DNA from: Deltaproteobacteria bacterium
Lineage (GTDB): Bacteria > Desulfobacterota > GWC2-55-46
DNA: 64,000 nucleotides
Direction: 5' to 3'
Assembly: GCA_016182655.1 (NCBI GenBank)
Contig: JACPGB010000024.1
Location: forward strand, 30,549 to 94,548
In this document: in pieces, positions 1 to 64,000 of the stretch
Layout of the letters: the number at the start of each line of letters is the position of its first letter
How positions within the stretch are numbered: the first letter of the stretch is position 1
Program-made: the position numbers and the translations under genes
Notes under the pieces: generated by a model
Database searches by the model: none
What the model was told of the DNA's origin: nothing
The model's input: only the letters and a program-made list of their open reading frames with translations

Positions 1-2330
1 CAGAGCCGCAGTCAGGGCACGCGCCGCGCTTCATGAGCTCGGGCGCGAGCGTGAAGTCGAGCTTGGAGTTCGGCATGTTAAGACTGCCGAGGCCTCCCGC
101 CATGGACCCCAAAGAGAGAGCACTGGCGGTGTTCCGCTTCAAGCCCAGGTACCAGTCCATCGCCTGCGCCATGGCATCCGAACACGACATTACCTTGCCC
201 CCGCCGAAGCCCACGGGCAGATGACAGCTTATGCCCCTCATCTGCTGGACTATCTCCTCGGCCTGTATGCCGCTACGGAGCGCAAGGGATGTCATCCTGC
301 CCATAGCCTCGCACTGCGATGACACGCACCCGCCGGCCTTGCCTATCTGCGTGAATATCTCGAAGGGTCTGCCCTCCTCGTCCTCGTTTATCGTGACGTA
401 GAGGTTGCCGCACCCGGTCTTTATCTTGCGCGTGACGCCGAAGGCGACCTCGCCCCTCGGCTTCGGCTTCGCGGACTGGACAGGCACGGCCATTTCGGCG
501 GACTCTACCGTCGCTATCTCCTTCGCCTCTTTCTTCTCGCTACCCTTATTTAAAACCTGCACCTCGCGCGAGCCGTCCCTGTAGACGGTCACGCCCTTGC
601 ACCCGGTCCTGTACGCCATGATGTAGACCTCGGCGACGTCGGCGACGGTCGCCTCGTTCGGGAAGTTGACCGTCTTGCTGACGGCGTTGTCCGTGTACTT
701 CTGGAACGCCGCCTGCATCCTGATGTGCCAGTCGGGCGCGATGTCGTGGGAGGTGACGAGCACGCTTTTCACGTCCTCGGGTATGCCTTCGACGTCGTGA
801 AGCGAGCCCTTCTTGGCTACCTCTTGCATGAGCTCCGGAGAATCGAAACCCCTCTCGCGGGCGATCTCCTCGAAGAGCGGGTTCACCTCTATCAGCTCTG
901 TCCCTTCCATCACGTTACGGGTGAAGGCGAGCGCGAAGAGCGGCTCGATGCCCGAGGAGCACCCGGCGATGATCGATATCGTCCCGGTCGGAGCGATCGT
1001 CGTGACGGTAGCGTTCCTCGGCCCCTTCTTGCCGTCGAAAATGGAGCCCTTGCAGTTCGGGAACGCGCCCCTTTCACGGGCGAGGTCGACGGAAGCGTCT
1101 CTGCCCTTCTCCTGTATGAATGACATGATCTTTTCAGCGAGCTCGATCGCCTCTTCGGAGTTGTACGGGACGCCGAGCCTGATGAGCATGTCGGCGAATC
1201 CCATGACGCCCAATCCGATCTTGCGGTTGGACTTGGTTACCCGCTCTATCTCGGTTATCGGGTACTTGTTCATCTCGATGACGTTATCGAGGAAGTGGAC
1301 GGCCTTTCTTATCGTGTCGTCGAGCTTCTCCCAGTCGAACCCGTAGCCGTCCCTCTCAAGCGTCAACATGCGGCTTAAGTTTATCGAGCCCAGGTTGCAT
1401 GACTCATACGGCAGGAGGGGTTGCTCTCCGCACGGGTTAGTCGATTCTATCGCCCCTATGTGCGGGGTCGGGTTGTCCCTGTTCATCTGGTCGATGAATA
1501 TGACGCCGGGGTCGCCGTTCTTCCACGCCATCTTGACGATCTTGTCGAAGACCTCGCGTGCGCGGAGGCTTCCGACAGGCGTCTTCGTCCTCGGGCTTAT
1601 GATGTCGTACTCGCCGTCGACTTCTACGGCCTTCATGAAGGCCTCGGTCAGGCTGACCGAGATATTGAAGTTGTTGAGCTTGGAGTTGTCCTCCTTGCAT
1701 ACGATGAAGTTCATGATGTCCGGGTGGTCGACCCTGAGTATCCCCATGTTCGCGCCGCGCCTCGTGCCGCCCTGCTTTATGGCCTCGGTCGCGCTGTCGA
1801 ATACGGTCATGAAGGATATGGGGCCCGAGGATATCCCGGAGGTCGAGCCGACCGAGTCGCCCGAAGGACGCAGGCGCGAGAACGAAAACCCGGTGCCGCC
1901 GCCGGACTTGTGTATGAGCGCCGTGTGCTTTACCGCCTCGAAGATGGACTCCATCGAGTCTTCGACCGGCAACACAAAGCACGCCGAGAGCTGTTGCAAT
2001 TCCCTTCCGGCGTTCATGAGGGTCGGGGAGTTGGGCATGAACTCAAGCGAGGTCATCATCCTGTAGAACTCCCGGGCCGTATCCTCTACGTCGGCGGCGG
2101 GGTCGAATTTGGCCTCCGCCTCCGCGATATTGCGGGCCACACGCCAGAACATCTCTTCAATAGTCTCTACGGGGCTGCCGTCCTGGTCTTTTCTAAGATA
2201 CCTTTTCTCCAAGACCCTCCTGCCGTTTTCGTTTATCTCGACGCGCGCGTGGTCGTGCTTGGGCTTCTTCGCGGTCTTTTTCTGCGGCAGGGCTGAGTTC
2301 AGCAGACGGCTATAGATGTCCTGGTCCATG
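1..2330 (-). CDS. nrdJ: Class II (adenosylcobalamin-dependent) ribonucleotide reductase, 5'-partial at the window edge; start codon at 2328-2330
   Basis: Minus-strand translation begins MDQDIYSRLL...FWRVARNIA and contains NPCGEQPLLPYESCNLGSINLS and a C-terminal CPDCGS, typical of NrdJ. The gene runs off position 1. Plus-strand ORFs listed at 725-2296 are antisense artefacts. Confidence 0.9.
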
Positions 2331-2363
2331 CTTTTAAATCCCCCCTTTTGGGTTTCTGGCTTA

Positions 2364-2497
2364 CCTCTAAAAATTGTTATTTTTCCTGATCTCTGTGTCA
2401 GGACGGAAATAAAAATGCTCACATATTATAATATATATGCTGCGCTTTTTATTTCCGCCCTTCCTTGACCTCAGAAAAAATTCCTAATTTTTAGAGG
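2364..2497. repeat. MITE-like 133-bp element, family 1, copy 1; terminal inverted repeats CCTCTAAAAATT / AATTTTTAGAGG plus an internal palindrome
   Basis: Near-identical sequence recurs at 24561-24692 (inverted), 57581-57713 and 58757-58890 (inverted). All copies are intergenic. Confidence 0.85.
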
Positions 2498-2966
2498 TAG
2501 CCTTCTAATAATTTATTGTTTAGCGGCCCCTCGGAAATGGGGCCCACAAGATATTTGAAAATCCAACATGACCCGCAATCCATCGAAAACTTGTACGCCC
2601 CGAAAAGATAATTGTGCGCTTGTGACGGCGTGAGTTCACTTTGGGCCGGCCGGAATCAATTAAGTCTTTGGATTTACAAGGAAAATGGCGTATATTGTGG
2701 ATGTGACCTATCTAACCACAACATATAGTATATTGTCAAGCGCGATTTTGTGCAAATCGAGCTTTTTCACGCGGGGTTATAACGTCTGGATTTTGCCTGT
2801 TTAATGGGACGGCGCGCTTATCAAAAAGCCGTTGCATAAGGCCTCTAAAGGGTAAAAAAAATCGGACCCCCGCTTAAGGCGCGTTGAAACAGGGAATACA
2901 GGCGGTCGAGAACGAGAGTTTTGAAAAAGCGGCGTGACGGAGGGTAGAAAACGGCCTCAAAGACCC

Positions 2967-3293
2967 CTACCTGTAGGCGATGACCCTGATGTCTTCGAGT
3001 GTGATCATCCCTTCCTTTACCATCGTGTCAAGGACCGGGAGAAATGCCTCTATCCTGTCTTTCCTGTCGACGATCTCCACGACCATCGGCAGGTCTTCGG
3101 AGAGGCGGAGCACCTTCGAGGTGTGGAGCCTGCTGTGGACGCCGAAGCCGAGGACGCCTCTTAAGACCGTCGCACCGGCGAGCCCGCGCCTCCGGGCCTC
3201 CTCGACTATGGCTTCGTACAGGGGCTTTCCGTCGTACCTGTCGCTCTCGCCTATGAATACCCTTAAAAGCTCGGCGTCTTCCGGGAGTTTCAT
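2967..3293 (-). CDS. DUF190 (PII-like) protein, commonly paired with crcB
   Basis: 108-aa ORF. The DUF190 call is from memory of similar translations and from its position next to crcB. Confidence 0.65.
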   Translation of the reverse strand: MKLPEDAELLRVFIGESDRYDGKPLYEAIVEEARRRGLAGATVLRGVLGFGVHSRLHTSKVLRLSEDLPMVVEIVDRKDRIEAFLPVLDTMVKEGMITLEDIRVIAYR

Positions 3294-3352
3294 CAGTCGG
3301 CCTCCTTCTTCTTCTAACTGGATTGCATAGCAGGGTGTTTTTCAACACCCTG

Positions 3353-3724
3353 CTAAAGCAGCCGCCCGAGCGCAAGCCCGAGCATTAAAAAGATTATGCC
3401 TGTTATGTTCTGGAGCGCAATGTTGCCGAGGGCGAGCGCCCACTGCGAATCACGCAAAAGCTGGTTCGTCTCGAAGATAAAGCTCGAGAAAGTCGTGAAC
3501 GCACCCATGAAGCCTACGAGGATGATCGTCCTCGTCTCGCCGGATATCGCGAGCCTGCCTTCAGCCGCCGACCATACGAAGCCGAAGAGCAGGCACCCGG
3601 CCATGTTGACCGTGAAGGTCCCCCAGGGGAAGCCGGCGCCAACGGCCCTCTGGACCGCGCCGCCGAGCCAGTACCGCAGCAACGTGCCCGCCACACCGGC
3701 TATAGCCATATAGAATATCTTCAT
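3353..3724 (-). CDS. crcB: Fluoride ion channel CrcB/Fluc
   Basis: 123 aa with four predicted transmembrane segments; GFMGAFTTFSSF is typical of CrcB. Confidence 0.85.
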   Translation of the reverse strand: MKIFYMAIAGVAGTLLRYWLGGAVQRAVGAGFPWGTFTVNMAGCLLFGFVWSAAEGRLAISGETRTIILVGFMGAFTTFSSFIFETNQLLRDSQWALALGNIALQNITGIIFLMLGLALGRLL

Positions 3725-3926
3725 GCTTACCGTATGTTTCCAGGAAATAACCGCTATTCTATTTCAAAACCCCTCCTTAATCAAACAAAATATAGGGTAA
3801 AATGTTGACTACCGGTATCTCTTGATGTTAACTTTAATGGATAGCCACCCTATCAAAGTCACGGAAGCGCGTAAAGGCAAGTGCTAAGATAAGCCCCGGA
3901 ATTATTTATAGAAAGGACTCAATGAT

Positions 3927-4628
3927 TTGAACGGCCCGTTGACTCAGCCAGGTCTCTGGGAGATGGTCGCCGGGGCGGGGATGATGGTCAAGTTCGTGCT
4001 CCTCGTCCTCCTCCTCTTCTCGGTATTCTCCTGGGCGATAATCGTGTACAAGGTAATGTTGCTGAAAAGAATAGAGAAGGAGACGCACGCCTTCTACGAC
4101 CTTTTCTGGGACAAGCGCCAGTTCGCGCAGATATCAGCCGCATCGAAAGGCTTCAAGGCGACCCCGCTCGTAGGCCTCTTCAACGCCGTATACGCGGAGC
4201 TTACGAACATCATGAAGGCCAACGAGCCGCTCGGGGGCAAGGTCCAGAAGGACGATATCGAAAGGCTCCAGAGGATACTTAAAAAAGCTCGCTCCATAGA
4301 GACTGCCAAGCTCGAGTACGCCGTCGGCTTTCTCGCGACCACCGGCAACACCGCGCCGTTTATAGGGCTCTTCGGCACGGTCTGGGGCATAATGACGTCG
4401 TTCCGGTCCATCGGGGCCAAGGGCGCGGCAAACCTCGCAATCGTCGCCCCGGGCATATCGGAGGCGCTTGTGGCCACGGCCATGGGGCTCCTTGCCGCGA
4501 TACCCGCCGTTATGGGTTATAATCATATTTTGACGCGGGTAGGCCGGATAACGACCGAGATGGGCAACTTCTCATCCGACCTCCTGAACGTCGTCGAAAA
4601 ACAGGTCTCCAAAAAGCCGGGGGCCTGA
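3927..4628 (+). CDS. tolQ: Tol-Pal system protein TolQ (MotA/TolQ/ExbB family)
   Basis: 233 aa with three TM segments. The TolQ/ExbB C-terminal region matches, and the gene sits in a tolQRAB-pal context. Confidence 0.85.
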   Translation: MNGPLTQPGLWEMVAGAGMMVKFVLLVLLLFSVFSWAIIVYKVMLLKRIEKETHAFYDLFWDKRQFAQISAASKGFKATPLVGLFNAVYAELTNIMKANEPLGGKVQKDDIERLQRILKKARSIETAKLEYAVGFLATTGNTAPFIGLFGTVWGIMTSFRSIGAKGAANLAIVAPGISEALVATAMGLLAAIPAVMGYNHILTRVGRITTEMGNFSSDLLNVVEKQVSKKPGA

Positions 4629-5038
4629 TGGAGACCGGCCAGAACGAACGCAAGCACCTCGCGCAGATAAACGTGACGCCGTTCGTCGACGTGATGCTCG
4701 TCCTCCTCATCATCTTCATGGTCACGACCCCGATGATGCAGGAGGGTGTTGACGTCAGCCTCCCCAAGGTCGAGTCCGGCGCATTGAAGGCCGACGACGA
4801 GCCGCTCGTCGTTTCCATCGACAGAAACAGGCGCATATTCCTGAACGACAGGCCCTTCAGGCCCGAGGAGCTGAGGAAAAAGCTCGAGGCGATAAAAAAG
4901 TCGGGTGGGGCCGACAGGATGGTCCTGCTCCGCGCCGACGAGTCGGTCCCCTACGGCTTCATCATGTCCGCGATGGCCGACATAAGAAAGGCTGGTATCG
5001 AGAAGGTCGGGATGGTGACCGAACCGGGAGAAAGATAG
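4628..5038 (+). CDS. tolR: Tol-Pal system protein TolR (ExbD/TolR family)
   Basis: 136 aa with one N-terminal TM segment and an ExbD-like periplasmic domain. Its start overlaps the tolQ stop. Confidence 0.85.
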   Translation: METGQNERKHLAQINVTPFVDVMLVLLIIFMVTTPMMQEGVDVSLPKVESGALKADDEPLVVSIDRNRRIFLNDRPFRPEELRKKLEAIKKSGGADRMVLLRADESVPYGFIMSAMADIRKAGIEKVGMVTEPGER

Positions 5039-5899
5039 GTGGAAGGACTCCTTCGGGCCCAGAGGGGCATGGCGAAGACCCTCGCGGGCTCTATCATTTT
5101 CCATGCAGTCATCATCTCAGCCGGGCTGTTCCTCTTCGAGGCCGGCTCGAAGAGGGATTTTTTTACGCCGGTCTATACGGTAGAGATCATCGCCCCCTCG
5201 TCCGTAAGCGGCCCGGCGTCGACCCCTGAGGTCGCCGAGGCCCCGGTGGCGGCGGAAGCAATCGAAGAAAAGGGGCCTGCAAAGGAAGAAAAAAAGGCCG
5301 AGGCCAGGACCGAAAAGGTCAGGGTAAAGGAGAGCGCGTCAGTATCCGAGGCCTTGAAGAAGGTCGAGGAGAGGGTCAGGAAAAAGACCGAGGAGGCCTC
5401 TGTCTCATCCAGGATAGAGGAGATAAAAAAGAGGCAGGAAGAGCGCGCCCGCGAGACCGGCGGAAGGCTCTCGGAATTAAAAAAAGAGCTCGGGTCCAAG
5501 GCAGACAAGGCCGGGCCTGCGCCGTCGGCAAACGACTCCAAAAGCATCGCCAAATCCGCCAAAGGGCCTGCGTCAGGGGCGGCGACGCCAACGGGGGGCG
5601 GCAATCTCAAATCCAGATACCCTGCCTATTACAGCATCATCCACGACCGGATCAAGGATAACTGGCTCTATCCGGAAGGTTTCGATTACAAGAAGATATC
5701 CGTCATAGTCTCGATAAAAATAGACCGTAGCGGCTCTCTCCTCGAGTCCATCCTCGAGGAGAGCTCAGGGAACAAGAGGTTCGACGAATCCCTCATGAAC
5801 GCGATACAAAAGGCCTCGCCGTTCCCGCCGCTCCCGCACGAGTTCGAGGGGAAGTACCTGGAGACCGGCCTCAGGTTCTGCCCGGGATGCCCCGAATAG
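5039..5899 (+). CDS. tolA: TolA (TonB-C-terminal-like domain, Lys/Glu/Ala-rich linker)
   Basis: N-terminal TM segment, a long KEEKKAEARTEK-type charged helix and a C-terminal TonB/TolA-like domain. Position is between tolR and tolB. Confidence 0.7.
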   Translation: MEGLLRAQRGMAKTLAGSIIFHAVIISAGLFLFEAGSKRDFFTPVYTVEIIAPSSVSGPASTPEVAEAPVAAEAIEEKGPAKEEKKAEARTEKVRVKESASVSEALKKVEERVRKKTEEASVSSRIEEIKKRQEERARETGGRLSELKKELGSKADKAGPAPSANDSKSIAKSAKGPASGAATPTGGGNLKSRYPAYYSIIHDRIKDNWLYPEGFDYKKISVIVSIKIDRSGSLLESILEESSGNKRFDESLMNAIQKASPFPPLPHEFEGKYLETGLRFCPGCPE

Positions 5900-5940
5900 G
5901 GCGCGCAAAAAAATCCGTCTTACATGCCTGAAAGGTATAA

Positions 5941-7260
5941 ATGATCAAAAAGACCATAGCTTTTTTATTTGCCATTTTTTTGCTCCTGCCCTTTGGGGCC
6001 GAGGCCAAGGTCTACATAGACCTGGCCGCCCCCCAGGCAAAGAGGCTCCCTATCGCCATACAGGATTTTAAATTCCTCGGCGACGAATCGAAGGCAAAAG
6101 ACCCTTCCGTGGCAAATATAAGCGCGGAGCTCGCCGACACGCTTAGGTCCGACATAAGGTTCTCGGGCCTCTTCAATATAATCGAAAAAGACGCCTACCT
6201 CGAAGACGCCGCAAAGTCGAATCTCACCGACGACAAAATAGACTTCCGCCTCTGGAGGGCCATAGGGGCCGACACCCTCATAAAGGGCGGCTTTTCAATT
6301 GAAAAGGAAAAGCTCACGGTCGAGGTGCGCCTCTTCGACTCCATAACCGAAAAACAGGTCCTCGGGAAAAAGTACATAGGCTCGGTTGCGAACCCGCGGA
6401 GAGTCATGCACTACTTCGCCGACAATCTATACGAGGAGTTGACCGGCCGGAAGGGCATCTTCACGACCCGCATCATGTTCGTCTCGAACAGGGACGGGAA
6501 CAAGGAGATATTTGTCGCCGACTACGACGGCAGGAACGCCGTAAAGGTGACGCGGAATAAGTCCATTAACCTCTCCCCCCAGTGGTCGCCTGACGGCAAG
6601 AAGGCACTCTACGTCTCTTACAAGAAGGGCTGGCCCGCCCTCTTTCAGCTCGACCTGACGAACGGAGCGGACTCGGGCGTGTCCGCAAAACCCGGCATAA
6701 ACATAGGCGGCAGGTACTCGCCCGACGGCACCAGGGTGGCGCTTACCTTGAGCGGGGATAAATCCCCCGAGCTCTACACCCTCGACCTTTCAACGGGCGA
6801 ATACAAACGGCTCACCGACAACTACGGCATAGACGTCTCTCCCGCGTGGTCGCCGGACTCTTCCCGCATCGCGTATGTGTCAGATGTCGCTGGAAACCCT
6901 CATATTTTCATGTTAGAATTGTCGTCCGGGACCTCAAGGCGCATGACATTCGAGGGCAAGTACAACTCAAGCCCGGCCTGGTCCCCCGACGGTAGCAGGA
7001 TCGCCTTCTCCCGCTCGGATTCCGGGAGGTTCAATATCTGGGTGATGAACGCAGACGGTAGCAACTCTACCCAGCTCACCTTCGACGGCAACGACAGAAG
7101 CCCGTCATGGTCGCCTGACGGAAGGTATCTTATCTACAGCTCCACTGCAAAAGGGGTCTCGTCGCTCCGCATAGTGCGCTCCGACGGGACGGGGTCCATG
7201 AAGATAGAGACCGGGACGGGGAACGAAAAATCCCCGGTCTGGTCGCCTTATTTTCAATAG
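5941..7260 (+). CDS. tolB: TolB periplasmic beta-propeller protein
   Basis: Signal peptide, then repeated WSPDG beta-propeller blades (LSPQWSPDG, VSPAWSPDS, SSPAWSPDG, RSPSWSPDG). Confidence 0.9.
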   Translation: MIKKTIAFLFAIFLLLPFGAEAKVYIDLAAPQAKRLPIAIQDFKFLGDESKAKDPSVANISAELADTLRSDIRFSGLFNIIEKDAYLEDAAKSNLTDDKIDFRLWRAIGADTLIKGGFSIEKEKLTVEVRLFDSITEKQVLGKKYIGSVANPRRVMHYFADNLYEELTGRKGIFTTRIMFVSNRDGNKEIFVADYDGRNAVKVTRNKSINLSPQWSPDGKKALYVSYKKGWPALFQLDLTNGADSGVSAKPGINIGGRYSPDGTRVALTLSGDKSPELYTLDLSTGEYKRLTDNYGIDVSPAWSPDSSRIAYVSDVAGNPHIFMLELSSGTSRRMTFEGKYNSSPAWSPDGSRIAFSRSDSGRFNIWVMNADGSNSTQLTFDGNDRSPSWSPDGRYLIYSSTAKGVSSLRIVRSDGTGSMKIETGTGNEKSPVWSPYFQ

Positions 7261-7307
7261 ATATTAAAGGGCGTTTTTTTAACCTTTCACCAAAGGAGGT
7301 TTCTACG

Positions 7308-7913
7308 ATGAAAAGACTATTCGCGATAATCCCCATGCTCGTATTGAGCGGAACGCTCATCTATGGCTGCGGCGGCAAGAAGGCGGTAAACGACGACATC
7401 TCCGGAAAAGCCGCCGGGGAAGAGGCGGACAAGGACTCGGCCGTAGTCGTCCCCGAGGGCGGGCCGGTAGGAGAGGCCGTCACTTCCGAAGACCTCGGAG
7501 GCTCCGCAAAGACCGGCGGAAAGTATGTATCGCTCACACCCGGTGACACGCTCACGGTGCAGGCCGAGAAGGAAGGCCGGCTCTATACCATCTACTTCGA
7601 TTACGACATGTACTCCGTAAGGGACGCCGACAAGGACCACCTCTCGAACAACGCGAAGTGGCTCTCGCTCAATTCCGGCGTGGCCGTGCGCATCGAGGGA
7701 CACGCGGACGAGCGCGGCGAGACCGAGTACAACCTGGCGCTCGCCGACAAGCGCGCCAGATCGGTCAAGAAGTTCCTCGAGGACATGGGTGTAAAGACAG
7801 AGAGGCTGGATTCCATAAGCTTCGGCGAGGAAAAGCCCGCGGTAAGCGGACACGACGAGGATGCATGGGCAAAGAACAGGCGGGCCGAGTTCGTGATAAC
7901 GAGGACTAACTGA
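7308..7913 (+). CDS. pal: Peptidoglycan-associated lipoprotein Pal (OmpA-like domain)
   Basis: Lipobox LIYGCGG, then an OmpA C-terminal domain (VRIEGHADERGETEYNLALADKRARSV...NRRAEF). Confidence 0.9.
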   Translation: MKRLFAIIPMLVLSGTLIYGCGGKKAVNDDISGKAAGEEADKDSAVVVPEGGPVGEAVTSEDLGGSAKTGGKYVSLTPGDTLTVQAEKEGRLYTIYFDYDMYSVRDADKDHLSNNAKWLSLNSGVAVRIEGHADERGETEYNLALADKRARSVKKFLEDMGVKTERLDSISFGEEKPAVSGHDEDAWAKNRRAEFVITRTN

Positions 7914-8863
7914 TGCGCCCTTCCTTAAAAAGACTCTCAAAGGGCGCGTTTCTCCCCTTTGCCGCGCTCTCTCTCGCAGTCTCGCTCTACGGGTGCGGCC
8001 CGGGTTTCCCCATAATGACCGACGAGCAGGAAAAACTCGTAAAGAATGTGGAGCGGCTCGTAAAGGAGAACTCGGAATTGAAGACCCGCCTTTCGGCGCT
8101 TGAGGCCGGAGGCGGGATAAGGGCCGAGCTCGACGCCATGAAAAGGTCGGTAGCCGAGGCTAACGCCGGGATAGAGGGGCTCCGGCACGAGCTCTCGTTC
8201 GCAAAGGGCTCGGCTGAGGAATCCGGGCTCGAGAGGGCGCGCGTAAAAGAGGCGCTCGATTCGGTAAAGTCCTCGATAAAATCCGCCGATGAGAGGCTTA
8301 AATCCCTTGAGAAGGCCTCGACCGAGGACGCCGAGGCCATCGCCTCGATAAGAAGCGCTATCGACAACAACGACCGGAAGCTCGGGGACCTCAAGGACGC
8401 GATAGCGTCGGTCGAGAAGAAGGCCGTTGCCGCGGCTGAGGCCTCGCGGATAGCGCAGTCCCAACCCCAGGACGCGAAAAAGGGGGAGGAGCCGCCCGAC
8501 GCCATGTACGCCCGCGGCTACAAGGAGACTATAGACAAGGACTACGCCAAGGCCGCGGAGACCTTCAAGGCCTTTCTCGCGAACCATTCCGGGCACAAGC
8601 TCGCCGGCAACGCCCAGTACTGGCTCGGAGAAGTCTACTACGCCAGAGGCGACTGGGAGCTCGCCATTCTCGAGTTCGACAAGGCAATAAAAAAATACTC
8701 TGAAAGCGAGAAGGTCCCGGCCGCTATATTGAAAGAGGCGCTTTCGTTCGAGAAGCTCGGATCAAAAAAAGAGGCCCGGGTCCTGTTGAATGAGGTCCTG
8801 GACCGGTTCCCGAAGTCCCCTGAGGCAAAGCTCGCCAAAAAGAGGCTCGAATCGCTCAAATAA
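7913..8863 (+). CDS. cpoB: Tol-Pal system protein CpoB/YbgF (coiled coil plus TPR)
   Basis: Signal or lipo N-terminus, a long coiled coil, C-terminal TPR (AQYWLGEVYYARGDWELAILEFDKAIK). Immediately follows pal. Confidence 0.8.
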   Translation: MRPSLKRLSKGAFLPFAALSLAVSLYGCGPGFPIMTDEQEKLVKNVERLVKENSELKTRLSALEAGGGIRAELDAMKRSVAEANAGIEGLRHELSFAKGSAEESGLERARVKEALDSVKSSIKSADERLKSLEKASTEDAEAIASIRSAIDNNDRKLGDLKDAIASVEKKAVAAAEASRIAQSQPQDAKKGEEPPDAMYARGYKETIDKDYAKAAETFKAFLANHSGHKLAGNAQYWLGEVYYARGDWELAILEFDKAIKKYSESEKVPAAILKEALSFEKLGSKKEARVLLNEVLDRFPKSPEAKLAKKRLESLK

Positions 8864-8920
8864 GGGAAATGGAAAGGCGTCGCCCATGCCTTTCCCAATG
8901 CGCTGAAGGGTCCGGGAGAG

Positions 8921-9904
8921 GTGTTAATGGTTGACAACTCGGCAGGCAAGGTCCTCCTGGTCGACGACTCCCAGCAGGCGAGGGAGGTCATAAAGGACAT
9001 CCTGAAAGATGTCTTCCCTGTCTTCGTCGAGGCAGACGACGGGTTGACCGCAATAAAGGCCTTTGTGGAGGAGCGTCCGGGGTTCATCATCACGGACATA
9101 GAGATGCCCTCCATAAACGGCTACAGGTTCATCTCCACGATCCGGAACATGGACGACGGCAAGGACGTGCCGATCATCATGCTCTCCGGCACAAGGGACT
9201 CCCTCAAAAAAAAGCTCACGGGCTTCAACCTCGGGGCGAGCGACTTCCTCATAAAGCCGTTCGAGCCCGAGGAGCTCCTCGCCCGCGTGAAATCGTTGCT
9301 CCGCATGCGCCATCTCATGGACGAGCTCAAGGAGAAGAACTCGCTCCTTGAAAAGCTCGCAGTCACCGACGACCTGACCGGCCTCCACAACAGGCGGTAC
9401 TTTTTCGAGACGGTAAGGGAACAGCTCGCTTTGGGTCTGCGCCATAACCTCAAGCTCGCCTGCATGCTCATGGACATAGACCACTTCAAATCGATAAACG
9501 ACACATGGGGGCACGTAGCCGGGGACGACGTTTTGAGGAAGATCGGGGCGCTTCTCTCCTCCTGCAAGCGCGAAGGTGAGATACTCGCGAGGTTCGGCGG
9601 CGAAGAGTTCATCATCTGCCTCTTCAATACCGATTCCGAAAGCGCGGGCAAGGCGGCCGAGCGGTTCAGGGCCCTCATCAAGTCCTACGATTTTTCTTCG
9701 GTCTACTACCCCGCGATAAAGGTCACCATCTCCATAGGCCTCGCCGTCTACCCCCAGGGGGCCCTCATCTCCATAGACGAGCTCATAAAGGCGGCCGACA
9801 AGGCCCTCTACGCCTCCAAGGTCGACGGCAGGGACAGGGTCACTCTCTACGAGTGGTCCACAACCGACGCGCCCCGGCGCGAGGAGCCTGTCCTGGAGAA
9901 GTGA
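8921..9904 (+). CDS. Response regulator receiver fused to a GGDEF diguanylate cyclase (PleD/WspR-like)
   Basis: REC domain (LLVDDS...D...) followed by a GGDEF domain with an intact GGEEF motif (RFGGEEFIICL). The start may be the ATG at 8927. Confidence 0.85.
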   Translation: MLMVDNSAGKVLLVDDSQQAREVIKDILKDVFPVFVEADDGLTAIKAFVEERPGFIITDIEMPSINGYRFISTIRNMDDGKDVPIIMLSGTRDSLKKKLTGFNLGASDFLIKPFEPEELLARVKSLLRMRHLMDELKEKNSLLEKLAVTDDLTGLHNRRYFFETVREQLALGLRHNLKLACMLMDIDHFKSINDTWGHVAGDDVLRKIGALLSSCKREGEILARFGGEEFIICLFNTDSESAGKAAERFRALIKSYDFSSVYYPAIKVTISIGLAVYPQGALISIDELIKAADKALYASKVDGRDRVTLYEWSTTDAPRREEPVLEK

Positions 9905-10032
9905 CCGCCCCCTTGCCAGTCTCATCGCGCTGAATCCTTTTGAATTCAAAATTACTAAAAACATTATACTGATACCCGAGCAAAACTTCCCAAAATCTAC
10001 TAAGAGCAAGTGTAATGTTTTAAAAATAAGAA

Positions 10033-10066
10033 AGGGAGGGGGCTAAAAAACCCCCTCCCTTTCCTT
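10033..10066. terminator. Bidirectional intrinsic terminator hairpin (AGGGAGGGGGC-TAAAAAA-CCCCCTCCCT)
   Basis: Perfect GC-rich stem flanked by T and A runs, downstream of the GGDEF gene. Confidence 0.6.
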
Positions 10067-10217
10067 CCTCATGCCTTAACCCATATCGCAAAGGCTTTGA
10101 GTCCGCGCTCGTAAGCGTAGATACGCCTACCGCTACGAGTGGTTATGTAGGCTACAAAAATGAGCTTGTAGCCAGGTCTGCCCTGTCTCATACGGCCCTA
10201 TCCTCCTTTCTTCGAGA

Positions 10218-10296
10218 TAGGGCCTTGACAAGAAATTTCCTAAAGTGCTATAATTTCGGCGTGTGATAGCACTAAGGGCCTTCTTGTCAAGGCCCG
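10218..10296. promoter_or_regulatory. Nested palindrome (GGGCCTTGACAAGAA...TTCTTGTCAAGGCCC) enclosing a consensus sigma70-like TTGACA-18-TATAAT; possible att-like site or promoter
   Basis: 15-bp perfect outer inverted repeat and an inner AGTGCTAT/ATAGCACT repeat. It lies immediately 3' of the tRNA-like gene. Confidence 0.4.
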
Positions 10297-10300
10297 TAAA

Positions 10301-10376
10301 TGGTCCCCCTGCCGGGATTCAAACCCGGAACACAGCGTTTAGTAGGCGCGCGCTCTATTCATTGAGCTACAGGGGG
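10301..10376 (-). tRNA. tRNA-like gene, probably a degenerate tRNA pseudogene
   Basis: 76 nt on the minus strand with a perfect 7-bp acceptor stem (CCCCCTG/CAGGGGG), discriminator A plus CCA, D-stem GCTC/GAGC and T-arm CCGGG-TTTGAAT-CCCGG. The anticodon stem has only 3 Watson-Crick pairs (loop CTACTAA, anticodon ACT), the D-loop lacks GG, and C56 is T. Confidence 0.5.
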
Positions 10377-10422
10377 TAAGTATCAGAAGAAGGCTCTGCC
10401 TGCCAGCAGGGCCTTCTTCTTT

Positions 10423-11130
10423 TTATCCCTTCTTGCGGCTATCCATAAGCTCCTTAAATCCGTCAAACCATTTTGCCTTCACTTCATCTGGCCAAACAGG
10501 ATCAAATTCCGGGAATTTTGCTAACAAGAGCTGTTCCCAAGTTTGAGTGGCTACCTGACTCGATAATGGCTGACTTTCATATGGTTGCGGCGGTGGTGTC
10601 GAAGGTAGCTCAGATTTTGCCTTCGAATTTCTTTCCAAACCGCTCCGTTTGGGCGCACTACGCACGCTTGTTGCCTTTACTTTAATGTGCGGTGACAGCT
10701 CGACCCCCGCCTCCTTGGAAATTGCAACAAAAAAGGCTATGCACTTGCGAACAGTTCCTCCTGTAATGCCTCCAGCATTCTCGAATAGCTCTTGTAAGTG
10801 CTTAGAGGTTATACGCGTGAGGTCAATGTCATTCTCAAACAAAAATGGATACGCTGTTTTGACAATATCGTGAAGATTTTTTACTCTACTCGGCCCCTCG
10901 GAATTAACCAAGTTTTTTAATCCCTCCGTCGGAATTCCATTTGGAGAAATTAAGCCAAGGTATTTAAGCGTAGATAAAAGCTGTGCCTGCGCCGCTCCTG
11001 AAAATGAGCCCATAAGGCTTCGGTCAATACGCGATGGCACGCCCACCTTCAACCTTTCAATAAAATTAGAAAAGGTTTTATAAGGTAAGTACGGTGGGAT
11101 AGATTTTTTTTCTTCTCCGGCTTCTGTCAT
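10423..11130 (-). CDS. Hypothetical protein in the low-GC islet (possibly DUF5343-like)
   Basis: The ORF track gives 10423-11214, but a GGAGGG Shine-Dalgarno sits 6 nt upstream of the ATG at 11130 (MTEAGEEKKSIPPYLPYKTF...). GC is lower than the flanks. No recognisable catalytic motif. Confidence 0.55.
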   Translation of the reverse strand: MTEAGEEKKSIPPYLPYKTFSNFIERLKVGVPSRIDRSLMGSFSGAAQAQLLSTLKYLGLISPNGIPTEGLKNLVNSEGPSRVKNLHDIVKTAYPFLFENDIDLTRITSKHLQELFENAGGITGGTVRKCIAFFVAISKEAGVELSPHIKVKATSVRSAPKRSGLERNSKAKSELPSTPPPQPYESQPLSSQVATQTWEQLLLAKFPEFDPVWPDEVKAKWFDGFKELMDSRKKG

Positions 11131-11150
11131 GGCAACCCTCCGCTCTGTGG

Positions 11151-11200
11151 AATGTCTCATTCCTATTCCATTCCTATTCCATTCCATCTTACTCATTCCA
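11151..11200. repeat. Simple tandem repeat (TATTCCATTCC)n directly upstream of the 10423-11130 gene
   Basis: CATTCC TATTCC ATTCC TATTCC ATTCC ... ATTCC read directly from the sequence; it lies in the promoter and 5' leader of the gene. Confidence 0.6.
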
Positions 11201-11291
11201 CATACCCGAGTCAAGGGGAAATTATCCCGAGTCCGATTTTTTTTGAAAATGCAATTTAATTCTTATAAAATATAAGAAAAACGAGGTTTAT

Positions 11292-11501
11292 ATGAAGGGT
11301 TATCTTGTTATTCTTAGGGATTTTGGAGGGGAACCGATATTAATGCGTATATGGGATTATGATTAGAGCGCTGTTTATGTTACCAAAGTTTCTATTGAAA
11401 ATAAGGGGAATGTGCTCGTATCAATCGGTTTTCCATATGATGATGTATTTAGACATGAACCAGAATTGGCTAAAACAATAGAACAAAAAAAATGGGATTG
11501 A
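11292..11501 (+). pseudogene. Small ORF interrupted by an in-frame amber codon (MKGYLVILRDFGGEPILMRIWDYD*SAVYVTKVSIENKGNVLVSIGFPYDDVFRHEPELAKTIEQKKWD)
   Basis: Both halves are in one frame, split by TAG at 11364-11366. Lies in the AT-rich islet. Function unknown. Confidence 0.25.
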
Positions 11502-11772
11502 GGAAAATTGACTCGATTAGCGTTTTAAGTTTTCTTTCCCCATCTTGTTTTAGCCGCTTTTTGAGCGATTTCTTTACGCTTTTTTGCAGATAGCTTCTCA
11601 GCACGTTGCCGCCCTTTAGTCCTCCCAATCTCCCCAAGGCCACGGCGGCAGGATTCTTTTCTGGCTTACCCTCAGTAGTGTTTTTTTTCTCTTCAGGCTC
11701 TTCTTTTGTAGCTTCTGAGACTATAAAGGAGGCGAGCTTGTTTATATCTGTGATTTTCTTTTTCTTGTCCAT
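11470..11772 (-). pseudogene. Small lysine-rich protein, apparently frameshifted
   Basis: The annotated frame reads ...AAVALGRLGGLKGGNVLRSYLQ.... A +1 shift after GLKGG reads RAEKLSAKKRKEIAQKAAKTRWGKKT*, which restores a conserved C-terminal motif and ends near 11535. Confidence 0.4.
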
Positions 11773-11853
11773 GCTTCAAGTATAGAATAACCGCTCAAGC
11801 AAGGAAAATAGAAAGGAAATTCAAAATGACCCACTACCGTCCGGCGAGGACCC

Positions 11854-13023
11854 TTGCCATCCCCTGTCCTTCTGTCTTATAATCCTGAAGATATGTCCAG
11901 TGTCTCCATAACAAGATGCGCCTCCTACGAAACCCAGGAGGCATACAGGGCCATAAAGGAATCGATAGACCTTTTGGGCGGCATGGAGAGGTTCGTCTCA
12001 AGGGGCGAGCGCATACTACTTAAACCCAACCTCCTTGCCGGAAAGCCGCCCGAGACCGCCGTTACGACGCACCCCGAGGTCGTCCGGGCGATCATAAGGC
12101 TTGTGAAAGAGGCGGGCGGCGTACCTATCGTAGGCGATAGCCCCGGGCTCGGAACAGCGTTGAAGGTCGCGGACAAATGCGGCGTGGCCTCCGTATGCAG
12201 GGAAGAGGGTGTTGAGCTTATAGACCTTAAGACCCTGGTCGTCGCCGAGAACCCCGGCGGCCTCACGTTCAAGCGGCTCGAGGTGGCTAAAGAGGCGCTC
12301 GATTGCGACGGCATCATAAACATCCCGAAGCTCAAGACCCACGCCCAGATGTTCCTTACTTTAGGCGTCAAGAACCTCTTCGGGTGCGTACCGGGGAAAT
12401 TGAAACCCCAGTGGCACTTATCCGCGGGTGTGGAGAGCTCTCACTTTGCCGCGATGCTCCTCGACCTCTACTCGTTCCTGAAACCCAGGCTTACAGTGAT
12501 GGACGGCATAGTCGGCATGGAGGGCAACGGCCCCGGCGCTGGCGACCCGAGGGAAATAGGGCTTGTGTTCGCAAGCGCGGACGCCGTTGCGCTCGATACC
12601 GTCGCGACAATAGTCCTCGGGGCCGATCCGCATGACCTCCCCCTCCTCAAGGCCGCCTCGATAAGGGGGCTTAAGACCGATATTAACGGGATAGAGGTGC
12701 TCGGCGAAGAGGTATCAAACGTCAAGGTCCACGGGTTCAAGCTCCCGCCGCTCGTATCGCTCAATTTCGCCGACAGGCTCCCGTACTTTCTGGACAAGAG
12801 GCTCAGGCGCGCGCTCACCTCGCGCCCGTCCGTCGAGCGGGCGAAATGCACGCTCTGCAATATCTGCGTACAGGTCTGCCCCGCCGAGGTAATGGCAAAG
12901 ACCGACGGGATATCAATAGACTACGACAGGTGCATCAGGTGCTACTGTTGCCAGGAGATGTGCCCCGAGGGGGCGATCTCCCCGGTCGACGGGTGGCTTA
13001 AGCGCATCATCCCGGGGTTTTAG
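11854..13023 (+). CDS. DUF362 domain protein with C-terminal 2x[4Fe-4S] ferredoxin domain
   Basis: C-terminus has CTLCNICVQVCP and CIRCYCCQEMCP cluster motifs. The N-terminal ~300 aa is DUF362-like. Start may be the ATG at 11893. Confidence 0.7.
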   Translation: MPSPVLLSYNPEDMSSVSITRCASYETQEAYRAIKESIDLLGGMERFVSRGERILLKPNLLAGKPPETAVTTHPEVVRAIIRLVKEAGGVPIVGDSPGLGTALKVADKCGVASVCREEGVELIDLKTLVVAENPGGLTFKRLEVAKEALDCDGIINIPKLKTHAQMFLTLGVKNLFGCVPGKLKPQWHLSAGVESSHFAAMLLDLYSFLKPRLTVMDGIVGMEGNGPGAGDPREIGLVFASADAVALDTVATIVLGADPHDLPLLKAASIRGLKTDINGIEVLGEEVSNVKVHGFKLPPLVSLNFADRLPYFLDKRLRRALTSRPSVERAKCTLCNICVQVCPAEVMAKTDGISIDYDRCIRCYCCQEMCPEGAISPVDGWLKRIIPGF

Positions 13024-13129
13024 GCCTTCTCTCGATTCAGGTTGCGCGGCGGTTTTTTCTGCTATATACTCGAATGATTCATGAGGTTAATCGAGGCCTT
13101 CACTGCAAATCCACGACAAGAGCATCAAT

Positions 13130-13822
13130 ATGAAAGGTAAAAAGTCCTGCTTCGTAAAACTGCGGCGCGTTGTCCCGCTCTCATCCCTGTTATTATCGAC
13201 CACCCTTGCGCTTACGGCGGTTGCGGCGGTTGCCGAGAAAGACACGCTTAAGGTCCCTATCGTCTCCTCCCCTAAAGGGCCCCAGGGCTGGAAGCTCAAG
13301 GAATGGAAGGGCAAGGCCGACTTTGAGGTCGTCGAGACCGAGGCGAGCACGGCTTTTCACTTGAAGAGCGCGTCGACCTCCACGGCCCTCTATAAAGAGG
13401 TCAAGTTCGATATAAGGGACTACCCGGTTCTCAACTGGAGCTGGAAGGCCGTGGAGCTCCCGGCAGGCGGGGACGTCCGAAGGAAGTCCGCCGACGACCA
13501 GGCCGCGCAGGTATATGTCGTCTTCCCGAAGTGGCCCGCGCCCGTGAACAGCAGGGTCATCGGCTACATTTGGGACACGAGCGCGCCGGCGGGGGTGTCT
13601 ATCCCGTCCACAAAATCGTCGTACACCAAGTACGTCGTCGTAAGGAGCGGAAACAGCGGCCTCAACAAGTGGCTCACGGAAAAGAGGGACGTCTACCAGG
13701 ACTACAAAAGGCTCTTCAAGGAAGACCCTCCGAAGGTCGGCTCCGTATCCGTGATGATAGACTCGGACGACACAAAGACCTCCGCTGAATCATTCGTCGG
13801 CAACATCTATTTTTCGAAGTAA
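13130..13822 (+). CDS. Secreted protein of unknown function (DUF3047-like, tentative)
   Basis: Signal peptide then a ~200-aa domain. The family assignment is from memory only. Confidence 0.5.
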   Translation: MKGKKSCFVKLRRVVPLSSLLLSTTLALTAVAAVAEKDTLKVPIVSSPKGPQGWKLKEWKGKADFEVVETEASTAFHLKSASTSTALYKEVKFDIRDYPVLNWSWKAVELPAGGDVRRKSADDQAAQVYVVFPKWPAPVNSRVIGYIWDTSAPAGVSIPSTKSSYTKYVVVRSGNSGLNKWLTEKRDVYQDYKRLFKEDPPKVGSVSVMIDSDDTKTSAESFVGNIYFSK

Positions 13823-13908
13823 CCCCGCCTTCCTCCGTCCAATTTCTGGTATGCTGAAGAACAGGATTCTGAAACGTTTCGGACCAATCTGACCGACCCG
13901 GAGCGCCG

Positions 13909-16900
13909 GTGACAAAGGACGACCTTACCAAAAAGAGGCGCAAATACGCATATATATTCGCGGCGGTCCTCGTGCCCCTCGTCGCGGGGGTGACCTACCT
14001 CGCCTCAACGACCGTAGACCTTACGCGCTACAAGGCCCGCATCATACCCATTCTCTCATCCAGGGTCGAAGGCACGGTCTCGTTCGACACCATATCGATA
14101 AAGTTCCTACCCTCGCCGGATATCAGGTTGACGAACCTCAAGGCCTCGGGGGCCGAAGGAGAACTCATCTCGGCCCGCTCTTTAAGGCTCCACGCCGCGC
14201 TCCTGCCGTTCCTTTCAGGCAAGACGGTCTTTAAGGACGTCGAGGCCGACGGCATGGCCCTCTTCGTAAAGAGGTATCCGAACGGAGACCTGAATATCAG
14301 GAGGTTCTTCAGGATAGAAGAGGTTAAAAAAGAGGAAGGCAAGGAGATACGGGTAGAGCGAGAGACTAAAGGAAAGGTAAGGGAAAAGAAGCTCGCTATA
14401 CAGTCCCTGAGGATAGCCGACGGGTTCGTGAAATACGTCGACGAGAAGCCCTCAAGACCCGCAACTTTCGAGTTCTCGTCCATAAACGCTTCCTCATACG
14501 ATACGGGCCAAGGGGTCGTCTACCAGGCCGTGGCCGACCTTAACGGCTCTCCGGTATCCATCTCAGGGGTCGAGAAAGGCGGTATCGTGAAATGGGCGGG
14601 TACGGTAAAAGGCCTCCCACTATCCGTCGTTGACCCTTACTTAGCAAAAAACCATGTATCCCTCACCGGCAACGGCGACATCTTCATCTCCTACGATTCA
14701 GGGCTCGTAAACCCGATAAACGCGATAGTATTCGCGAACGGCTTGAAGATATCCCACCCAAAGCTCGCTTCCCCTTTATCCGTCACGAGGGCGTCGGCCA
14801 AGGTCGAGGTCTCTTCCGGGAACGGCAGGAGGAATATATTCGTAAGGGACGCGCTTTTCAAGGTCGCGTCCTCTTTCGTCAAGGGCTCGTACAGCGTCTC
14901 TGGTGCCGCGGATGAGCGGGAGTTCTCTCTGGAGGCCGCAACCACCCCCGTAAGGTTTGACTACCTCAAGTCCATCGTCCCTTCAAAGGCCTTGAAGGGA
15001 GGGGCCGAGCGCGCGTTCAACGACCTCTCCCCCGCGAATGGGACTATAACCGTCCGAGAGCTGACGGCGCGCGGCCTCACCAGCGAGCTTAAGGGCGGGA
15101 AGGCCTTCAAAAAGCCGGGGGCCGTGACACTGTCGGCCTCGATCGACGGCCTCGCCTTTATGTATAAGGGGCTCAAGCACCCGGTATCCGGCGTATACGG
15201 CTCGGTCATTGTAAGGAACAACGCGCTCAAGCTCGAAGGCTTTCGCGGGAGCTACGGGAAAGAGACGCTAAGGGACTTTGAGGGTTTCGTAAAGGACCTG
15301 ACCGGCAAGATGGAGTACGAGTTCTCTCTGGACGCGGGATTGGACGCGGGGGAGTCGATAGAGCTCGCAAAAGACCTCGTAAAGTCGCCGAAGGCGCAAG
15401 ACGCGCTCGGGAAACTTGAGGCAGGGGGCGCGATAGACCTTGACGCGAAGGCATGGGGGTCTTTCAGATCAAAGGCCCCTCCGAGGTACTCGGGCGCCCT
15501 CGCCTTCCGGGACGGCTGGCTCTCCTACGAGGGCGCGCCGCGCATAAGTGAAGCGAGCGCGTCGATTGCTTTCGACGATAAAAAAGCGGATATCGAATCG
15601 ATGTACTTTAGCGACGGCCTCTCTTCCCTCAAGCTCACCGGCTCTGTCGAGGACTACAGCGGAGGCGACCCCTTCGTCGACCTCGCGCTTTCCGCCGTCG
15701 TCTCGGGCGGGACTATCGACAATGCCCCGGCGCTCGAAAAAATAAGACAAGACCTCTTTATAAAGGGAGAGGCCGCGCTCGATGCAAATATTATCGGACG
15801 CAAGGGCTCGTTCCTTGCCAAGGCCTCGCTCGACACCCTCCATGCCGGGATAGAGTACAAAAAATACCTGCGTAAAGAAGAAGACTACCCGCTCGCGATA
15901 GACGCCGAAATCTCATTCGAAGGGAAGATGCTCGGCATTAAAGGCCTCTCCCTCGCCTTCGGGTCGTCCCGTGCCGATGTGTCGGGGAAGACGTCCCTGG
16001 ACATGAAGGATTACGAGCTCTCAATGCTGTCAAGGGACTTGAAGATAGCGGACCTCGACGACGTCTCGCCGCTTTTAGATAAGGACTTCGAAAGCTCGGG
16101 CCTCCTCTCCTTCATGATAAAGGCGACAAAGGCCGCGGGGAAGGAAAGGCCGGTAATAGAGGGTGACATAAGGGTCGAGGACGCGCGGTTCCAGTCGCCG
16201 TACATCGCGAAACCCGTCGAAAAGATAAAGGCCTCGGCATTTTTCAAGGGGAACAAGGGGAAGGTCTTTCTCGACAAGCTCGTCGTGGGAGAGACAGAGC
16301 TATCCGGCTACATGGAAGTCCCGGACATAGAGGGCAGGAGGGTAGATTTCACGCTCGACTCCCCGCGCCTGCTCACAACCGACTTCATCGTAAAGAAAAA
16401 AAAGGATGCGGACGAAGATGAAAAGCCCGAAGCGCCTAAGGAGGAGAAGGCGATCGAGCCGCTCCCTGTAACCGGCTCGGGCAGGATCAGGATAGCCGAG
16501 GGCGCGCTTGGGAACCACCCGTTCACCGACCTGAAGATGGATATAAGGCTCGAGCCCGAGGCGATAGTCGTCGAGCCGTTCGCCGCCGAAATTGACTATG
16601 GCTCCATATTCGGCAAGGCCGAGTTTCTGCGCGGCAAGGACGAGCCGCTCTCGTTCAGGGCCGACGCCGAGTTCTCCAAGATAAAGCTCGAAAGGCTCAT
16701 CTCGGGCTTCGGCGCCAAAAAAACAGTCCTCTCCGGCGACCTCAAGGGCGCGATAGCGCTTACCGGCAAACGGGGCGCCCATCCCTTCGCAAGCGGACTT
16801 AACGGCTCAGGTAAGCTCAAGGCCGACAGGGGCCGCCTCTGGAAGTTCCCGTTCCTCTCAAGCATATTCTCGGTCGTGAACATACTCTCAATAGACGAGG

Positions 16901-17289
16901 CCTTCAGGGAAGGGCTCCAGTACAAGACGCTCGGCGGCGACTTCAAGATGAAGGACGGGGTGCTCACTACCGAGAACCTCGCGCTCGACAGCGACACGCT
17001 CCGGATGTCGGCGGCTGGAGATATAGACGTACCTGACAGGCACATCGACGCCTTGCTTGCACTCCACCCTTTTGTTACCATAGACAAGATAATCTCCTCC
17101 ATACCGCTCGCGGGCTGGATAATCACGGGCAAGGACAAGTCGACCGTCTCGATGTACTTCGCGGTGGAGGGGCCGCTTAAAAAACCGGACGTAGACCCGG
17201 TGCCGATAAAGAGCATCAGCGACCCGGTCCTGGGCATCCTCGAAAGGCTCATCGAGGCGCCGGGAGAAATAATCCAGGAGATAAAGTAG
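13909..17289 (+). CDS. AsmA-family / YhdP-like large envelope protein (1126 aa)
   Basis: N-terminal TM anchor plus an AsmA-like N-domain, a long predicted beta-rich body and an AsmA-like C-terminal region. GTG start. Confidence 0.7.
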   Translation: MTKDDLTKKRRKYAYIFAAVLVPLVAGVTYLASTTVDLTRYKARIIPILSSRVEGTVSFDTISIKFLPSPDIRLTNLKASGAEGELISARSLRLHAALLPFLSGKTVFKDVEADGMALFVKRYPNGDLNIRRFFRIEEVKKEEGKEIRVERETKGKVREKKLAIQSLRIADGFVKYVDEKPSRPATFEFSSINASSYDTGQGVVYQAVADLNGSPVSISGVEKGGIVKWAGTVKGLPLSVVDPYLAKNHVSLTGNGDIFISYDSGLVNPINAIVFANGLKISHPKLASPLSVTRASAKVEVSSGNGRRNIFVRDALFKVASSFVKGSYSVSGAADEREFSLEAATTPVRFDYLKSIVPSKALKGGAERAFNDLSPANGTITVRELTARGLTSELKGGKAFKKPGAVTLSASIDGLAFMYKGLKHPVSGVYGSVIVRNNALKLEGFRGSYGKETLRDFEGFVKDLTGKMEYEFSLDAGLDAGESIELAKDLVKSPKAQDALGKLEAGGAIDLDAKAWGSFRSKAPPRYSGALAFRDGWLSYEGAPRISEASASIAFDDKKADIESMYFSDGLSSLKLTGSVEDYSGGDPFVDLALSAVVSGGTIDNAPALEKIRQDLFIKGEAALDANIIGRKGSFLAKASLDTLHAGIEYKKYLRKEEDYPLAIDAEISFEGKMLGIKGLSLAFGSSRADVSGKTSLDMKDYELSMLSRDLKIADLDDVSPLLDKDFESSGLLSFMIKATKAAGKERPVIEGDIRVEDARFQSPYIAKPVEKIKASAFFKGNKGKVFLDKLVVGETELSGYMEVPDIEGRRVDFTLDSPRLLTTDFIVKKKKDADEDEKPEAPKEEKAIEPLPVTGSGRIRIAEGALGNHPFTDLKMDIRLEPEAIVVEPFAAEIDYGSIFGKAEFLRGKDEPLSFRADAEFSKIKLERLISGFGAKKTVLSGDLKGAIALTGKRGAHPFASGLNGSGKLKADRGRLWKFPFLSSIFSVVNILSIDEAFREGLQYKTLGGDFKMKDGVLTTENLALDSDTLRMSAAGDIDVPDRHIDALLALHPFVTIDKIISSIPLAGWIITGKDKSTVSMYFAVEGPLKKPDVDPVPIKSISDPVLGILERLIEAPGEIIQEIK

Positions 17290-18042
17290 ATGTGCGAGGG
17301 AAAGGGCTACTGGAACAGGCTCAAGGCCGAATGGTACAGGAGGGGGCTCGACTACTCGACTCTGCCTGAAGTCGCGCTATCCTTCATCCTGCCGAGGACG
17401 GAAGACTCTAAGACCTTCCTCGACGTCGGCTCCGGATGCGGGACGCTCTCCTTGCCGCTCGCAAGGGCCGGAAAAAAAGTGACGGCCCTCGACCCCTCGA
17501 AGGCGATGATAGAGATACTGGAGCGCGACGCCAGGGATGCGGGGCTTAAAGTAAACACGATTATTGCGCCCTGGAATGAGGCCTCTTTAAAGCCCCACGA
17601 CGCGATCATATGCGCCAATGTGCCGCAGTTGCTGAAAGAGCCGAGGAAGTTTATAGAGGAGGCCGTGCCGCTTGCGAAAAAGGCCGTATTCTTGATCGAG
17701 AACGCGGACCCTAAGGCGGACAAGTTCTACTACAGGGAATTGTACCCGCTCCTCTTCGGGAAGCCCTTCGGCGAGAGGACCGATTACATAAAGACATATA
17801 ACACCCTGCACGATATGTCCATCTTCGCCAATGTCGAGATAATCGACTACGACTTCGACCAGCCCTTCATCGATATCGACGAGGCCGTCTCGTTCTGGAA
17901 GGAGTACATAGGCATTGTGACGGAGGAGCACGACGGGAAGCTCCGTGGTTTTTTGGAGAAGAAGCTCGTGAAGAAGAAGGGCATGCTCTTCGCCAAATTC
18001 CATAAGAAGTCGGCAATCACGTGGTGGAGGAAGGAGAAGTAA
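17290..18042 (+). CDS. Class I SAM-dependent methyltransferase
   Basis: Motif I FLDVGSGCGTLSLPLA and the conserved acidic residue ALDPS. Start abuts the AsmA stop. Confidence 0.7.
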   Translation: MCEGKGYWNRLKAEWYRRGLDYSTLPEVALSFILPRTEDSKTFLDVGSGCGTLSLPLARAGKKVTALDPSKAMIEILERDARDAGLKVNTIIAPWNEASLKPHDAIICANVPQLLKEPRKFIEEAVPLAKKAVFLIENADPKADKFYYRELYPLLFGKPFGERTDYIKTYNTLHDMSIFANVEIIDYDFDQPFIDIDEAVSFWKEYIGIVTEEHDGKLRGFLEKKLVKKKGMLFAKFHKKSAITWWRKEK

Positions 18043-18167
18043 AAGGAGGTAAGCTCCGCCCACCGCAAACTGTCATTCCCGCGTGCTTCAAGCGGGAATC
18101 CAGTTTCAGTATTTTCCTTCTTGGTGGAAGAGAAGGGTGAAGACATTTTCGTGGTGATGAAAAGAAA

Positions 18168-18266
18168 TACGACCTCCCCAGCCCCTCCTTGGTAAGGAGG
18201 GGACCAGAAACATATGCGAGGTTTTATCTCCTCCCCTTAACAAGGGGAGGCTGGGAGGGGTCGTAT
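18168..18266. repeat. Palindromic GC-rich repeat, family 2, copy 1
   Basis: ATACGACCTCCCC...CCCCTCCTTGGTAAGGAGGGG...CTCCTCCCCTTAACAAGGGGAGG...GGGAGGGGTCGTAT. A second copy lies at 46541-46625. Confidence 0.75.
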
Positions 18267-18431
18267 TAATCGTCTCTTTGATTCCGCGCAGGTTGAGCTG
18301 AGCGCAGCGAAGCCCAACAATCAAGACCATACCGAAGTGCACAAGACATTTTTGCGCGCTCGCCTCGCCCTCCATTAGGCGCTCTCCGCCATGCGCCCGT
18401 GTGTTTGTTAAAACAGGACTAAAAAACTTTT

Positions 18432-19550
18432 TTGTTCCTCAACTCTTCGAATTTGAATATGGCCAGCTCAGAACACAAATCAGCAAAAAAATATCAAAGG
18501 GTCTACGAGCTCGACCTCCTCCGCCTCTTTGCCGCGGCCTCGGTCATGCTCTACCATTATACATTCAGGGGCTTCGCCGCGGACAGCATGAGCGTCCTTG
18601 CGTTTCCCGCGCTCGGCGAGGTCTTCAGGTATGGATATCTCGGGGTCGGACTCTTTTTCATGATAAGCGGGTTCGTAATAATCCATACGCTTGAAGGGAA
18701 GGACGCCCGCTCTCTCATAGCCTCGCGCGCCGCGCGCCTCTATCCGGCGTACTGGGCTGGGGTCACTCTCACGGCCGTTGTAACGGTCCTTATCGGCGGG
18801 TCCATATACAAGGTGTCCGCCGGCCAGTACCTCGCGAACCTCACTATGTTGAACGGCCTTTTCGGGGTCGAGCACATAGACGGTGTCTACTGGTCGCTCC
18901 TCGTGGAGCTTAAATTCTATTTCCTCATTTTTCTCTTGATGGTCTTCGGGCAGGCAAAAAGGATAGGGCTTTTTGTAGGCCTCTGGGCGCTCGCGGCATT
19001 CGCAATCACGGTCTACGGCTCTCCATTCCTGGTAAAGGCACTGCTCTTTCCCAAGTGGGCCCCTTACTTCATCGCGGGCGCGGCCTTCTGCCTCATGCGC
19101 CGCGAGGGGGCGGGGGCGTACTGGTTGGTTGTAGTCGCCATCGCCTATGTCACGGCGATAACGAACGAGCTGAGGAAAATCCCTTCTATCGAGCAACACT
19201 ACGGCGCGGTCTTCTCGGAGCCCGCCATAATCGCCGTTGTCACATCCTTCTTCTTGATATTCACGGCTATCGCGCTTCGAAAGTCTTCGTGGGCTGGCGC
19301 AAAGGGGCTCGTAAAGCTCGGCGCTCTCACCTATCCGCTCTACCTCATACACGAGAACATCGGATTCATGGCGTTTAACGCCCTCGCCCCGTACCTGAAT
19401 AAATATATCATCCTCGCCTCGGCCATCGCGGTCATGTGGCTTGCGGCCTATCTTACAAACAGGTATGTGGAGGAGCGGCTCGGAGGGCGTTTGAAGCGCG
19501 CCGTCGTATCTGTCCTTTCGGTCGGGAGGAGAACGGCGGCGAGGGACTGA
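18432..19550 (+). CDS. Acyltransferase family 3 (OafA/YrhL-like) membrane protein
   Basis: About ten TM helices. N-terminal LDLLRLFAA...LYHY...GVGLFFMISGFVI is typical of acyltransferase-3. Start probably the ATG at 18459. Confidence 0.8.
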   Translation: MFLNSSNLNMASSEHKSAKKYQRVYELDLLRLFAAASVMLYHYTFRGFAADSMSVLAFPALGEVFRYGYLGVGLFFMISGFVIIHTLEGKDARSLIASRAARLYPAYWAGVTLTAVVTVLIGGSIYKVSAGQYLANLTMLNGLFGVEHIDGVYWSLLVELKFYFLIFLLMVFGQAKRIGLFVGLWALAAFAITVYGSPFLVKALLFPKWAPYFIAGAAFCLMRREGAGAYWLVVVAIAYVTAITNELRKIPSIEQHYGAVFSEPAIIAVVTSFFLIFTAIALRKSSWAGAKGLVKLGALTYPLYLIHENIGFMAFNALAPYLNKYIILASAIAVMWLAAYLTNRYVEERLGGRLKRAVVSVLSVGRRTAARD

Positions 19551-19562
19551 GGGATTCTTGTA

Positions 19563-19589
19563 GGTTGGGTTAGCGAAGCGTAACCCAAC
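19563..19589. terminator. Hairpin GGTTGGGTTAGCGAAGCGTAACCCAACA between convergent genes
   Basis: 9-bp stem with a 7-nt loop, lying between the acyltransferase (+) and ccsA (-) genes. Confidence 0.5.
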
Positions 19590-19595
19590 AAAACC

Positions 19596-20399
19596 CTAAA
19601 AACTATGACTGCTCTTCATGAGCATCGACACGCCAAGATACGTAAAGATCACCACGAAAAACCCTATTACCGTCGCGACCGACAACCCCTTGCCCCTCCA
19701 CTCCTTGAGGTAATACGCGTGCATCGCCCCGGCGTAGTAGACCCAGACGATGAACGACCAGATTATCTTCGGCTCCCACATCCAGTAGGTCCCCCAGGCA
19801 AGATAACCCCAGACGGCCCCTGAGAACATCGAGGCCGAAAAGAAGAAGAACCCCCAGAGCACGGACCTCCCGGCGATGTCCTGATATTTAAGAAGTTCGC
19901 CGTTCTCATTTCCGCGAAGGCTTGTTATGAGGTAGAGGACCGCGCCCGAGAAGGCGAGCGTAAAGAGGGCGTAGGCCGCGAAGGACGCCGTCACGTGTAT
20001 CTCGAACCAGCGGGTATCCAGTATCAGCGTCAACGGCCCACCCGGCTTTTCGTTCACGAGCGCGAAGACGATGGCGAGGACGGCTATGGGGACGGTTATG
20101 AGCTCGGTCGTCCTCTCCTTGTACCTGTACGCGACGATGAGGCTCGTAACGACCGTCGTCCACGAGAAGAAGACGAGCGTTTCGTACATCGAGGCCATTG
20201 GCGCGTGTCCGGTCGAATAGATGCGCTCGATGAGCGCAAACGAGTGGACAACGAGGCCTATTGTAAGGAGTAGGCGCGAGATTTTTTCGAGATTGGACTT
20301 TCCGGAGAGGTTATATATTGCGGCTGTTATGAACGACAGCACATAAACTGCGATAGACGCGAACAGAAACGGCTTCAACGGATTACCTACCCCTCTCAT
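19596..20399 (-). CDS. ccsA: Cytochrome c assembly protein CcsA/ResC-type (heme handling, WWD domain)
   Basis: Eight TM segments and a W-rich motif WGYLAWGTYWMWEPKIIWSFIVW. Confidence 0.75.
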   Translation of the reverse strand: MRGVGNPLKPFLFASIAVYVLSFITAAIYNLSGKSNLEKISRLLLTIGLVVHSFALIERIYSTGHAPMASMYETLVFFSWTTVVTSLIVAYRYKERTTELITVPIAVLAIVFALVNEKPGGPLTLILDTRWFEIHVTASFAAYALFTLAFSGAVLYLITSLRGNENGELLKYQDIAGRSVLWGFFFFSASMFSGAVWGYLAWGTYWMWEPKIIWSFIVWVYYAGAMHAYYLKEWRGKGLSVATVIGFFVVIFTYLGVSMLMKSSHSF

Positions 20400-21033
20400 C
20401 GGACCAGATGTATTTGTGGAGCTGTAGCTGAAGCCTCGCTTTGAGCCCGTCCTTCAATATCCATTCGGCGAGAAGGCCCGGGTCGAGGTCTGGCTTTATC
20501 GGCGCGAAGAGGACCTTCCCTGTCCTGTCCTCTATGTATTCATCGAGAAACTTTTTAGCGCACTCGTAGTCGTCCCTGTTGCCGACCACGAACTTGATCT
20601 CGTCCTCGGGTGTGATGAGGCTCAAGTTCTCCATCAGGAACGAGCCAGCGTGGCCGCTCGACGGGCACTTGAAATCGATTATCTTTACGGCCCTTTTATC
20701 GAGCCCGGAGAGCGCAACCGACCCGTTCGTCTCGATAAGCACGGTATTTCCGGCGTCAAGGAGCCTTCTGGCAAGCTCCTTAGTCTCTTCCTGGATGAGC
20801 GGCTCGCCGCCCGTTATCTCGATGAGCCCGCTCCTGTACAACCCGGCCTCCCTCTTGACCTCGTCGAGTATCCCGTCAATGGATATCTCGCGCGCGCCCT
20901 CGGCGGACCTCGCGTATTGCGTATCGCACCATGTGCAAGAGAGGTTGCACCCGGCGAGCCTTACGAATACGCACGGGAGTCCGGCGTAGGTGGATTCGCC
21001 CTGTATGGAGAGGAATATCTCGCTTACAAGCAT
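20383..21033 (-). CDS. queE: 7-carboxy-7-deazaguanine synthase QueE (radical SAM)
   Basis: LAGCNLSCTWCDT radical-SAM cysteine motif, and N-terminal IFLSIQGEST. Confidence 0.85.
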   Translation of the reverse strand: MLVSEIFLSIQGESTYAGLPCVFVRLAGCNLSCTWCDTQYARSAEGAREISIDGILDEVKREAGLYRSGLIEITGGEPLIQEETKELARRLLDAGNTVLIETNGSVALSGLDKRAVKIIDFKCPSSGHAGSFLMENLSLITPEDEIKFVVGNRDDYECAKKFLDEYIEDRTGKVLFAPIKPDLDPGLLAEWILKDGLKARLQLQLHKYIWSDERGR

Positions 21034-23489
21034 TACTGCTCCTTCTTCTTCTCCTCTTGCTTCGCCTTTGCCTCGGCTTCAGTCTTTTTCTTTTCAGGCC
21101 CCTTGCCGAATGCCTTGAGGGACTGCGCAAGCGAAAGGAGTCTCTTTTCCACGAGATAATTGACAGTCCCATCGGGGTACTTGCCGTCTGCGTCCTTATC
21201 GCCGATGGGTGTCGCGGACAATATCTCGAAGCCCTCGTCGACCGTCTCTATCGGGTATACGGCGAACCTCCCGGCCTCCACCGCCTCTACGACCTCGCTC
21301 TTCAACATCAGGTTCCGCACATTCCTTTTGGGTATTATGACGCCCTGTTTGCCCGTCAACCCCTTTGCCTTGCAGACCTCGAAGAACCCCTCTATCTTCT
21401 CGTTCACCCCGCCTATGGGCTGGACCTCGCCCCTCTGGTTCATCGAGCCGGTGACCGCGATTGCCTGGTCTATCGGCAGGCCGGAGAGGCTCGAAAGAAG
21501 CGCGTATGTCTCGGAGCAGGTCGCGCTGTCGCCCTCTATCTCCTCGTACAACTGCTCGAAAGTGATGGACGCCGAAAGGGTCAAGGGGAAGGTCTGCGCG
21601 TAGCGCTCGCCCAGAAAGCTCGTGAGTATCATGAGCGCCTTGTTGTGTATCCTGCCGCTCATCTTTACTTCGCGCTCTATGTTAACAACGCCCGAGTCCC
21701 CCATGAAGGTACGGGCCGTTATCCTCGAGGGCTTGCCGAAGGCGTAGTCGCCGGGGTCGAGGACGGCTATGCCGTTCACCTGGCCGACGACGGAGCCGTC
21801 GGTAGCGACCATTATCGTGTCCTGCGTGATATAGTCCCTTATCTTCTCCTCGATCTTCGAGTTCCTGTAGACGCGCTCCTTTATGGCTTTTTCCACGTGC
21901 AGGGCGTTGACCGATGCCGCCCCCTCTGACTTCGCCCAGTACCCCGCCTCGACTACCATGGACTTTATATCGTTGAACCTCGCCGAGAGCTTGTCCTTGT
22001 CGCCCGCGAGCCTGCAGCCGAACTCGACGACCCTCGCCACGGCCCCGCGCTCGAACGGGGCGACCCCGTCCTCCTTACAGCGTGTGGCCACGAAGTGCGC
22101 GTACTTTAAAATATTATCGTTCGTCTTCGGGAGCACATTGTCGAAGTCGGCCTTCACCTTGAAAAGCTTCCTGTACTCGTTGTCCATGTTGTAGAGGATG
22201 TAGTATATGAACGGGTCGCCGACGACGACGAGCTTGATGTTTACCGGTATCGGCTCGGGCTTCAATGTGGTGGACGATACCTGCCTGTACTGCTCCCACA
22301 CGTCCTCTATCCGCGCCTCCCTGTTCTTTATCATCCTTTTCAGGGAGTCGTAGACGAAGATGTTTTTCAGGATGTCGAGGGCGTTGACTATCAGGTACCC
22401 TCCGTTGGCCCTGTGCACGGAGCCCGCCTTTATCATGGTGAAGTCGGTCGTCGCCGCGCCGAACTGGACGCGGTACTCGACCCTGCCGAAGAGGTTATAG
22501 TACGTCGGGTTCGTCTCGCAGACGACGGGCGCGCCCTCGGCGTCCTTGTTGTTCACGATAAGGTTCACCTTGAACCTGTCGGAGGTCGGCTCGGCCCTCT
22601 GGATCTTGAGCCCTCCGAGGGCGAGCGGGACCTCCTCCTTGGGCCTGAAGTCGTCGACGTTCTGGAGTATGTTCTCCTTTACCTGGTAGAGGAACTCGAC
22701 GACCTTATTGAACTCCTTGAACTTGTCCAGCAGATCGTTTATGTGGGGGTTTACGACGTATTGGACGACCTCGCGGTCGAGGGCGGTTATCCTGTCCTTC
22801 GTCTCCTTCTCGATGTTGCGGGCCTCGCGGATGGCATCCGACAATTTGTCCTGGAGGACATTCAGGTCTTTTTCTATATCGGCCTTTTTGTCTGAAGGTA
22901 GCGCGTCGAACTCGTCCTGGCTCAAGGCCTTGCCGTTCTTCGCGGGCACGACCGAGAGGCCGCTTACGGATTTCTTGAGGATGAAGCCCTTCTCTATCGC
23001 CCTCTGTTCGAGCCTGAAGAATATCGCGCGCGTCCTCTCCTGCTGGCCTTCGATTATCTCGTCCCTGTGCTTCTCGTAGTCCTTGGACTCGAAGACCTTG
23101 GGTATGTCGCGCCGGAGAGCCTCGACGAGCTCGTCCATGTCGGTTGAGAGCTCCGAGCCCCTGCCCGGCGGGAGTGAGAGCGCCTTTGGAGAATCCGGCT
23201 CCGAGAAGTTGAATACATAGCAGTAGTCGTCAGGCACCGGCTCGGCCTTGGCCTTCTTCTCGACGAGCTCCTTTACGGTCGTGTTCTTCCCCGTGCCGGA
23301 CTCGCCGAGGACGAATATGTTGTAGTTGTGATTTACGACCCCGAGCCCGAACTCCAGGGATTTAAGCGCCCTCTCCTGTCCGATCATCTCCTTGAGCGAA
23401 GGGAGCTCGTCGGTAGTGGCGAAGGAAAAGACCCCGTCATCGCACTTCCAGCTGAGATCGGACGGCGGCAAAGGACTCACTCTCGGCAT
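21033..23489 (-). CDS. Lon-like ATP-dependent protease (AAA+ domain plus S16 protease domain), poly-Lys C-terminal tail
   Basis: Walker A GESGTGKNT and a C-terminal S16 Lon domain (AVTGSMNQRGEVQPIGGVNEKIEGF...KQGVIIPKRN) with Ser and Lys catalytic residues. Confidence 0.8.
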   Translation of the reverse strand: MPRVSPLPPSDLSWKCDDGVFSFATTDELPSLKEMIGQERALKSLEFGLGVVNHNYNIFVLGESGTGKNTTVKELVEKKAKAEPVPDDYCYVFNFSEPDSPKALSLPPGRGSELSTDMDELVEALRRDIPKVFESKDYEKHRDEIIEGQQERTRAIFFRLEQRAIEKGFILKKSVSGLSVVPAKNGKALSQDEFDALPSDKKADIEKDLNVLQDKLSDAIREARNIEKETKDRITALDREVVQYVVNPHINDLLDKFKEFNKVVEFLYQVKENILQNVDDFRPKEEVPLALGGLKIQRAEPTSDRFKVNLIVNNKDAEGAPVVCETNPTYYNLFGRVEYRVQFGAATTDFTMIKAGSVHRANGGYLIVNALDILKNIFVYDSLKRMIKNREARIEDVWEQYRQVSSTTLKPEPIPVNIKLVVVGDPFIYYILYNMDNEYRKLFKVKADFDNVLPKTNDNILKYAHFVATRCKEDGVAPFERGAVARVVEFGCRLAGDKDKLSARFNDIKSMVVEAGYWAKSEGAASVNALHVEKAIKERVYRNSKIEEKIRDYITQDTIMVATDGSVVGQVNGIAVLDPGDYAFGKPSRITARTFMGDSGVVNIEREVKMSGRIHNKALMILTSFLGERYAQTFPLTLSASITFEQLYEEIEGDSATCSETYALLSSLSGLPIDQAIAVTGSMNQRGEVQPIGGVNEKIEGFFEVCKAKGLTGKQGVIIPKRNVRNLMLKSEVVEAVEAGRFAVYPIETVDEGFEILSATPIGDKDADGKYPDGTVNYLVEKRLLSLAQSLKAFGKGPEKKKTEAEAKAKQEEKKKEQ

Positions 23490-23580
23490 ATTACCCCCTG
23501 GACAGGAATTTGGCGGAAAAGGCCTTCTGACCCGTTATTCCATTATACACGATACCCGGCCTTTGTGTCCGGGCCGTTAC

Positions 23581-24546
23581 TCAGTGGAGGTGGTCCCGGT
23601 GGTTGTGGCCCCGCTCCTTGTGCGCGATCTTGCCGAAGATGTCGTTGTTGTCGCACCCGGAGCACTCGGCCTGGAGGGTAGTATAGAAAATATGGTGGGA
23701 CTCGGCAAGCCTTTCGTTGACCTCGTTGAATATCTCGCCCATCCGCCACCTCTCGGTAGGCACGATGTCGAGGTGGGCGCTCAAAGCGTAGACATTGTGG
23801 CATATCGACCAGATGTGGAGGTTGTGGACGCTCGAGATGCCCTTCGAGGACTTTATGTCCTCCACGACCCTGTTGAGATCAATGTCCTTGGGCACGCCTT
23901 CGAGCAAGATGTGGGAGGAGTCCTTCATTATCTGGTACGCGCCCGAGATGATGATGAGGCCTATGACGACGCTTATCAACGGGTCTGCCATGAACCATCC
24001 GGTGTAATGGATGATGACCGCGCCTATGATGACGCCGACAGAGGCCGCGGCGTCGCCGACGACATGCATGAACGCGCTCTTGATGTTCATGTCGCTTGCG
24101 GCGTAGTGCTTGAGCCAGAGGGCGACCAGGAGGTTCACGACAAGGCCGATTACCGCGACTATCACCATCCCGGTGCTCTCTACCGGCGAGGGCGTTAGGA
24201 GCCTTTTATATGCCTCGTAGAATATGAAGATTGTGAGGACGAAGAGGACGGAACTGTTTATGAACGAGACGAATACCTCGACCCTGTGGAGGCCGTAGGT
24301 CCTTTTTTCGGTGGGCGGCATCTCGGAGATGTATATGGCGAACCAGCTTAAGGAGAGCGCGAAGACATCCATGAAGACATGGGCCGCGTCCGACATGAGC
24401 GCAAGGCTGTTCGTAAGATAGCCGCCGACGAGCTCGGCTATGAATATGATGCCTGTGAGCGCGACAGAGAGCTTGAGCCTCGCCTTCAGGGCCCGGTCTA
24501 TGTCATGATGCTCGTGGGGACGGTGGTCTTCGTGCCTACTTTCCAT
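23581..24546 (-). CDS. Cation diffusion facilitator family metal exporter (CzcD/ZitB-like)
   Basis: Six TM segments, His-rich N- and C-termini, and a conserved HVxxD motif on a TM segment. Confidence 0.85.
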   Translation of the reverse strand: MESRHEDHRPHEHHDIDRALKARLKLSVALTGIIFIAELVGGYLTNSLALMSDAAHVFMDVFALSLSWFAIYISEMPPTEKRTYGLHRVEVFVSFINSSVLFVLTIFIFYEAYKRLLTPSPVESTGMVIVAVIGLVVNLLVALWLKHYAASDMNIKSAFMHVVGDAAASVGVIIGAVIIHYTGWFMADPLISVVIGLIIISGAYQIMKDSSHILLEGVPKDIDLNRVVEDIKSSKGISSVHNLHIWSICHNVYALSAHLDIVPTERWRMGEIFNEVNERLAESHHIFYTTLQAECSGCDNNDIFGKIAHKERGHNHRDHLH

Positions 24547-24560
24547 GCCTATTCCATTAA

Positions 24561-24692
24561 CCTCTAAAAATTAGGAATTTTTTCTGAGGTCAAGGAAGGG
24601 CGGAAATAAAAAGCGGAGCATATATGTGTTATATGTGAGCATTTTTATTTCCGGCCTGACGCAGAGATCAGGAAAAATAACAATTTTTAGAG
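24561..24692. repeat. MITE-like element, family 1, copy 2 (inverted orientation)
   Basis: Reverse complement of the 2364-2497 copy; lies between the CDF gene and modC. Confidence 0.85.
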
Positions 24693-24706
24693 TGCAACCT
24701 TCTGAT

Positions 24707-25801
24707 TTATCTATTGATTACCCAAATATTCTCTCTCTTTAATGATACCCTTATAACCCTCCCTATGGCAAGCGATAACTTCCTTACTACGAAGTTCGGG
24801 AGCTCCACCTTAAGGAGCGTGTCACCGCTTCCGACCTTCAAAAATAGCGACTGCGTCGAGCCCTTGCCTGTCGCCGAGATTATCTCGCCCTCGATGATAT
24901 TGTCCTGGACCCTGCTGTCAAGGACCTTGTCCGGCCTTATGACGAGTATCTCCTCGGGCCTTATGCAGAAGGATACCTCGGCCCCTATGTGAAGCCCGCT
25001 CCCCTCAGGCACGAAGGCCTTTATGACCCCCAGGTCCGCATTTGTGATGACGACCTGCCCGTCCCCGAGTCCGGCGACGGTACCGGTGAATATGTTCCTC
25101 GTCCCGATGAACCGCGCCACATCCCTTGTCGCCGGCCTGTAGAATACGTCCTCGCGGAGGCCCGCCTGCTCTATACGCCCGTTATTGACGACCGCGATGC
25201 GCCTGCCGAGCATGAACGCCTCCTCGAGGTCGTGCGTGACGAGTATGGTGGTTATTGGATATGCGTCGTGTATGCGGAGGAGGTCTGCCCTGAGCTTTTC
25301 CCTCACCTGATAGTCGAGCGCCGAGAAGGGCTCATCGAGCAGGAGCACCCTCGGCTCGGAGGCGAGCGTGCGGGCAAGGGCGCACCTCTGCTTCTGGCCG
25401 CCTGACAATTCGCGCGGGTATCTCGATTCGAGCCCCGTCAGGCGCGTGAGCGCAATGAGCTCCCTTACCTTTGCGTCCCTTCCGCCCTGTTTCGCGTTAA
25501 CGCCGTAGGCGATGTTCTCAAAGACAGTCATGTGCGGGAAAAGGGCGTAGTCCTGGAAGAGGTAGCCTATCTTTCTATCCCGTATAGGCGTCTCTATGCC
25601 GGAGGCGGAGTCGAAGACCTTTTCAGACCCTATCGTCACGCTCCCCTCGTCAGGCCGGACGATACCGGATATCATTTTTAATATGAGAGTCTTGCCCGCG
25701 CCCGAGGGGCCGAAGAGGACGAGGAGGTCTTCGTTTAACGAGAGAGAGACGTCTATCCGGAACTCCCCGTAGGACTTTTTTATATTGAACGCGAGGTCCA
25801 T
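24707..25801 (-). CDS. modC: Molybdate ABC transporter ATP-binding protein with C-terminal TOBE/MOP domain
   Basis: Walker A GPSGAGKT, LSGGQKQR signature and a C-terminal MOP-like domain. Sits beside modB and modA. Confidence 0.85.
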   Translation of the reverse strand: MDLAFNIKKSYGEFRIDVSLSLNEDLLVLFGPSGAGKTLILKMISGIVRPDEGSVTIGSEKVFDSASGIETPIRDRKIGYLFQDYALFPHMTVFENIAYGVNAKQGGRDAKVRELIALTRLTGLESRYPRELSGGQKQRCALARTLASEPRVLLLDEPFSALDYQVREKLRADLLRIHDAYPITTILVTHDLEEAFMLGRRIAVVNNGRIEQAGLREDVFYRPATRDVARFIGTRNIFTGTVAGLGDGQVVITNADLGVIKAFVPEGSGLHIGAEVSFCIRPEEILVIRPDKVLDSRVQDNIIEGEIISATGKGSTQSLFLKVGSGDTLLKVELPNFVVRKLSLAIGRVIRVSLKRENIWVINR

Positions 25802-25802
25802 C

Positions 25803-26459
25803 TCAGAACCTTCCCTTCGTGAACCTTCCGGCGATATAGAGGACGATAAATGAAAAGAGCGTTATGACGCCGACGAGTATGTTCGCCGAGTGCGCGTCTC
25901 CTGCCTGCACGGCGTCATAAATGGCGATAGGCAAGGTCTGCGTGAGGCCCGGGATGTTACCGGCGACCATTAGGGTCGCCCCGAACTCTCCGGTAGCTCG
26001 CGCGAAGGCCATGACAGCCCCGGCCGCTATACCCCTCCACGCGAGCGGGAGCGTTATATCCTTTATGACCTGCAGCTCGGTCTTGCCGAGGAGCCGCGCC
26101 GCGTCCTCAAGCTCGGACCCTACGCCTTCGAGCGCGGCGCGCGCGGGCTTCACAAATAGCGGAAGCGACGAGATGAACGAGGCTATGACAGCCCCCTTCC
26201 ATGTAAAGACTATCTGTAGCCCGAAGGCGTCTTCGAGGAACCTCCCTAAAAAGCTCGACCTCCCGAATGCCCCCAAAAGGTAATAGCCGAGCACCGTCGG
26301 AGGTATGACGAGCGGCTGCATGATGACTATGTCGAGGACCGCCTTTCCGAAAAACTCCCTTTTGGCCATGACCCAGGCGATAACGAGCCCGAAGGCGACG
26401 GTAAAGACCGTCGCCGCGAAGGAGACCTTGATGGTGAGGTATAGGGGGAAGAGGTCCAT
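25803..26459 (-). CDS. modB: Molybdate ABC transporter permease
   Basis: Five or six TM segments and the ABC-permease EAA-like loop FARATGEFGATLMVAGNIPG. Confidence 0.85.
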   Translation of the reverse strand: MDLFPLYLTIKVSFAATVFTVAFGLVIAWVMAKREFFGKAVLDIVIMQPLVIPPTVLGYYLLGAFGRSSFLGRFLEDAFGLQIVFTWKGAVIASFISSLPLFVKPARAALEGVGSELEDAARLLGKTELQVIKDITLPLAWRGIAAGAVMAFARATGEFGATLMVAGNIPGLTQTLPIAIYDAVQAGDAHSANILVGVITLFSFIVLYIAGRFTKGRF

Positions 26460-26552
26460 TATGTACCACTACCGCCTGGAAGGCGGCAGGTTCAAAGTTT
26501 TTGGTCGGCTGAAGGCCCGACCGAGAGTCTAATCATTCAATCGAGGCTCATT

Positions 26553-26640
26553 GACCCCTCACCCTACCCTCTCCCACAGGGGGAGAGGGAACTACTATAA
26601 ATATCCCCTCCCTTGATGGGAGGGGAGAAAGGGGAGGGTG
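26553..26640. repeat. GC-rich hairpin repeat, family 3, copy A (CCCCTCCC-TTGATG-GGAGGGG plus GGGGAGGGTGA)
   Basis: Related copies at 37903-38060, 54353-54391 and 61220-61392. Confidence 0.75.
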
Positions 26641-26716
26641 ATGCCTTTTAATCACTCAACACGCACTGGAAGTTTTCGCCTGAAAGGCGAGGGATTTTAT
26701 ACCCCATTGTGAGACA

Positions 26717-27460
26717 TTAAGGCAGCGCGAAGCCGTATTTTTTAAGCAGTGCGGAACCCTTCGAGCCCCTCAAGTACGCGATGAACTTCAAAGCCTCTTC
26801 CTTGTTGGGCGACGCGCTCACTATGCCGAGCGCCTGGCTTATGGGCTTGTGGAGGGCTTCGTCTATAGGCTCGAACCTGATGCCCGGCGTACCTGCTATC
26901 GACAAGGCGATCATACCCGCGTCCGCGTTCCCGGACTCCACGAACTGCAACGCCTGCCTGATGTTCTCGCCGAATACGAGCTTCGGTTTCACCGCCTCCC
27001 ATATCCCGGCGGACCTGAGGGCCTCCTCGGCGGCCCTGCCGTAAGGCGCATGCGCGGGGTTGGCGATGGCTATCTTTTTGATCCCCGGCCCGGCGAGGTC
27101 CTCGATGGAAGGGACCTTCGCGCCGTCCTTCACGGCCACGACGATACGCCCCCTTGCGTAGACCTCTATGGAGTCCTTGTCCACGCTCTCGATGTCCCTG
27201 AGCTTCTCCATGTACCTTGAATCCGCGGCAAGGAATATATCGAAAGGCGCGCCCTCGGCTATCTGCCGGGCAAGGAGGCCCGTTGAGCCGAACGAGATGA
27301 CGGGCTTTACTCCAGTCTCCTTCTCGTACCCAACGGCTATCTCCTTTAGCGCGTAGGAGAGGTCAGAGGCCGCGGCAATGGAAACCGCGCCCCCCTTGCC
27401 GAAGGCGTCGGCCGGTACGAAAAACAGGAGGAGCGCAATCAAAGAAATCAGAATACGCAT
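26717..27460 (-). CDS. modA: Molybdate ABC transporter periplasmic binding protein
   Basis: Signal peptide MRILISLIALLLFFVPADAFG followed by a ModA fold (SFGSTG, AADSRYM). The ORF track's longer ORF (to 27580) runs through the upstream leader. Confidence 0.85.
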   Translation of the reverse strand: MRILISLIALLLFFVPADAFGKGGAVSIAAASDLSYALKEIAVGYEKETGVKPVISFGSTGLLARQIAEGAPFDIFLAADSRYMEKLRDIESVDKDSIEVYARGRIVVAVKDGAKVPSIEDLAGPGIKKIAIANPAHAPYGRAAEEALRSAGIWEAVKPKLVFGENIRQALQFVESGNADAGMIALSIAGTPGIRFEPIDEALHKPISQALGIVSASPNKEEALKFIAYLRGSKGSALLKKYGFALP

Positions 27461-27477
27461 GCAGGTCCTTTTAAGGC

Positions 27478-27505
27478 AAAAAAAAAGCCAACCTGGAAGG
27501 TTGGC
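27478..27505 (-). terminator. Intrinsic terminator / riboswitch expression platform (GCCAACCTTCCAGGTTGGC plus U9 on the minus strand) just upstream of the modA start
   Basis: Perfect 8-bp stem followed by nine T on the minus strand, ending about 18 nt before the modA ATG. Confidence 0.6.
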
Positions 27506-27632
27506 GACGCAAAGCGACCGCCATCTCCTTTCCAGGCACGGGAGGCGCTGGCCGTTTCCAGCCAGGCCCTGATCGGCCAATACGCCTTAGGTCTTTAAAA
27601 ACCGTTAGGCCTTATCGGCTCGGAGATGTCAG
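27506..27632 (-). promoter_or_regulatory. Candidate molybdenum-cofactor (Moco) riboswitch in the modABC leader
   Basis: The minus-strand leader contains CUCCGAGCC...GCCUCCCGUGCCUGGAAAGGAG, which I recall as conserved blocks of the Moco RNA motif. It is followed by a terminator. Recognition is from memory. Confidence 0.45.
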
Positions 27633-27681
27633 ATGTTATCTTTTTGAAAGGGTACCACGCCTACGGAGCCGAGTCAACCTC

Positions 27682-29058
27682 CTACGACGGTATGCTGAAT
27701 CCGAAGGTGATGCCGCCTTCCGTAGAGGGCTCGACCCAGACGCGTCCGCCGTGGCGCTCGACGAAGCTCTTGACGATGGACAGGCCCAGGCCCGCGCCTC
27801 CGGTCTTGATCCCGTCCTCGGTCTGGTAGAAGGCGTCGAAGATGCGCTCGGCTTCTATTGCCGAGATGCCCTTGCCGTCGTCGGTGACGGTGACCGAGAG
27901 AGTGGCGCCGGTGAAGGCGGTAGAGAGCCTCACTTCGCTCGCCGCGTGCTTGAAGGCGTTTGAAAGGATGTTGTATATGATCCTCTGGAGCTTGTCCTCG
28001 TCGGCCTCGACGACACGCTCGGGCACAGAGTCCTCGCTGTACGGAGAGCCGTTAAGGATAAGCTTTTTCCCCGACGACTGGAACGGCAGGACCGCGTCCT
28101 TAAGCACCTTCGAGAAAGAGACTTTTGCCTTCTTTAGTATCAAAACCCCGCTCTCCGCGCGGGAAAAATCCAGTATGTCGGATGTCATGGACGAGAGCTT
28201 CTGCGCGCCGGAGATGAGCACCTCGAACCGCTTCCTGTGCTTGTCGGTGAGCGCGTCCCCGAGCTGGAGAAGGAGGAGCTCGGACGAGGTCATGATCGAG
28301 GTCAACGGCCCCCGCATGTCGTGGACGATGTGGTCTATGTACATCCTGTTAAGGCGCTCGTGCTCCTTCTGCCTCGTCATGTTGAAAGCTATGCCGAGGA
28401 AGTTCCTTATCTCGCCGGAGTCGTCCTTTATGGCGTTTATCGAGAGGAGCACCGGGACTTCCTTGCCGTCCCTGGTGAGGTTTATTATCTCGCCCCGCCA
28501 AAAGCCCTTCGCCGGGTCGAGTATGTCCTTCCACATCCTCTCGTAGAGCGCCTTGCTTGAGTGTCGGGACTTCAAGAGCCTCGGGTTCTTCCCGAGGACC
28601 TCCTCCCTCGCATATCCGTAGGTGTCGAGGAAGGACTGGTTGACGTCCATGATGTTCCCGGCCTTGTCGGTAACGGCGACCGCGTCGTTGGCGAACCTGA
28701 ATATCCTCTGGAACTCCTCGGAGAGTATGCCCGGGACCTCTGTGGTCTTCGCGGTGCTTACCAATACCAGGAAGGCGTAGAGCGTGTTCACGCGGTCCTT
28801 CAAGGGGTAGACGGAGAGGTACGCGTCGACGGGATCCGCGTCCTTGCGTCTTAAGGAGGCCGTAGCCCCTTTCACGGAGCCGGACGACCTGGCGGCGTCG
28901 ATGAGTTCGGTTATCGCCACTCCGGAGGCGGCGAAGACGGTGAGCGATTTCCCCGAGAGCTCGTCCTCTGAAAAGCCGAGCAACTCTCTCACACCCTCGC
29001 TCGAACGGATAACGATGCCGTCAGGGTTTATGCTTAGATTGCCTTTTTTATCAGTCAT
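27682..29058 (-). CDS. PAS-domain sensor histidine kinase
   Basis: Two PAS-like segments, a HisKA H-box HIVHDMRGPL, and an HATPase_c domain with N, G1 and G2 boxes. Confidence 0.8.
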   Translation of the reverse strand: MTDKKGNLSINPDGIVIRSSEGVRELLGFSEDELSGKSLTVFAASGVAITELIDAARSSGSVKGATASLRRKDADPVDAYLSVYPLKDRVNTLYAFLVLVSTAKTTEVPGILSEEFQRIFRFANDAVAVTDKAGNIMDVNQSFLDTYGYAREEVLGKNPRLLKSRHSSKALYERMWKDILDPAKGFWRGEIINLTRDGKEVPVLLSINAIKDDSGEIRNFLGIAFNMTRQKEHERLNRMYIDHIVHDMRGPLTSIMTSSELLLLQLGDALTDKHRKRFEVLISGAQKLSSMTSDILDFSRAESGVLILKKAKVSFSKVLKDAVLPFQSSGKKLILNGSPYSEDSVPERVVEADEDKLQRIIYNILSNAFKHAASEVRLSTAFTGATLSVTVTDDGKGISAIEAERIFDAFYQTEDGIKTGGAGLGLSIVKSFVERHGGRVWVEPSTEGGITFGFSIPS

Positions 29059-29271
29059 GTCGCAAGGGGCTTACAACAGATATACCCTGAAGACGGTATC
29101 CTCACGAGGTAAGTAGCTCTTTTTTATACTATTTCCAGGCTTTTTTTTCAACAACTTTGATGGGAGGATGCCCGGGGCGATGCGGCCACGCTGTTTTTTT
29201 GCGGTATTAGGCCATGAACAGGATTCACGGTGCAGTTGATTTCATTTACATAAACCGGCAAAAAAACATCC

Positions 29272-30447
29272 TTAAATGACATCCTTCAGAAACGACCTGC
29301 CTTTCGAGGCGCCGCCACCCGCTCCGAAGACCTCGGCAAGCGTTGCGCCGAGGTCCGCGAACGACCCTCTTGTCCCGAGGTTCACGCCTTTTTTAAGCCC
29401 CTTTCCATAGACGAGCAGCGGGACATGCTCCCTGGAATGGTCGGTCGAAGGGGTCGTGGGGTCGCACCCGTGGTCGGCGGTCAGGACGAGCATGTCCCCT
29501 TCGTCAAAAAGCGCGGTCAGCTCGGGTATCCTCTTATCGATCGTCGAAAGGGCCTTCGCATATCCGGCCGTATCGTTCCTGTGGCCGTAGAGGGTGTCGA
29601 AGTCGACGAGGTTCGTGAATACCACCCCCTCGTTATAATGTCTCAGCGCTTCGATAGTCCTGTCCATGCCGTCCGTATCGCTTACCGTGCGTATCTCTTC
29701 GGTAAGGCCCCTGTGGACGAAGATGTCCCCCACCTTCCCGACGCCTACGACGGGCAGCCCCTTTTTCTTAATCCTCTCGATCACGAGCTCTCCGGGCGGC
29801 TCGACGGGCCAGTCCTTTCTCCTCGTGGTCCTCTTGAACGAGCCGGGACGCCCGAGAAAAGGTCTCGCTATGACGCGACTTATGCCGTACTCGTCCATCA
29901 ACTCCCTCGTCTTCCGGCATACCCTGTAGAGCTCTTCTATCGGCACGAGCTCTTCGTGCGCGGCTATCTGGAAGACGCTGTCGGCCGATGTGTAGACGAT
30001 GAGGCGGCCGGTCCTGAGGTGCTCCTCCCCGAGCTCGTCCAATATGCCGGTGCCGGAGGCGGGCTTTCCGCCGAGCCAGCCGTAGCCGGTCTCCTGAACG
30101 AACCGCTCCATCATCTCTGGAGGGAAGCCGTTGGGATAAGTCGGGAAGGGCTTCTCCAGCGTGACCCCGCACATCTCCCAGTGGCCTGTCGCGGTGTCCT
30201 TGCCCGGAGAGACCTCGCGCATCCTGCCGTATGAGGCGATGGGGCTTGCCGTCTTCCTTATGTGGTCAACGCCTTCTATCAAGCCAAGTCCGAAGGAGGA
30301 GAGGTTCTCGATATCGAGCCCTCCGGCCGCCTTAGAGAGGTTTACGAGCGTGTTCGACCCTTTGTCTCCGTAGTCGGCGGCATCCGGCAACTCCCCGCAC
30401 CCGAGCCCGTCGAAGACGATGATGACTACCCTTTTTATCCTGCCCAT
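29272..30447 (-). CDS. deoB: Phosphopentomutase
   Basis: Aligns along its length with the E. coli DeoB sequence as I remember it (VFDGLGCGE, TGHWEM, YTSADSVFQIAAHEE, VIARPF, LTADHGCDPT). Confidence 0.85.
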   Translation of the reverse strand: MGRIKRVVIIVFDGLGCGELPDAADYGDKGSNTLVNLSKAAGGLDIENLSSFGLGLIEGVDHIRKTASPIASYGRMREVSPGKDTATGHWEMCGVTLEKPFPTYPNGFPPEMMERFVQETGYGWLGGKPASGTGILDELGEEHLRTGRLIVYTSADSVFQIAAHEELVPIEELYRVCRKTRELMDEYGISRVIARPFLGRPGSFKRTTRRKDWPVEPPGELVIERIKKKGLPVVGVGKVGDIFVHRGLTEEIRTVSDTDGMDRTIEALRHYNEGVVFTNLVDFDTLYGHRNDTAGYAKALSTIDKRIPELTALFDEGDMLVLTADHGCDPTTPSTDHSREHVPLLVYGKGLKKGVNLGTRGSFADLGATLAEVFGAGGGASKGRSFLKDVI

Positions 30448-30461
30448 TGGATCTAAGTCCC

Positions 30462-31247
30462 TTACCTTAAGCTATAGCCGCGCGGCGTGATGATGCGCCC
30501 GGATCTCACATACGAGCTCGAGTTCCCGACTATGAGTATGGTGAGCATGTCGATTGCGGCGTAATGCGCGCCCACTTCTCCCAGTGTCGTCACAGCCGTG
30601 GCTTCATTGTCACGGGTCGCGTTTTTCACTATCCCCACCGGCGTCGCCTTTGACCTGTGCTTAAGCATGATATCGACGGCCTTTGAAAGCCCCTCGACCC
30701 TCTTCGAGGACTTGGGGTTGTAGAGGACTATGACGAAGTCGGCCTTTGCCGCGGCCTCCACGCGCTCTTCAATAAGCGCCCAGTCGGTCAAAAGGTCGGA
30801 TAGCGAGACGGAGGCGAAGTCGTGCATGAGGGGCGCGCCGAGTATGGCGGACGCCGCGGCGAACGCCGGGACCCCCGGTATCACATCGACCTTGAGGCCC
30901 GGGGACTCCGCCTCTACGAGCTCGAGGATGAGCCCGGCCATCCCGTATATGCCGGAGTCGCCTGAAGAGACGACCGCGACGGTGTCGCCTTCACGCGCGA
31001 ACTCTATCGCCTTCCTGCACCTCTCCACCTCTCCGGTCATTCCGGTGGAAAAGACAGCCTTTCCCGGGATGATCGGGAGGATGAGGTCTATGTACCTCGC
31101 GTATCCGACGACCCTGTCCGCTCCTTTAAGCGCCTCGAGGGCCTTCCCGGTAAGATGATCGAGCCCGCCGGGGCCGATGCCTACGACCGAAATGGAACCC
31201 TTGCGGCCGCGACCGTCACTCTTCCTGTCTTCTTTTTCCGTATGCAT
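30462..31247 (-). CDS. cbiH: Cobalt-factor III / precorrin-3B C17-methyltransferase
   Basis: Tetrapyrrole methylase fold (VVGIGPGG...). Sits in the cbi cluster, and its 5' end overlaps cbiG. Confidence 0.8.
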   Translation of the reverse strand: MHTEKEDRKSDGRGRKGSISVVGIGPGGLDHLTGKALEALKGADRVVGYARYIDLILPIIPGKAVFSTGMTGEVERCRKAIEFAREGDTVAVVSSGDSGIYGMAGLILELVEAESPGLKVDVIPGVPAFAAASAILGAPLMHDFASVSLSDLLTDWALIEERVEAAAKADFVIVLYNPKSSKRVEGLSKAVDIMLKHRSKATPVGIVKNATRDNEATAVTTLGEVGAHYAAIDMLTILIVGNSSSYVRSGRIITPRGYSLR

Positions 31248-32224
31248 AGCGTCTTTCCGCCTGATGAAATAAGGGCAGAGGGCTCGGCAACCCCTCCCGT
31301 CCCGGTCGTCTCAAGTACGAAGCGCGAGGATTTAAGCCCCTTCATCTTTCCCTCGAGTTTTTCCGCCCTGAAAAATTCTATTTCAAGCCCTAACGAGCGC
31401 GCGAAACCGATAAGCCCCTTCTCGCCCCTCTTGATGTCAATGGTCGCAACCTTCGCAATGGACGCCGTCGAGAGTCCCGCCTCTTTAAATGCCTTCTCGA
31501 CCGCCTCTTTGATCTCTTTCCTCGCTACCCCCCTGCGGCAACCGATGCCGACCGAGAGTTCCCTGGGCCTTAAGACGAGAGAGGCCCCTGGCGAGGTCTT
31601 TATAGAGGAGGTGATTAAAACGACAACGCCTTTTTTGGCGCGAGGGGCCGTCTTCCTGAAGACGAACGGCCCTTCTTTGAAAGCGGCCTTAAGCGCGGCA
31701 AGCCTTGATCCGTCGCCGTCTACAACGGTTACGCTTCCGCCTTTGAGTATCTCGGAGTTGACCCGCTTTATGCCTCTTGTATCCTCTATCGCGAAAGAAA
31801 AACCCTTGGCGATATCCTCGATGCACGGAAGGCCCTTCAAATCCGTCGCGGTCGAGACGACCGGGGTCGCGCCGATCAACCGGGCTATCTCTTTTGCGAG
31901 CGAGTTAGCGCATCCCAAATGGCCGGATAAAAGGCTTACGACGAACCTCCCGGCCTCGTCCATGAATACCACTGCCGGGTCAGTCGCCTTGTCTTTTATA
32001 AAAGGCGCTATAGTCCTTACGGCTATGCCTGAGGCCGAAATGAACAAAAGCGGCGTCCTTGTCCTCCACGCCTCTTTCGCGGCCTTTTTGAGGCCGCCGT
32101 CCTTTGATTCCAATGGGGTGAAAAGTCTCGCCCCCGGAAAGGCCTTCTTTATCATCCGCCCGAGTTTGAATCCGGCTTCCGTCACCGGGAGGATAAAAAG
32201 CCCCTGTCCTTCGCCGGTATTCAT
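31181..32224 (-). CDS. cbiG: Cobalt-precorrin 5A hydrolase
   Basis: CbiG N-, middle and C-terminal domains. Sits between cbiH and the creatininase-family gene. Confidence 0.75.
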   Translation of the reverse strand: MNTGEGQGLFILPVTEAGFKLGRMIKKAFPGARLFTPLESKDGGLKKAAKEAWRTRTPLLFISASGIAVRTIAPFIKDKATDPAVVFMDEAGRFVVSLLSGHLGCANSLAKEIARLIGATPVVSTATDLKGLPCIEDIAKGFSFAIEDTRGIKRVNSEILKGGSVTVVDGDGSRLAALKAAFKEGPFVFRKTAPRAKKGVVVLITSSIKTSPGASLVLRPRELSVGIGCRRGVARKEIKEAVEKAFKEAGLSTASIAKVATIDIKRGEKGLIGFARSLGLEIEFFRAEKLEGKMKGLKSSRFVLETTGTGGVAEPSALISSGGKTLCIRKKKTGRVTVAAARVPFRS

Positions 32225-32940
32225 CAGACCCTGTCAAAGCCCTTTATAAGCCCTTCGACCTTCTCTACCATGAGGTTGAAAAGTGCCTCGCCCTTCTCCT
32301 TTGTCGCCTTCTCCGGGTTGCCCCAGACCGCGCCCTTCCAGTACCTGACCTTCTCTTTCAGAATGTAGGGCCTCGGTATCTCCGGGTATTCCTCGGCGCT
32401 CCTCCCCTTGACCAATCTCGGCGCAAGGAATAGTACGAGCGAGGTCTCGGCCTCTCCGGCGTGGGAATCGTTAGGGGTCTCGATGATCTCTCTCGCGTCC
32501 TTCCCGAGTGTCTCATAGATTGACAACGCCGCCATCTTCGTATCCTCAAGCGTAGCGACGAGCGCTTCCGAGGCCTCCCGAAGCGCCGCGACATGCAACG
32601 ACCCGCCGTGGCCCGATACGAGGAGGAAGTTCCTGAAGCCGCATCTGTGTCCGCTCTTTACTATGTCGGACACTATAAGGCGTAATGCGTCAGCCGATAT
32701 TCCTATTGTCCCCGGGTGGTCGCCGGTCGAGGTACAGACCCCGTACTGGAGAGGCGGGGCCATAAAGACCCTGTCGTTCCTCTCGGCGACCTTTCTAACG
32801 ACCTCCCTTATGACGAGGGTGTCCGTATTCAACGGCAAATGGGACCCGTGGGCCTCGACGGTCCCGAGCGGGAGTATGAGGGTATTCGCCCTCCTTACCG
32901 CCTTTTTCAAATCCGTCATCGTCGTCTCGCCGAGTATCAT
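32224..32940 (-). CDS. Creatininase-family amidohydrolase embedded in the cbi operon
   Basis: Start MILGETTMTDL at 32938-32940, where the ATG overlaps the vanZ stop as ATGA. Has the LPLGTVEAHGSHLP metal-binding motif of PF02633. The ORF track's N-terminal extension overlaps vanZ and is spurious. Confidence 0.7.
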   Translation of the reverse strand: MILGETTMTDLKKAVRRANTLILPLGTVEAHGSHLPLNTDTLVIREVVRKVAERNDRVFMAPPLQYGVCTSTGDHPGTIGISADALRLIVSDIVKSGHRCGFRNFLLVSGHGGSLHVAALREASEALVATLEDTKMAALSIYETLGKDAREIIETPNDSHAGEAETSLVLFLAPRLVKGRSAEEYPEIPRPYILKEKVRYWKGAVWGNPEKATKEKGEALFNLMVEKVEGLIKGFDRV

Positions 32941-33323
32941 ATCCGCCTCCTCGAGGATTGTCCCATGAACGAAAGAAAACGGTTGAATATGATAGCGCCG
33001 ATGATGCCTCCCGCGCCGTTGACCATCCCGTCTATAATATCGGAGTTCCTCTCCGGCACGAAGGACTGGAGGACCTCGATCGCCGCCCCGAATAGAAATG
33101 CGAAGGAGCCTGCAAGGAGGACCGCACGCGAGCTCTTGATACCCTCTCCCCCCCTCATGGCCCGTACCCATAGCCCGCCCATGATCGCGTACGCTCCGAG
33201 ATGATAGACCTTGTCTATCTCCCATATCTCCGGCAGTTCCTCGGGCATGGGGGTAAGCGAGCCCCATACTATAAAAGCCAGGTACAGGACGAGCGGCCCC
33301 CAGTATTTAATGATGCGCTTCAT
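32937..33323 (-). CDS. VanZ-family membrane protein
   Basis: 128 aa with four TM segments. A VanZ-like fold is the best guess. Confidence 0.55.
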   Translation of the reverse strand: MKRIIKYWGPLVLYLAFIVWGSLTPMPEELPEIWEIDKVYHLGAYAIMGGLWVRAMRGGEGIKSSRAVLLAGSFAFLFGAAIEVLQSFVPERNSDIIDGMVNGAGGIIGAIIFNRFLSFMGQSSRRRI

Positions 33324-34078
33324 CCCCTGTAGCCGTGGCTGAAGCCCTTGTCATAGAGGAGAGAGGCCTGGGTCTCGTCCCCTATCGCCCTGCCGACTAT
33401 AATGAGCGCGTGCCTGGTGATACCCGCCGCCTTGACTTTCCCGGCTATATCCGAGAGCGTCCCCTTGACGACCTTTTCGTCCTCCCAGGAGGCCTTGTAG
33501 ACGCAGGCCGCCGGGGTGTCCGCCGGATAGCCCTTCGATAACTCTTCGACCACCTTCTCGATCATCGAGGCGCTCAAAAATACGCATATCGTCGCGCGGT
33601 GCGAGGCAAGGGCGGCGAGGCCCTCTGCCTCGGGCACAGGCGTCCTCCCTTCGAGCCTCGTGAATATCACGGTCTGGGTGACGCCCGGCATCGTAAGCTC
33701 TCTTTTGAGTGTCGCCGCCGAGGCGAACGCGGAAGATACGCCTGGTACGACCCTGTAAGGGATGCCTTCTTTCTCAAGGAGGTCGGCCTGCTCCCGGAGC
33801 GCGCTATAGAGAGACGGGTCTCCTGTGTGGAGCCTTACGACCTTTTTGCCGGCTTTCGCGGCCCTGATCATTACGCCAGTTATCTCTTCAAGATCCATCG
33901 AGGCGCTGTTAAGCACCTCCGCCTCTTTCCGGCTGTATTCGATGACCTTCTCGTCGAGCAAGGACCCTGTATAGACGACGAGGTCCGCTTCTTTAAGAAG
34001 CCTCAATCCCTTTACGGTTATAAGCTCCGGGTCCCCGGGGCCGCCTCCGACAAAATGTATGGTAGTCGCCTCGCTCAC
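33320..34078 (-). CDS. cbiF: Cobalt-precorrin-4 C11-methyltransferase
   Basis: IHFVGGGPGDPELITVKG...TGDPSLY is the classic CbiF/CobM signature. Confidence 0.85.
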   Translation of the reverse strand: MSEATTIHFVGGGPGDPELITVKGLRLLKEADLVVYTGSLLDEKVIEYSRKEAEVLNSASMDLEEITGVMIRAAKAGKKVVRLHTGDPSLYSALREQADLLEKEGIPYRVVPGVSSAFASAATLKRELTMPGVTQTVIFTRLEGRTPVPEAEGLAALASHRATICVFLSASMIEKVVEELSKGYPADTPAACVYKASWEDEKVVKGTLSDIAGKVKAAGITRHALIIVGRAIGDETQASLLYDKGFSHGYRG

Positions 34079-34791
34079 GCCTTGCCCTTCCTTAAGATGA
34101 CCATCGAAAAATACCCCGCCTTCCTGCCCTTGAGCTTGCCTATGCCGCGAACGACCTCTTCGTCCTTCCAGCCGACGCGGGAGGCAAAGACGGATGAGTC
34201 CGCGACCCCTAACTCAAGCGCGAGGTCGATTATCTTATCCAAAAATCTCCCCGCCTTCATGAGGACGACTGAACCGGACTCATCTAACATTTTTTTTATC
34301 TCTTCAACGCCCGTCGAGGCAGGCATGATCATGACCCGCTCGTCCGATTCCGCAAGCGGGGCAAGGGCAACGGAGGCCGCCGCGGAAAACGACGTCACAC
34401 CGGGTATAGACCTCACCTCCGCACCCGCCTCTTTTACGAGCGGCACGAGGTAGCTGAATGTCGAGTAAAGCATCGGATCGCCGAGGGTGATGAAGGCGAC
34501 ATCCTTGCCTTGTTTAAGTCTTTCAATGATAGAGGCCGCGGCATCTTTCCGCGCCTCTTCAAGCGCATCCGCGTCCTTTGTCATTGGGAAGAGGAGCTCC
34601 AGCGGCTCATTGCCCTCGACCCCCGCGGCCCTGACTATCGAGAACGCCTTGCTCTCGTTCTCTGAAGCCGTCTCAGAGGACTTCGGGTACGCGAGCACCG
34701 TTGCCCCTTTCAGGACCCTCAATGCCTTGAGCGTCAAGAGCTCCGGGTCCCCGGGGCCGACACCTATGCCGTAGAGCATGCCTGTCTTCAT
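34075..34791 (-). CDS. cbiL: Cobalt-precorrin-2 C20-methyltransferase
   Basis: Start MKTGMLYGIGVGPGDPELLTLKA at 34789-34791. The longer listed ORF (to 34899) overlaps cbiET. Confidence 0.8.
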   Translation of the reverse strand: MKTGMLYGIGVGPGDPELLTLKALRVLKGATVLAYPKSSETASENESKAFSIVRAAGVEGNEPLELLFPMTKDADALEEARKDAAASIIERLKQGKDVAFITLGDPMLYSTFSYLVPLVKEAGAEVRSIPGVTSFSAAASVALAPLAESDERVMIMPASTGVEEIKKMLDESGSVVLMKAGRFLDKIIDLALELGVADSSVFASRVGWKDEEVVRGIGKLKGRKAGYFSMVILRKGKA

Positions 34792-35996
34792 GTTTTTTTT
34801 CCTGTGATGATGAATACCGGATTCATGGCCGAGAGCATCGTGAGGCCTGATAAGTCCCGCGACTTCGCAATCGAGACCTGTATGAGCTCGGCATCCCACT
34901 TTTTCGATTTAAAGAACGCGGTAGCGACAGAGGCCGTCTCCATGGTCACCGCGTTCACCACACACCTTCCGCCGGGGAGGAGCCTCTTCGATACATGGGA
35001 GAGTATCCTCATTATGTCTCTGCCGCCACCGCCGACAAATACCGAGCCGGGCCTTTCCTTTATGATAGAGAGGGACTCCGGTGCTCGGCCCTGTATGACC
35101 TCGACATTATCCGCGCCGAACCTCTTCCTGTTCGCCACGATGTCCTTTACCCTCTTCGGGTCTTTCTCAACCGCGTATACGATACCCGCGCCCGAGAGCG
35201 CCGCCTCTATCGCGACAGACCCGGTACACGCGCCTATGTCCCAGACGACCGAGCCTTTTTTGACCCTGAGCTTGGAGAGGCTTATGACGCGGATCTCTTC
35301 TTTTGTTATCATCGCGCCTTCGTGCGCGAATTCGTTATCGCTTATCCCGGGCCCGTACGATTTTTGAACGGACTGACTGCCGATGAGTATCATCACATTC
35401 AGGTCCGCGAACTTTTTTACGCTTGCGATATCAGGGAGCCCGCCCTCTATCACTCGCTCGTCCTTAGCGCCTATCGATTCGACGACAAAGGCCCTTAAGC
35501 CCCTCGCGCCCTTGCCTATCAATGCCTTCGCGATAGTCGCCGGGGTATTGACCCCGTCCGTAAAGAGGGCCGTCTTGTCGTTTCTGAGTATTTCGTCAAC
35601 AAGGGCTTCAAGACCGCCCCTGCCGTGCGCGCTCAACACCTTTACCCCGTTCGAGTCCTCCTTAACACGCGCGAACGCCTCCTGCACGGTGCTGACATTG
35701 GGAATGATGTTCACGCGCCTTTTGCCGAACCGTTTTATGATAAAGGACGCTATGCCGTAGAGGAGCGGGTCGCCTGTGGCCAGGACCACGGCGTCCTCGT
35801 CCTTTTTTAATTTCTCGATCCTCGCCGCGATGCGCTCCAGCCCGCCCTGTACCGGGACCTTCTCGGCCTTTGCGTCGGGGAACTCTTCAAGGTGTCGTTT
35901 CCCCCCAATGATAAGCGCGGCCTTTCCGACGAGCGAGAGCGCGTCTTGACCGAGCGACTCCCTGCCCTTTACGCCTATGCCTATCACGTGTATCAT
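34788..35996 (-). CDS. cbiET: Fused cobalt-precorrin-6B/7 methyltransferases CbiE-CbiT (CobL-type)
   Basis: N-terminal tetrapyrrole methylase (MIHVIGIGVKG) and C-terminal class I SAM MTase (VVWDIGACTGSVAIEAA). Confidence 0.85.
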   Translation of the reverse strand: MIHVIGIGVKGRESLGQDALSLVGKAALIIGGKRHLEEFPDAKAEKVPVQGGLERIAARIEKLKKDEDAVVLATGDPLLYGIASFIIKRFGKRRVNIIPNVSTVQEAFARVKEDSNGVKVLSAHGRGGLEALVDEILRNDKTALFTDGVNTPATIAKALIGKGARGLRAFVVESIGAKDERVIEGGLPDIASVKKFADLNVMILIGSQSVQKSYGPGISDNEFAHEGAMITKEEIRVISLSKLRVKKGSVVWDIGACTGSVAIEAALSGAGIVYAVEKDPKRVKDIVANRKRFGADNVEVIQGRAPESLSIIKERPGSVFVGGGGRDIMRILSHVSKRLLPGGRCVVNAVTMETASVATAFFKSKKWDAELIQVSIAKSRDLSGLTMLSAMNPVFIITGKKT

Positions 35997-37099
35997 CCGT
36001 CAATACCTGAAGAGAAAATCGCGTTATCGTACCCGGCGAGCATGGCGCGGACTGTAGTCCTGCCCTTGAAAAACCCTGCCGAGTTCTCCTTTACGAGCCT
36101 CACCACCTCTTTTATTACCCTGTCCAGCCCCTCTTCCCTCAATATGAAGTAGACCTCTCTCGCGGTGTTAGCCTTGAGTATCTTTTTTATAATATCTTCT
36201 CCCGCGCCATTTCGCCTCGCAACTTTTGAGAGGAAGCCGAAGTCGACGCTTGAGTCCGAACAGTGCGTCTCGAAGTTGCCTGCCGAGAGCTTCGTGAATT
36301 TTCCGAACTGCCCGGCGACTACCACCTTCTCTATCCCTTTTTTGCCCGAGGCGTAGCAAAGGGCCGAGCCCATGTGGTCGCCGGTGAGTATGTACGAGAC
36401 TTCGGGGAGCTTAAGGAGCTTTTCCGCCGCCTTCTCGCTCGACCTGCCGGTCGAGAAGACGACCTCTTTAAGGCCGCCCGCCACAGCCACATCGACCCCG
36501 CAGTATATCGAATGCGTAAACGCGGCGAGCGACATCGGCTCGACTATCCCGGTCGTCCCGAGTATCGAGATGCCTCCGACTATCCCGAGCCTCGGGTTCA
36601 TCGTCTTTTCGGCGAGCCGAGAGCCCTTGGGGACAGTTACGGTCACGCGGACCGAAGGGGAGACGCCAACCCTCTCCATCTCCTCCTTTACGGCGCGCCT
36701 TATCATCTTAAGCGGCACCGGGTTTATGGCCGGTCTCCCGGCCCTTATCTTCAGCCCCGGCTTTGTTACCGTGCCGACGCCTTCGCCGCCTTTTATAACG
36801 ATCCGCCCCGCGCTCCCGGTTATCCTTACTTCGGTTATGAACTCGGCCTTGTTCGTGACGTCCGGGTCGTCGCCCGCGTCTTTTATGACAGACGCCCTCG
36901 CTGAACCTTCCTCCACGAGGACCCGGTTTATGGGCACCTTCAGTTCTCCGCCACGGGGGAGCGAGACAAAAACGGAGCGCGCCGCCTTTGCCCTTTTGCC
37001 GAGCGTGGAGCCAAAAAGCGCATGTGCCGCTGCCTTTGCTCCGGCAGCGGCACATGTGCCTGTCGTAAAACCCTTTCTCAACGCCTTTTGAGCCTTCAT
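35993..37099 (-). CDS. cbiD: Cobalt-precorrin-5B C1-methyltransferase
   Basis: LRKGFTTGTCAAAGAKAA N-terminus typical of CbiD. Confidence 0.85.
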   Translation of the reverse strand: MKAQKALRKGFTTGTCAAAGAKAAAHALFGSTLGKRAKAARSVFVSLPRGGELKVPINRVLVEEGSARASVIKDAGDDPDVTNKAEFITEVRITGSAGRIVIKGGEGVGTVTKPGLKIRAGRPAINPVPLKMIRRAVKEEMERVGVSPSVRVTVTVPKGSRLAEKTMNPRLGIVGGISILGTTGIVEPMSLAAFTHSIYCGVDVAVAGGLKEVVFSTGRSSEKAAEKLLKLPEVSYILTGDHMGSALCYASGKKGIEKVVVAGQFGKFTKLSAGNFETHCSDSSVDFGFLSKVARRNGAGEDIIKKILKANTAREVYFILREEGLDRVIKEVVRLVKENSAGFFKGRTTVRAMLAGYDNAIFSSGIDG

Positions 37100-37540
37100 T
37101 TACGCCTTCAGTGCCTTGCCGTTCTCCCCGGCCGTCCCCTTCCAGAACGACCACACCCCGGCTATCATAGCGCCGAGCAACGCCGAGAGCGACAGCCCCT
37201 GTAACGCCTCGGGCGTGAGCACATGGTACCTCTCGGGCTCTATCGTTGATAACATTGCGCCCCCGACGCGAAGGATGAGCCAGATGAGGGTCGAGGTGAA
37301 TATCGACCTGGCAAATATGTTCCTGAACGGTATCATACCTCCGCCCGCGCCGATGATCCCGCCCGCCACGACCCCGAAAAGTCCGCCCCCGAGCGCGAAC
37401 GATACCGTATCATGGAGGAGCCCGGTCTCGGGCGTAAATACGCCTGTGGCCGAGTTCACTGCCATCGACACGAACCCCCAGAGGACGCCGCCGACTGCCC
37501 CGGCGATTATCCCGTCCTTAAAGCCGAACGTCAGTGGCAT
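37100..37540 (-). CDS. Gly-rich membrane protein translationally coupled to cbtB; possible short CbtA-like cobalt transporter subunit
   Basis: 146 aa with four TM segments. Its ATG overlaps the cbtB stop (ATGCCACTGA). Confidence 0.4.
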   Translation of the reverse strand: MPLTFGFKDGIIAGAVGGVLWGFVSMAVNSATGVFTPETGLLHDTVSFALGGGLFGVVAGGIIGAGGGMIPFRNIFARSIFTSTLIWLILRVGGAMLSTIEPERYHVLTPEALQGLSLSALLGAMIAGVWSFWKGTAGENGKALKA

Positions 37541-37704
37541 GGCATGCCTATCACGTGCCTGAAGTCGTGGAACGCGTCATGCACGCCGGGCGCGACCGAC
37601 TCCATCCCGAACGCGACGACTACCATCGCGCACGCTATCAGGACCAGCGCCGCGGCGCCTATAAGCATCCATCCCGTATTCTCTCTCCCGAGTATCCTTT
37701 CCAT
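37531..37704 (-). CDS. cbtB: Small cobalt-transporter subunit CbtB-like protein (57 aa; not in the ORF track)
   Basis: MERILGRENTGWMLIGAAALVLIACAMVVVAFGMESVAPGVHDAFHDFRHVIGMPCH: one TM segment and a His-rich tail HDAFHDFRH...CH as in CbtB. AAGGAGG RBS 7 nt upstream. Confidence 0.55.
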   Translation of the reverse strand: MERILGRENTGWMLIGAAALVLIACAMVVVAFGMESVAPGVHDAFHDFRHVIGMPCH

Positions 37705-37902
37705 TCCCGCAACCTCCTTATATAGTATTCAACACCCGATAGACGAATCCGTTGAGGCCTTTTGCGAGGCCCCAACGATTATACCCGAAAAAACTTTTTT
37801 TGATAACCAGAAAAAAAAGGAAGGAAGCCCGTCCTCCCAAAGGGAGGGCGGGCGGGCAATGAACCACCACGATAGCTTATGCTATTGAAATATCTCTCTA
37901 AA

Positions 37903-38060
37903 CCTCCCCTCCCTCGACGGGAGGGGACAGAGGGGAGGGTGAAATCTCTGCTGGGCACAGGGCCAAAGCTCTAATGCGGGCTTTGGGATAAATCGATTTA
38001 TAGGCGTTCGATACCGAATTGCCCGCCCGGCACGCTTCACCCCCACCCTGCCTCCCCCAG
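37903..38060. repeat. Family 3 repeat, long form, copy B (~158 bp)
   Basis: CCTCCCCTCCCTCGACGGGAGGGGACAGAGGGGAGGGTGA...GCCCGCCCGGCACGCTTCACCCCCACCCTGCCTCCCCC. Near-identical to 61220-61392. Confidence 0.8.
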
Positions 38061-38078
38061 GAGTTTTAGCTGCAGGCC

Positions 38079-39332
38079 TTAAAAGTACGCCTGTAGCCGG
38101 AGTCCGTACACAAAGAACGAATCCGCGTTCTCATCCCCGCCGGGGTTCATCACATACTGCAGGTCGGGGGTTATGTGGAACCCCGCCTCGTCGTCGGCGT
38201 GGGCAAGCGCCATATTATAGTAAAGCTCGGCGTAGTGCTCGACGCCGGAAGAAAAATCCGGGTCCTGGGAGACGAGGAAGTCCTCGTAGTCCTGGCCCAT
38301 GAGTGTAGCGCCGTAGCCGAATCCGGCCCTGTCGTTCTCCCTCCCGAAGGCGTCGCCGTTTACGTGGACGCCCGCGCCGAAGAACTTGTCGAACTGCGCG
38401 ACCTTCTCGTCCTGTATCCCTGCCCTGAACCAGACTCCGAAATTGTCGGTAAGGTACTGGTCGATGGAGACGCCGAACCCGGAGTTAGTCTCGTCCAGCA
38501 GTGCGGCGTCGTTCGGGTCCGCTGTCGTGCTGATGTCGTCTCTGCCCTGCCGCGTCCAGTAATAGAGCCTGTAGTGGCCGTCCCTGTCCATGAGTCTCAG
38601 GTTCAGGTTCGCCTCGGCCAGGAGGAAGGGCTTGTCGAAGGCGTCGGTATAGTCGCCGTTGCCTTCGAACGCGCCGATCGAGACATCGAAAGTCTCCGAG
38701 GGCGCTATGGTCGCCCGGATGCCGGGGCTGTAGAAATTCTCCGTGCCTCCCCACTCTATCGCGGGGTTGTTTACGAAGATGTTCGCGAGGAACTGCGCGC
38801 GCTCGTTATTGGCGAAGTCGTTGGCGTCGAAGTACCCGGTCGGGTCGAGCTGGCCGATGGAGACCGTGAGCGTCTCGTAGACATGCTCGTAGTACGCCTG
38901 CGTCAGATTTACATCGCTATCAAAGCCCTCAAGGTCTCCGTTCGCGCCGGTCGGGTTGCCGTTGGGGCTTGCGAAGAGCGCGGGCAACCCCTGCACCCCT
39001 CCTCCCTTGGCCGCATCGAACACGAGGACCGCCGTGCCGTTGTCTCCCACCGGGGATTCGAAGACGAGATCCGCCGAGAGCGAGAGGTCGCCCTTGGCCC
39101 CGTCGGCAGACGAGCCCTGCCCGATGAGAGTCACCCCTCCGCTCACCTTGAGGCCGTAAAGACTGTGTATCGGGTGGAGCTTGTGCCCGAGCTCTCCGGC
39201 AGGCTCGGTCGTCATAACCTTGTTCTCGATCTCCTGGACGCGCCTTTTCAAGTCCTCGACATCGTCCTGGGCTATCGCCGGAGACGCTACAAAGAGCGCC
39301 CCCGCAAGAAGCATCAACACATTCCTGACCAT
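38079..39332 (-). CDS. Outer-membrane porin, OprB-like carbohydrate-selective porin family (tentative)
   Basis: Signal peptide, a short coiled coil (DLKRRVQEIENKV), a beta-barrel with alternating hydrophobic residues and a C-terminal ...LRLQAYF. Confidence 0.55.
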   Translation of the reverse strand: MVRNVLMLLAGALFVASPAIAQDDVEDLKRRVQEIENKVMTTEPAGELGHKLHPIHSLYGLKVSGGVTLIGQGSSADGAKGDLSLSADLVFESPVGDNGTAVLVFDAAKGGGVQGLPALFASPNGNPTGANGDLEGFDSDVNLTQAYYEHVYETLTVSIGQLDPTGYFDANDFANNERAQFLANIFVNNPAIEWGGTENFYSPGIRATIAPSETFDVSIGAFEGNGDYTDAFDKPFLLAEANLNLRLMDRDGHYRLYYWTRQGRDDISTTADPNDAALLDETNSGFGVSIDQYLTDNFGVWFRAGIQDEKVAQFDKFFGAGVHVNGDAFGRENDRAGFGYGATLMGQDYEDFLVSQDPDFSSGVEHYAELYYNMALAHADDEAGFHITPDLQYVMNPGGDENADSFFVYGLRLQAYF

Positions 39333-39364
39333 CTCGTAAAGCCTCCTGTATGGTTTATGATGCC

Positions 39365-40177
39365 TTATTCGTGTTCGTCATGCGTTCCGAACGGACCGTG
39401 GCTGTGCATATGTATTATGTCGCCGTGCCTGTGCGTGTGCTCGTGTATTATGTTCGCCTTCAAAAGCAGGTCCTTGTCCCTGAGTATCTTGTCCGCCGGG
39501 CCGTCGGCAACGACCCCGTGGTCCTCGCCTATGACGATGACCCGGTCGCACAGATCGCCCACGAGGCTCAAGTCGTGGGTGGCCATGATTATCGTCTTTT
39601 TGAGGTCCTTAAGCCCCTGAAGCAATTCGAAGAGCCAGACCTGCGTCCTGGGGTCAAGCCCGTTCGTCGGCTCATCAAGCAGGAGCACATCCGGGTTCGT
39701 CGCCAAAACAGAGGCTATCGCGACCTTTTTCTTCTCGCCGCTCGACAAGGTATACGGGGGCCTGTCTTTCAAAGCCGCTATCCCGAGCATCTCGAGGAGC
39801 GTAGCCACCCTCCTCTCTACCTCGTCTTCGGAAAGTTGGATCTGGAGCGGCCCGAATGCGACCTCGTCGAAAACCGTAGGCGAAAATAACTGAACATCGG
39901 GCTCCGGGAAGACGAAGCCTGTCCGTTCCCTGAAGCACCTCTGGAACGGGCCCTTGAGCGTCTCTTCGCTCACTGCCTCCCCGGAAAACCTCATCTCGCC
40001 GGAGGTCGGGAAGACGAGCCCGTTCATTATCTTCAGGAGCGTGGATTTCCCCGACCCGTTCGCGCCCAGAATGCCGAGACTCTCGCCCTGCACTGCCGTG
40101 AAGCTTATGCCCTTTAGCGCATGGCCCTCCCCATAGGAGTAGCCTATTTCAGAGAGCCTGAATACCTCTTGTCCCAT
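39365..40177 (-). CDS. cbiO: Cobalt ECF/ABC transporter ATPase CbiO with His-rich C-terminal tail
   Basis: Walker A GANGSGKST, signature LSSGEKKKV, Walker B LLLDEP, and a tail IIHEHTHRHGDIIHMHSHGPFGTHDEHE. Confidence 0.85.
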   Translation of the reverse strand: MGQEVFRLSEIGYSYGEGHALKGISFTAVQGESLGILGANGSGKSTLLKIMNGLVFPTSGEMRFSGEAVSEETLKGPFQRCFRERTGFVFPEPDVQLFSPTVFDEVAFGPLQIQLSEDEVERRVATLLEMLGIAALKDRPPYTLSSGEKKKVAIASVLATNPDVLLLDEPTNGLDPRTQVWLFELLQGLKDLKKTIIMATHDLSLVGDLCDRVIVIGEDHGVVADGPADKILRDKDLLLKANIIHEHTHRHGDIIHMHSHGPFGTHDEHE

Positions 40178-40191
40178 CGATATCGTCGCTC

Positions 40192-41076
40192 CTAAATGCC
40201 GAAGGAGAGGAAGAGAAAAAAGAGGGTCAGGAAGAGCCAGAGATAATCAGCGCCCTCCATCCCGGGGGACTTAAGCGTCCGCAGACGCCCGTCGAAGCCC
40301 CTCGATATCATCGCCATGTTGACCTCTTCGGCGTAACTCATCGATTTCTTTAGTATCAAAGCCATCCTTGAGCCCGTCCACCTCTGTGCCTCGGACACCC
40401 TGCCCGTTGCTATGGTCCTCGACTTCCTCGCAAGCACCGCGTCCTCGGCAATCTTCAGAAGCACGAAGATGTACCTGAATGTCATGTAAAGCGCGGTGAC
40501 GAAGAGGTGCGGGACCTTAAGTCCCTTAAGCCCCTTGAAAAAATCGGCCTGCCGGGTGGTAAGCAAGAGGAGCGCGGAGAGAGAGACCATCACGCCGACC
40601 CTCAATAAAAGGAAGAGGCCTACCTCCGCGCCCTCTCTCGTGACCGAAATACCGTAGCCGTTGACAGACACCCCGAATATCGAAGAGCCCGGCGTCATGA
40701 AGTCGAAAAAGACCGGGACAGCTATGACGGAAGTGAAAAAAAGCGAAGGCGCGACCCTTTTGGCAAGCGATGCCGCGCTCACTTTCGAAAGTATCATCGC
40801 GACGGCTATAATGACGAGCGCGCCTATGAGCATAAAGGAACTGCCCGTCAACGAGCATGCGATGATGAGGAAGAGAAAACCCGCTATTCTCGCACTGGGG
40901 GTCAAGGACTGCAGCGCCCCGGGCCGCTCTGCCGCGCCGGAGGAAAGTGTGGCGCGCATGAAGGCAGAGATGTTCCAGAGAGTCTTGTCCAGGAACCCTT
41001 GCGAGCCGCCTTTTCCGGCCGGACACGGCTCTCCGCGCGATTCCTTAAGCCAGTCCGGGAGCCTTACTTCCGCCAT
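40192..41076 (-). CDS. cbiQ: Cobalt transporter transmembrane component CbiQ
   Basis: CbiQ-like five-TM protein. Start uncertain: ATG at 41074-41076 or the internal Met near 40959. The listed ORF to 41208 overlaps cbiM. Confidence 0.75.
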   Translation of the reverse strand: MAEVRLPDWLKESRGEPCPAGKGGSQGFLDKTLWNISAFMRATLSSGAAERPGALQSLTPSARIAGFLFLIIACSLTGSSFMLIGALVIIAVAMILSKVSAASLAKRVAPSLFFTSVIAVPVFFDFMTPGSSIFGVSVNGYGISVTREGAEVGLFLLLRVGVMVSLSALLLLTTRQADFFKGLKGLKVPHLFVTALYMTFRYIFVLLKIAEDAVLARKSRTIATGRVSEAQRWTGSRMALILKKSMSYAEEVNMAMISRGFDGRLRTLKSPGMEGADYLWLFLTLFFLFLSFGI

Positions 41077-42038
41077 CTTTTCCCCCAGAGCCAGATCGCG
41101 AGCACCGCCGCAAGACTTCCGACTGCGGCAGATACTATGTATACAAATGAAGAGCCTATCCTGCCCCCAGCCGACGGATGTCCGTAGTCCGGGAGCACGC
41201 CCTTCCACGCGCCATCGTACCTATCCATGCCCGAGGGCACATAGCCTATCATCTCGAGTATCTCGCTTTTTCCCCACTCTCCCCACGGCGTACCTACGGC
41301 GAGGAGACCCAAAGGCGTCAATACGGCGAGTACGACGAGCGCGGTCCAAAGCGGCCTTGCGCTTTTACCTGCCCTTGCGAGTTCCCCTCCCATCGTCTTC
41401 TCCATGTAGGAGACGACGAGCGCGGTGCCTATCGCCTCGACCGGCCCTAGGAAGAGCGCGTGCGGGACCATCATGGCCGGTATGGAGATGTATAACGGGT
41501 ACGGCGCGTATAGGGGTCTCCCGTCCGCGCCGGCCGCGATTGAAGGCTGTATCCCGAGCTCGATGCCTACGGCGAGCGCCGCGAGGTTCACGGCGGCATA
41601 TCCGGCTATTGCCGCGGCCGCCGTCTTTCTCGCGCGGCCCGGGGAGCCGAAAGAGGCCGCCCTGTACGACCAATACCCGGCGAAGCTCATGACAAAGGCC
41701 ATGTTGAAGCTGTTCGCGCCTATGGCGAGCACCCCGCCGTCTCCGAATAGAAAAGCCTGCAGGATAAGCGCGAGGCTCAAGGCTATCACACCCGCCCACG
41801 GGCCGAGAGCGATGGCAACGACGACACTCCCGACCATGTGTCCGGATGAGCCTCCGGGGATCGGGATGTTGAACATCATTATTACGAATGTAAAGGCCGC
41901 GCCGAGCGCGAGCAAGGGGAGGTTCTTGAGTTTGAGCTCTGATTCGACCCGCTTTGATGCGAAGTACCAGACCGGCAGCATCCCCGCGAAAAAAACGGCG
42001 CAGGTCTTGGGGCTCAGGTATCCGTCCGGTATATGCAC
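41064..42038 (-). CDS. cbiM: Cobalt transporter CbiM with ~100-aa C-terminal extension (possible CbiN-like fusion)
   Basis: N-terminus MHIPDGYLS is the hallmark of CbiM/NikM. The extra C-terminal segment is TPWGEWGKSEILEMIGYVPSGMDRYDGAWKGVLPDYG followed by a TM segment. Confidence 0.85.
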   Translation of the reverse strand: MHIPDGYLSPKTCAVFFAGMLPVWYFASKRVESELKLKNLPLLALGAAFTFVIMMFNIPIPGGSSGHMVGSVVVAIALGPWAGVIALSLALILQAFLFGDGGVLAIGANSFNMAFVMSFAGYWSYRAASFGSPGRARKTAAAAIAGYAAVNLAALAVGIELGIQPSIAAGADGRPLYAPYPLYISIPAMMVPHALFLGPVEAIGTALVVSYMEKTMGGELARAGKSARPLWTALVVLAVLTPLGLLAVGTPWGEWGKSEILEMIGYVPSGMDRYDGAWKGVLPDYGHPSAGGRIGSSFVYIVSAAVGSLAAVLAIWLWGKRWRK

Positions 42039-42055
42039 TTAAGTACCTTGATTTA

Positions 42056-43084
42056 CTACTCGAACGCCAGCCGGGCGGCCTCGATCAAAAGCGCGTTCAC
42101 TATGGCCACAGCCACGGTAGACCCGCCCTTCCTGCCTGAAGACGCGATAAACGGCACTGAGCTCTTCATGAGCTCGGCCTTCGCCTCCTCCGCGCCCACG
42201 AACCCCACGGGCACGCCTATTACGAGGGCTGGTCTCGCCTCGCCCTTTTTTATTAAGGACAATAACTCGTTCAACGCCGTCGGCGCATTCCCTATCGCAA
42301 CGACGCCGCCTTCCATCGAAGGGGCCGCCTTCCTCATCGAGGCCGCGGTCTTGGTCATGCCTTCGGCCTTTGCGAGCCTCTCGACATCCTTGTCGGACGA
42401 AAAACATAAGACGCGGGAGCCGGAGAGCAACCTGTACTTCATAATCCCGGCCTCGACCATCCGGACATCGGTCACGATCGCTCTTCCGGCCCTTAAGGCC
42501 GCGCAACCGGCCTCTATCGCGCCGGGGCTGAACCTGAGGACCTCCCTGTACTCGAAGTCGGCGGTCGTGTGTATGACCCTCTTCAATACCGGGAGCTCTG
42601 TAGCGAGGTGCGTTGTAGCGCCGAGCTCCTTTTCGATGATGTTGAAGCTCTCCCTTTCTATCGGGTGCTGCCCCTCGTCCTTGCCCGCCGCTCCGACCGA
42701 CTCCTCGATACGCTCGATAGTGATGTCGACGAGCCTTTTATCGAACCCGATGTTCCGGGTAAGCATGATATCGAGACCCTTATGGCGGCCCTTCGCCTCC
42801 TCCAGTTCGTTCGGCAGGTCCTTCGTCACATGGAGCCCCATATATAGGAAGTACGGCATGACGGCTATGTCCGTATAGCCCCTGGACACAAGCTCGTCGA
42901 CCCCCTCCTGGAAGTCCGGCCTTTCGAGCTGAAGAAAGGCCGGAAGCACGGCCTCATACCCTCCGATTGATTCGACCTCGCGGGCCACCTCGCGGAGAGT
43001 CTCGTTAGCTTCCTTTGCCTTGGATCCGTGGCCGAGGAGGAGCACCGCCCTCCTTTTGCCGTTGCATTTTTCCACGCCCATCAT
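42056..43084 (-). CDS. cbiXC: Fused sirohydrochlorin cobaltochelatase CbiX (short form) and precorrin-8X methylmutase CbiC
   Basis: N-terminus RAVLLLGHGSKAKEANE...VMPYFL is CbiX-like. C-terminus HTTADFEY...VAIGNAPTAL is CbiC-like. Start MMGVEK at 43082-43084, preceded by AAGGAGGG. Confidence 0.75.
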   Translation of the reverse strand: MMGVEKCNGKRRAVLLLGHGSKAKEANETLREVAREVESIGGYEAVLPAFLQLERPDFQEGVDELVSRGYTDIAVMPYFLYMGLHVTKDLPNELEEAKGRHKGLDIMLTRNIGFDKRLVDITIERIEESVGAAGKDEGQHPIERESFNIIEKELGATTHLATELPVLKRVIHTTADFEYREVLRFSPGAIEAGCAALRAGRAIVTDVRMVEAGIMKYRLLSGSRVLCFSSDKDVERLAKAEGMTKTAASMRKAAPSMEGGVVAIGNAPTALNELLSLIKKGEARPALVIGVPVGFVGAEEAKAELMKSSVPFIASSGRKGGSTVAVAIVNALLIEAARLAFE

Positions 43085-43103
43085 CAAACCCTCCTTACGC
43101 TCA

Positions 43104-43139
43104 AAATAAAAAACCCCCGCTTCAAAAAGAAGGGGGGTC
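43104..43139 (-). terminator. Riboswitch expression-platform terminator (CCCCCTTCTTTTTGAAGCGGGGG plus U-run)
   Basis: Lies between the cobalamin aptamer and the cbiXC RBS. Confidence 0.7.
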
Positions 43140-43208
43140 GGATGCGGATAAAACCTCTCCAATACCCTCACCCTCTTTACCTTCGAAGGATCCGTGAGGC
43201 ATTATCAA

Positions 43209-43405
43209 GGCAGGTCTCCTGACTTACGGGTCATCCTAATCTCCGCAACCTTCCCGGCAATCAGCCAGTGGCTCAACATGCGGATTTCGTATCCGTTTAC
43301 AGTGGCGGGTCCGTTCCCGATTCTCCGGTGGCAGTCGCGGTTCTTCGTGATTGCCACACAGACCACGGGATTCCCTTTTCAAGCCCTTTTGGGGCGCCCT
43401 GATAT
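43209..43405 (-). promoter_or_regulatory. Cobalamin (B12) riboswitch aptamer, with a TTGACA-17-TAATGA promoter at about 43415-43445
   Basis: The minus-strand RNA contains AAAAGGGAAUCCCGUGG, GACCCGCCACUGUAA and the B12 box AGUCAGGAGACCUGCC. Plus-strand ORFs at 43015-43496 are artefacts. Confidence 0.8.
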
Positions 43406-43547
43406 GTGCGTGGTAATCATTACATTTCTAAAAAGCGCGTGTCAAGCAAATACCGGTCCTCGCCGGACGGGCAAAGTTCATATCGAGATGGCCTGATTAC
43501 TCTTTGCTCGTAGCTTCCGAAAAAACCCGCCAACGCCACCCGGATCG

Positions 43548-44453
43548 TTACCGGCCGTTAGTCGCCCTCGGCCCCTTTTCTATCTCAAGGAGGACCTTGC
43601 CTTTCCTGAATATGCGGACTATGCCGGTCGAGCCCGAGATGGTGACGGCGGCGGCGTCGGTCACATCCGTTATTCCGGCCGCGGCCATGTGCCTGCACCC
43701 GAGCCCCGGCATGTGGCCTTCCTCTTCGAGCGCGGCGTCCAGATGCACGCCCGCGCTTACGACTATCCCGTCCTCGCGGATGACGAATGCGCCGTCCAGG
43801 AGCGCGAACTCCTTTATAGTCTCGTGGACGGCGTCGTCGAGCAAGTTCCTCGACTCCTCCGGGTAGCCCTTGAACGGGTTCATGATAAGCGGGCGGGAGA
43901 GCTTTGAGACTTTTTCGTGGTCCCCGATCACGAACGTCGTGCCGATGGCGTGGCCTTCGCGCCCCTCGCTCGACAATTCGAGCGCAATCCCCAGGACCGT
44001 CTCTATCACCTCGGGCTTTATCTTCGCGAGCAGGTCTTTCGAGATGCCTGTCGTGCTGAATATCTCCGTCTCTTTTTCGAGGTCGAGGCACATGAGGGTG
44101 TCGAGCGCGCCCTTTGAGGAGAGGCCGGTAAGGCATACTACCTTGTCGGATGACGTTATAACGCCTTCCGTTATGCACATGATGGTCGATAACTTTATCT
44201 GGCCGATGCGCGCGAGCCTGACCTCCGGGAGCTTTACGATTGCCTTAAGCTCCGCCCTGTAGCGTTCGAGCTCTTCAAGGGTATCCGCCTTTTGCGTCAG
44301 TATGACGAGGTCTTTTTTCGACGCGGACTCCTTCCAGAACCTCCAGTCCTCGGTCGAGTCCATGAAGATGAGGACAACGGAGGCGCCCGTCTCCTTCTTT
44401 AAAGAGAGGGCGGTCTCCAGCATCATCCGGTTAAGGTCTGTTATGCTATCCAC
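43548..44453 (-). CDS. Diadenylate cyclase (DAC-domain) protein with a ~140-aa non-canonical N-terminal domain
   Basis: C-terminal DGAFVIREDGIVVSAGVHL...GCRHMAAAGITDVTDAAAVTISGSTGIVRIF matches the DAC domain of DisA/CdaA. There is no TM N-terminus as in CdaA. Confidence 0.65.
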   Translation of the reverse strand: MDSITDLNRMMLETALSLKKETGASVVLIFMDSTEDWRFWKESASKKDLVILTQKADTLEELERYRAELKAIVKLPEVRLARIGQIKLSTIMCITEGVITSSDKVVCLTGLSSKGALDTLMCLDLEKETEIFSTTGISKDLLAKIKPEVIETVLGIALELSSEGREGHAIGTTFVIGDHEKVSKLSRPLIMNPFKGYPEESRNLLDDAVHETIKEFALLDGAFVIREDGIVVSAGVHLDAALEEEGHMPGLGCRHMAAAGITDVTDAAAVTISGSTGIVRIFRKGKVLLEIEKGPRATNGR

Positions 44454-45228
44454 CCCTGGCCTTCCTTTTTAGAGGCGACACCCTCGCGTCGACCTGCGTG
44501 AGTATGCCCCGGAGCATGTTTATTTCCTTTTGCATGAGCCCGGTCCTGCCGAAGAGACGGCGAAAGCTCCGGAGGATGGATTCGAGTATATGCTCCGCCC
44601 CCCCGTCCCCGTATTCGAGCGCCCGAAGCGTCTTCTCCATGTGTACGTACATCTTCTCCAATTCAGCGCGCGGGGCGACCTTCACCGCCTCTGCCTTCGG
44701 GTTCCCTGCCGTGAAGACCTGCCAGCAGAAGATAAGGACCGCCGAGGACAGGTTCAACGAAGGGTAGTCCTCGTGCGTCGGTATCTCGACGAGTATGTCG
44801 GCAAGCTTTACCTCGTCGTTGTGAAGCCCCCGGTCCTCCCTGCCGAAGAGGACCGCGACATTGTTGCCGGCGGAAAGCTCCAGTATCTTTTCCGTCGCCT
44901 CCTGGATGGTGAGTATCGGGTATCTCGTCCTCCCCATCCTCCGGGTAGTGGCTACGATGACGCCGGGCTCTGCCGCGTAATCATCGAGCGTCTTGAATAC
45001 CCGCGCGCCCTTCAATATGTCGAAAGCGTTGCACGCCATCGACAGCGCCGCATCAGCCGAGTGGTCGCACGGGTTTATGAGGACGAGGTCGGAAAAACCC
45101 GTGTTCTTCATGGCGCGGGCGACTGAGCCTACGTTGCCCGGGCTCTGCGGCTCGACGAGGACTATCGATATATTATTGGAGGCGGAAGAGCCCTCCTTCT
45201 GTTTTTTATCTTTTGTTTTTCGACGCAT
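44446..45228 (-). CDS. SpoU/TrmH-family RNA 2'-O-methyltransferase (TrmJ-like)
   Basis: SPOUT fold motifs (IVLVEPQSPGNVGSVARAM; LFGREDRGL; EIPTHEDYPSLNLSSAV). Confidence 0.75.
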   Translation of the reverse strand: MRRKTKDKKQKEGSSASNNISIVLVEPQSPGNVGSVARAMKNTGFSDLVLINPCDHSADAALSMACNAFDILKGARVFKTLDDYAAEPGVIVATTRRMGRTRYPILTIQEATEKILELSAGNNVAVLFGREDRGLHNDEVKLADILVEIPTHEDYPSLNLSSAVLIFCWQVFTAGNPKAEAVKVAPRAELEKMYVHMEKTLRALEYGDGGAEHILESILRSFRRLFGRTGLMQKEINMLRGILTQVDARVSPLKRKARGG

Positions 45229-45320
45229 CTTCGGAAGTGTGCGGTAAAGGATAATGCCAGTATAGCAAAATTGCGCGGTTCTTGGAATAGGGGGATAATG
45301 AGGTACGGGGAAGGTTAAGG

Positions 45321-46385
45321 CTAAACCGCGAGGTCGACCTGCTGTATTGTGCCGGGGGCGCCGTTTTCGGCAAGATAGACGCCGGACCTCCTGACCTGGC
45401 CGAGGTCTGTGTTGTCGGCGCTCTTTAAATCAAAGCTTGTCGCGGCATAGCCGAGGTATATCGCGCCCACACCCTGCTCTTTAAGTGGCTTAAGCGCGTC
45501 CTTTGTCCATACAAAAAGGTCGTTAAAGACCGCGTCGTTCTCGTCTATCCACGAATTCTTGTCGGTGTCATAGGCCGAGAGCTCCTTGAACCCGTTCCCG
45601 GAGGACGGCCCGAAGAGCTCGCTTCCGTTATTCACTCTTCCGTCGCCGTTCTTGTCTATCGCCAGGAATCCGGAGCCCGGCGCGGCAAAGGAGATATTCT
45701 CCTCGCCCCCGTCGGAATCGAGGTCGAACGCGAACTTCATCGACGTAAGCTCAGCCGCTCTCCCGCCGAAATTGATGACGAGCGGGTCGACGCGCCTGGC
45801 GTCGCCTGCGCGCAAGTTTACGGTCTCTTCGGTGATGGAGGCCCTCTGCATGGTGAGTTCGAGCGAGAAACTTAATTCCTGCCCGTCGGCGGTCCTTATG
45901 ACGCCTTCGGCGCTGAAAGAGGTCTCTTCTATTTCGGCGTGAATGGCGCGAGAGTCGTACTCGAGCCCCCAACCATCGCGTCCGTCTGTAGCGTCAGCAA
46001 GCGCCTCCCCGGTCTTTTTTATATCAGCCGAAGGCTCCTTATCGACAGTCATCACCTTTATCTTCCTGCCTGACAAGGCCTCGATGAGGAGCTTCCTTAT
46101 GAAGGTGTCGTGGTCTACCCCGCCGTCTATCTCTATCTCTATCTCTTTTGCTCCCAGATACCGCTTACCCTGCCCTTTTATCGAGGCGAGGCGCGCCCTC
46201 GCCTCATCCGACAGCACGACCCTGTCTCCGGGCCTTGCGCCCGGCACGGCGTCAGGCGCCGGCCTCTCGTCCCCGACCCAGGCATTGAGCTTCTCGCTTT
46301 TCGCATCGCGCTCCACAAATGAGCGCGCCTCGGAAAAGAGTATGTTCGAGTCCGCTATGCGCATAAGAATATCCTTATTAGTCAT
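45321..46385 (-). CDS. Hypothetical protein with EF-hand/dockerin-like Ca-binding loops
   Basis: DLDSDGGEENISF, AIDKNGDGRVNNGSELFG and AYDTDKNSWIDEND loops. No signal peptide. Confidence 0.45.
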   Translation of the reverse strand: MTNKDILMRIADSNILFSEARSFVERDAKSEKLNAWVGDERPAPDAVPGARPGDRVVLSDEARARLASIKGQGKRYLGAKEIEIEIDGGVDHDTFIRKLLIEALSGRKIKVMTVDKEPSADIKKTGEALADATDGRDGWGLEYDSRAIHAEIEETSFSAEGVIRTADGQELSFSLELTMQRASITEETVNLRAGDARRVDPLVINFGGRAAELTSMKFAFDLDSDGGEENISFAAPGSGFLAIDKNGDGRVNNGSELFGPSSGNGFKELSAYDTDKNSWIDENDAVFNDLFVWTKDALKPLKEQGVGAIYLGYAATSFDLKSADNTDLGQVRRSGVYLAENGAPGTIQQVDLAV

Positions 46386-46540
46386 ATCGGCCGGCGGCTT
46401 GAAGACTTTAGGGGAATTCGGGCGCGAGGAAGGGATTTACAACTTCGTCAGGCCCATTTCAGGAATCGGACAAAGGGGAGAGGGGACTAAATATATTAAC
46501 CCCTCCCCCCTATCAAGAAGAAGTCGGGGGTTTAAAAAAA

Positions 46541-46625
46541 GTACGACCTCCCCTCGCCCCTCCTTGGTAAGGAGGGGAACCTTTATCCTCCTCCCCTTTT
46601 TACAAGGGGAGGTCGGGTGGGGTGC
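46541..46625. repeat. Family 2 palindromic repeat, copy 2, with extra GC hairpins (46470-46540) upstream
   Basis: GTACGACCTCCCCTCGCCCCTCCTTGGTAAGGAGGGGA...CAAGGGGAGGTCGGGTGGGGTGC is homologous to 18168-18266. Confidence 0.75.
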
Positions 46626-46877
46626 TTTAAAAGCATGGTCTCCCATTTGACCTTTTTGTCAAAGATAGACGCCGGATGTGGACCCCCTATTTTCTAAAGA
46701 GGGGCCGGGGGAGCGAAACGCGGTATAAAGCCGCTATTGCGTTCCACCATAGTTTGCGAACGCGAGAAATGGTCTTTAGACGAGGCGCGCGACGAGGAAA
46801 ACCGCAGGCGTACTTGGTGTGTACGTCGAGGATTTCCCGAGGAGTGCAACGCAGTATAAAGACATTTATCGCGTTCG

Positions 46878-48236
46878 TCAGAAGGCCTTGATGGGTATTG
46901 AGACCGTCGCCTGCATATCCGGCGCGTCTGCGGTTATGCCGATCCCGAGCGATACGTCGAGCGAGACCTTTCTTGAAAGTATATAAGAGGCCCCTACCCT
47001 GAGCATACCGACGGTAAGGTTCGTCCCCGGAACATCCTCTCCCTGGAGCGTCGTCTCTCCGGTAAACCTCTGGTCCCACCCGAAGTTTATAGACGCATCG
47101 GGGTTCAGCGACAACCCCATGCCGAGCTGGAACCCGGCGGTATCTCCGGGGTCTATCCGCCCCGAGGTCTTGTGCGCGGGGAGGTTCGCGGTGTACGAAA
47201 ACCCGGCGTAGAGCGCGAGCGGGTCCCGGAGCTTGAGCATCGTCGCGGTCGCCTGTATGCCGTTAAAGCCCGTGCCGAGCGCAAGGTCGTCGTCCGTTAT
47301 GCCGAACGGGCTTTTCCCGGTCGTCGTCTTCCACCGGAGGCCCGTAAGCAGGTCCGGGAACCAACCCTTCTCCTTTAATGCCTGCCATGTGAGCCCGGCC
47401 TCGATGTCGCCGAAGCCGGTCGTCGAGTGTTTCGTCTCGACATTCTCGGTTGTGACCTTTTTTTCGTTTGCGTGGCTGTAAGGGACGTAGACCTCGGCCT
47501 GGAGGTCCCTGGGGAGCCCGAGCCGGAACGTCAGCGACGGCATATAGGTGTCCCTCCTTACCCGTTCGGAAGTTATGTCGCCGACGACGAGTATCGGGAG
47601 GATCGTGAAGCCGTCGACGATGACCTCTTCCGAGGACGAATGTATGTAGGTAAAGCCGGGCGAGACTTCGAGGGACCAGGGAGCAAGGAGCAGACCGCCC
47701 TTTTCTATGACCGTCCTTTCCAGCGCGGTACGGGCCGCGTCTTCGTCGGCGGACGAGGCCCGCTCCGGCGTTATCGCGCCGGCCTTTTGGGCGTTACGGA
47801 GGCCGTCGACCTCGAGCTCAAGCATCTCTATCCTTCTTTTAAGCTCCTCGGCCTCCCTTTCCCTTTGCCAGAGGATATGGGCGGGCGGCATCCTGAGCCC
47901 CTCGTCCGAGAGCGTCTCGTCGATCGGTTCCGTTGCAGGGGCCGCCTCCGGCACAAGCACCGTCTCGCTTTCCGATACCTGCTCCGATACGGGCTCGGCA
48001 TCAAGCGCCGGTTCAGGCTCGCTGTCCGTCTCGACGCCCTCGGGTCCGCGCTCTGATACGGGCTCCGCCTCTTCAGGGGCGTAGCCGGCCTCTTCCTGCG
48101 AATGGACCGTCTCTTCCGTTACGCCATCGTCAACCGAAGCCTCTTCCGAGAGAGCTACAGCCGGTAAAGCCGCGAGTAAAACGGAGAGGAGTACCGCGAT
48201 AAGCGAAAAAAAGTATGCTGTTTTCTTAAGGGCCAT
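46878..48236 (-). CDS. Outer-membrane beta-barrel with N-terminal acidic linker and coiled coil; FapF-like amyloid secretion channel (tentative)
   Basis: Signal peptide, Glu/Pro/Val-rich linker, coiled coil REREAEELKRRIEMLELEVDGLRNAQKA, barrel strands and C-terminal ...IPIKAF. The architecture matches FapF. Confidence 0.5.
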   Translation of the reverse strand: MALKKTAYFFSLIAVLLSVLLAALPAVALSEEASVDDGVTEETVHSQEEAGYAPEEAEPVSERGPEGVETDSEPEPALDAEPVSEQVSESETVLVPEAAPATEPIDETLSDEGLRMPPAHILWQREREAEELKRRIEMLELEVDGLRNAQKAGAITPERASSADEDAARTALERTVIEKGGLLLAPWSLEVSPGFTYIHSSSEEVIVDGFTILPILVVGDITSERVRRDTYMPSLTFRLGLPRDLQAEVYVPYSHANEKKVTTENVETKHSTTGFGDIEAGLTWQALKEKGWFPDLLTGLRWKTTTGKSPFGITDDDLALGTGFNGIQATATMLKLRDPLALYAGFSYTANLPAHKTSGRIDPGDTAGFQLGMGLSLNPDASINFGWDQRFTGETTLQGEDVPGTNLTVGMLRVGASYILSRKVSLDVSLGIGITADAPDMQATVSIPIKAF

Positions 48237-48969
48237 GCCTTGTCGGTGGGTCGGGCCTTATGCCGGATACCGCCCTTCCCAGGGCGGCGCCGTCGGTTAC
48301 GAGGAAGTCTTCCGCGCCAGGGTCCAGCCCGCCGGAGATCTCAGTCCCCTCTTTTTTCAGTACGAAACCTATGCCGTTTTTCCAGATCTCCAGAAACTTG
48401 TTCTTCCGCATGGTGACCGTTCCGTAGACCGGGTCCGAGAAGAGGACGCGGTCGCCGTACACCCCCCTGAACACCACGAAGTGGTCGTAATTTTTTATGT
48501 TAACGGGGATTATTGCCGGGGTTTTGAACCCTGTCAAGTCGTCGAGCGTAAGTTCCGCGTACCCTGCGCCCTTGTACCCGTACCTGTCCGAGAATTTTTT
48601 GAGGTCCATGAGAGAGAAGCCGCCCCTCGCCCTGACCTTCAAGGGGTCCGTGGTCTTCAATATCCCGATGATTATCTCGCTTTCCGGGACAGGGTCGTTG
48701 TAATGATACGTAAGGAGCGTGGAGAGCGCGGCGGCCCCGCAGCTCATGTCCCACTTCTGCTTAACGACGTTCGTCTGCCGGAGTTCCTGGAACGAGCGCA
48801 CCCCGGCCTCGGCCCTTGTCCCCCCTATTCCGAGCGGCAGTACGCCGCCGTCCGCCGCTTGCGCGGCCGACAGGACGATCAAGACTATCAAGGCGCATCT
48901 TGCGAGCAATCTTTGCCTCCTTGTAAAAAAAGGCCATGCCGGGGCGGGAAGCCCGGCATGGCCTCGCAT
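48226..48969 (-). CDS. Periplasmic papain-like peptidase, family C39 (FapD-like)
   Basis: Hydrophobic N-terminal signal or anchor. The catalytic Cys context QKWDMSCGAAALSTLLTYHY is typical of C39 bacteriocin-processing peptidase domains. Confidence 0.7.
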   Translation of the reverse strand: MRGHAGLPAPAWPFFTRRQRLLARCALIVLIVLSAAQAADGGVLPLGIGGTRAEAGVRSFQELRQTNVVKQKWDMSCGAAALSTLLTYHYNDPVPESEIIIGILKTTDPLKVRARGGFSLMDLKKFSDRYGYKGAGYAELTLDDLTGFKTPAIIPVNIKNYDHFVVFRGVYGDRVLFSDPVYGTVTMRKNKFLEIWKNGIGFVLKKEGTEISGGLDPGAEDFLVTDGAALGRAVSGIRPDPPTRHGP

Positions 48970-49899
48970 TTAGCGGGTCTGATACAGGTTGTTGTACTGG
49001 GAGGGGGCCGAGATCGTCTGGGCCGTCGCGGCGCCGCCGTTGACCGAGATCGAGCCGAGCGCGATGTTCACGCCGTTCAACGCGAGGCTCGACGAGGCGT
49101 TCGTCACGTTGAGCGCGGAAGCGCCCTGGAACGAATCACAGCCAAGGGTAACGTCGTCCTCCCTCGCGACCTCGAGGTCGGAGGAGTCGCCTGTGATGTA
49201 GGTGGCGACCGCGTAATCGAGCTCGGAGGTGGTCTCGCTTGACGAGCACGACTCGGCGGTCTCGAACGAGTTGTTCATCGCGGAGGAGCATGAAGCGCCC
49301 GCCGCCGTTACGCAGGCCGCGCCCCTGTCGGCGGTAGCGTAGCCTACGTCATAGACCTCGGCGTAGATCGTATTGTCCGTCCCATTTCCGGCCGCGGCCG
49401 CGCCCCTGCCGTAGTTGGCGTCGAGCGAGGCGGAATCGAGCGAGAACGAGAAGCCGTTCTCATAGGACAGCCCGTTTATGGCGATGCTCAGCGTCGCCGG
49501 GTCCACCCCCGCCGAGCTGTGCGTCACATCCGAGTAGCTGCTTGCTCTCTCGCCATAGTGATCGCCGTGAGTGATGTACCCCGCGTCGGCGTTTGCATAC
49601 TGCTCCATCGTGTTGTTCTGCTGGAAGTCTCCCGCGTAGCCGAGGAAGTTGACGCCGTTCGCGGCGAGGCTCTCCGCCGTATTCGAGATGTTCAGCGCCT
49701 GCGAGTCGGCAAGGGAGGAGCCGCTTAACGCCACTTCCCCTGTTTCGCTTATCGACGCCGAGGCGTCATTTCCTATTATGGCGCTCCCGGCGACGACGCC
49801 GTCGAGATCCCCGTCAGTCAGCGCCTTCGGGGCCGCGGAGGCCTGGGAGGCCCAGGCGAGGACCACGATGCCGAGAGACGCGACAATGAATCTTTTCAT
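48970..49899 (-). CDS. Secreted Ser/Ala/Asn/Gly-rich repeat protein, paralog 1 (candidate amyloid/fibre subunit)
   Basis: Signal peptide MKRFIVASLGIVVLAWASQASA, then ALTDGDLDGVVAGS, then repeats such as ALNISNTAESLAANGVNFLG / ALNVTNASSSLALNGVNIALG. C-terminus QYNNLYQTR. Confidence 0.55.
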   Translation of the reverse strand: MKRFIVASLGIVVLAWASQASAAPKALTDGDLDGVVAGSAIIGNDASASISETGEVALSGSSLADSQALNISNTAESLAANGVNFLGYAGDFQQNNTMEQYANADAGYITHGDHYGERASSYSDVTHSSAGVDPATLSIAINGLSYENGFSFSLDSASLDANYGRGAAAAGNGTDNTIYAEVYDVGYATADRGAACVTAAGASCSSAMNNSFETAESCSSSETTSELDYAVATYITGDSSDLEVAREDDVTLGCDSFQGASALNVTNASSSLALNGVNIALGSISVNGGAATAQTISAPSQYNNLYQTR

Positions 49900-49937
49900 T
49901 TAACGCTCCTTTCTGTTGTTAAGCCCGCTGACCGCCC

Positions 49938-50336
49938 TCAGAGACTGCCCGAGAGGTTCAACTGTTGCAGCGAGCCGACGCTTGAGTTGACGTTGATGTT
50001 GAGGTTCAATAGGACCTGTATCGCAGAGTCCACCGCGGTGATGTTGACGAGTGAGCTAAGGCCGCTCTGCGCGTTGCCGCTTATCGCGATCGACCCGAGC
50101 TTATCCGGCGCGCCCATGAGAAGGTCGAGCGAGCCGTCGCCCGAAACGTCAAAGTCGTCTCCCGCCTTGCTGAAGCTGAAGTACATGGTCGAGTCGACGA
50201 ACTCCGTGTTGACCGAGCCCGCCGCGACAGTCTCCATCTCTGCGTCCGATAGCGCCCTCCCGGCCATCGCGCCGCCGGGGTACAGGAGCGAGGCGGCGGC
50301 GAGTACCGAGAGGGCGAGCATCGCTTTTTTCTTCAT
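49938..50336 (-). CDS. Small secreted protein related to the repeat proteins
   Basis: Start MKKKAML at about 50336 with a GGAGGAGG RBS. Signal peptide, then ALSDAEMETVAAGS, then LSSLVNITAVDSAI and Asn/Leu repeats. Confidence 0.45.
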   Translation of the reverse strand: MKKKAMLALSVLAAASLLYPGGAMAGRALSDAEMETVAAGSVNTEFVDSTMYFSFSKAGDDFDVSGDGSLDLLMGAPDKLGSIAISGNAQSGLSSLVNITAVDSAIQVLLNLNINVNSSVGSLQQLNLSGSL

Positions 50337-50355
50337 ACCCCTCCTCCCGCCGCTC

Positions 50356-51240
50356 TTAGCGGTACTGGTAGACATTGTTGACCTGGCTTACGCAGTAGGA
50401 GGAGCCGCCCCACGCGACGTTCACCGCGTTCGCAACCGCGCTTGACGCCGCGTTCACGACATTAAAGGCCGATATGCCCTGCATGGCGTTGCCGGAAAGG
50501 CTCACGCTGTTGTTCGTCTCGACATCGAGCTCCGAGCCGTCGCCGGTCATGTAGGTCGCGTAGGCGTCCTGGATCTGGGATGTGGTCGAGTGCTCCTCGT
50601 TCTGGTTCTCGTTCTGATAATCGGTGTTAAGCGCCGCCGAGCAGGAAGAGCCCGCGCCGGTAACGCACGCCACCCCCTTGTCGGCCGAGGCGTTGCCTAC
50701 GTCGTAGAGCTCGGTATAGGCGTTGTCCCCGGCTACGGCCGAACCCCTGCCGTAGTTGGCGTCAAGGGAGGCCGAGTCGAGCGAGAATGAGAAGCCGTCC
50801 TCAAGCGTCACCCCGTTTATGGCGATGTTGAGGCTTGCGGGCTCGACCCCTGCCGAGCTGTGGAAGGTCTCGGAGGTATGATTGCTATTGGACGCATACG
50901 AGTCCTGGTGGTTCCAGTTCGATACGTAAGCCTGCTCGTCCTGCGTGATATTGTTGGCCTGGTCTATGACCGAGCTCGATCCGATGATGTTAACACCGTT
51001 GGCGACGAGGCTCTCGGAGGCGTTCGTGAAGTTCAGGGCCGAGGCGTCGGAGGCCGCATAGCCGGAGAGGTCCACGGTCCCGGTCGTCTGTATCGAGGCC
51101 GAGGAATCAAAGCCCACTATGGCGCTGCCTGCGGCGATGGAATCGAGCTCTCCGTCGGTAAGGGCCTTCGGGGCCGCGGACGCGTCAAACGCGAACGCCA
51201 AGAGGAACACTCCCATTGAGGCAAGGACCAATCTTTTCAT
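50356..51240 (-). CDS. Secreted Ser/Ala/Asn/Gly-rich repeat protein, paralog 2
   Basis: Start MKRLVLASMGV at 51238-51240 with an AAGGAG RBS. Has ALTDGELDSIAAGS, ALNFTNASESLVANGVNIIG, ISAFNVVNAASSAVANAVNVAWG and C-terminal VNNVYQYR. About half identical to paralog 1. Confidence 0.55.
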   Translation of the reverse strand: MKRLVLASMGVFLLAFAFDASAAPKALTDGELDSIAAGSAIVGFDSSASIQTTGTVDLSGYAASDASALNFTNASESLVANGVNIIGSSSVIDQANNITQDEQAYVSNWNHQDSYASNSNHTSETFHSSAGVEPASLNIAINGVTLEDGFSFSLDSASLDANYGRGSAVAGDNAYTELYDVGNASADKGVACVTGAGSSCSAALNTDYQNENQNEEHSTTSQIQDAYATYMTGDGSELDVETNNSVSLSGNAMQGISAFNVVNAASSAVANAVNVAWGGSSYCVSQVNNVYQYR

Positions 51241-51644
51241 TTCTTTCTCCTTTTCTTTTTTGATTTTGTAAAATGAATGCCCATGAAGAGCATGAGGCAA
51301 TGAAAAAATTTCGCACGCCGCCCGGTTACCACCTCCTTTTCCTTTCAGGGTTGGATGATGTATATAGCAAGAACCGTGCCTCGGCACGCGGCTCGGCCGT
51401 ATGTCGCCGATATCGTTCGGGAACTTGAATGGCGCGGCCTAAAAGGCCTGAGAGGGGCGGGACAAGGCGTAAACTGAAGGCGACTCGCAACACTCCACCC
51501 GGGGTGACAGTCTTTCAGAAGGGAGTGGAAAAGCCCGCCATCGGCGCGGGCGTTGTGCCCCTCGGGTGTTCGGCGGGAAACTGTAAAAAATCCTTACAGC
51601 GTAAAAAATATTTTTACGTTTCAGGAAAAACTTTTTAGAAAAAA

Positions 51645-52250
51645 TTATTTCCAGGGTGACCTTTTCTTTACGTCCATCCAGGTGAGCCTGTTTATTATGT
51701 AAAGGAGCGCCGTTAGGACGGCCATGTAAACGATGACCTTCGCGCCGACCGACGACCTCTCCTTGGCGGGCTCCGCGGCCTCGAGCAGGAACGCGGCCGC
51801 GTCGTTCGCCTTTTTCTTGAGCTCCGGGTCGTCGAGCGGGATCGGCGGCGGCATGGCTATCGCCCCCTCGGTCTGCGTCTCCTCGGCAAATGCCGCGTTC
51901 ATCATCCGCCCGTCCTCGCCGACCGAGTAGCTTGTAAGTAGCCTGTAGATGTACTCCGCGCCCTCGGTCCCCTTGCCTCTGGAGATCGCCATGAGGCTCA
52001 AGTCGGGCGCCTCGGCCCCCAACGAGGCCTTCATCGCCTCGGTCTCCATCTGGGGCTTTATCCCCTCCCTGTGCTCTGCGTCCCTGTAATATTTGAGGCC
52101 GTGGCAGAGCGCGCATTGCGACAGATACACCTCTTTACCCCTCCCTACCGCCTCCCTGGAGAGGTCGAGTCTTACGCGCTCCGCGCTTGAGCCCGCGCGC
52201 GGGGCCGTCAACATGAATATAAAAAGGATAAGAGGCGCGAGGATGCGCAT
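51645..52250 (-). CDS. petC: Cytochrome c1-like mono-heme subunit of the bc1 complex
   Basis: Signal peptide, CALCHG heme site and a C-terminal TM anchor; directly downstream of cytochrome b. Confidence 0.7.
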   Translation of the reverse strand: MRILAPLILFIFMLTAPRAGSSAERVRLDLSREAVGRGKEVYLSQCALCHGLKYYRDAEHREGIKPQMETEAMKASLGAEAPDLSLMAISRGKGTEGAEYIYRLLTSYSVGEDGRMMNAAFAEETQTEGAIAMPPPIPLDDPELKKKANDAAAFLLEAAEPAKERSSVGAKVIVYMAVLTALLYIINRLTWMDVKKRSPWK

Positions 52251-53477
52251 TCAATCCCCCCTGTCTTCAGTTGAAAGAAACTCCCCTGCCGGGGTCCTCA
52301 CCGGCTCGTAGTAGGACACTATCGGCATGGTTATGAAATAAAGCAGGTAATATGACGCCGCGAACACCCCGAGCGTGTGCATGGTGACGCCGAGAAATGA
52401 GACCGCGTTCGGCTGGTACTTGCCCACGTACCCGAGGAGGACGAAGTCAACGAAGAATATCCATGTGAGGACCCTCTTTACGGGCCTGTAGCGCGCGCTC
52501 CTCACTTTCGAGCGGTCGAGGACCGGGAGCAACCCTATGGACAATATGGCTGTGGCGAGCGCGACGACCCCGCCGAGCTTGCTCGGCACGGTCTTCAATA
52601 TCGCGTAGAACGGAAGAAGGTACCATTCGGCTACTATGTTAAGCGGCGTTTCCAGCGGGTTCGCGGGCTCGTTATTGACCGGCTCAAGGAACATCCTCGG
52701 GTCGAAGAAGACGATGTAGAGGAAAACAAGCGCGTAAAGGGCCAAGAACCAGAGGTCCTTGGTCACGTAGTACGGATAGAACGGCACGGAGAGCGGCCAC
52801 TTCTTGTCGAAATCCACGCCCTCGGGGTTGTTCGAGCCGGTCATGCGGAGCGCTATCAAATGGAGGGCTATAAGCGAGCCGATTACCGCTACGGGAATGA
52901 ACGTCGTGTGCAGGGCGAAGAACCTCGTCAACGTCGCGTCCCCCATCGCGAAGTCGCCCCTTATCAAGGCCGTCAGCCCGGGCCCGACGACGGGTATGAC
53001 TGTGAACACGTTCGTTATCGCAGTCGCGCCCCAAAAAGACATCTGCCCCCACGGGAGCACATATCCCATGAACGCCTCGGCCATGAACGACAGAAAGATG
53101 AAAAACCCTATGTACCAGAGGAGCTCCCTCGGCTTCTTGTACGAGCCGTAATACAGCCCCCTTGCCATATGGACGTAGATGGCCACGAATATCGCCGTGG
53201 AGCCGTTTGCGTGGATGTTCCTTATGAGCCAGCCCCAGTGGACCTCACGCATGATGTACTGGACCGAGTCGAAGGCCAGCGCCGCGTCCGGCTTGTAGAA
53301 CATCGCGAGCCAGATCCCGGTTATGACCTGGACCGCGTAGAAGGTCCCGGCTATCGCGCCGAAGTTCCAGAGGTAGCTCAGGTTCCTCGGGGCGTGGTAG
53401 CCGGTAAGGTTCTTCTCGATGAAGTCGGATAGCGGTAATCGCCTGTTTATCCAGTCAAGCACACCCTTTGGACTCAT
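52251..53477 (-). CDS. petB: Cytochrome b of the bc1 complex
   Basis: 408 aa with the cytochrome b His ligands and an N-terminal region like NFGAIAG...ITGI. Confidence 0.9.
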   Translation of the reverse strand: MSPKGVLDWINRRLPLSDFIEKNLTGYHAPRNLSYLWNFGAIAGTFYAVQVITGIWLAMFYKPDAALAFDSVQYIMREVHWGWLIRNIHANGSTAIFVAIYVHMARGLYYGSYKKPRELLWYIGFFIFLSFMAEAFMGYVLPWGQMSFWGATAITNVFTVIPVVGPGLTALIRGDFAMGDATLTRFFALHTTFIPVAVIGSLIALHLIALRMTGSNNPEGVDFDKKWPLSVPFYPYYVTKDLWFLALYALVFLYIVFFDPRMFLEPVNNEPANPLETPLNIVAEWYLLPFYAILKTVPSKLGGVVALATAILSIGLLPVLDRSKVRSARYRPVKRVLTWIFFVDFVLLGYVGKYQPNAVSFLGVTMHTLGVFAASYYLLYFITMPIVSYYEPVRTPAGEFLSTEDRGD

Positions 53478-53496
53478 GCCTATGGTCTCCTTTGGG

Positions 53497-54126
53497 TTAC
53501 CTGGCCTCGGGGAGCTGTGTTATGGTCCTCGCGTCCTCGCCGTAGCCTCCGAAGGCCTCTGTGCCGAGGATGAGCGTCCTGTCGTCGACGATCTTATAAG
53601 GGAGCAGGTGCAGGTTTTCAGGCGGAGGCCCGCCGAGGCGGCGTCCGAGGGTGTCGTACAGCCCGCCGTGGCAGAGGCAGTAAAATCCGGGCTCTTCGCC
53701 CTTGGGGAGCCTGTCCGGCATGAACCTGGGCACGCACCCGAGATGCGTGCATATGCCGATGCCGACAAAGATGTCGGGGCGATAAGAGCGCTCGGAAACC
53801 GTAGCCGGGTCGGCAAGCTCCGAGGGGTCGGTCTCCTCGGTCGTCCTTATCATCCGGGAAGTCCTCCGGAGGATAAAGACAGGGGACTTCCTCCAGACGA
53901 CCTTCTTGAAACCGCCCTCCTTGAGGTCCGAGATGTCGACCTCCGTTCTCCCGGATGCGAGTATCCCCTTCGAGGGCTCCATGGCCCTGATAAACGGTAT
54001 GGCCGATGCGACGGCCCCTGCCGCCCCCATCACCGAGGCCGTAGCCACAAGGATCTTAAGGAACTTCCTCCGGGTAAGCTCTTCCTCTCCGCCCACGGTG
54101 CGCCTCCTTGAAAGGCAAAGCGTCAA
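53497..54126 (-). CDS. petA: Rieske 2Fe-2S subunit (Tat signal)
   Basis: RRKFLKILVA twin-arginine motif; CTHLGC...CLCHGG Rieske boxes. Confidence 0.85.
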   Translation of the reverse strand: MTLCLSRRRTVGGEEELTRRKFLKILVATASVMGAAGAVASAIPFIRAMEPSKGILASGRTEVDISDLKEGGFKKVVWRKSPVFILRRTSRMIRTTEETDPSELADPATVSERSYRPDIFVGIGICTHLGCVPRFMPDRLPKGEEPGFYCLCHGGLYDTLGRRLGGPPPENLHLLPYKIVDDRTLILGTEAFGGYGEDARTITQLPEAR

Positions 54127-54352
54127 ACCAAAGCCCTGCGCTCCTCGGCGCGCTTAGGGCTACCGTGTTCCGACGCTTTTGCACGACGCGTAATCGATCA
54201 TGCCGCCATGAGAGGATATTGTACGGCTTTCCCCTCACTATTAAAGTCTATCAGAGGAAATCGGATATGCACGGGGAGCGGGCCTTGAAAGTCGGCAACC
54301 CTGGGGATCGGCTACAAGAATTCCACTATTTCCACGGGGTATCTCATCAAAC

Positions 54353-54391
54353 TTCCCTCCCTTGACGGGAGGGGGTCGTGGGGAGGGTGGA
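54353..54391. repeat. Family 3 hairpin repeat, short copy C
   Basis: CCCTCCCTTGACGGGAGGGGGTCGTGGGGAGGGTGG. Confidence 0.6.
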
Positions 54392-54479
54392 AAAACGGCC
54401 CGCCTCTCCATATGCATACCCGACGAAGGCAGGGGACTAAAAATTGCGGCAAACCCGGGCGGGGTATTTCCGCCGGGAG

Positions 54480-54522
54480 AAATAAAAAAAAGGCCGCGCG
54501 GACGGTTTCGTCCGCGCGGCCC
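54480..54522 (-). terminator. Intrinsic terminator of the sigma-factor gene (GGGCCGCGCGGACGAAACCGTCCGCGCGGCC plus U-run on the minus strand)
   Basis: 12-bp GC stem followed by eight T on the minus strand, about 15 nt after the stop codon. Confidence 0.7.
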
Positions 54523-54534
54523 TTTGCAGAAGGC

Positions 54535-55542
54535 TTAAACTACATCGGTGAATTCGACCTCGGTCTCCTCGAGCACTTTCTTGAGCTTGAGAAGCGCCTT
54601 CGCCTCTATCTGCCTCACCCTCTCCCTCGTTATGCCGAACCGTTTTCCCACGGTCTCAAGCGTCTCCGGCTCCTTTCCGTCGAGGCCGAAACGCATCCTG
54701 ATGATCGTCCTCTCGTTAGGATCGAGCGTGTCCAGCCAGACCTCTATTCGCGCGGCTCTTATAGTCGCGTCGGCCGAGGCTATCGGCTCGGGCGCGGAGG
54801 TGTCCTCAAGCACGTCGAGGAGCATCTGCTCGCCGTCCTCGGTCACCGGGGACTCGAGCGAAAAGGTCTTCTTGTTTATGGTGTGGAGCTTCTTTACGTA
54901 CCTGCCCGAGAGCCCCGTCTTCTCCGAGAGCTCCCTTACGCTCGGCTCCCTGCCGGATGAGGCGGAAAGCTCCCTTTCGGCCCTCGATAGCTTCGAGATG
55001 TCCGTGGAGATATGGATAGGGAGCCTGACCGTATTGGCCTGGTTCGCTATCGCCCTGTCTATCGACTGCCTTATCCAGTAAGTCGCGTAGGTGGAGAACT
55101 TGCATCCCTTCGAGAGCTTGAACCTCTCGACCGCCTTTATAAGGCCGATGTTCCCCTCTTCGATCAGGTCCTGGATAGGGAGCCCCCTGTTCAGGTATCT
55201 CTTGGCTATGTTGATGACGAGGCGAAGGTTCGCCTCTATCATCTTCCTTCTCGCGTCACCGTCGCCCCGGGCTACCCTTCTGGCGAGGTCTTTTTCCTCC
55301 TCGAGCTTCAGGAGCGGTATCTTTTTGATGCTGTTAAAGTATATGGTTACGGAATCGGCGGAGAGGCCCTCGTCAGCCCCTCTCCTGGCGCCTTCGTCGG
55401 CTCCAACTCCATCGTAGTCCCGCGAGGGACGCTTCAGACCGCCTGAAAAGCGGTCCTTTCTGCCTCCGTCAAGCCCCTCCGTCGGGGCCGGACGGAAGCC
55501 GCCTTCCGGTATCTCCTCGTAGCAGAGATACTCAACTGACAT
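54535..55542 (-). CDS. Sigma-70 family sigma factor, group 2 (RpoS/RpoD-like)
   Basis: Regions 2 to 4 are present (IEANLRLVINIAKRY; GLIKAVERFK; region 4 LTDPNERTIIRMRFGL...TLETVGKRFGITRERVRQIE). Confidence 0.8.
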   Translation of the reverse strand: MSVEYLCYEEIPEGGFRPAPTEGLDGGRKDRFSGGLKRPSRDYDGVGADEGARRGADEGLSADSVTIYFNSIKKIPLLKLEEEKDLARRVARGDGDARRKMIEANLRLVINIAKRYLNRGLPIQDLIEEGNIGLIKAVERFKLSKGCKFSTYATYWIRQSIDRAIANQANTVRLPIHISTDISKLSRAERELSASSGREPSVRELSEKTGLSGRYVKKLHTINKKTFSLESPVTEDGEQMLLDVLEDTSAPEPIASADATIRAARIEVWLDTLDPNERTIIRMRFGLDGKEPETLETVGKRFGITRERVRQIEAKALLKLKKVLEETEVEFTDVV

Positions 55543-55686
55543 TCAGGACCATCTCCTTCCACGGAGCCGACCCCGTCCAGCCTCTCGGCTGTGGGATCGC
55601 CTCCCGCACTCCTGGCGCCTCGGACCGCGCATCGGTCCTTGGAGCGCCAGAGGCCTTACGCTTGCATTTCGCCGTCCTTAAGTCCC

Positions 55687-56286
55687 TTAGAAGTGCGACT
55701 CGGCGTAGCTCACGAGCCCCTTCTGGTCGGGCTTCATGCCTGCCTCGCCCTTCTGCCAGTTGGCCGGGCAGACCTCGCCGTGCTTCTCGTTGAACTGGAT
55801 GGCGTCCAATACCCTCAACACCTCGTCTACGTTCCTGCCGAGCGGCAGGTCGTTTATCGTTATGTGACGTATCTTACCGAGCTTGTCGATTATGAAGAGG
55901 CCGCGTAGCGCTATCCCCGGCTTTTCGACAAGCACCCCGTAGTCCCGGCTTATCGACTTGTCGAGGTCGGAGATGAGCGGGTAGCTTATGTCTCCTATGC
56001 CGCCTTTCTTCCTCTCGGTCCCCCTCCACGCGATGTGCGAAAAATGGCTGTCGACCGATACGCCGAGCACCTGCGCCTTCCTCAACTCGAACTCCTCTAT
56101 CCTCTCGCTCATGGCGATGATCTCGGTCGGGCATACGAACGTAAAGTCCAGCGGATAGAAGAAAAGAACGACATGCTTGCCCCTGTAGTCCGAAAGTTTT
56201 ATCTCCTTGACCGAACCGTCCTCCATGACAGCCTGCGCCTTGAAGTCCGGGGCCTCGTTCTGAACTATCGCGTTTGTCTCCGTCAT
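55687..56286 (-). CDS. ahpC: Typical 2-Cys peroxiredoxin (AhpC/Prx1)
   Basis: FTFVCPTEI peroxidatic Cys and a C-terminal resolving Cys (EVCPA). Confidence 0.9.
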
Positions 56287-56323
56287 TTTAAAATTCCTCC
56301 CATTTCTTTTGTTTTTTTTATTT

Positions 56324-56743
56324 TTACTGTTTCGTCGAGCAGTCCCTGCAAACGCCGTGAAAGTCTATGTGGTTGCCCGTGGGAGTGAACTCCTTGATGG
56401 TCTCCTCCGGCAGGGTCAACGCCGCCGAGTAGTCGACGAATATGTCGCCGATCTTGCCGCAGGCCGTGCAGATGATGTGGTGGTGCGGCGACGGGTTCGG
56501 GTCGAAGTGCTTCCTCTCAGGGTCTATCGTAACTTCAAGAAGGTCCCCCCTGTCCCTCAACGCCTGTACGGTGTTATAGACGGTGGCGAACGAGACGGTC
56601 GGGTGCTTCTTCTTTATCTCGATAAAGATGTCCTCGGCGGTCGGATGATCAGTGTTCCCCTCGAGGAACTTGAGTATAGCGAGCCTCTGGGGCGTGAGCT
56701 TGAACCCCTTGCCCTTGTATCTGTCGATTATCTTCCGCACCAT
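56324..56743 (-). CDS. perR: Fur-family regulator, probably PerR
   Basis: Fur fold with HHH and CxxC...CxxC metal sites; adjacent to the peroxiredoxin. Confidence 0.75.
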
Positions 56744-56780
56744 CTCTCCCGCCCCTTTATCAAACGGCCCTCAGTTTAGA

Positions 56781-56816
56781 ATAATTCTATTATAATATAT
56801 TTACCAATCTTGTCAA
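56781..56816 (-). promoter_or_regulatory. Fur/PerR-box-like AT palindrome overlapping a TTGACA-16-TATAAT promoter upstream of perR
   Basis: ATAATTCTATTATAATATAT resembles a Fur/PerR box (TTATAATnATTATAA). Confidence 0.45.
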
Positions 56817-57087
56817 GCGGGAAAGACAGGGCACCCTTTCATCTTACAAATTATTGATTTATAAGGGGTTTTTATGAGGGAATCCGGCGGCAGGGGCGGG
56901 ATATTGTTCAGGAGAAGCACACAAGTACATGCTGACCAGCAGGGCGCGCGAAGGCCCGGAGAGCTCATACCCCGTATTCGGTTTTCACTTGATTTCCGTC
57001 ATGTTAAAGGTAATATCATCATGAGATAATTCATTAAAGGGCCGAATAACGTTTTTCCTCGCGAGAAAAAGATCAAGGAGAATAACA

Positions 57088-57576
57088 ATGCTTTTTTATC
57101 TTATGCACATCATACACATCATTACGGTCATCCTCTGGATAGGCGGGCTCGCCTTCGTCACCATGATAGTCCTACCAATGGCCATAAGCACCCCGGACGC
57201 CCTCCAGAAGGTCCTCACATTCCAGAGGGTCGAACACAGGTTCGCAAAAATAGCCCGCGCCTACAACCTCATAACCGGCATATCCGGTTTCATCATGGTC
57301 TTCCTCATGGGCTGGCATAAACTCCTCTTCACCCGCGCCGGCATCCCGCTCACCTTCATGACCGTCGTCTGGGTATTCTGGTTCGTCATGCTCTTCGGAC
57401 TCGAACCCATAATCATAAGAAAGATGCTCGATAACATGGCCAAGGGCGGCGCAAAGATGGACATAGACGGCGTCTTCAGGAAACTCAACAAGATGCACTA
57501 CTTCATGGTCGCCATCTCCATGGCCGCAGTCATAGCCGGAGTCCTCACCGCCCACGGCCCCGTGGCGCTGTATTAG
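57088..57576 (+). CDS. Membrane protein of unknown function (5 TM)
   Basis: Hydropathy only. Confidence 0.45.
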   Translation: MLFYLMHIIHIITVILWIGGLAFVTMIVLPMAISTPDALQKVLTFQRVEHRFAKIARAYNLITGISGFIMVFLMGWHKLLFTRAGIPLTFMTVVWVFWFVMLFGLEPIIIRKMLDNMAKGGAKMDIDGVFRKLNKMHYFMVAISMAAVIAGVLTAHGPVALY

Positions 57577-57580
57577 ACTA

Positions 57581-57713
57581 CCTCTAAAAATTGTTATTTT
57601 TCCCGATCTCTGCGTCAGGTCGGAAATAAAAATGCTCACATATGTTCCATATATGCTGCGCTTTTTATTTCCGCCCTTCCTTGACCTCAGAAAAAATTCC
57701 TAATTTTTAGAGG
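57581..57713. repeat. MITE-like element, family 1, copy 3
   Basis: Same orientation as, and nearly identical to, the 2364-2497 copy. Confidence 0.85.
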
Positions 57714-57763
57714 TAGCTTAAGTAAAGACCCTTCGGGGTTTATTAAAAAGCCCCAGAATGTCC

Positions 57764-58285
57764 TTACCTATTACGCTCCAGGCCGAGGAGGGTTTTCTTG
57801 ATGGAGAGGCCGCCGGTATAGCCGCCGAGGGTGCCGTCTTTCCGGATTATGCGGTGGCAGGGGATGATGACGGGTATGGGATTTGCGCCGCAGGCCGTGC
57901 CTGCGGCGCGGACTGCCCTGGGGTTGCCGGAGGCATGAGCGAGACCGGCGTAGCTAATGGTCTCTCCGGAGGGCACTGAGGCGATCGCCTTCCATATCTT
58001 TAGCTCAAATTCGGTTCCAAGCGGCGAGAGCGGAAGGTCGAAGGCAAAGGGCTTGCCCGAGAAGTATCTGTCGAGCGCCTTCGCGGCCTTGAATGCGTCC
58101 GGGCCTTTTTTCAAGGCCGCGCCGTACTTTTCTTTCATCCGTTTAAGAAAGGCGACTTCCCCGCCCTTCGGGCTTATGACGAGGTCGGTTATCGCGGCTT
58201 CGGACGCGGCGATGAAGAGCGGCCCCAAAGGGGAGGCGTACTCTATGAAGCTCTCAGGCGGGACATGTTTTTTGAATTCCTTCAT
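57764..58285 (-). CDS. ogt: Methylated-DNA-protein-cysteine methyltransferase
   Basis: IPCHRIIRKDGTLGGY active-site PCHR motif. Confidence 0.85.
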   Translation of the reverse strand: MKEFKKHVPPESFIEYASPLGPLFIAASEAAITDLVISPKGGEVAFLKRMKEKYGAALKKGPDAFKAAKALDRYFSGKPFAFDLPLSPLGTEFELKIWKAIASVPSGETISYAGLAHASGNPRAVRAAGTACGANPIPVIIPCHRIIRKDGTLGGYTGGLSIKKTLLGLERNR

Positions 58286-58315
58286 ATATTAAGCATATGA
58301 TAAAATGAAAGAAAT

Positions 58316-58717
58316 TTGAATCGAAAAGGAGGCTCCATGTTGAAGAAAGTCTCGATCCTCTTTGCGTTCCTCTTTGTCGCACTGTCGTTCCAAAGCGCTT
58401 ACGCCGGACACAAGGTCATAACCGGGCCCGAGCTCGAGGCCATGATGAAGGACGGGCAGCCCGTCGTGATAGTCGATGTCAGAGAGCCCGAGCTCTTTGC
58501 CAAGGGGCATGTCCCCGGCGCGATAAACATCCCGTACGAGGACAACTCGCAGAAGAGGGTATTGAAGGAGCTGAACCCCAAGGACCGCATAGTCTTCATC
58601 TGCCACGGCGGCCCCATGGGCGACGAGCTCGGCGACATACTTGTGAATAACGGATACAAAAGCGTCTACAACGTCGCCGGCGGCATGAGAAAGTGGAAAG
58701 GGCCGTACGCAAAATAA
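58316..58717 (+). CDS. Periplasmic single-domain rhodanese (sulfurtransferase)
   Basis: Signal peptide; rhodanese active-site loop FICHGGPMG; GHVPGAINIP. Confidence 0.8.
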   Translation: MNRKGGSMLKKVSILFAFLFVALSFQSAYAGHKVITGPELEAMMKDGQPVVIVDVREPELFAKGHVPGAINIPYEDNSQKRVLKELNPKDRIVFICHGGPMGDELGDILVNNGYKSVYNVAGGMRKWKGPYAK

Positions 58718-58756
58718 ATTAATTACCTGCCAGCGATAAGCGCGGGCTGGCCAACT

Positions 58757-58890
58757 TTTTAAAAAAAATTAGATATTTTTTTCTGAGGTCAAGGAAGGGC
58801 GGAAAATAAAAAGCGCAGCATATATGTTAATATGTGAGCAGTTTTATTTCCGACCTGACGCAGAGATCAGAAAAAATGGCAATTTTTTTA
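58757..58890. repeat. MITE-like element, family 1, copy 4 (inverted, degenerate termini)
   Basis: Homologous to 24561-24692; abuts the ATG of the next gene. Confidence 0.8.
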
Positions 58891-59291
58891 TGAACCTCAA
58901 GCTCGCCATCCTCACCTGGGTCCTAATGGTGCTGTTCGCCATAGGAAACGGCGTATTCGCCGAGTTCGTGCTGGCAAAGGCGCTCGGCGCGTACCCCGTC
59001 CATCTCTACAAGAGCATCCTCGCGATAGCCGTCATCTTCATCGCGTCGCGCATGTACCTTAAGTACGCGTACCCCGACGGCCCGACGCTCCGCGCCGCCG
59101 TCTATACCGGGCTCCTCTGGTGCGCCTCATCCATCGTCTTCGAGTTCGGCTTCGGCCACTTCGTCGTGGGTCTCCCGATGGAGCGGCTCGTCGCGGACTA
59201 TAGGATTTGGGAAGGCAGGCTCTGGTCGCTTGTCCTCGCCTCCGAGCTCCTTTTCCCCGTGCTCAACTTCTTCCTCTCATACAAGGATTAG
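58890..59291 (+). CDS. Small membrane protein (4 TM), unknown function
   Basis: The ORF track starts at 58824, inside the MITE. The likely true start is MNLKLAILTW at 58890. Confidence 0.45.
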   Translation: MNLKLAILTWVLMVLFAIGNGVFAEFVLAKALGAYPVHLYKSILAIAVIFIASRMYLKYAYPDGPTLRAAVYTGLLWCASSIVFEFGFGHFVVGLPMERLVADYRIWEGRLWSLVLASELLFPVLNFFLSYKD

Positions 59292-59348
59292 CCGAGCGTC
59301 CGCTTCACAAACCCGATATCTCTGGCAGACTAATAAGGATGAAAACTC

Positions 59349-60572
59349 TTGAGGACGGGCCCTATGGCGTCCAATGAACCCAGGCACATCCTTACCGTAA
59401 ACAGCGGCTCCTCCTCCATAAAATTTTCGCTCTACCACATAGGGCTCTACGGGTACGAGGGGCTTAAACTCTCCGGCAGGCTCGAAAGGATCGGGCTTGA
59501 GGGCGGTATTTTCATCGCCCGCGACGCCGGTGGAAAGACGGTCAAGGAGGAGAGGACCGGTCTACCCGGCCACGATGCGGCCTTGAAACTCCTTTTGGAG
59601 TGGCTCTCGACCGTCCCCGAAGGGGAGCGGATCGACGCCGTCGGCCACAGGGTCGTCCACGGCGGCGTAAAATACAGCAGGACCCAGGTCATAGACGAGG
59701 AACTTCTCGATACCCTCCGGGCGCTCGTCCCGTTCGCGCCCGAGCACCTGCCTCACGAGATAAAGGCGATAGAGGCGGTCTCGAGGTGCTTCCCGGATAT
59801 AATGCAGGCGGCGTGTTTCGACACCGCCTTTCACAGGAACATGCCCGAGGTCGCGAAGGTCTACGGCCTGCCCGCGCGCCTTCGTGACGAAGGTGTCGTC
59901 AGGTACGGCTTCCACGGCCTCTCGTACGAATATATCCTTGGCGAGCTCAAGGAATCGGCGGGAGAGAAGGTGGCTTCCGGCCGCGTCGTCATAGCCCATC
60001 TCGGGAACGGCGCCTCGATGGCCGCCGTGAATAACGGGAGGCCCGTTGACACCACCATGGGTTTTACGCCCTCGGGCGGCCTCGTCATGTCGACGAGGCC
60101 GGGAGACCTCGACCCCGGGGTCGTCGTATATCTCGTCAGGGAAAAGGGCATGGACGCCGAGGAACTCTCGGAGCTTCTGGACCACAAGTCCGGGCTCCTG
60201 GGTCTCTCCGGCATAAGCCCGGACATGAGAGACCTTTTATCCAAGGTCGACGACGAGCCTCGGGCGGCGCTCGCCGTGGAGCTATTCTGCTATCAGGCAA
60301 GGAAGTCTCTCGGTGCGCTCGCGGCAGTCCTCGGAGGCATTGACACGCTCGTCTTTACCGGCGGCATAGGGGAGAACTCGCCGGAAGTAAGGGAGCGGAT
60401 ATGCAGGGACCTCGAATTTCTGGGAATCGCGCTCGACGCGAAGAAAAACGGCGCGAACGCGCCGGTCATTTCGCACTACAAGAGCCATGTGGTCGTGCGT
60501 GTCATTAAAACGAACGAAGAGGTGATGATCGCAAGGCACACGGTGAGATTGCTCGGAGAGGGGGTGCCCTGA
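59349..60572 (+). CDS. ackA: Acetate (propionate) kinase
   Basis: ILTVNSGSSSIKFSLY, VGHRVVHGG and GFHGLSYEY motifs. Confidence 0.85.
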   Translation: MRTGPMASNEPRHILTVNSGSSSIKFSLYHIGLYGYEGLKLSGRLERIGLEGGIFIARDAGGKTVKEERTGLPGHDAALKLLLEWLSTVPEGERIDAVGHRVVHGGVKYSRTQVIDEELLDTLRALVPFAPEHLPHEIKAIEAVSRCFPDIMQAACFDTAFHRNMPEVAKVYGLPARLRDEGVVRYGFHGLSYEYILGELKESAGEKVASGRVVIAHLGNGASMAAVNNGRPVDTTMGFTPSGGLVMSTRPGDLDPGVVVYLVREKGMDAEELSELLDHKSGLLGLSGISPDMRDLLSKVDDEPRAALAVELFCYQARKSLGALAAVLGGIDTLVFTGGIGENSPEVRERICRDLEFLGIALDAKKNGANAPVISHYKSHVVVRVIKTNEEVMIARHTVRLLGEGVP

Positions 60573-60732
60573 CGGGGGAAATTTTCTATTGCGGGTTTTA
60601 GGTTTGTAACCTGATCGAGACCCATATGCGCTTCTGCCTAAAGCCTTTTTGCGCGCTCCGCGCGCTTTCGGCGATGGCTCCGAGCGCTTTCCTCCTCCCC
60701 CGCTCGGCGCGGGCCCAATTCAAATCGGGTAT

Positions 60733-61087
60733 ATTATATCTAACCTAAGCACAGCCGTCCGATACGGATATGCCCGTCCGGCCAGGACCGTTCGCTCGCC
60801 CCCCGAGCGCTTCGCGTCTATCCTCCCCCGGCTCGCTCGCCCCAGCCGCCCTGAGGCGCTCTCCGCCATGCGCCCGGGTGTTGGTAAGACAGAACAAAAA
60901 CAAAATTCTTTTTTCGTTTTTCAAAACCCCCCAGGCATGGGGTGAGCGACCTTAAGGGAGGACGCCGTATCGCGAAGCGTGAGCGTCCGGGGAAGTAAAA
61001 AGGCGCGACAGCTTACTCAGGGGCGAGCGGTCCTCGCCGGACTGGCAAATCCGTATCGGACAACTGTGCTTAATGTAGACTTAAGCC
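60733..61087. repeat. Non-coding element bounded by ~65-bp imperfect inverted repeats (TAAGCACAGCCGTCCGATACGGATATGCC.../...GGCAAATCCGTATCGGACAACTGTGCTTA); MITE-like family 4
   Basis: Seen directly in the sequence. Its internal segment shares GGCGCTCTCCGCCATGCGCCCG.GTGTT with 18370-18400. Confidence 0.65.
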
Positions 61088-61219
61088 CCATGCCGAAAAA
61101 AAGCCCGGCAGGGCGCAAAAGAAGCAGAATGTTCGTATAGCCAATACAGGCGCTATCGAGTTGCAAACCTGAACCCGCAAATGAACTACCCCGCCGCAAG
61201 CAGCGGGTATCTTCTAATA

Positions 61220-61392
61220 CCTCCCCTCCCTCGATGGGAGGGGACTGAGGGGAGGGTGACTGCTCGGCGCAGGGCCAAAGTCACCCGGAGCCCCACTGGA
61301 TAACATGAGCCCCGGATGTTGGCTACGGATTTGCCCGCCCGGCCAGGGCTTCACCCCCACCCCGGCCCTCCCCCATCAAGGGGGAGGGAGTG
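61220..61392. repeat. Family 3 repeat, long form, copy D
   Basis: Near-identical to 37903-38060. Confidence 0.8.
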
Positions 61393-61440
61393 AAAAAACG
61401 CGGCAAGCCGCGGAGTATTTAACTCTAAAGAGAGAATAAA

Positions 61441-61470
61441 AAAACACCCCGCTCACGCGGGGTGTTTTCA
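61441..61470 (-). terminator. Intrinsic terminator of the M23 peptidase gene (CACCCCGCGTGAGCGGGGTG plus U7 on the minus strand)
   Basis: Perfect stem with a T-run on the minus strand. Confidence 0.7.
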
Positions 61471-61503
61471 TTCCCAAAAAACCAATAAGCTCTCGCGCCC
61501 CTT

Positions 61504-62880
61504 CTAAATCCCCTTTGCCGACGCAGTCTTCTCCACGCGCCCCTTCGACGCGGTTATTGTGATATCTCCCGAGAGCTTCCCTGCGACTTCGTCCTTTATC
61601 GCCGCGAAGCGCTGTTTTTCCTTCTTCGAGATCGCGCGGTCGGAGATGGCCTTGATGGAGAGCGGATTTATTAGGCTCTTACCGAGGTGCACCTCATAGT
61701 GGAGGTGCGGCCCCGTAGATATGCCGGTCGAGCCGACGAAGCCTATCACCGAGCCCTGGTCTACCTTTGAGCCGGTCCTCACCCCTTTGGCTATCCTGGA
61801 TAAATGGCCGTAGGCGGTCGAGTAGTTGTTGTTGTGCTTTATCATGACGAAGTTACCGTAGCCGCCCTTCCACCCGGCGTATACGACCCTGCCGCTTCCG
61901 GCGGACTCGATAGGCGTGCCGGTCGGCGCGGCGTAGTCGATGCCGTGGTGCGGCCTGTACCTTTTAAGTATCGGGTGGAACCTGCCCTTCGAGAAGTGGC
62001 TCGTGATCCTCCTGAACCGCAAGGGCGACTTAAGGAGCGTCCTTCTTAACGACCTCCCCTCGGCGTCGTAGTAGCTCCCGCCGTCGGCGCCCTCGAACCA
62101 ATAGGCCGTGTATTTCTTGCCGTCGTTCACCATCTCGGCCCCGAGGATGCGCCCGGTCTTACGCGGGGCGCCGTCGATATAGAGGGCCTCCGCCAATATG
62201 CTGAACGAGTCGCCCTTTCTGATGTCGGATGCGAAGTCCACGTCCCACGCGAATATGTCCGAGAGGGCCATTATAGCCTGGGGGTCGGCCCCGGCCTTTA
62301 TGCCGTCCTCGTATAAAGAGTTCTCTATCGTCCCGGAGATGACCGTCTCCATCATCTCGTGCGGGAGCTCGGCCTTTGTCGCCTTGAACGAGTCTTCGCC
62401 GTCCCTCTCGACCAGAAGGGTCGCTACGTCGCTGTATCTGTACTCTATCTTATCGAGCAGGTCGTCTTTGGTGAAGACGCGGAGCACCGTGTCCTTTTTA
62501 AGGTGCTTGAGGTCGTATATCTGCCTGGCCGCCTCCCTTACCTCCTCGGCCTCGGTCCCCGGCACGTTCAACACCGACATTATCTGGTAGAAGGTGTTCT
62601 TATCCGAGAGCCTGAAGTCGTAGCGCGAGACAAGGGGCTTCTCCTCGACCGCTTCGGCGGCAGTTGGCGCGGGCGCCTTTATTATGGCACCGGTGTTGTC
62701 TTTGTTGGATGATGCTTCGGGGCTCAGGAAGAATATTATCGTCAGAAAGAGGGCGACGCCCGAGAGCGCCGCGATGATGAGGGGCCTCAGATCCTTGCGC
62801 GTCTTTTGAACGTCAAGAACGCTGTTTTTTTCCATCCGTCCTCCTCCTTTTTCAGGTGAGTCCTCACGGTGTGATGTCAA
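61504..62880 (-). CDS. M23-family metalloendopeptidase (MepM/NlpD-like) with N-terminal anchor
   Basis: HHGIDYAAP...GSTGISTGPHLHYEV shows the HxxxD and HxH zinc motifs. TM segment near the N-terminus. Start may be MEKNS at about 62835. Confidence 0.8.
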   Translation of the reverse strand: MTSHREDSPEKGGGRMEKNSVLDVQKTRKDLRPLIIAALSGVALFLTIIFFLSPEASSNKDNTGAIIKAPAPTAAEAVEEKPLVSRYDFRLSDKNTFYQIMSVLNVPGTEAEEVREAARQIYDLKHLKKDTVLRVFTKDDLLDKIEYRYSDVATLLVERDGEDSFKATKAELPHEMMETVISGTIENSLYEDGIKAGADPQAIMALSDIFAWDVDFASDIRKGDSFSILAEALYIDGAPRKTGRILGAEMVNDGKKYTAYWFEGADGGSYYDAEGRSLRRTLLKSPLRFRRITSHFSKGRFHPILKRYRPHHGIDYAAPTGTPIESAGSGRVVYAGWKGGYGNFVMIKHNNNYSTAYGHLSRIAKGVRTGSKVDQGSVIGFVGSTGISTGPHLHYEVHLGKSLINPLSIKAISDRAISKKEKQRFAAIKDEVAGKLSGDITITASKGRVEKTASAKGI

Positions 62881-63052
62881 GGCGTTTTCCAGTCCCTCCG
62901 GTTTTCAGCTTCTAAGGTATTTTCCTGCAAATCTTATTAGAAAAGGGCGTAAGCTGTCAAGGATTTGTTTCCGTTTTTCAGAGAAATTTCGCGGCTGTGA
63001 CAAGGGCTCTTGACTTATTCGCTCCCTCGCAGTAATCTTTTTCCGGGACGAT

Positions 63053-64000
63053 ATGCCGGAAGAACAAAAAACCCTGACCCCTGCCCTAAGCAGGGACAAA
63101 AAGGCCAGGATACTCGTCGCTGACGACGACAAGTTCTACCTGGAGGTCTTCTCCGACCTCATACGGGAGCTCGGCCATGATTTCGCGACCGCCGAGAACG
63201 GGCTCGAGGCTATCGAAAAGGTCCGCTCCTTTCAGCCCGACCTCCTCATCATCGACGTCGTCATGCCGGGCATGACCGGGTTCGAGGTGACGGGGAGACT
63301 CCGCGAAGACCCGCTCACCATGCACATCCCCGTAATGATCGTCACCTCTCTCTCGGACAAGGACTCAAAGATAAAAGGCCTACTTAACGGCGCGGACGAG
63401 CTCCTCTGCAAGCCCGTGGACGAAAACGAGTTCCGCGTAAGGATCAGGAACCTCCTCAAGGTAAAGAAGTACGAGGACTTCCTCGTGGAGCACGGCAAAC
63501 AGCTCGAGGGCGAGGTCATAGACAAGAGCGTGCAGCTGGAGCGCGCCTTCGAGAAGATCAGGAACGGCTACATCGAGACCGTCTACAGGTTGACGCTCGC
63601 GGCCGAATCCCGCGACAAGGAGACCGGCGGCCACATAAAGAGGATCAGCCTGTATTCCCAGCTCCTCGCCAGATACCTGGGGCTAAAGGAGCCCGAGGTC
63701 GAGGCGATATTCTTCGCCTCCCCCATGCACGACATAGGAAAGATCGGCATACCGGACTCCATTCTCCTTAAAAAAGGCGGGCACACGAAAGAGGAGTCCG
63801 AGGTGATGCGGACTCACACCATAATAGGCGCGAACATATTGAAGGGGTCGGATTCCGAGATATTGAAGGCCGCCGAGGAGATAGCCCTTAACCACCACGA
63901 GAGCTGGAACGGGGCCGGCTACCCGCGCGCGATAAAGGGCGAGGAGATACCGATATCCGGGAGGATCGTGAACATAGTCGACATCTACGACGCGCTCCGC
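63053..64000 (+). CDS. Response regulator with HD-GYP phosphodiesterase domain, 3'-partial
   Basis: REC domain (ILVADDD...DVVMPGMTG) then HD-GYP (HDIGKIGIPD...GYP). Runs off the window end. Confidence 0.8.
   Translation, partial: MPEEQKTLTPALSRDKKARILVADDDKFYLEVFSDLIRELGHDFATAENGLEAIEKVRSFQPDLLIIDVVMPGMTGFEVTGRLREDPLTMHIPVMIVTSLSDKDSKIKGLLNGADELLCKPVDENEFRVRIRNLLKVKKYEDFLVEHGKQLEGEVIDKSVQLERAFEKIRNGYIETVYRLTLAAESRDKETGGHIKRISLYSQLLARYLGLKEPEVEAIFFASPMHDIGKIGIPDSILLKKGGHTKEESEVMRTHTIIGANILKGSDSEILKAAEEIALNHHESWNGAGYPRAIKGEEIPISGRIVNIVDIYDALR

Follow-up and report, generated by a model that had tools for sequence, protein, structure and literature searches.

Organization of the cassette

Five co-directional open reading frames occupy positions 46878-51240 on the minus strand of the window (the whole 64-kb stretch of DNA analysed), all of them present and packed together as a preliminary description of this DNA had placed them. 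They encode two paralogous Ser/Ala/Asn-rich proteins (subA and subB), a small relative of these, a periplasmic C39 peptidase, and an outer-membrane barrel, each made with a Sec signal peptide. The features, in the order of transcription, are:

50356..51240, minus strand: subA, large subunit 1, 294 aa (ORF, paralogy, module comparison, AlphaFold model); Sec signal peptide 1-22 (..DASA, then AP), leader 23-38, N-module ~40-101, variable core with conserved Cys pair, C-module ~230-292
51127..51162, minus strand: subA leader motif LTDGELDSIAAG, residues 27-38; predicted C39 cut after Gly38
49938..50336, minus strand: small subunit, 132 aa from ATG 50336 (ORF reaches 50375, 145 aa); signal peptide (..GAMA, then GR), leader, single C-terminal module (..NAQSGLSSLVNITAVDSAIQVLLNLNINVNS..)
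50217..50252, minus strand: small-subunit leader motif LSDAEMETVAAG (motif match)
48970..49899, minus strand: subB, large subunit 2, 309 aa, paralogue of subA with the same architecture (signal peptide, leader, N-module, core, C-module)
49786..49821, minus strand: subB leader motif LTDGDLDGVVAG, residues 27-38 (motif match)
48924..48965, minus strand: GC-rich stem-loop of ~14-15 pairs, then U7, downstream of the subB stop codon and ahead of the ribosome-binding site of the peptidase gene
48226..48909, minus strand: periplasmic C39 cysteine peptidase, FapD/FilB type, 227 aa from TTG 48909 (ORF reaches 48969)
46878..48236, minus strand: FapF-type outer-membrane transporter, 452 aa, overlapping the peptidase gene by 11 nt
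47901..48146, minus strand: acidic disordered periplasmic linker, barrel residues 31-112 (82 residues; 28 D+E, 1 K+R)
47790..47882, minus strand: predicted periplasmic coiled-coil helix, barrel residues 119-149 (predicted model, heptad pattern)
47703..47759, minus strand: helix just before the barrel, residues 160-178, candidate plug helix (predicted model)
46881..47672, minus strand: beta-barrel domain, residues 189-452 (pLDDT mostly > 90)

Two genes most likely begin within their reading frames, as judged by sequence: the small gene at ATG 50336, giving the same 132 aa as its relatives, and the peptidase gene at TTG 48909, six bases past AAGGAGG, giving 227 aa with an 18-residue signal peptide, in line with relatives of 229-232 aa. 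The stem-loop (dG -29.8 kcal/mol, z -3.7) is a candidate terminator- or attenuator-like element, or one that stabilizes mRNA. The sister genome has the identical gene arrangement and at this junction a hairpin of different sequence, without the U-run. A hairpin is kept at only 1 of 16 junctions and so is not conserved beyond the immediate clade. The operon itself, consisting of one to three large subunits, the small subunit, the C39 peptidase, and the barrel, recurs in 33 of 37 genome loci, in Acidobacteriota, Desulfobacterota, and Gamma- and Alphaproteobacteria.

The barrel and the peptidase

The barrel matches the NCBIfam FapF model (7.1e-25), the solved FapF structures by sequence (4.4e-19), and FilC in a profile search (6e-19). 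An HMM search against FapF and a structure prediction of the 46878-48236 product had been proposed in the preliminary description, and the second agrees with the first: the barrel is modelled with pLDDT > 90, the 18 best matches to its AlphaFold model in the PDB are all FapF (Foldseek E 4e-22, TM 0.77-0.86, rmsd 2.7-4.8 A), and the alignment covers essentially the whole FapF-beta chain. By sequence and predicted fold the protein is a genuine FapF homologue. It could be supposed instead that it is an uptake channel for hydrophobic compounds of the COG4313 or Phenol_MetA_deg type, with a function unrelated to its neighbours. There is a marginal match to Pfam Phenol_MetA_deg (23.5 bits, with a cut-off of 22), and the next-best fold after FapF is a COG4313 channel, 4rl8 (E 7e-13, TM 0.74). 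But FapF is much the stronger match by both measures, a sequence search does not recover 4rl8 at E <= 1, the barrel has an N-terminal coiled coil, and its gene overlaps that of the C39 protein and is syntenic with it at every locus, an association unreported for COG4313 channels (PMC6173800). The idea is hardly credible.

The acidic linker, coiled coil, and terminal Phe ascribed earlier to the barrel protein are all there, behind its signal peptide. In the sister genome the linker is 45 residues shorter and the terminal Phe is missing; the comparison marks both the Phe and the long linker as lineage-specific. Helix 119-149, with an L/I/L/V/L a/d core (the heptad register was assigned by eye from sequence), has its precedent in the coiled coil of FapF (PMC5557850), and helix 160-178, lying in a position analogous to that of the FapF plug, is a candidate for the same part.

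The peptidase belongs to Pfam Peptidase_C39 (1.1e-16), as had been claimed, and profile searches match it to FapD (2.4e-32, from the HMM comparison proposed earlier) and to FilB (6.5e-30). Its best structural relatives outside Fap are LahT150 and PCAT1. The catalytic set Gln51/Cys57/His143/Asp159, numbered from the TTG start (Gln71/Cys77/His163/Asp179 in the ORF), is intact, and a strict pattern for it is matched by 32 of the 38 members of the family; in the other six it is the His or Asp part, as strictly written, that fails. From its sequence it is an FapD/FilB-type enzyme.

The substrates

Then there are the proteins that would be exported. SubA and subB are 53% identical and share their N-terminus with the 145-aa small ORF, which bears out the earlier view of three paralogues, and all are rich in Ser, Ala, Asn, and Gly, as had been said (~48% in each large subunit, ~45% in the small protein). 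The repeat ALN.TNAS.SL.ANGVN, also described before, occurs twice in each large subunit (residues 68 and 258 of subA, 68 and 262 of subB) and is the core of a ~60-residue module, one at each end of the protein. The N- and C-modules resemble one another with z = 13.8 in subA (0 of 1000 shuffles as good) and z = 8.2 in subB, and the small protein has a third version as its C-terminal half (z = 7.0 in comparison with the subA C-module).

No Pfam or NCBIfam model matched any of the three substrates, those for FapB, FapC, FapE, and FilA included, and so the cassette is taken not as a Fap operon but as a separate system on the same export core. An alternative view is that it is a divergent canonical Fap operon, in which subA/subB are FapC/FapB and the small protein FapE. 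FapD and FapF are after all the best-matching named families, and the Asn/Gln-rich repeats recall those of Fap. The pairing of a C39 protein with a coiled-coil barrel, put forward earlier as the FapD/FapF signature, is matched by sequence and, for the barrel, by fold. However, the substrates give nothing against the FapB, FapC, and FapE models at E <= 1, while the same library finds the divergent Aeromonas proteins; hhalign yields E 0.36 with FapC and 0.013 (3% probability) with FapB, and with FapE it aligns the leader only. FapA is absent as well, just as the preliminary description had it in reporting no obvious FapA or FapE. The barrel scores 87.6 bits against an equivalog cut-off of 700 and the peptidase 112 against 330. 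The large subunits have two modules rather than three imperfect repeats, and the order (subunits, C39, barrel) differs from that of Fap, again as had been noted; according to PMC12822426, synteny and repeat number hardly vary among canonical Fap operons. At the level of sequence this alternative is effectively refuted, and little credence is left to it. The earlier phrase "undescribed system" holds for the substrates and their leader, and these alone are new here, but not for the export pair, since co-located fapD/fapF homologues outside Fap operons are already in the literature (PMC6173800).

Are the subunits polymers? They have no detectable homology to FapB, FapC, CsgA, or FilA, and amyloid character therefore cannot be transferred to them by homology. 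The subA model does not resemble an ordinary globular adhesin: it is all-beta, of low confidence (mean pLDDT 62), contains no confident beta-solenoid, and found no significant structural neighbour in a fold search. These same features would suit leader-tagged exports that do not polymerize: adhesins acting as monomers, proteins coating the surface, or effectors or toxins released from the cell. What fold matches there are, all weak and below significance, involve phage proteins and pore-forming toxins rich in beta-hairpins, and the conserved Cys pair and long variable core of the large subunits suggest some globular folding. Against this stand the homologous modules at both termini and the pattern of conservation. 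Outside the leader, every invariant position is an Asn or a Gln: N84, Q94, N96, Q100, N260, N274, Q286, and N288 in the alignment of mature large subunits, and Q90, N111, Q125, and N127 in the small family. Every operon has a dedicated single-module small partner, the large-subunit genes stand ahead of the export genes in one to three copies, and one relative of 1283 aa carries, behind its leader, 17 stretches that match the module. Finally, wherever a relative of the export core has been characterized, what it handles is fibre subunits (PMC5557850). A non-polymeric role is unlikely, though it deserves serious consideration, and an amyloid or other fibre would seem the better description of what the subunits form.

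A leader behind the signal peptide

The most informative feature of the cassette was overlooked in the preliminary description. Directly behind the Sec signal peptide of each substrate lies a 12-residue double-glycine-type leader, L-x-D-x-x-L-D-x-I/V-T-A-G, with hydrophobic residues at -12 (Leu), -7 (Leu/Met), and -4 (Ile/Val) and Ala-Gly at -2/-1; Ala stands at -2, where canonical double-glycine sites almost always have Gly. The -12/-7/-4 spacing is that held in the hydrophobic groove of the LahT150 C39 domain (PMC6363468). The predicted cut lies between APKALTDGELDSIAAG and SAIVG.

The motif is nearly universal in the substrate family. Among 110 aligned homologues, L27 is Leu in 98 and Met in 9, L32 Leu in 91 and Met in 19, D33 Asp in 89 and Glu in 10, I35 Ile in 57 and Val in 47, T36 Thr in 99, A37 Ala in all 110, and G38 Gly in 94 and Ala in 15. 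In related loci a regular expression for the motif matches the small-subunit ORF in 33 of 35 cases and the large-subunit ORF in 42 of 55, and in six frames of the window it finds the three substrates only. A third subunit class has a literal ..LSDxELAxVSGGG. In canonical Fap the same leader is present in 72 of 72 FapE proteins, 3 of 62 FapB, 0 of 55 FapC, 2 of 73 FapD, and 0 of 77 FapF, and in the FapD/FapF operons of sphingomonads and Vibrio it recurs, as canonical ..RGG, in FapE-like proteins. Among Fap proteins, only for FapE does mass spectrometry give evidence that the N-terminus is processed, and the catalytic Cys of FapD is needed for secretion (PMC5557850). A bacteriocin-style tag on all three substrates suggests what this class of protease cuts.

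It may be, instead, that the leader is an uncut tag for recognition or chaperoning and that the peptidase cuts the periplasmic linker of the barrel, gating the pore. Rouse et al. suggest that FapD may cleave FapF near the linker-barrel junction (PMC5557850) and note that certain C39-like domains work purely as chaperones (PMC5557850; PMC5135000), and the window barrel has a long disordered linker to offer. But that linker has no leader motif and is hypervariable even between sister genomes, while the catalytic tetrad is intact here and strictly kept in most of the family. The leader, moreover, closes with two small residues, as expected of a cleavage site. In the AlphaFold model of subA it forms a short helix (residues 29-34), pLDDT dips below 50 at 35-38, and a spacer of variable length follows. 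An uncut leader is improbable.

A model for export

I propose that the cassette encodes a two-step, Sec-dependent secretion system for a surface polymer, with a FapD/FapF export core and substrates of its own, a reading to which I give a probability of about 0.6. All five products would reach the periplasm via their Sec signal peptides. With the signal peptide removed, subA, subB, and the small protein would each retain a propeptide of ~16 residues bearing the amphipathic double-glycine-type leader, which the C39 peptidase would bind and cut behind Ala-Gly. The mature subunits, largely unfolded, would then cross the FapF-like barrel, probably a trimer, whose pore the plug helix and coiled coil would gate. 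Outside the cell, the end modules of the large subunits would stack on one another head to tail, building a beta-rich polymer (fibre or matrix), most likely a beta-fibre with Asn/Gln ladders, and the small protein, with its single module, would serve as nucleator, anchor, or cap. The strong hairpin that follows the last of the three subunit genes probably keeps the ratio of subunits to machinery high.

Comparison with known systems

Pseudomonas Fap (fapABCDEF) likewise combines a periplasmic C39 protein (FapD) with a barrel having a periplasmic coiled coil and a pre-barrel helix, exports all components through Sec, and secretes subunits rich in Asn and Gln, of which one is large and the other or others smaller. 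FapE carries a leader (L-x-D-x-E-L/M-x-x-L-R-G-R) behind its signal peptide, as do the window substrates. The cassette differs in having no homologues of FapA, B, C, or E, two terminal modules in place of Fap's three imperfect repeats, the leader on every substrate, major ones included, rather than on FapE only, no gene between C39 and barrel, and an acidic linker ahead of the coiled coil.

The putative pilus locus Fil of Acinetobacter baumannii (filABCDEF; NCBIfam NF050077-81, NF033645) is about as close: its C39 protein, FilB, and barrel, FilC, match the window proteins about as well as FapD and FapF do, and FilA has ..MDDAALSAATGQ.. behind its signal peptide, aligning with the window leader. 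Homology to FilA stops at the leader, however (E 0.46), and the cassette has no FilD (FadL-like), FilE, or FilF. The Fil literature found comprises FilF over-expression in pellicles and FilF as a vaccine candidate.

Operons with FapD and FapF only (Polymorphobacter, Croceicoccus, Cupriavidus metallidurans CH34, Vibrio sp.) also have a repetitive Asn/Ser-rich large protein, a small protein, C39, and barrel. In a comparison of profiles their small protein is related to the small family of the window (hhalign 85%, E 6.5e-6), and their substrates are unmatched by Fap models (Polymorphobacter and Cupriavidus tested). Unlike the cassette, they have the extra FapE-like gene with its RGG leader between C39 and barrel genes, sphingomonad major repeat proteins without leader, and large subunits made of short-period tandem repeats rather than two terminal modules.

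Curli (CsgA/B with CsgG/E/F) has no component homologous to the cassette and has no protease step, and CsgG is a nonameric lipoprotein channel. The likeness is an analogy of function: its subunits depend on Sec, are unfolded, and are rich in Asn and Gln, a small nucleator accompanies the major one, and export has its own outer-membrane channel.

The C39 domains of PCAT/AMS ABC exporters (bacteriocins, lanthipeptides, ComC) are of the same protease family, and their leaders have the same hydrophobic positions and small residues at -2/-1. There the C39 domain is fused to a cytoplasmic ABC transporter, whereas the protease of the cassette is free-standing and periplasmic, its leader comes after a Sec signal peptide and has Ala at -2, its cargo is a protein of 130-600 aa, and the proposed way out is through an outer-membrane barrel.

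A FapD/FapF-type export core

The cassette consists of five minus-strand open reading frames (46878-51240), packed in one direction just as the preliminary description had them, with intergenic gaps of -11 to +60 nt:

50356-51240, minus strand: subA, a large subunit
49938-50336, minus strand: small protein
48970-49899, minus strand: subB, a large subunit
48924-48965, minus strand: hairpin, after the stop codon of subB and ahead of the ribosome-binding site of the peptidase
48226-48909, minus strand: C39 peptidase of the FapD/FilB type
47901-48146, minus strand: acidic periplasmic linker within the barrel protein
46878-48236, minus strand: FapF-type outer-membrane barrel

All five products have Sec signals, read from the sequence as a basic n-region, a hydrophobic core, and an A-x-A-type site. 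The overall reading given to these genes, a cassette resembling a divergent Fap-type export system, holds up. On sequence and on the predicted fold of the pore, the assignment of the export core is close to certain.

The peptidase matches Pfam C39 (1.1e-16), NCBIfam FapD (2.4e-32), and NCBIfam FilB (6.5e-30). The last two are matches at the level of homologues, since their 112 and 104 bits lie below cut-offs of 330 and 475. The protein has a signal peptide and its active-site motifs stand in the correct order (Gln-x5-Cys-Gly, His-Phe-Val-Val, Asp-Pro). With the Gln/Cys/His/Asp set intact, it is the standalone periplasmic enzyme akin to FapD that had been claimed. Among proteins of solved structure it stands closest to LahT150 and PCAT1, both double-glycine protease domains, and its subfamily has more than 1200 members. 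The best 120 matches in the homologue search all came from the window's own peptidase family and true FapD was not reached, so Fap and Fil loci were retrieved by tblastn with a FapF sequence from the PDB alignment.

The barrel is related to FapF by sequence and by fold. It matches NCBIfam FapF at 7.1e-25 and FilC at 6e-19, again as a homologue only (87.6 bits against an equivalog cut-off of 700, and 69 against 630). Residues 190-448 match the solved FapF chains 5o65, 5o67, and 5o68 in a sequence search of the PDB (4.4e-19). The AlphaFold model, built from 90 homologues, has a mean pLDDT of 78, with values over 90 for most of the barrel domain. It begins with a signal peptide, followed by an acidic, disordered stretch (25-115), two helices (119-149, 160-178), and, from 189, the beta-barrel. 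The 18 best fold matches of this model in the PDB are all FapF (Foldseek E 4e-22, TM 0.77-0.86, rmsd 2.7-4.8 Å). Might the barrel be an uptake channel instead? It has a marginal match to Pfam Phenol_MetA_deg (23.5 bits against a 22-bit cut-off), and the next fold match after the FapF chains is the COG4313 channel 4rl8 (E 7e-13, TM 0.74). Because 4rl8 comes after all 18 FapF matches, and is absent from the sequence search against the PDB, a place in a solute-uptake family is rejected on fold and sequence, as it is on synteny, and deserves next to no credence.

The acidic linker and terminal Phe of the preliminary description are both present in the window, but the Phe is not conserved in the sister genome (barrel at 5837-7060 of locus L129). 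The linker is 45 residues longer in the window protein than in its sister, the two being otherwise 88% identical over aligned positions, and so evolves fast.

Substrates of a separate family

SubA has 294 aa and subB 309, with 53% identity between them. The small protein has in common with these two its N-terminal region and one module, and it is to this extent that the three are paralogous, as had been suggested. The ALN.TNAS repeat reported earlier is real: it occurs twice in each large protein, as the core of a terminal module of about 60 residues. The N- and C-terminal modules resemble each other with z = 13.8 in subA (0 of 1000 shuffles as good) and 8.2 in subB; a third version makes up the C-terminal half of the small protein (z = 7.0).

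At E <= 1 no Pfam or NCBIfam model, those of FapB, FapC, and FapE included, matches any of the three proteins. The same NCBIfam library detects the divergent FapB, C, D, E, and F of Aeromonas caviae and FilA, FilC, FilD, FilE, and FilF of Acinetobacter. Comparison of profiles by hhalign gave nothing significant against Aeromonas FapB (E 0.013, 3% probability) or FapC (E 0.36), nor against FapE (E 0.13) or FilA (E 0.46), where the aligned stretch is the leader only. The proposed kinship with Fap thus extends to FapD and FapF but not to FapB and FapC, and the remark that there is no obvious FapE was correct. Membership in the canonical Fap system, to which the peptidase and barrel might point, is rejected on these tests of FapB, FapC, and FapE and is very improbable.

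The 114 database relatives of subA (one of them, P0001 from a Deltaproteobacteria MAG, identical to it) are all called hypothetical, none with a Pfam domain. The small protein is represented by 155 clusters in 1.84 billion proteins. Judged by sequence, the substrates are a separate, unannotated family that lacks a Pfam or NCBIfam model. Outside the leader, the only residues invariant in 110 aligned large subunits are Asn and Gln (N84, Q94, N96, Q100, N260, N274, Q286, N288), and the small family has its own invariant set (Q90, N111, Q125, N127). For subA, AlphaFold gives an all-beta model that at pLDDT 62 is too weak for the fold to be interpreted, and Foldseek found nothing in the PDB below E 0.04.

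Two other proteins came up in the searches. P0406, a metagenomic relative of 1283 aa, begins like the substrates, with their signal peptide and leader (FLSDKDMDSVVAG), and goes on with 17 matched stretches of the small-protein type of module, which should allow a confident module structure. P0499, from the search with the small protein, is an FG-GAP repeat protein, a false positive of no relevance.

A leader on every substrate

The three substrates all have a 12-residue leader of the double-glycine type, placed directly behind the signal-peptidase site (..ASA|AP).

Leaders of the window's substrates, and leader peptides
subA, residues 27-38: LTDGELDSIAAG
subB: LTDGDLDGVVAG
Small protein: LSDAEMETVAAG
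Leader-spanning peptide of subA, predicted cut after A-G: APKALTDGELDSIAAGSAIVGFD
Pseudomonas leader peptide, candidate FapD substrate, possible cut after R-G-R or R-G: FKPIELKDSEMAELRGRYVMPGR

Leader columns in the alignment of 110 sequences
Column 27: L 98, M 9
Column 32: L 91, M 19
Column 33: D 89, E 10
Column 35: I 57, V 47
Column 36: T 99
Column 37: A 110 of 110
Column 38: G 94, A 15

Hydrophobic residues lie at -12, -7, and -4 from Gly38 (L/M27, L/M32, I/V35) and are kept in 108-110 of the 110 aligned sequences. In the LahT150 co-crystal, the Leu-12, Leu-7, and Val-4 of a helical leader sit in the C39 groove (PMC6363468). The subA model has a short helix at residues 29-34, its confidence falling below 50 at 35-38. 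Positions -2 and -1 are Ala-Gly in the window and most relatives, in place of the Gly-Gly, Gly-Ala, or Gly-Ser of canonical sites; Gly-Gly does occur in subunits of a third class and in FapE-like proteins of other systems. Beyond position 38 comes a spacer of variable length, then a conserved strand, AIVGN.

The motif is specific. A regular expression for it finds only the three substrates in six frames of the whole 64-kb window, and in related loci it picks out 33 of 35 reading frames for the small protein and 42 of 55 for large subunits. Many of the misses belong to the third class (530-625 aa), which ends its leader in ..LSDxELAxVSGGG, a literal double glycine, or in ..ISGAG.

A leader of this kind also occurs in Pseudomonas-type systems. 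Scanning metagenomes yielded 80 canonical fap loci of that type (L049-L128), in which a generic form of the leader was counted within the first 90 residues.

Generic leader in proteins of canonical fap loci (distinct sequences for FapE)
FapE: 72 of 72
FapB: 3 of 62
FapC: 0 of 55
FapD: 2 of 73
FapF: 0 of 77

In FapE the leader reads L/I/V-K-D-x-E-L/M-x-x-L-R-G-R and directly follows the signal peptide (for example in L051, 3799-4542). Its geometry is of the double-glycine type but with Arg at -1. FapE-like proteins of other FapD/FapF operons have canonical leaders (ITDYELATMRGG, LSEEVLARQRGG, LSNSSLEEYRGG), and FilA has a leader-like stretch (..MDDAALSAATGQ..).

What FapD cuts has been a question since the Fap machinery was first described. 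Its catalytic Cys is needed for secretion, and FapE is the only Fap protein for which no N-terminal peptides were seen by mass spectrometry (PMC5557850). The same authors judged Fap proteins to be without canonical C39 sequences and the target of FapD to be unclear. Later reviews call the substrate undetermined or say that it is "thought to" be FapE (PMC6173800 among them). The literature agrees with a leader on FapE and does not state it. In the sources covered, which include few subscription journals, there was no mention of the FapE motif, nothing on FilB or FilC, and no description of the leader helix or of the substrate family, of which an earlier description is possible.

Conservation of gene order

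A locus scan with one genome per species gave 37 loci. In 33 of them the order is strictly one to three large subunits, small protein, C39 peptidase, barrel, with the C39 gene beside genes for leader-bearing precursors; the other four contigs are short or broken off near the subunit genes. In the loci scanned, the barrel gene always adjoins the C39 gene.

Named sources among the loci include
Desulfuromusa, Desulfobacteraceae, Marinobacter iranensis, Ectothiorhodospira haloalkaliphila ATCC 51935, Thioalkalispiraceae
Pseudomonadales, Granulicella sp. L60, Edaphobacter, other Acidobacteriaceae, an Acetobacteraceae MAG

Members of the family come from Acidobacteriota of soils, from reducers of sulfate and metals, and from Gammaproteobacteria that are marine or haloalkaliphilic. 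Those that can be cultured include E. haloalkaliphila ATCC 51935, M. iranensis 71-i, and Granulicella sp. L60; Tunturiibacter gelidoferens, represented here by a barrel homologue alone, is probably another.

The order in the window (subA, small, subB, C39, barrel) is a local variant, found also in the sister MAG in the same bc1 neighborhood. In many loci (L001, L003, and L016, for example) the small and peptidase genes directly adjoin or overlap, and in one Deltaproteobacteria MAG (L028, 5296-10851) small, C39, and barrel genes are divergent from the large subunit genes. Both facts tie the small protein to the machinery and not to the major subunits.

A proposed route to the surface

I propose that the peptidase cuts each exported precursor after Ala37-Gly38, that the mature subunits then pass through the FapF-like pore, and that a fibre arises by stacking of their terminal modules from one subunit to the next along Asn/Gln ladders, with the single-module small protein as nucleator, anchor, or cap. 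The chain as a whole has a probability of about 0.6, and its steps do not stand equally firm. Cleavage of the leader by the peptidase is likely. It is quite unlikely that the leader is instead a tag that stays uncut, the linker of the barrel being the true target of the protease: against this stand a linker that differs by 45 residues between sisters and a leader that closes with a pair of small residues, as a cut site would.

The last step, fibre formation, is tentative. The main alternative is that the substrates are non-polymerising secreted proteins or form a surface coat, which seems rather unlikely; the weak subA model speaks for it, and the invariant Asn and Gln residues, which the proposed ladders would use, speak against it. 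If fibres do form, removal of the leader may unmask an N-terminus competent to polymerise, for the predicted cut site lies one residue before the AIVG strand in the window proteins. An N-terminus unmasked only in this way would keep assembly from starting in the periplasm.

A more general idea can be entertained, though I would not quite bet on it: that all FapD/FapF-type ("hybrid") systems recognise and cut their substrates in the periplasm by one general tag, a double-glycine-type leader that immediately follows a Sec signal peptide. If so, FapE would be the substrate of FapD in Pseudomonas, FilA would be marked in Acinetobacter, and in the window family every exported subunit would be tagged. 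Surface fibres activated by a leader would then form a widespread, uncharacterised class in Acidobacteriota, Desulfobacterota, and Proteobacteria, and removal of the leader would license both their export and their polymerisation. The presence of the leader on every substrate, and in 72 of 72 FapE sequences, permits a specific prediction of the scissile site and the recognition residues.

Transcript features and surroundings

The hairpin has a GC-rich stem of about 14-15 pairs, followed by U7 (dG -29.8 kcal/mol, z -3.7, 0 of 200 shuffles as stable). The sister MAG has one of other sequence but equal strength at the same junction (L129, 5107-5140; dG -38.8, z -3.6), lacking the U-run. The idea of a family-wide terminator after the major subunit gene was dropped: only 1 of 16 junctions passed a strict test of hairpin plus T-run, and the hairpin is therefore treated as clade-specific. 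It would probably shift the balance from machinery toward subunits, either through attenuation or because the mRNA 3' end is protected.

The longest peptidase reading frame starts within the hairpin (48910-48969, minus strand). The true start is likely TTG 48909, with AAGGAGG ahead of it, giving 227 aa (relatives have 229-232), so gene calls by longest frame carry about 20 spurious residues. For the small gene the most likely start is ATG 50336, which yields a protein of 132 aa (longest frame, 145). A sigma-70 promoter scan upstream of subA gave nothing convincing, and a search of the 400 nt upstream for riboswitches and known RNA motifs gave only sub-threshold matches.

The flanks are unrelated to the cassette: cytochrome bc1 upstream and, downstream, a 354-aa protein, a SpoU methylase, and a diadenylate cyclase. 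The 354-aa protein (45321-46385, minus strand) lacks a signal peptide, has Asp-rich DxDxDG-like stretches, and found no match in the Pfam scan; its sister-MAG orthologue is tagged PF26745 (SPM). Its gene begins 490 nt beyond the barrel gene, in the downstream direction, and the sister genome has an inserted gene for cobalamin adenosyltransferase in that interval. Elsewhere in the window are a cobalamin riboswitch (43192-43415, minus strand, 100.9 bits), a Moco/Tuco riboswitch (27509-27637, minus strand, 69.1 bits), and a tRNA (10304-10376, minus strand) within a stretch of low GC at 10-12 kb (0.44 against about 0.58 elsewhere), which might be an island or insertion site.

Comparison with known systems

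Loci retrieved for comparison were the Aeromonas fap operon, the A. baumannii fil locus, and FapD/FapF operons of Polymorphobacter (L046, 3551-7930), Croceicoccus (L047, 3627-7891), Cupriavidus metallidurans CH34 (L045, 2273-7891), and a Vibrio plasmid (L044, 6815-11604). These last four encode, besides a small protein, short-period repeat proteins rich in Asn, Ser, and Asp and a FapE-like protein whose leader has the canonical ..RGG form. No tested substrate of the Polymorphobacter and Cupriavidus operons was recognised by Fap models. The C39 gene of the Vibrio locus appears split, and filB of A. baumannii VB31459 is split into unannotated frames (L043, 6565-7404; 6565-7002 and 7012-7404), possibly a frameshift or pseudogene. 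The complete fap operon of L042 (NZ_AP026896.1, "Aeromonas caviae plasmid pKAM479_3" in PLSDB) lies on 4.94 Mb, evidently a chromosome filed as a plasmid, as are several multi-megabase A. baumannii "plasmid" records.

The cassette has in common with Fap, at the level of homologues, a pore with periplasmic helices before its barrel and a Sec-exported C39 peptidase with its catalytic residues. FapF itself is a trimer of 12-strand barrels, each with a plug helix and an N-terminal periplasmic coiled coil, and the product of Fap is an amyloid, marked by ThT or Congo-red binding and by resistance to formic acid. FapB and FapC have three imperfect repeats, the criterion in published screens for Fap operons (PMC12822426), whereas the large subunits here have two modules. 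In Fap, fapE lies between fapD and fapF, while here the C39 and barrel genes overlap with nothing between them, a difference in gene order that had been rightly noted. From Fil the cassette has homologues of FilB and FilC but no match to FilA, and none of its five genes resembles FilD (FadL-type), FilE, or FilF.

Systems with double-glycine leaders likewise have hydrophobic residues at -4, -7, and -12 and a cognate C39 gene nearby. Their export, however, is from the cytoplasm, through PCAT/AMS ABC transporters, whereas the cassette has a stand-alone C39 protein of 227 aa with a signal peptide and no ABC transporter gene. COG4313/Phenol_MetA_deg channels are barrels for uptake of hydrophobic substrates, without a peptidase, unlike the barrel of the window family with its neighboring C39 gene.

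Co-located fapD and fapF homologues were reported in 2018 from five further phyla, substrates not given (PMC6173800). The FapD/FapF core is modular, with at least four unrelated types of substrate: FapB/C, FilA, Asn/Ser repeat proteins of short period, and the proteins with two modules described here. The cassette is best filed among these "hybrid" secretion systems, with a substrate family previously unannotated. Its chief value is the leader, by which what FapD-type peptidases cut becomes directly testable. The major repeat protein of sphingomonad FapD/FapF operons has no leader, but in the window family, unlike Fap, Fil, and the other FapD/FapF operons, every exported protein has a conserved C39-type leader, the major ones included, and a likely answer as to the substrates of FapD-type peptidases can be read from its sequences.

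What the first reader, a model, noticed from the sequence alone, without database searches (positions are those of the whole stretch)
49938..51240. Conserved double-glycine-like leader motif placed after a Sec signal peptide in all three secreted repeat proteins
After a canonical AxA signal-peptidase site, the three proteins share ALTDGELDSIAAGS, ALTDGDLDGVVAGS and ALSDAEMETVAAGS. This fits the LSxxELxxIxGG leader consensus cleaved by C39 peptidases. A C39 enzyme is encoded in the same operon. A Sec signal combined with a GG-type leader suggests a two-step processing route in the periplasm rather than ABC-coupled export.
Basis: seen in the sequence. Interest (0 to 1): 0.65.

Follow-up and report, generated by a model that had tools for sequence, protein, structure and literature searches.

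The report
Sec signal plus glycine-type leader tag
Three secreted fibre-like proteins carry, right after their ordinary export signal, a second short tag resembling the leaders cut by C39 proteases; the same tag marks the cargo of hundreds of related protease-plus-outer-membrane-channel gene clusters, including Pseudomonas FapE, so it gives a testable candidate for a protease target that has been unknown since 2013.

Summary
All three proteins have a Sec signal peptide with an AxA site, followed 3-4 residues later by ALTDGELDSIAAG / ALTDGDLDGVVAG / ALSDAEMETVAAG.

The operon is cargo A, cargo B, cargo C, hairpin, a periplasmic C39 peptidase with Q/C/H/D intact, then a FapF-like outer-membrane barrel. 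It has no ABC transporter.

In 80 related genome loci, 79 have the barrel gene next to the C39 gene. 137 upstream genes encode signal peptide + P-[LM]-x-D-x-x-[LM]-D-x-[VI]-T-A-[GA]. All 94 leader-HMM hits at i-E<=0.1 lie upstream of the C39 gene on its strand. Small and large cargo classes share only this N-terminal module.

With Gly at -1, the hydrophobic residues fall at -4, -7 and -12, as in double-glycine leaders, but -2 is Ala. The likely cut is therefore AAG|S. Canonical GG-leader models do not detect the motif significantly.

A leader in the same register follows the signal peptide of genuine Pseudomonas FapE (MNDAELAELRGR|F), of a Photobacterium protein encoded just after a FapD-like C39 gene (LTDDEMSSLRGG|F) and, loosely, of Acinetobacter FilA.

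Cleavage is inferred, not shown. The barrel's conserved RGG|LLLP site is a rival or additional target.

Verdict: a new variant of the Fap/Fil type of secretion system, and of real interest.

The parts
50356..51240 (-). Cargo gene A (294 aa). It has a Sec signal peptide (aa 1-22), a 16-aa leader/propeptide APKALTDGELDSIAAG (aa 23-38) and an S/A/N-rich mature protein. Two copies of an ALNxxNAxxSxxANGVN module are present, and the C-terminus ends in QVNNVYQYR.
   Evidence: An AAAGGAG Shine-Dalgarno sequence precedes the ATG at 51240. The sequence is identical to P0007 (NCBI HYV24_06215). The mature part has only 3 K+R in 256 aa.
51124..51165 (-). Leader motif of gene A, ALTDGELDSIAAGS (aa 26-39). 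The predicted C39 cut is after Gly38.
   Evidence: 17.7 bits against the family leader HMM.
49938..50336 (-). Cargo gene B (132 aa). It has a signal peptide (aa 1-25), the leader GRALSDAEMETVAAG (aa 26-40), a short beta region and the conserved C-terminal motif SGNAQSxLSSLVNIxAVxSxIQVLLNLNINVNS. It is the most conserved cargo of the system.
   Evidence: Homologues were found in 76 of 81 sources, usually directly upstream of the C39 gene. There are 254 clusters at E<=1e-3 among 1.84 billion representatives. No Pfam or NCBIfam family matches.
50214..50255 (-). Leader motif of gene B, ALSDAEMETVAAGS (aa 28-41). The predicted cut is after Gly40.
   Evidence: 17.5 bits. AF2 puts a short helix at aa 31-35, with low confidence.
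48970..49899 (-). Cargo gene C (309 aa), a paralogue of gene A (53% identity). It has a signal peptide (aa 1-22) and the leader APKALTDGDLDGVVAG (aa 23-38).
49783..49824 (-). Leader motif of gene C, ALTDGDLDGVVAGS (aa 26-39). The predicted cut is after Gly38.
   Evidence: 16.2 bits.
48930..48965 (-). A GC-rich 13-14 bp hairpin followed by U7. It sits immediately after the gene C stop codon and before the C39 ribosome-binding site. It is terminator- or attenuator-like and probably lowers machinery expression relative to cargo.
   Evidence: -38.7 kcal/mol for the 91-nt stretch, z = -3.7. A hairpin of different sequence, without a U tract, sits at the same place in the closest relative L034.
48226..48969 (-). 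Stand-alone periplasmic C39 cysteine peptidase. The longest ORF is 247 aa. The likely true start is TTG at 48909, preceded by AGGAGG, which gives 227 aa and the signal peptide LLARCALIVLIVLSAAQA|ADGG.
   Evidence: Pfam Peptidase_C39 1.1e-16. NCBIfam FapD 2.4e-32 and FilB 6.5e-30, both below their equivalog cut-offs. Q71, C77, H163 and D179 are invariant in 81 of 81 homologues. The PDB profile search finds PCAT1, LahT and ComA peptidase domains.
46878..48236 (-). FapF-like outer-membrane protein (452 aa). It has a signal peptide, an acidic linker, a heptad-like segment I read by eye as a probable coiled coil (no predictor run), and a C-terminal beta-barrel. It overlaps the end of the C39 gene by 11 nt.
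   Evidence: NCBIfam FapF 7.1e-25 and FilC 6e-19, both below cut-offs. Pfam Phenol_MetA_deg 6.5e-5. It is adjacent to the C39 gene in 79 of 80 loci.
47694..47729 (-). Conserved TALERTVIEKGG|LLLAP segment of the barrel protein (aa 170-181). The family consensus is ALDQALIVRGG|LLLP. It is a second candidate C39 cleavage site, N-terminal of the barrel domain.
   Evidence: (GG in 70 of 77 homologues). It parallels the suggestion made for FapF in PMC5557850.

Best explanation
The motif is a modular leader or propeptide that marks cargo of a Fap/Fil-type two-step secretion system.

Proposed steps:
1. Each cargo protein is exported by Sec, and signal peptidase I cuts at the AxA site. This is predicted from sequence.
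2. That cut leaves a 15-16-residue N-terminal leader (APKALTDGELDSIAAG and its two relatives). Its hydrophobic residues at -12, -7 and -4 and its small residues at -2 and -1 (Ala-Gly) have the spacing of double-glycine leaders.
3. The co-encoded periplasmic C39 cysteine peptidase binds this leader and removes it, most likely after the Ala-Gly (AAG|S). This is inferred.
4. Recognition or cleavage licenses hand-over of the still unfolded, S/A/N-rich, nearly lysine/arginine-free cargo to the adjacent FapF-like barrel. The cargo is then secreted and assembled into a surface fibre. This is inferred by analogy with Fap and FilA filaments.
5. The leader may also keep the aggregation-prone cargo export-competent in the periplasm.

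Gene B is the conserved, FapE-like minor or initiator subunit. Genes A and C are lineage-specific major subunits. A hairpin between the cargo genes and the machinery genes probably sets a high cargo-to-machinery expression ratio.
For: Shown here:
- Anatomy of the three N-termini.
- The C39 gene has its own signal peptide and a complete catalytic set in 81 of 81 homologues. The peptidase domains of PCAT1, LahT and ComA are the nearest solved relatives.
- No ABC transporter is in the operon.
- The C39 gene and a FapF-like barrel gene are adjacent in 79 of 80 loci drawn from Acidobacteriota, Desulfobacterota, Gamma- and Alphaproteobacteria, Verrucomicrobia and Myxococcota.
- 137 upstream genes in 76 of 81 sources carry signal peptide + motif, usually one small and one large per locus.
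- All 94 HMM hits at i-E<=0.1 are upstream on the C39 strand.
- The logo P-[LM]-x-D-x-x-[LM]-D-x-[VI]-T-A-[G80/A19] loses information right after position 13.
- A profile-profile comparison of small against large cargo aligns only the signal peptide + leader (42 columns, probability 90.9, E 1.1e-6) and stops at AGS.
- 111 of 123 full-length members of the gene B family worldwide have the motif.
- The family leader HMM aligns ProcA (LSDDELEGVA) and ColV (LTLNELDSV) in the register that puts Ala at -2 and Gly at -1.
- Genuine Pseudomonas FapE, in an operon where all six genes pass the NCBIfam equivalog cut-offs, has ...PAYA|SSAFKPIEMNDAELAELRGR|FVMPGR in the same register. FapA, FapB and FapC lack it.
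- A Photobacterium protein encoded just after a FapD-like C39 gene has LTDDEMSSLRGG|F.
- A relaxed five-position pattern occurs 5.6e-5 times per residue in 2.0 M background residues.

From the literature:
- The active-site Cys of FapD is required for secretion.
- FapE is the only Fap protein with N-terminal processing.
- The FapD target is still unresolved (PMC5557850, PMC6173800, PMC12822426).
Against: - No cleavage data exist for any member.
- Position -2 is Ala, not the near-invariant Gly of canonical substrates.
- About 10% of gene B family members have K, R, E or Q at the putative -1 position followed by Gly (VTAKG, VYAEG). The exact scissile bond is therefore uncertain by one residue.
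- The reverse matches to ProcA and ColV are weak (8.5 and 6.3 bits).
- The FapE, FilA and Photobacterium resemblances are pattern-level and post hoc. hhalign against FilA gives probability 1.4%.
- A Cupriavidus Fap-like locus shows no clear motif.
- The barrel protein carries a better-conserved true GG site.
- AF2 models of the cargo were uninformative (pLDDT 60 and 27).
Confidence: 0.6

Rival explanations
1. The motif is a targeting or chaperoning signal that is not cut at that site. It docks unfolded cargo onto the periplasmic part of the FapF-like channel, or onto the C39 protein acting as a receptor. The proteolytic substrate of the C39 enzyme is instead the conserved RGG|LLLP junction of the barrel protein, and cutting there opens or closes the channel.
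For: The barrel has a true Gly-Gly in 70 of 77 homologues, preceded by a conserved segment that looks helix-forming (E-R-x-A-x-x-A-L-D-Q-A-L-I-V-R-G-G). Rouse et al. proposed FapF cleavage at GG/GA motifs and a removed 'FapF secretion targeting sequence' in FapE (PMC5557850). The cargo motif lacks Gly at -2.
Against: The hydrophobic spacing before the barrel's GG (-4, -5, -6, -10) fits the canonical leader less well than the cargo motif does (-4, -7, -12). Information content of the cargo motif collapses exactly after Ala-Gly, as expected at a processing site. The FapE N-terminus is reported as processed (PMC5557850). The two sites are not mutually exclusive.
Confidence: 0.22
2. The motif belongs to the mature subunit. 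It would be an N-terminal helix or strand used for subunit-subunit contacts in the fibre, like the N-terminal extensions of chaperone-usher pilins. On this reading it is conserved for structural reasons and is unrelated to the protease.
For: The motif is always N-terminal and close to the first conserved block of the large cargo (GAIVGNDSSA...). No cleavage data exist.
Against: The motif is shared by cargo classes with otherwise unrelated mature sequences. It is separated from the first mature block by spacers of variable length in homologues such as L006 (ITAGSAAQLSASGGAIVGN). It co-occurs strictly with the C39-barrel pair. It has the register of protease leaders.
Confidence: 0.1
3. The motif is a chance or compositional resemblance, or a canonical cytoplasmic GG leader exported by a PCAT encoded elsewhere, with the apparent signal peptide being irrelevant.
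For: The motif is short, and canonical GG-leader models do not score it significantly.
Against: There are three of three hits in the window and none elsewhere in 64 kb. 94 of 94 hits sit in the expected position across 80 loci. The motif never starts at the N-terminus; its median offset is 29 residues behind a hydrophobic signal peptide. The only C39 gene nearby itself has a signal peptide, and there is no ABC transporter.
Confidence: 0.02

Closest known systems
Fap functional-amyloid system of Pseudomonas (fapABCDEF; FapD = periplasmic C39 peptidase, FapF = trimeric 12-stranded barrel, FapE = processed minor subunit)
   Same: - A Sec-exported stand-alone C39 peptidase sits next to a FapF-type barrel that has an N-terminal periplasmic extension.
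- The cargo is Sec-exported, N/S/G/A-rich, and nearly free of lysine and arginine.
- The best NCBIfam matches of the window's C39 and barrel proteins are FapD and FapF.
- FapE carries a leader in the same register after its signal peptide.
- A conserved GG lies before the barrel, as noted for FapF (PMC5557850).
   Different: - Scores are far below the FapD and FapF equivalog cut-offs (112 against 330 bits; 87.6 against 700 bits).
- There are no FapA, FapB, FapC or FapE homologues and no GNxGNxxAGxxNQQxN repeats.
- The gene order is cargo-cargo-cargo-C39-barrel, not A-B-C-D-E-F.
- Here every cargo has the leader, whereas in Fap only FapE does.
- The leader ends in Ala-Gly rather than Gly-Arg.
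Fil pilus locus of Acinetobacter (filA-F; FilA filament subunit with Pfam DUF6160, FilB C39 peptidase, FilC barrel)
   Same: - The core order is the same: cargo, C39, barrel.
- FilB and FilC are the second-best NCBIfam matches.
- FilA has a signal peptide followed by SMDDAALSAATGQ, which loosely matches the pattern.
- FilA forms real extracellular filaments (PMC10980823, PMC11539960).
   Different: - The FilB and FilC cut-offs are not met.
- The cargo does not match FilA or DUF6160.
- hhalign against FilA is not significant.
- No FilD, FilE or FilF genes are present.
- The FilA motif ends in T-G-Q rather than T-A-G.
Double-glycine leaders of class II bacteriocins, microcins and Nif11/NHLP peptides, cut by the C39 domain of PCAT ABC transporters
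   Same: - A 15-16-residue leader with hydrophobic residues at -12, -7 and -4, an acidic residue near -8, and small residues at -2 and -1.
- A cognate C39 peptidase is encoded alongside.
- The leader is modular and shared by cargo with unrelated mature sequences.
- ProcA (...LSDDELEGVAGG) aligns in register.
   Different: - The leader is preceded by a Sec signal peptide instead of being the extreme N-terminus.
- Position -2 is Ala, not Gly.
- The peptidase is a stand-alone periplasmic protein, not a cytoplasmic domain of an ABC exporter.
- The export partner is an outer-membrane barrel.
- The cargo are 90-700-residue fibre-like proteins, not small peptides.
Curli (type VIII secretion): the N22 targeting segment of CsgA and the CsgG channel
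   Same: Sec-exported unfolded amyloid subunits carry an N-terminal segment that directs them to a dedicated outer-membrane channel. This rests on established knowledge and was not tested here.
   Different: No protease is involved, and N22 is retained in mature CsgA. The channel is an unrelated lipoprotein nonamer.

Membership tests
Peptidase family C39 (the 48226-48969 protein) | Significant match to the C39 profile | tested here: met
   Pfam PF03412: E 1.1e-16, 61.4 bits against a cut-off of 22. The PDB profile search finds PCAT1, LahT and ComA peptidase domains.
Peptidase family C39 (the 48226-48969 protein) | Catalytic Cys, His and Asp plus the oxyanion Gln are present | tested here: met
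   Q71, C77, H163 and D179 are invariant in 81 of 81 homologues.
Double-glycine (GG) leader peptides | Gly at position -2 | tested here: not met
   Ala in 99% of 115 instances and in all three window proteins, in the register where Gly is -1. In the alternative register (Gly at -2, variable residue at -1), the hydrophobic spacing no longer fits.
Double-glycine (GG) leader peptides | Small residue (G/A/S) at -1 | tested here: met
   Gly 80%, Ala 19%. All three window proteins have Gly.
Double-glycine (GG) leader peptides | Hydrophobic residues at -4, -7 and -12 | tested here: met
   [VI] at -4, [LM] at -7 and [LM] at -12 are all near-invariant. The register is confirmed by alignment to ProcA and ColV.
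Double-glycine (GG) leader peptides | The leader is the extreme N-terminus of the precursor, with no Sec signal | tested here: not met
   The motif starts a median of 29 residues from the Met, behind a hydrophobic signal peptide.
Double-glycine (GG) leader peptides | Detected by a profile of canonical leaders | tested here: not met
There are no hits to bacteriocin or NHLP/Nif11 leader models in Pfam or NCBIfam.
Double-glycine (GG) leader peptides | Cognate C39 peptidase fused to an ABC exporter (PCAT) | tested here: not met
   The C39 protein is a stand-alone protein of 227-247 aa with a signal peptide. No ABC transporter is in the operon.
Double-glycine (GG) leader peptides | The leader is actually removed by the C39 enzyme | not testable with these tools
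   This needs an in vitro cleavage assay or N-terminal proteomics.
Fap system (fapABCDEF) | FapD and FapF equivalogs | tested here: not met
   NF058616: 112 bits against a cut-off of 330. NF058560: 87.6 bits against a cut-off of 700. A genuine operon (L087) passes all six models.
Fap system (fapABCDEF) | FapA, FapB, FapC and FapE subunits | tested here: not met
   No NCBIfam hit at E<=0.1 for genes A, B or C.
Fap system (fapABCDEF) | A periplasmic C39 gene adjacent to a barrel gene whose product has an N-terminal periplasmic extension | tested here: met
   The signal peptides and the probable coiled coil are read by eye from the sequence.
Fil pilus system (filABCDEF) | FilA (DUF6160), FilB and FilC at the family cut-offs | tested here: not met
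   FilB: 104 bits against 475. FilC: 68.6 bits against 630. No FilA or DUF6160 hit. A genuine locus (L081) has FilA and FilC-FilE passing their cut-offs, while its filB reads as a split ORF and was not scored.
Fil pilus system (filABCDEF) | Gene order cargo, C39, barrel | tested here: met

The most novel reading that the evidence does not exclude
A Sec signal peptide followed by a glycine-type leader is the general, ancestral address tag of a widespread outer-membrane secretion pathway: a FapD/FilB-type periplasmic C39 peptidase plus a FapF/FilC-type barrel. Removal of the leader by the C39 enzyme is the licensing step for translocation. On this reading:
- The long-sought substrate of Pseudomonas FapD is the MNDAELAELRGR|F leader of FapE.
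- C39 'double-glycine' processing is not confined to cytoplasmic ABC-coupled export. It has a periplasmic branch with its own Ala-Gly / Gly-Arg / Gly-Gly specificity.
- That branch serves hundreds of unannotated fibre systems in at least six phyla.
Probability: 0.5. Interest if true: 0.8.

Novelty: new variant of a known kind. Interest (0 to 1): 0.68.

Why it matters
- **An open question becomes testable.** The substrate and recognition sequence of FapD-type periplasmic C39 peptidases have been open since 2013-2017. A December 2025 review still says FapD is only 'thought to' process FapE and FapF (PMC12822426). This window, with its 80 relatives, supplies a concrete and conserved candidate recognition sequence. 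Every cargo protein has it, and it recurs in the same register in genuine FapE. The question can now be addressed with a peptide-cleavage assay and a few point mutants.
- **Annotation handle.** The tag defines a large, unannotated family of surface-fibre systems. Examples are the gene B family, with 254 clusters at 50% identity and no Pfam or NCBIfam model, and the C39 family, with at least 1210 members. These are common in soil Acidobacteriota and in Desulfobacterota. The tag gives a simple sequence handle for finding their cargo.
- **Broader concept and possible use.** The result extends the idea of double-glycine leaders to a bipartite Sec-plus-leader signal. It also suggests a portable tag for secreting proteins across the Gram-negative outer membrane.

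Tried and rejected
1. **Structure prediction of the cargo.** Gene B gave pLDDT 60, with the conserved C-terminal motif disordered. Gene C gave pLDDT 26.7, which is unusable. I therefore ran no fold search and make no fold claim.
2. **HMM of canonical GG leaders against the loci.** It gave no significant hits, so I do not claim homology to bacteriocin leaders.
3. **hhalign of the small-cargo profile against FilA.** Probability was 1.4%. The FilA resemblance remains a lead only.
4. **FilA in the PDB.** There is no entry, so the mature N-terminus of a related filament could not be read from a structure. The Edman data cited in PMC3498257 are in a paper not held in the library.
5. **tblastn of a FapE fragment against plasmids.** It found nothing. 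The metagenome scan succeeded instead.
6. **Supplementary data of Rouse 2017.** They list FapE peptides only from residue 72 onward. A cut after residue 42 (...LRGR|F) would yield one 6-residue tryptic peptide and one very long one. Their gap is therefore compatible with my site but does not map it.
7. **The 354-aa protein downstream (45321-46385).** I considered it as part of the system and rejected it. It has homologues in only 2 of 81 sources and no signal peptide.
8. **Literature searches.** Searches for a prior description (FapD/FapE/C39/double-glycine/DUF6160/Fil) found none. Subscription journals are not covered.
Full report
**1. The observation**

The minus strand between 46878 and 51240 holds a tightly packed operon.
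- Gene A: 50356-51240, 294 aa from the ATG at 51240.
- Gene B: 49938-50336, 132 aa.
- Gene C: 48970-49899, 309 aa.
- A C39 peptidase gene: 48226-48969.
- An outer-membrane protein gene: 46878-48236, overlapping the C39 gene by 11 nt.

The three N-termini are:
- MKRLVLASMGVFLLAFAFDASA|APKALTDGELDSIAAGS
- MKKKAMLALSVLAAASLLYPGGAMA|GRALSDAEMETVAAGS
- MKRFIVASLGIVVLAWASQASA|APKALTDGDLDGVVAGS

Each has a basic n-region, a hydrophobic core and an AxA-type site. The third protein lies outside the coordinates given.

The signal peptides are read from the sequence and from a crude heuristic, because no dedicated predictor was available.

**2. The neighbours**

The C39 gene matches Pfam Peptidase_C39 (E 1.1e-16). 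Its best NCBIfam matches are FapD (2.4e-32) and FilB (6.5e-30). The barrel protein best matches FapF (7.1e-25) and FilC (6e-19). All four scores are far below the equivalog cut-offs.

FapD and FapF are the periplasmic C39 peptidase and the trimeric channel of the Pseudomonas functional-amyloid system. FilB and FilC are their counterparts in the Acinetobacter Fil pilus locus.

Genes A, B and C match no Pfam or NCBIfam family. Their mature parts are S/A/N/G-rich and acidic, with only 2-5 Lys+Arg each.

A 20-sequence alignment of C39 homologues shows an N-terminal signal peptide in all of them. Q71, C77, H163 and D179 are invariant, and the same four residues are present in 81 of 81 homologues. 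A profile search of the PDB finds the peptidase domains of PCAT1, LahT and ComA.

A strong hairpin with a U7 tail (48930-48965) follows the gene C stop codon. After it come AGGAGG and a TTG at 48909. The C39 protein therefore probably starts there, giving 227 aa and the signal peptide LLARCALIVLIVLSAAQA|ADGG. The closest relative, L034, has a different hairpin at the same place, followed by AGGAGG and ATG.

**3. Is the motif conserved, and is it tied to the protease?**

Gene C has only seven homologues among 5.8 billion proteins. All seven keep the motif, and two read LTDGELDAIAAGG.

The C39 family is large, with at least 1210 hits. An alignment-driven scan of one genome per species returned 80 loci. 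They come from Acidobacteriota (the majority), Geobacteraceae, Syntrophobacteraceae and Desulfobulbaceae, several Gamma- and Alphaproteobacteria, Verrucomicrobia and Anaeromyxobacter.

- In 79 of 80 loci a FapF-like barrel gene follows the C39 gene.
- An untrained regex scan of both strands showed signal peptide + L[ST]DxE[LM]DxVTAG in the gene just upstream of the C39 gene in many loci.
- Two rounds of a 14-column HMM extended this to nearly all loci, including the Acidobacteriaceae, where the motif reads PLNDAAMDRVTAAG or PLSDAALDRVTAGG.
- Of 19,566 six-frame ORF segments, 94 of 94 hits at i-E<=0.1 and 114 of 115 at i-E<=1 are on the C39 strand, 0.7-9 kb upstream of its stop.
- In the 64-kb window the only three hits are genes A, B and C.
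- After start-codon and signal-peptide filtering, 137 proteins in 76 of 81 sources carry the motif. It starts a median of 29 residues from the Met.
- There are typically two such proteins per locus: one of about 135 aa (gene B-like) next to the C39 gene, and one of 300-700 aa (gene A/C-like).

Gene B homologues occur in 76 sources. A full HMMER search of 1.84 billion cluster representatives finds 254 members at E<=1e-3. Of 123 that are full length, 111 have the motif. Most of the rest have recognisable variants such as ELVYGGG or DTVHGG.

**4. Anatomy of the motif**

The logo from 115 distinct instances is P-[L80/M14]-x-D88-x-x-[L55/M45]-D96-x-[V73/I27]-T87-A99-[G80/A19]. Information then collapses: the next position is G36/T15/A15/S15/Q9.

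If the conserved Gly is -1, the hydrophobic residues fall at -12, -7 and -4. That is the spacing of LSxxELxxIxGG. The family HMM aligns two true GG leaders, ProcA (LSDDELEGVA, 8.5 bits) and ColV (LTLNELDSV, 6.3 bits), in exactly that register.

The predicted cut is therefore after Ala-Gly: AAG|S, AAG|S and VAG|S in the window. This leaves propeptides of 15-16 residues.

There are three caveats.
- Position -2 is Ala rather than the hallmark Gly.
- Some family members have VTAKG- or VYAEG-type ends, so the scissile bond is uncertain by one residue.

The resemblance is one of register and context, not demonstrable homology.

**5. Modularity**

A profile-profile comparison of the small-cargo family against the large-cargo family aligns only the signal peptide and leader. 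It covers 42 columns (probability 90.9, E 1.1e-6) and stops at AGS.

In homologues of the large cargo, spacers of variable length separate the motif from the first conserved mature block (ITAGSAAQLSASGGAIVGN in L006 against IAAGSAIVGF here).

All paralogous cargo genes of a locus carry the motif: three in the window and in L006, five in L071. This is the behaviour of a transferable tag, not of a structural element of one fold.

**6. Relation to Fap and Fil**

The literature held here establishes the following.
- FapD is periplasmic, and its catalytic Cys is required for FapC secretion.
- FapE is the only Fap protein lacking N-terminal peptides.
- GG/GA motifs precede the FapF barrel.
- The target 'remains unclear' (PMC5557850; PMC6173800). 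A December 2025 review still says FapD is 'thought to' process FapE and FapF (PMC12822426).

Using FapE peptides from that paper's supplement, I fetched 32 metagenomic fap loci. In L087 all six genes pass the NCBIfam equivalog cut-offs. There FapE begins MMNTSRWLTALCLAASMPAYA|SSAFKPIEMNDAELAELRGR|FVMPGR. That gives M-12, D-10, E-8, L-7, L-4, G-2 and R-1, the same register with Gly-Arg at the end. FapA, FapB and FapC have nothing similar.

A Photobacterium protein encoded directly after a FapD-like C39 gene has ...LASLTDDEMSSLRGG|FVSIN, a textbook GG leader behind a signal peptide.

Acinetobacter FilA (NCBIfam FilA, Pfam DUF6160) has ...SANAMA|MQSMDDAALSAATGQDG. FilA forms abundant extracellular filaments (PMC10980823, PMC11539960).

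A relaxed five-position pattern common to all of these occurs 5.6e-5 times per residue in 2.0 M background residues, or about 0.002 per 40-residue window. These three resemblances are post hoc and individually weak. A Cupriavidus Fap-like locus shows no clear motif.

**7. A second candidate site**

An alignment of 77 barrel homologues shows a conserved E-R-x-A-x-x-A-L-[DE]-[QR]-[AT]-L-[IL]-x-R-G-G|L-L-L-P segment N-terminal of the barrel domain (GG in 70 of 77). In the window it reads TALERTVIEKGG|LLLAP at nt 47694-47729.

This echoes the proposal of Rouse et al. for FapF. It is a rival target, or an additional one.

**8. Mechanism proposed**

1. The cargo is exported by Sec and signal peptidase I cuts it (predicted).
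2. The periplasmic C39 enzyme recognises the leader, which is predicted to form a short helix, and removes it after Ala-Gly (inferred).
3. The unfolded cargo passes to the FapF-like channel and assembles outside the cell (by analogy).

Gene B is the conserved, FapE-like subunit. Genes A and C are lineage-specific major subunits. The hairpin between the cargo and machinery genes fits high cargo and low machinery expression.

I put about 0.85 on the motif being a functional tag coupled to the C39-barrel pair. I put about 0.6 on it being cut by the C39 enzyme at or next to Ala-Gly.

**9. Novelty and verdict**

The two-step periplasmic route is already the working model for Fap, so that part is not new.

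What I could not find described is a conserved glycine-type leader placed behind a Sec signal on the cargo of FapD/FilB-type systems, including FapE itself (ten full-text searches).

The window's system fails the membership tests for Fap, Fil and canonical GG-leader systems, but it works like a hybrid of them. I classify it as a new variant of a known kind, of real interest because it makes a long-open question directly testable.

Noticed in passing
window 48930-48965 (-) and 48909: A strong hairpin with a U7 tail sits right after the gene C stop codon, inside the longest C39 ORF. AGGAGG and a TTG at 48909 follow it. The C39 gene therefore probably starts 60 nt later than the ATG, and the cargo and machinery genes are probably expressed at different levels. 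L034 has a hairpin of different sequence at the same position.
   Followed up: partly
window 47694-47729 (-), barrel protein aa 170-181: The segment ...ALERTVIEKGG|LLLAP is conserved. The family consensus is ALDQALIVRGG|LLLP, with GG in 70 of 77 homologues. It lies just N-terminal of the barrel domain and is a possible second C39 site.
   Followed up: partly
L087 4602-5351 (and L086-L116): Genuine Pseudomonas FapE carries MNDAELAELRGR directly after its signal peptide. This has the register of a double-glycine leader with Gly-Arg at the end. FapA, FapB and FapC do not have it.
   Followed up: partly
L083 8711-9220: A Photobacterium protein encoded just after a FapD-like C39 gene has a signal peptide followed by LTDDEMSSLRGG|F, a textbook GG leader. 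No FapF-like gene follows it in that locus.
   Followed up: no
L081 4665-5513: Acinetobacter FilA (Pfam DUF6160) has SMDDAALSAATGQDG after its signal peptide. The annotated filB in this record appears as two ORFs (5809-6246 and 6256-6648), which suggests a frameshift or a sequencing error.
   Followed up: no
P0144 (1283 aa) and P0285 (1000 aa): Two giant proteins contain 17 and 11 tandem copies of the conserved C-terminal N-rich motif of gene B (LSSLVNIxAVNSxIQVLLNLNIN).
   Followed up: no
window 50356-50385 and 48970-48999 (-); cargo of L004, L006, L009, L012, L013, L024: The large cargo proteins end in a conserved L-x-Q-x-N-x-I-x-Q-x-R tail (QVNNVYQYR and QYNNLYQTR here). Each also carries two copies of an A-L-N-x-x-N-A-x-x-S-x-x-A-N-G-V-N module. 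The role of these features is unknown; they may serve assembly or channel recognition.
   Followed up: no
window 10301-10376 (-): ARAGORN calls a 76-nt tRNA here as tRNA-Ser with anticodon ACU. It lacks the long variable arm of bacterial tRNA-Ser and has A34. It lies in a low-GC island (GC 0.44 at 10001-12000) next to hypothetical genes.
   Followed up: partly
window 43192-43415 (-) and 27509-27637 (-): A cobalamin riboswitch (100.9 bits) and a Moco/tungsten riboswitch (69.1 bits) are present, both above the Rfam gathering scores.
   Followed up: no
window 45321-46385 (-): A 354-aa protein is encoded downstream of the barrel gene. It has several DxDxDG-like loops that may bind calcium and no signal peptide. 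Homologues occur in only 2 of 81 related sources, so it is not part of the conserved system.
   Followed up: partly
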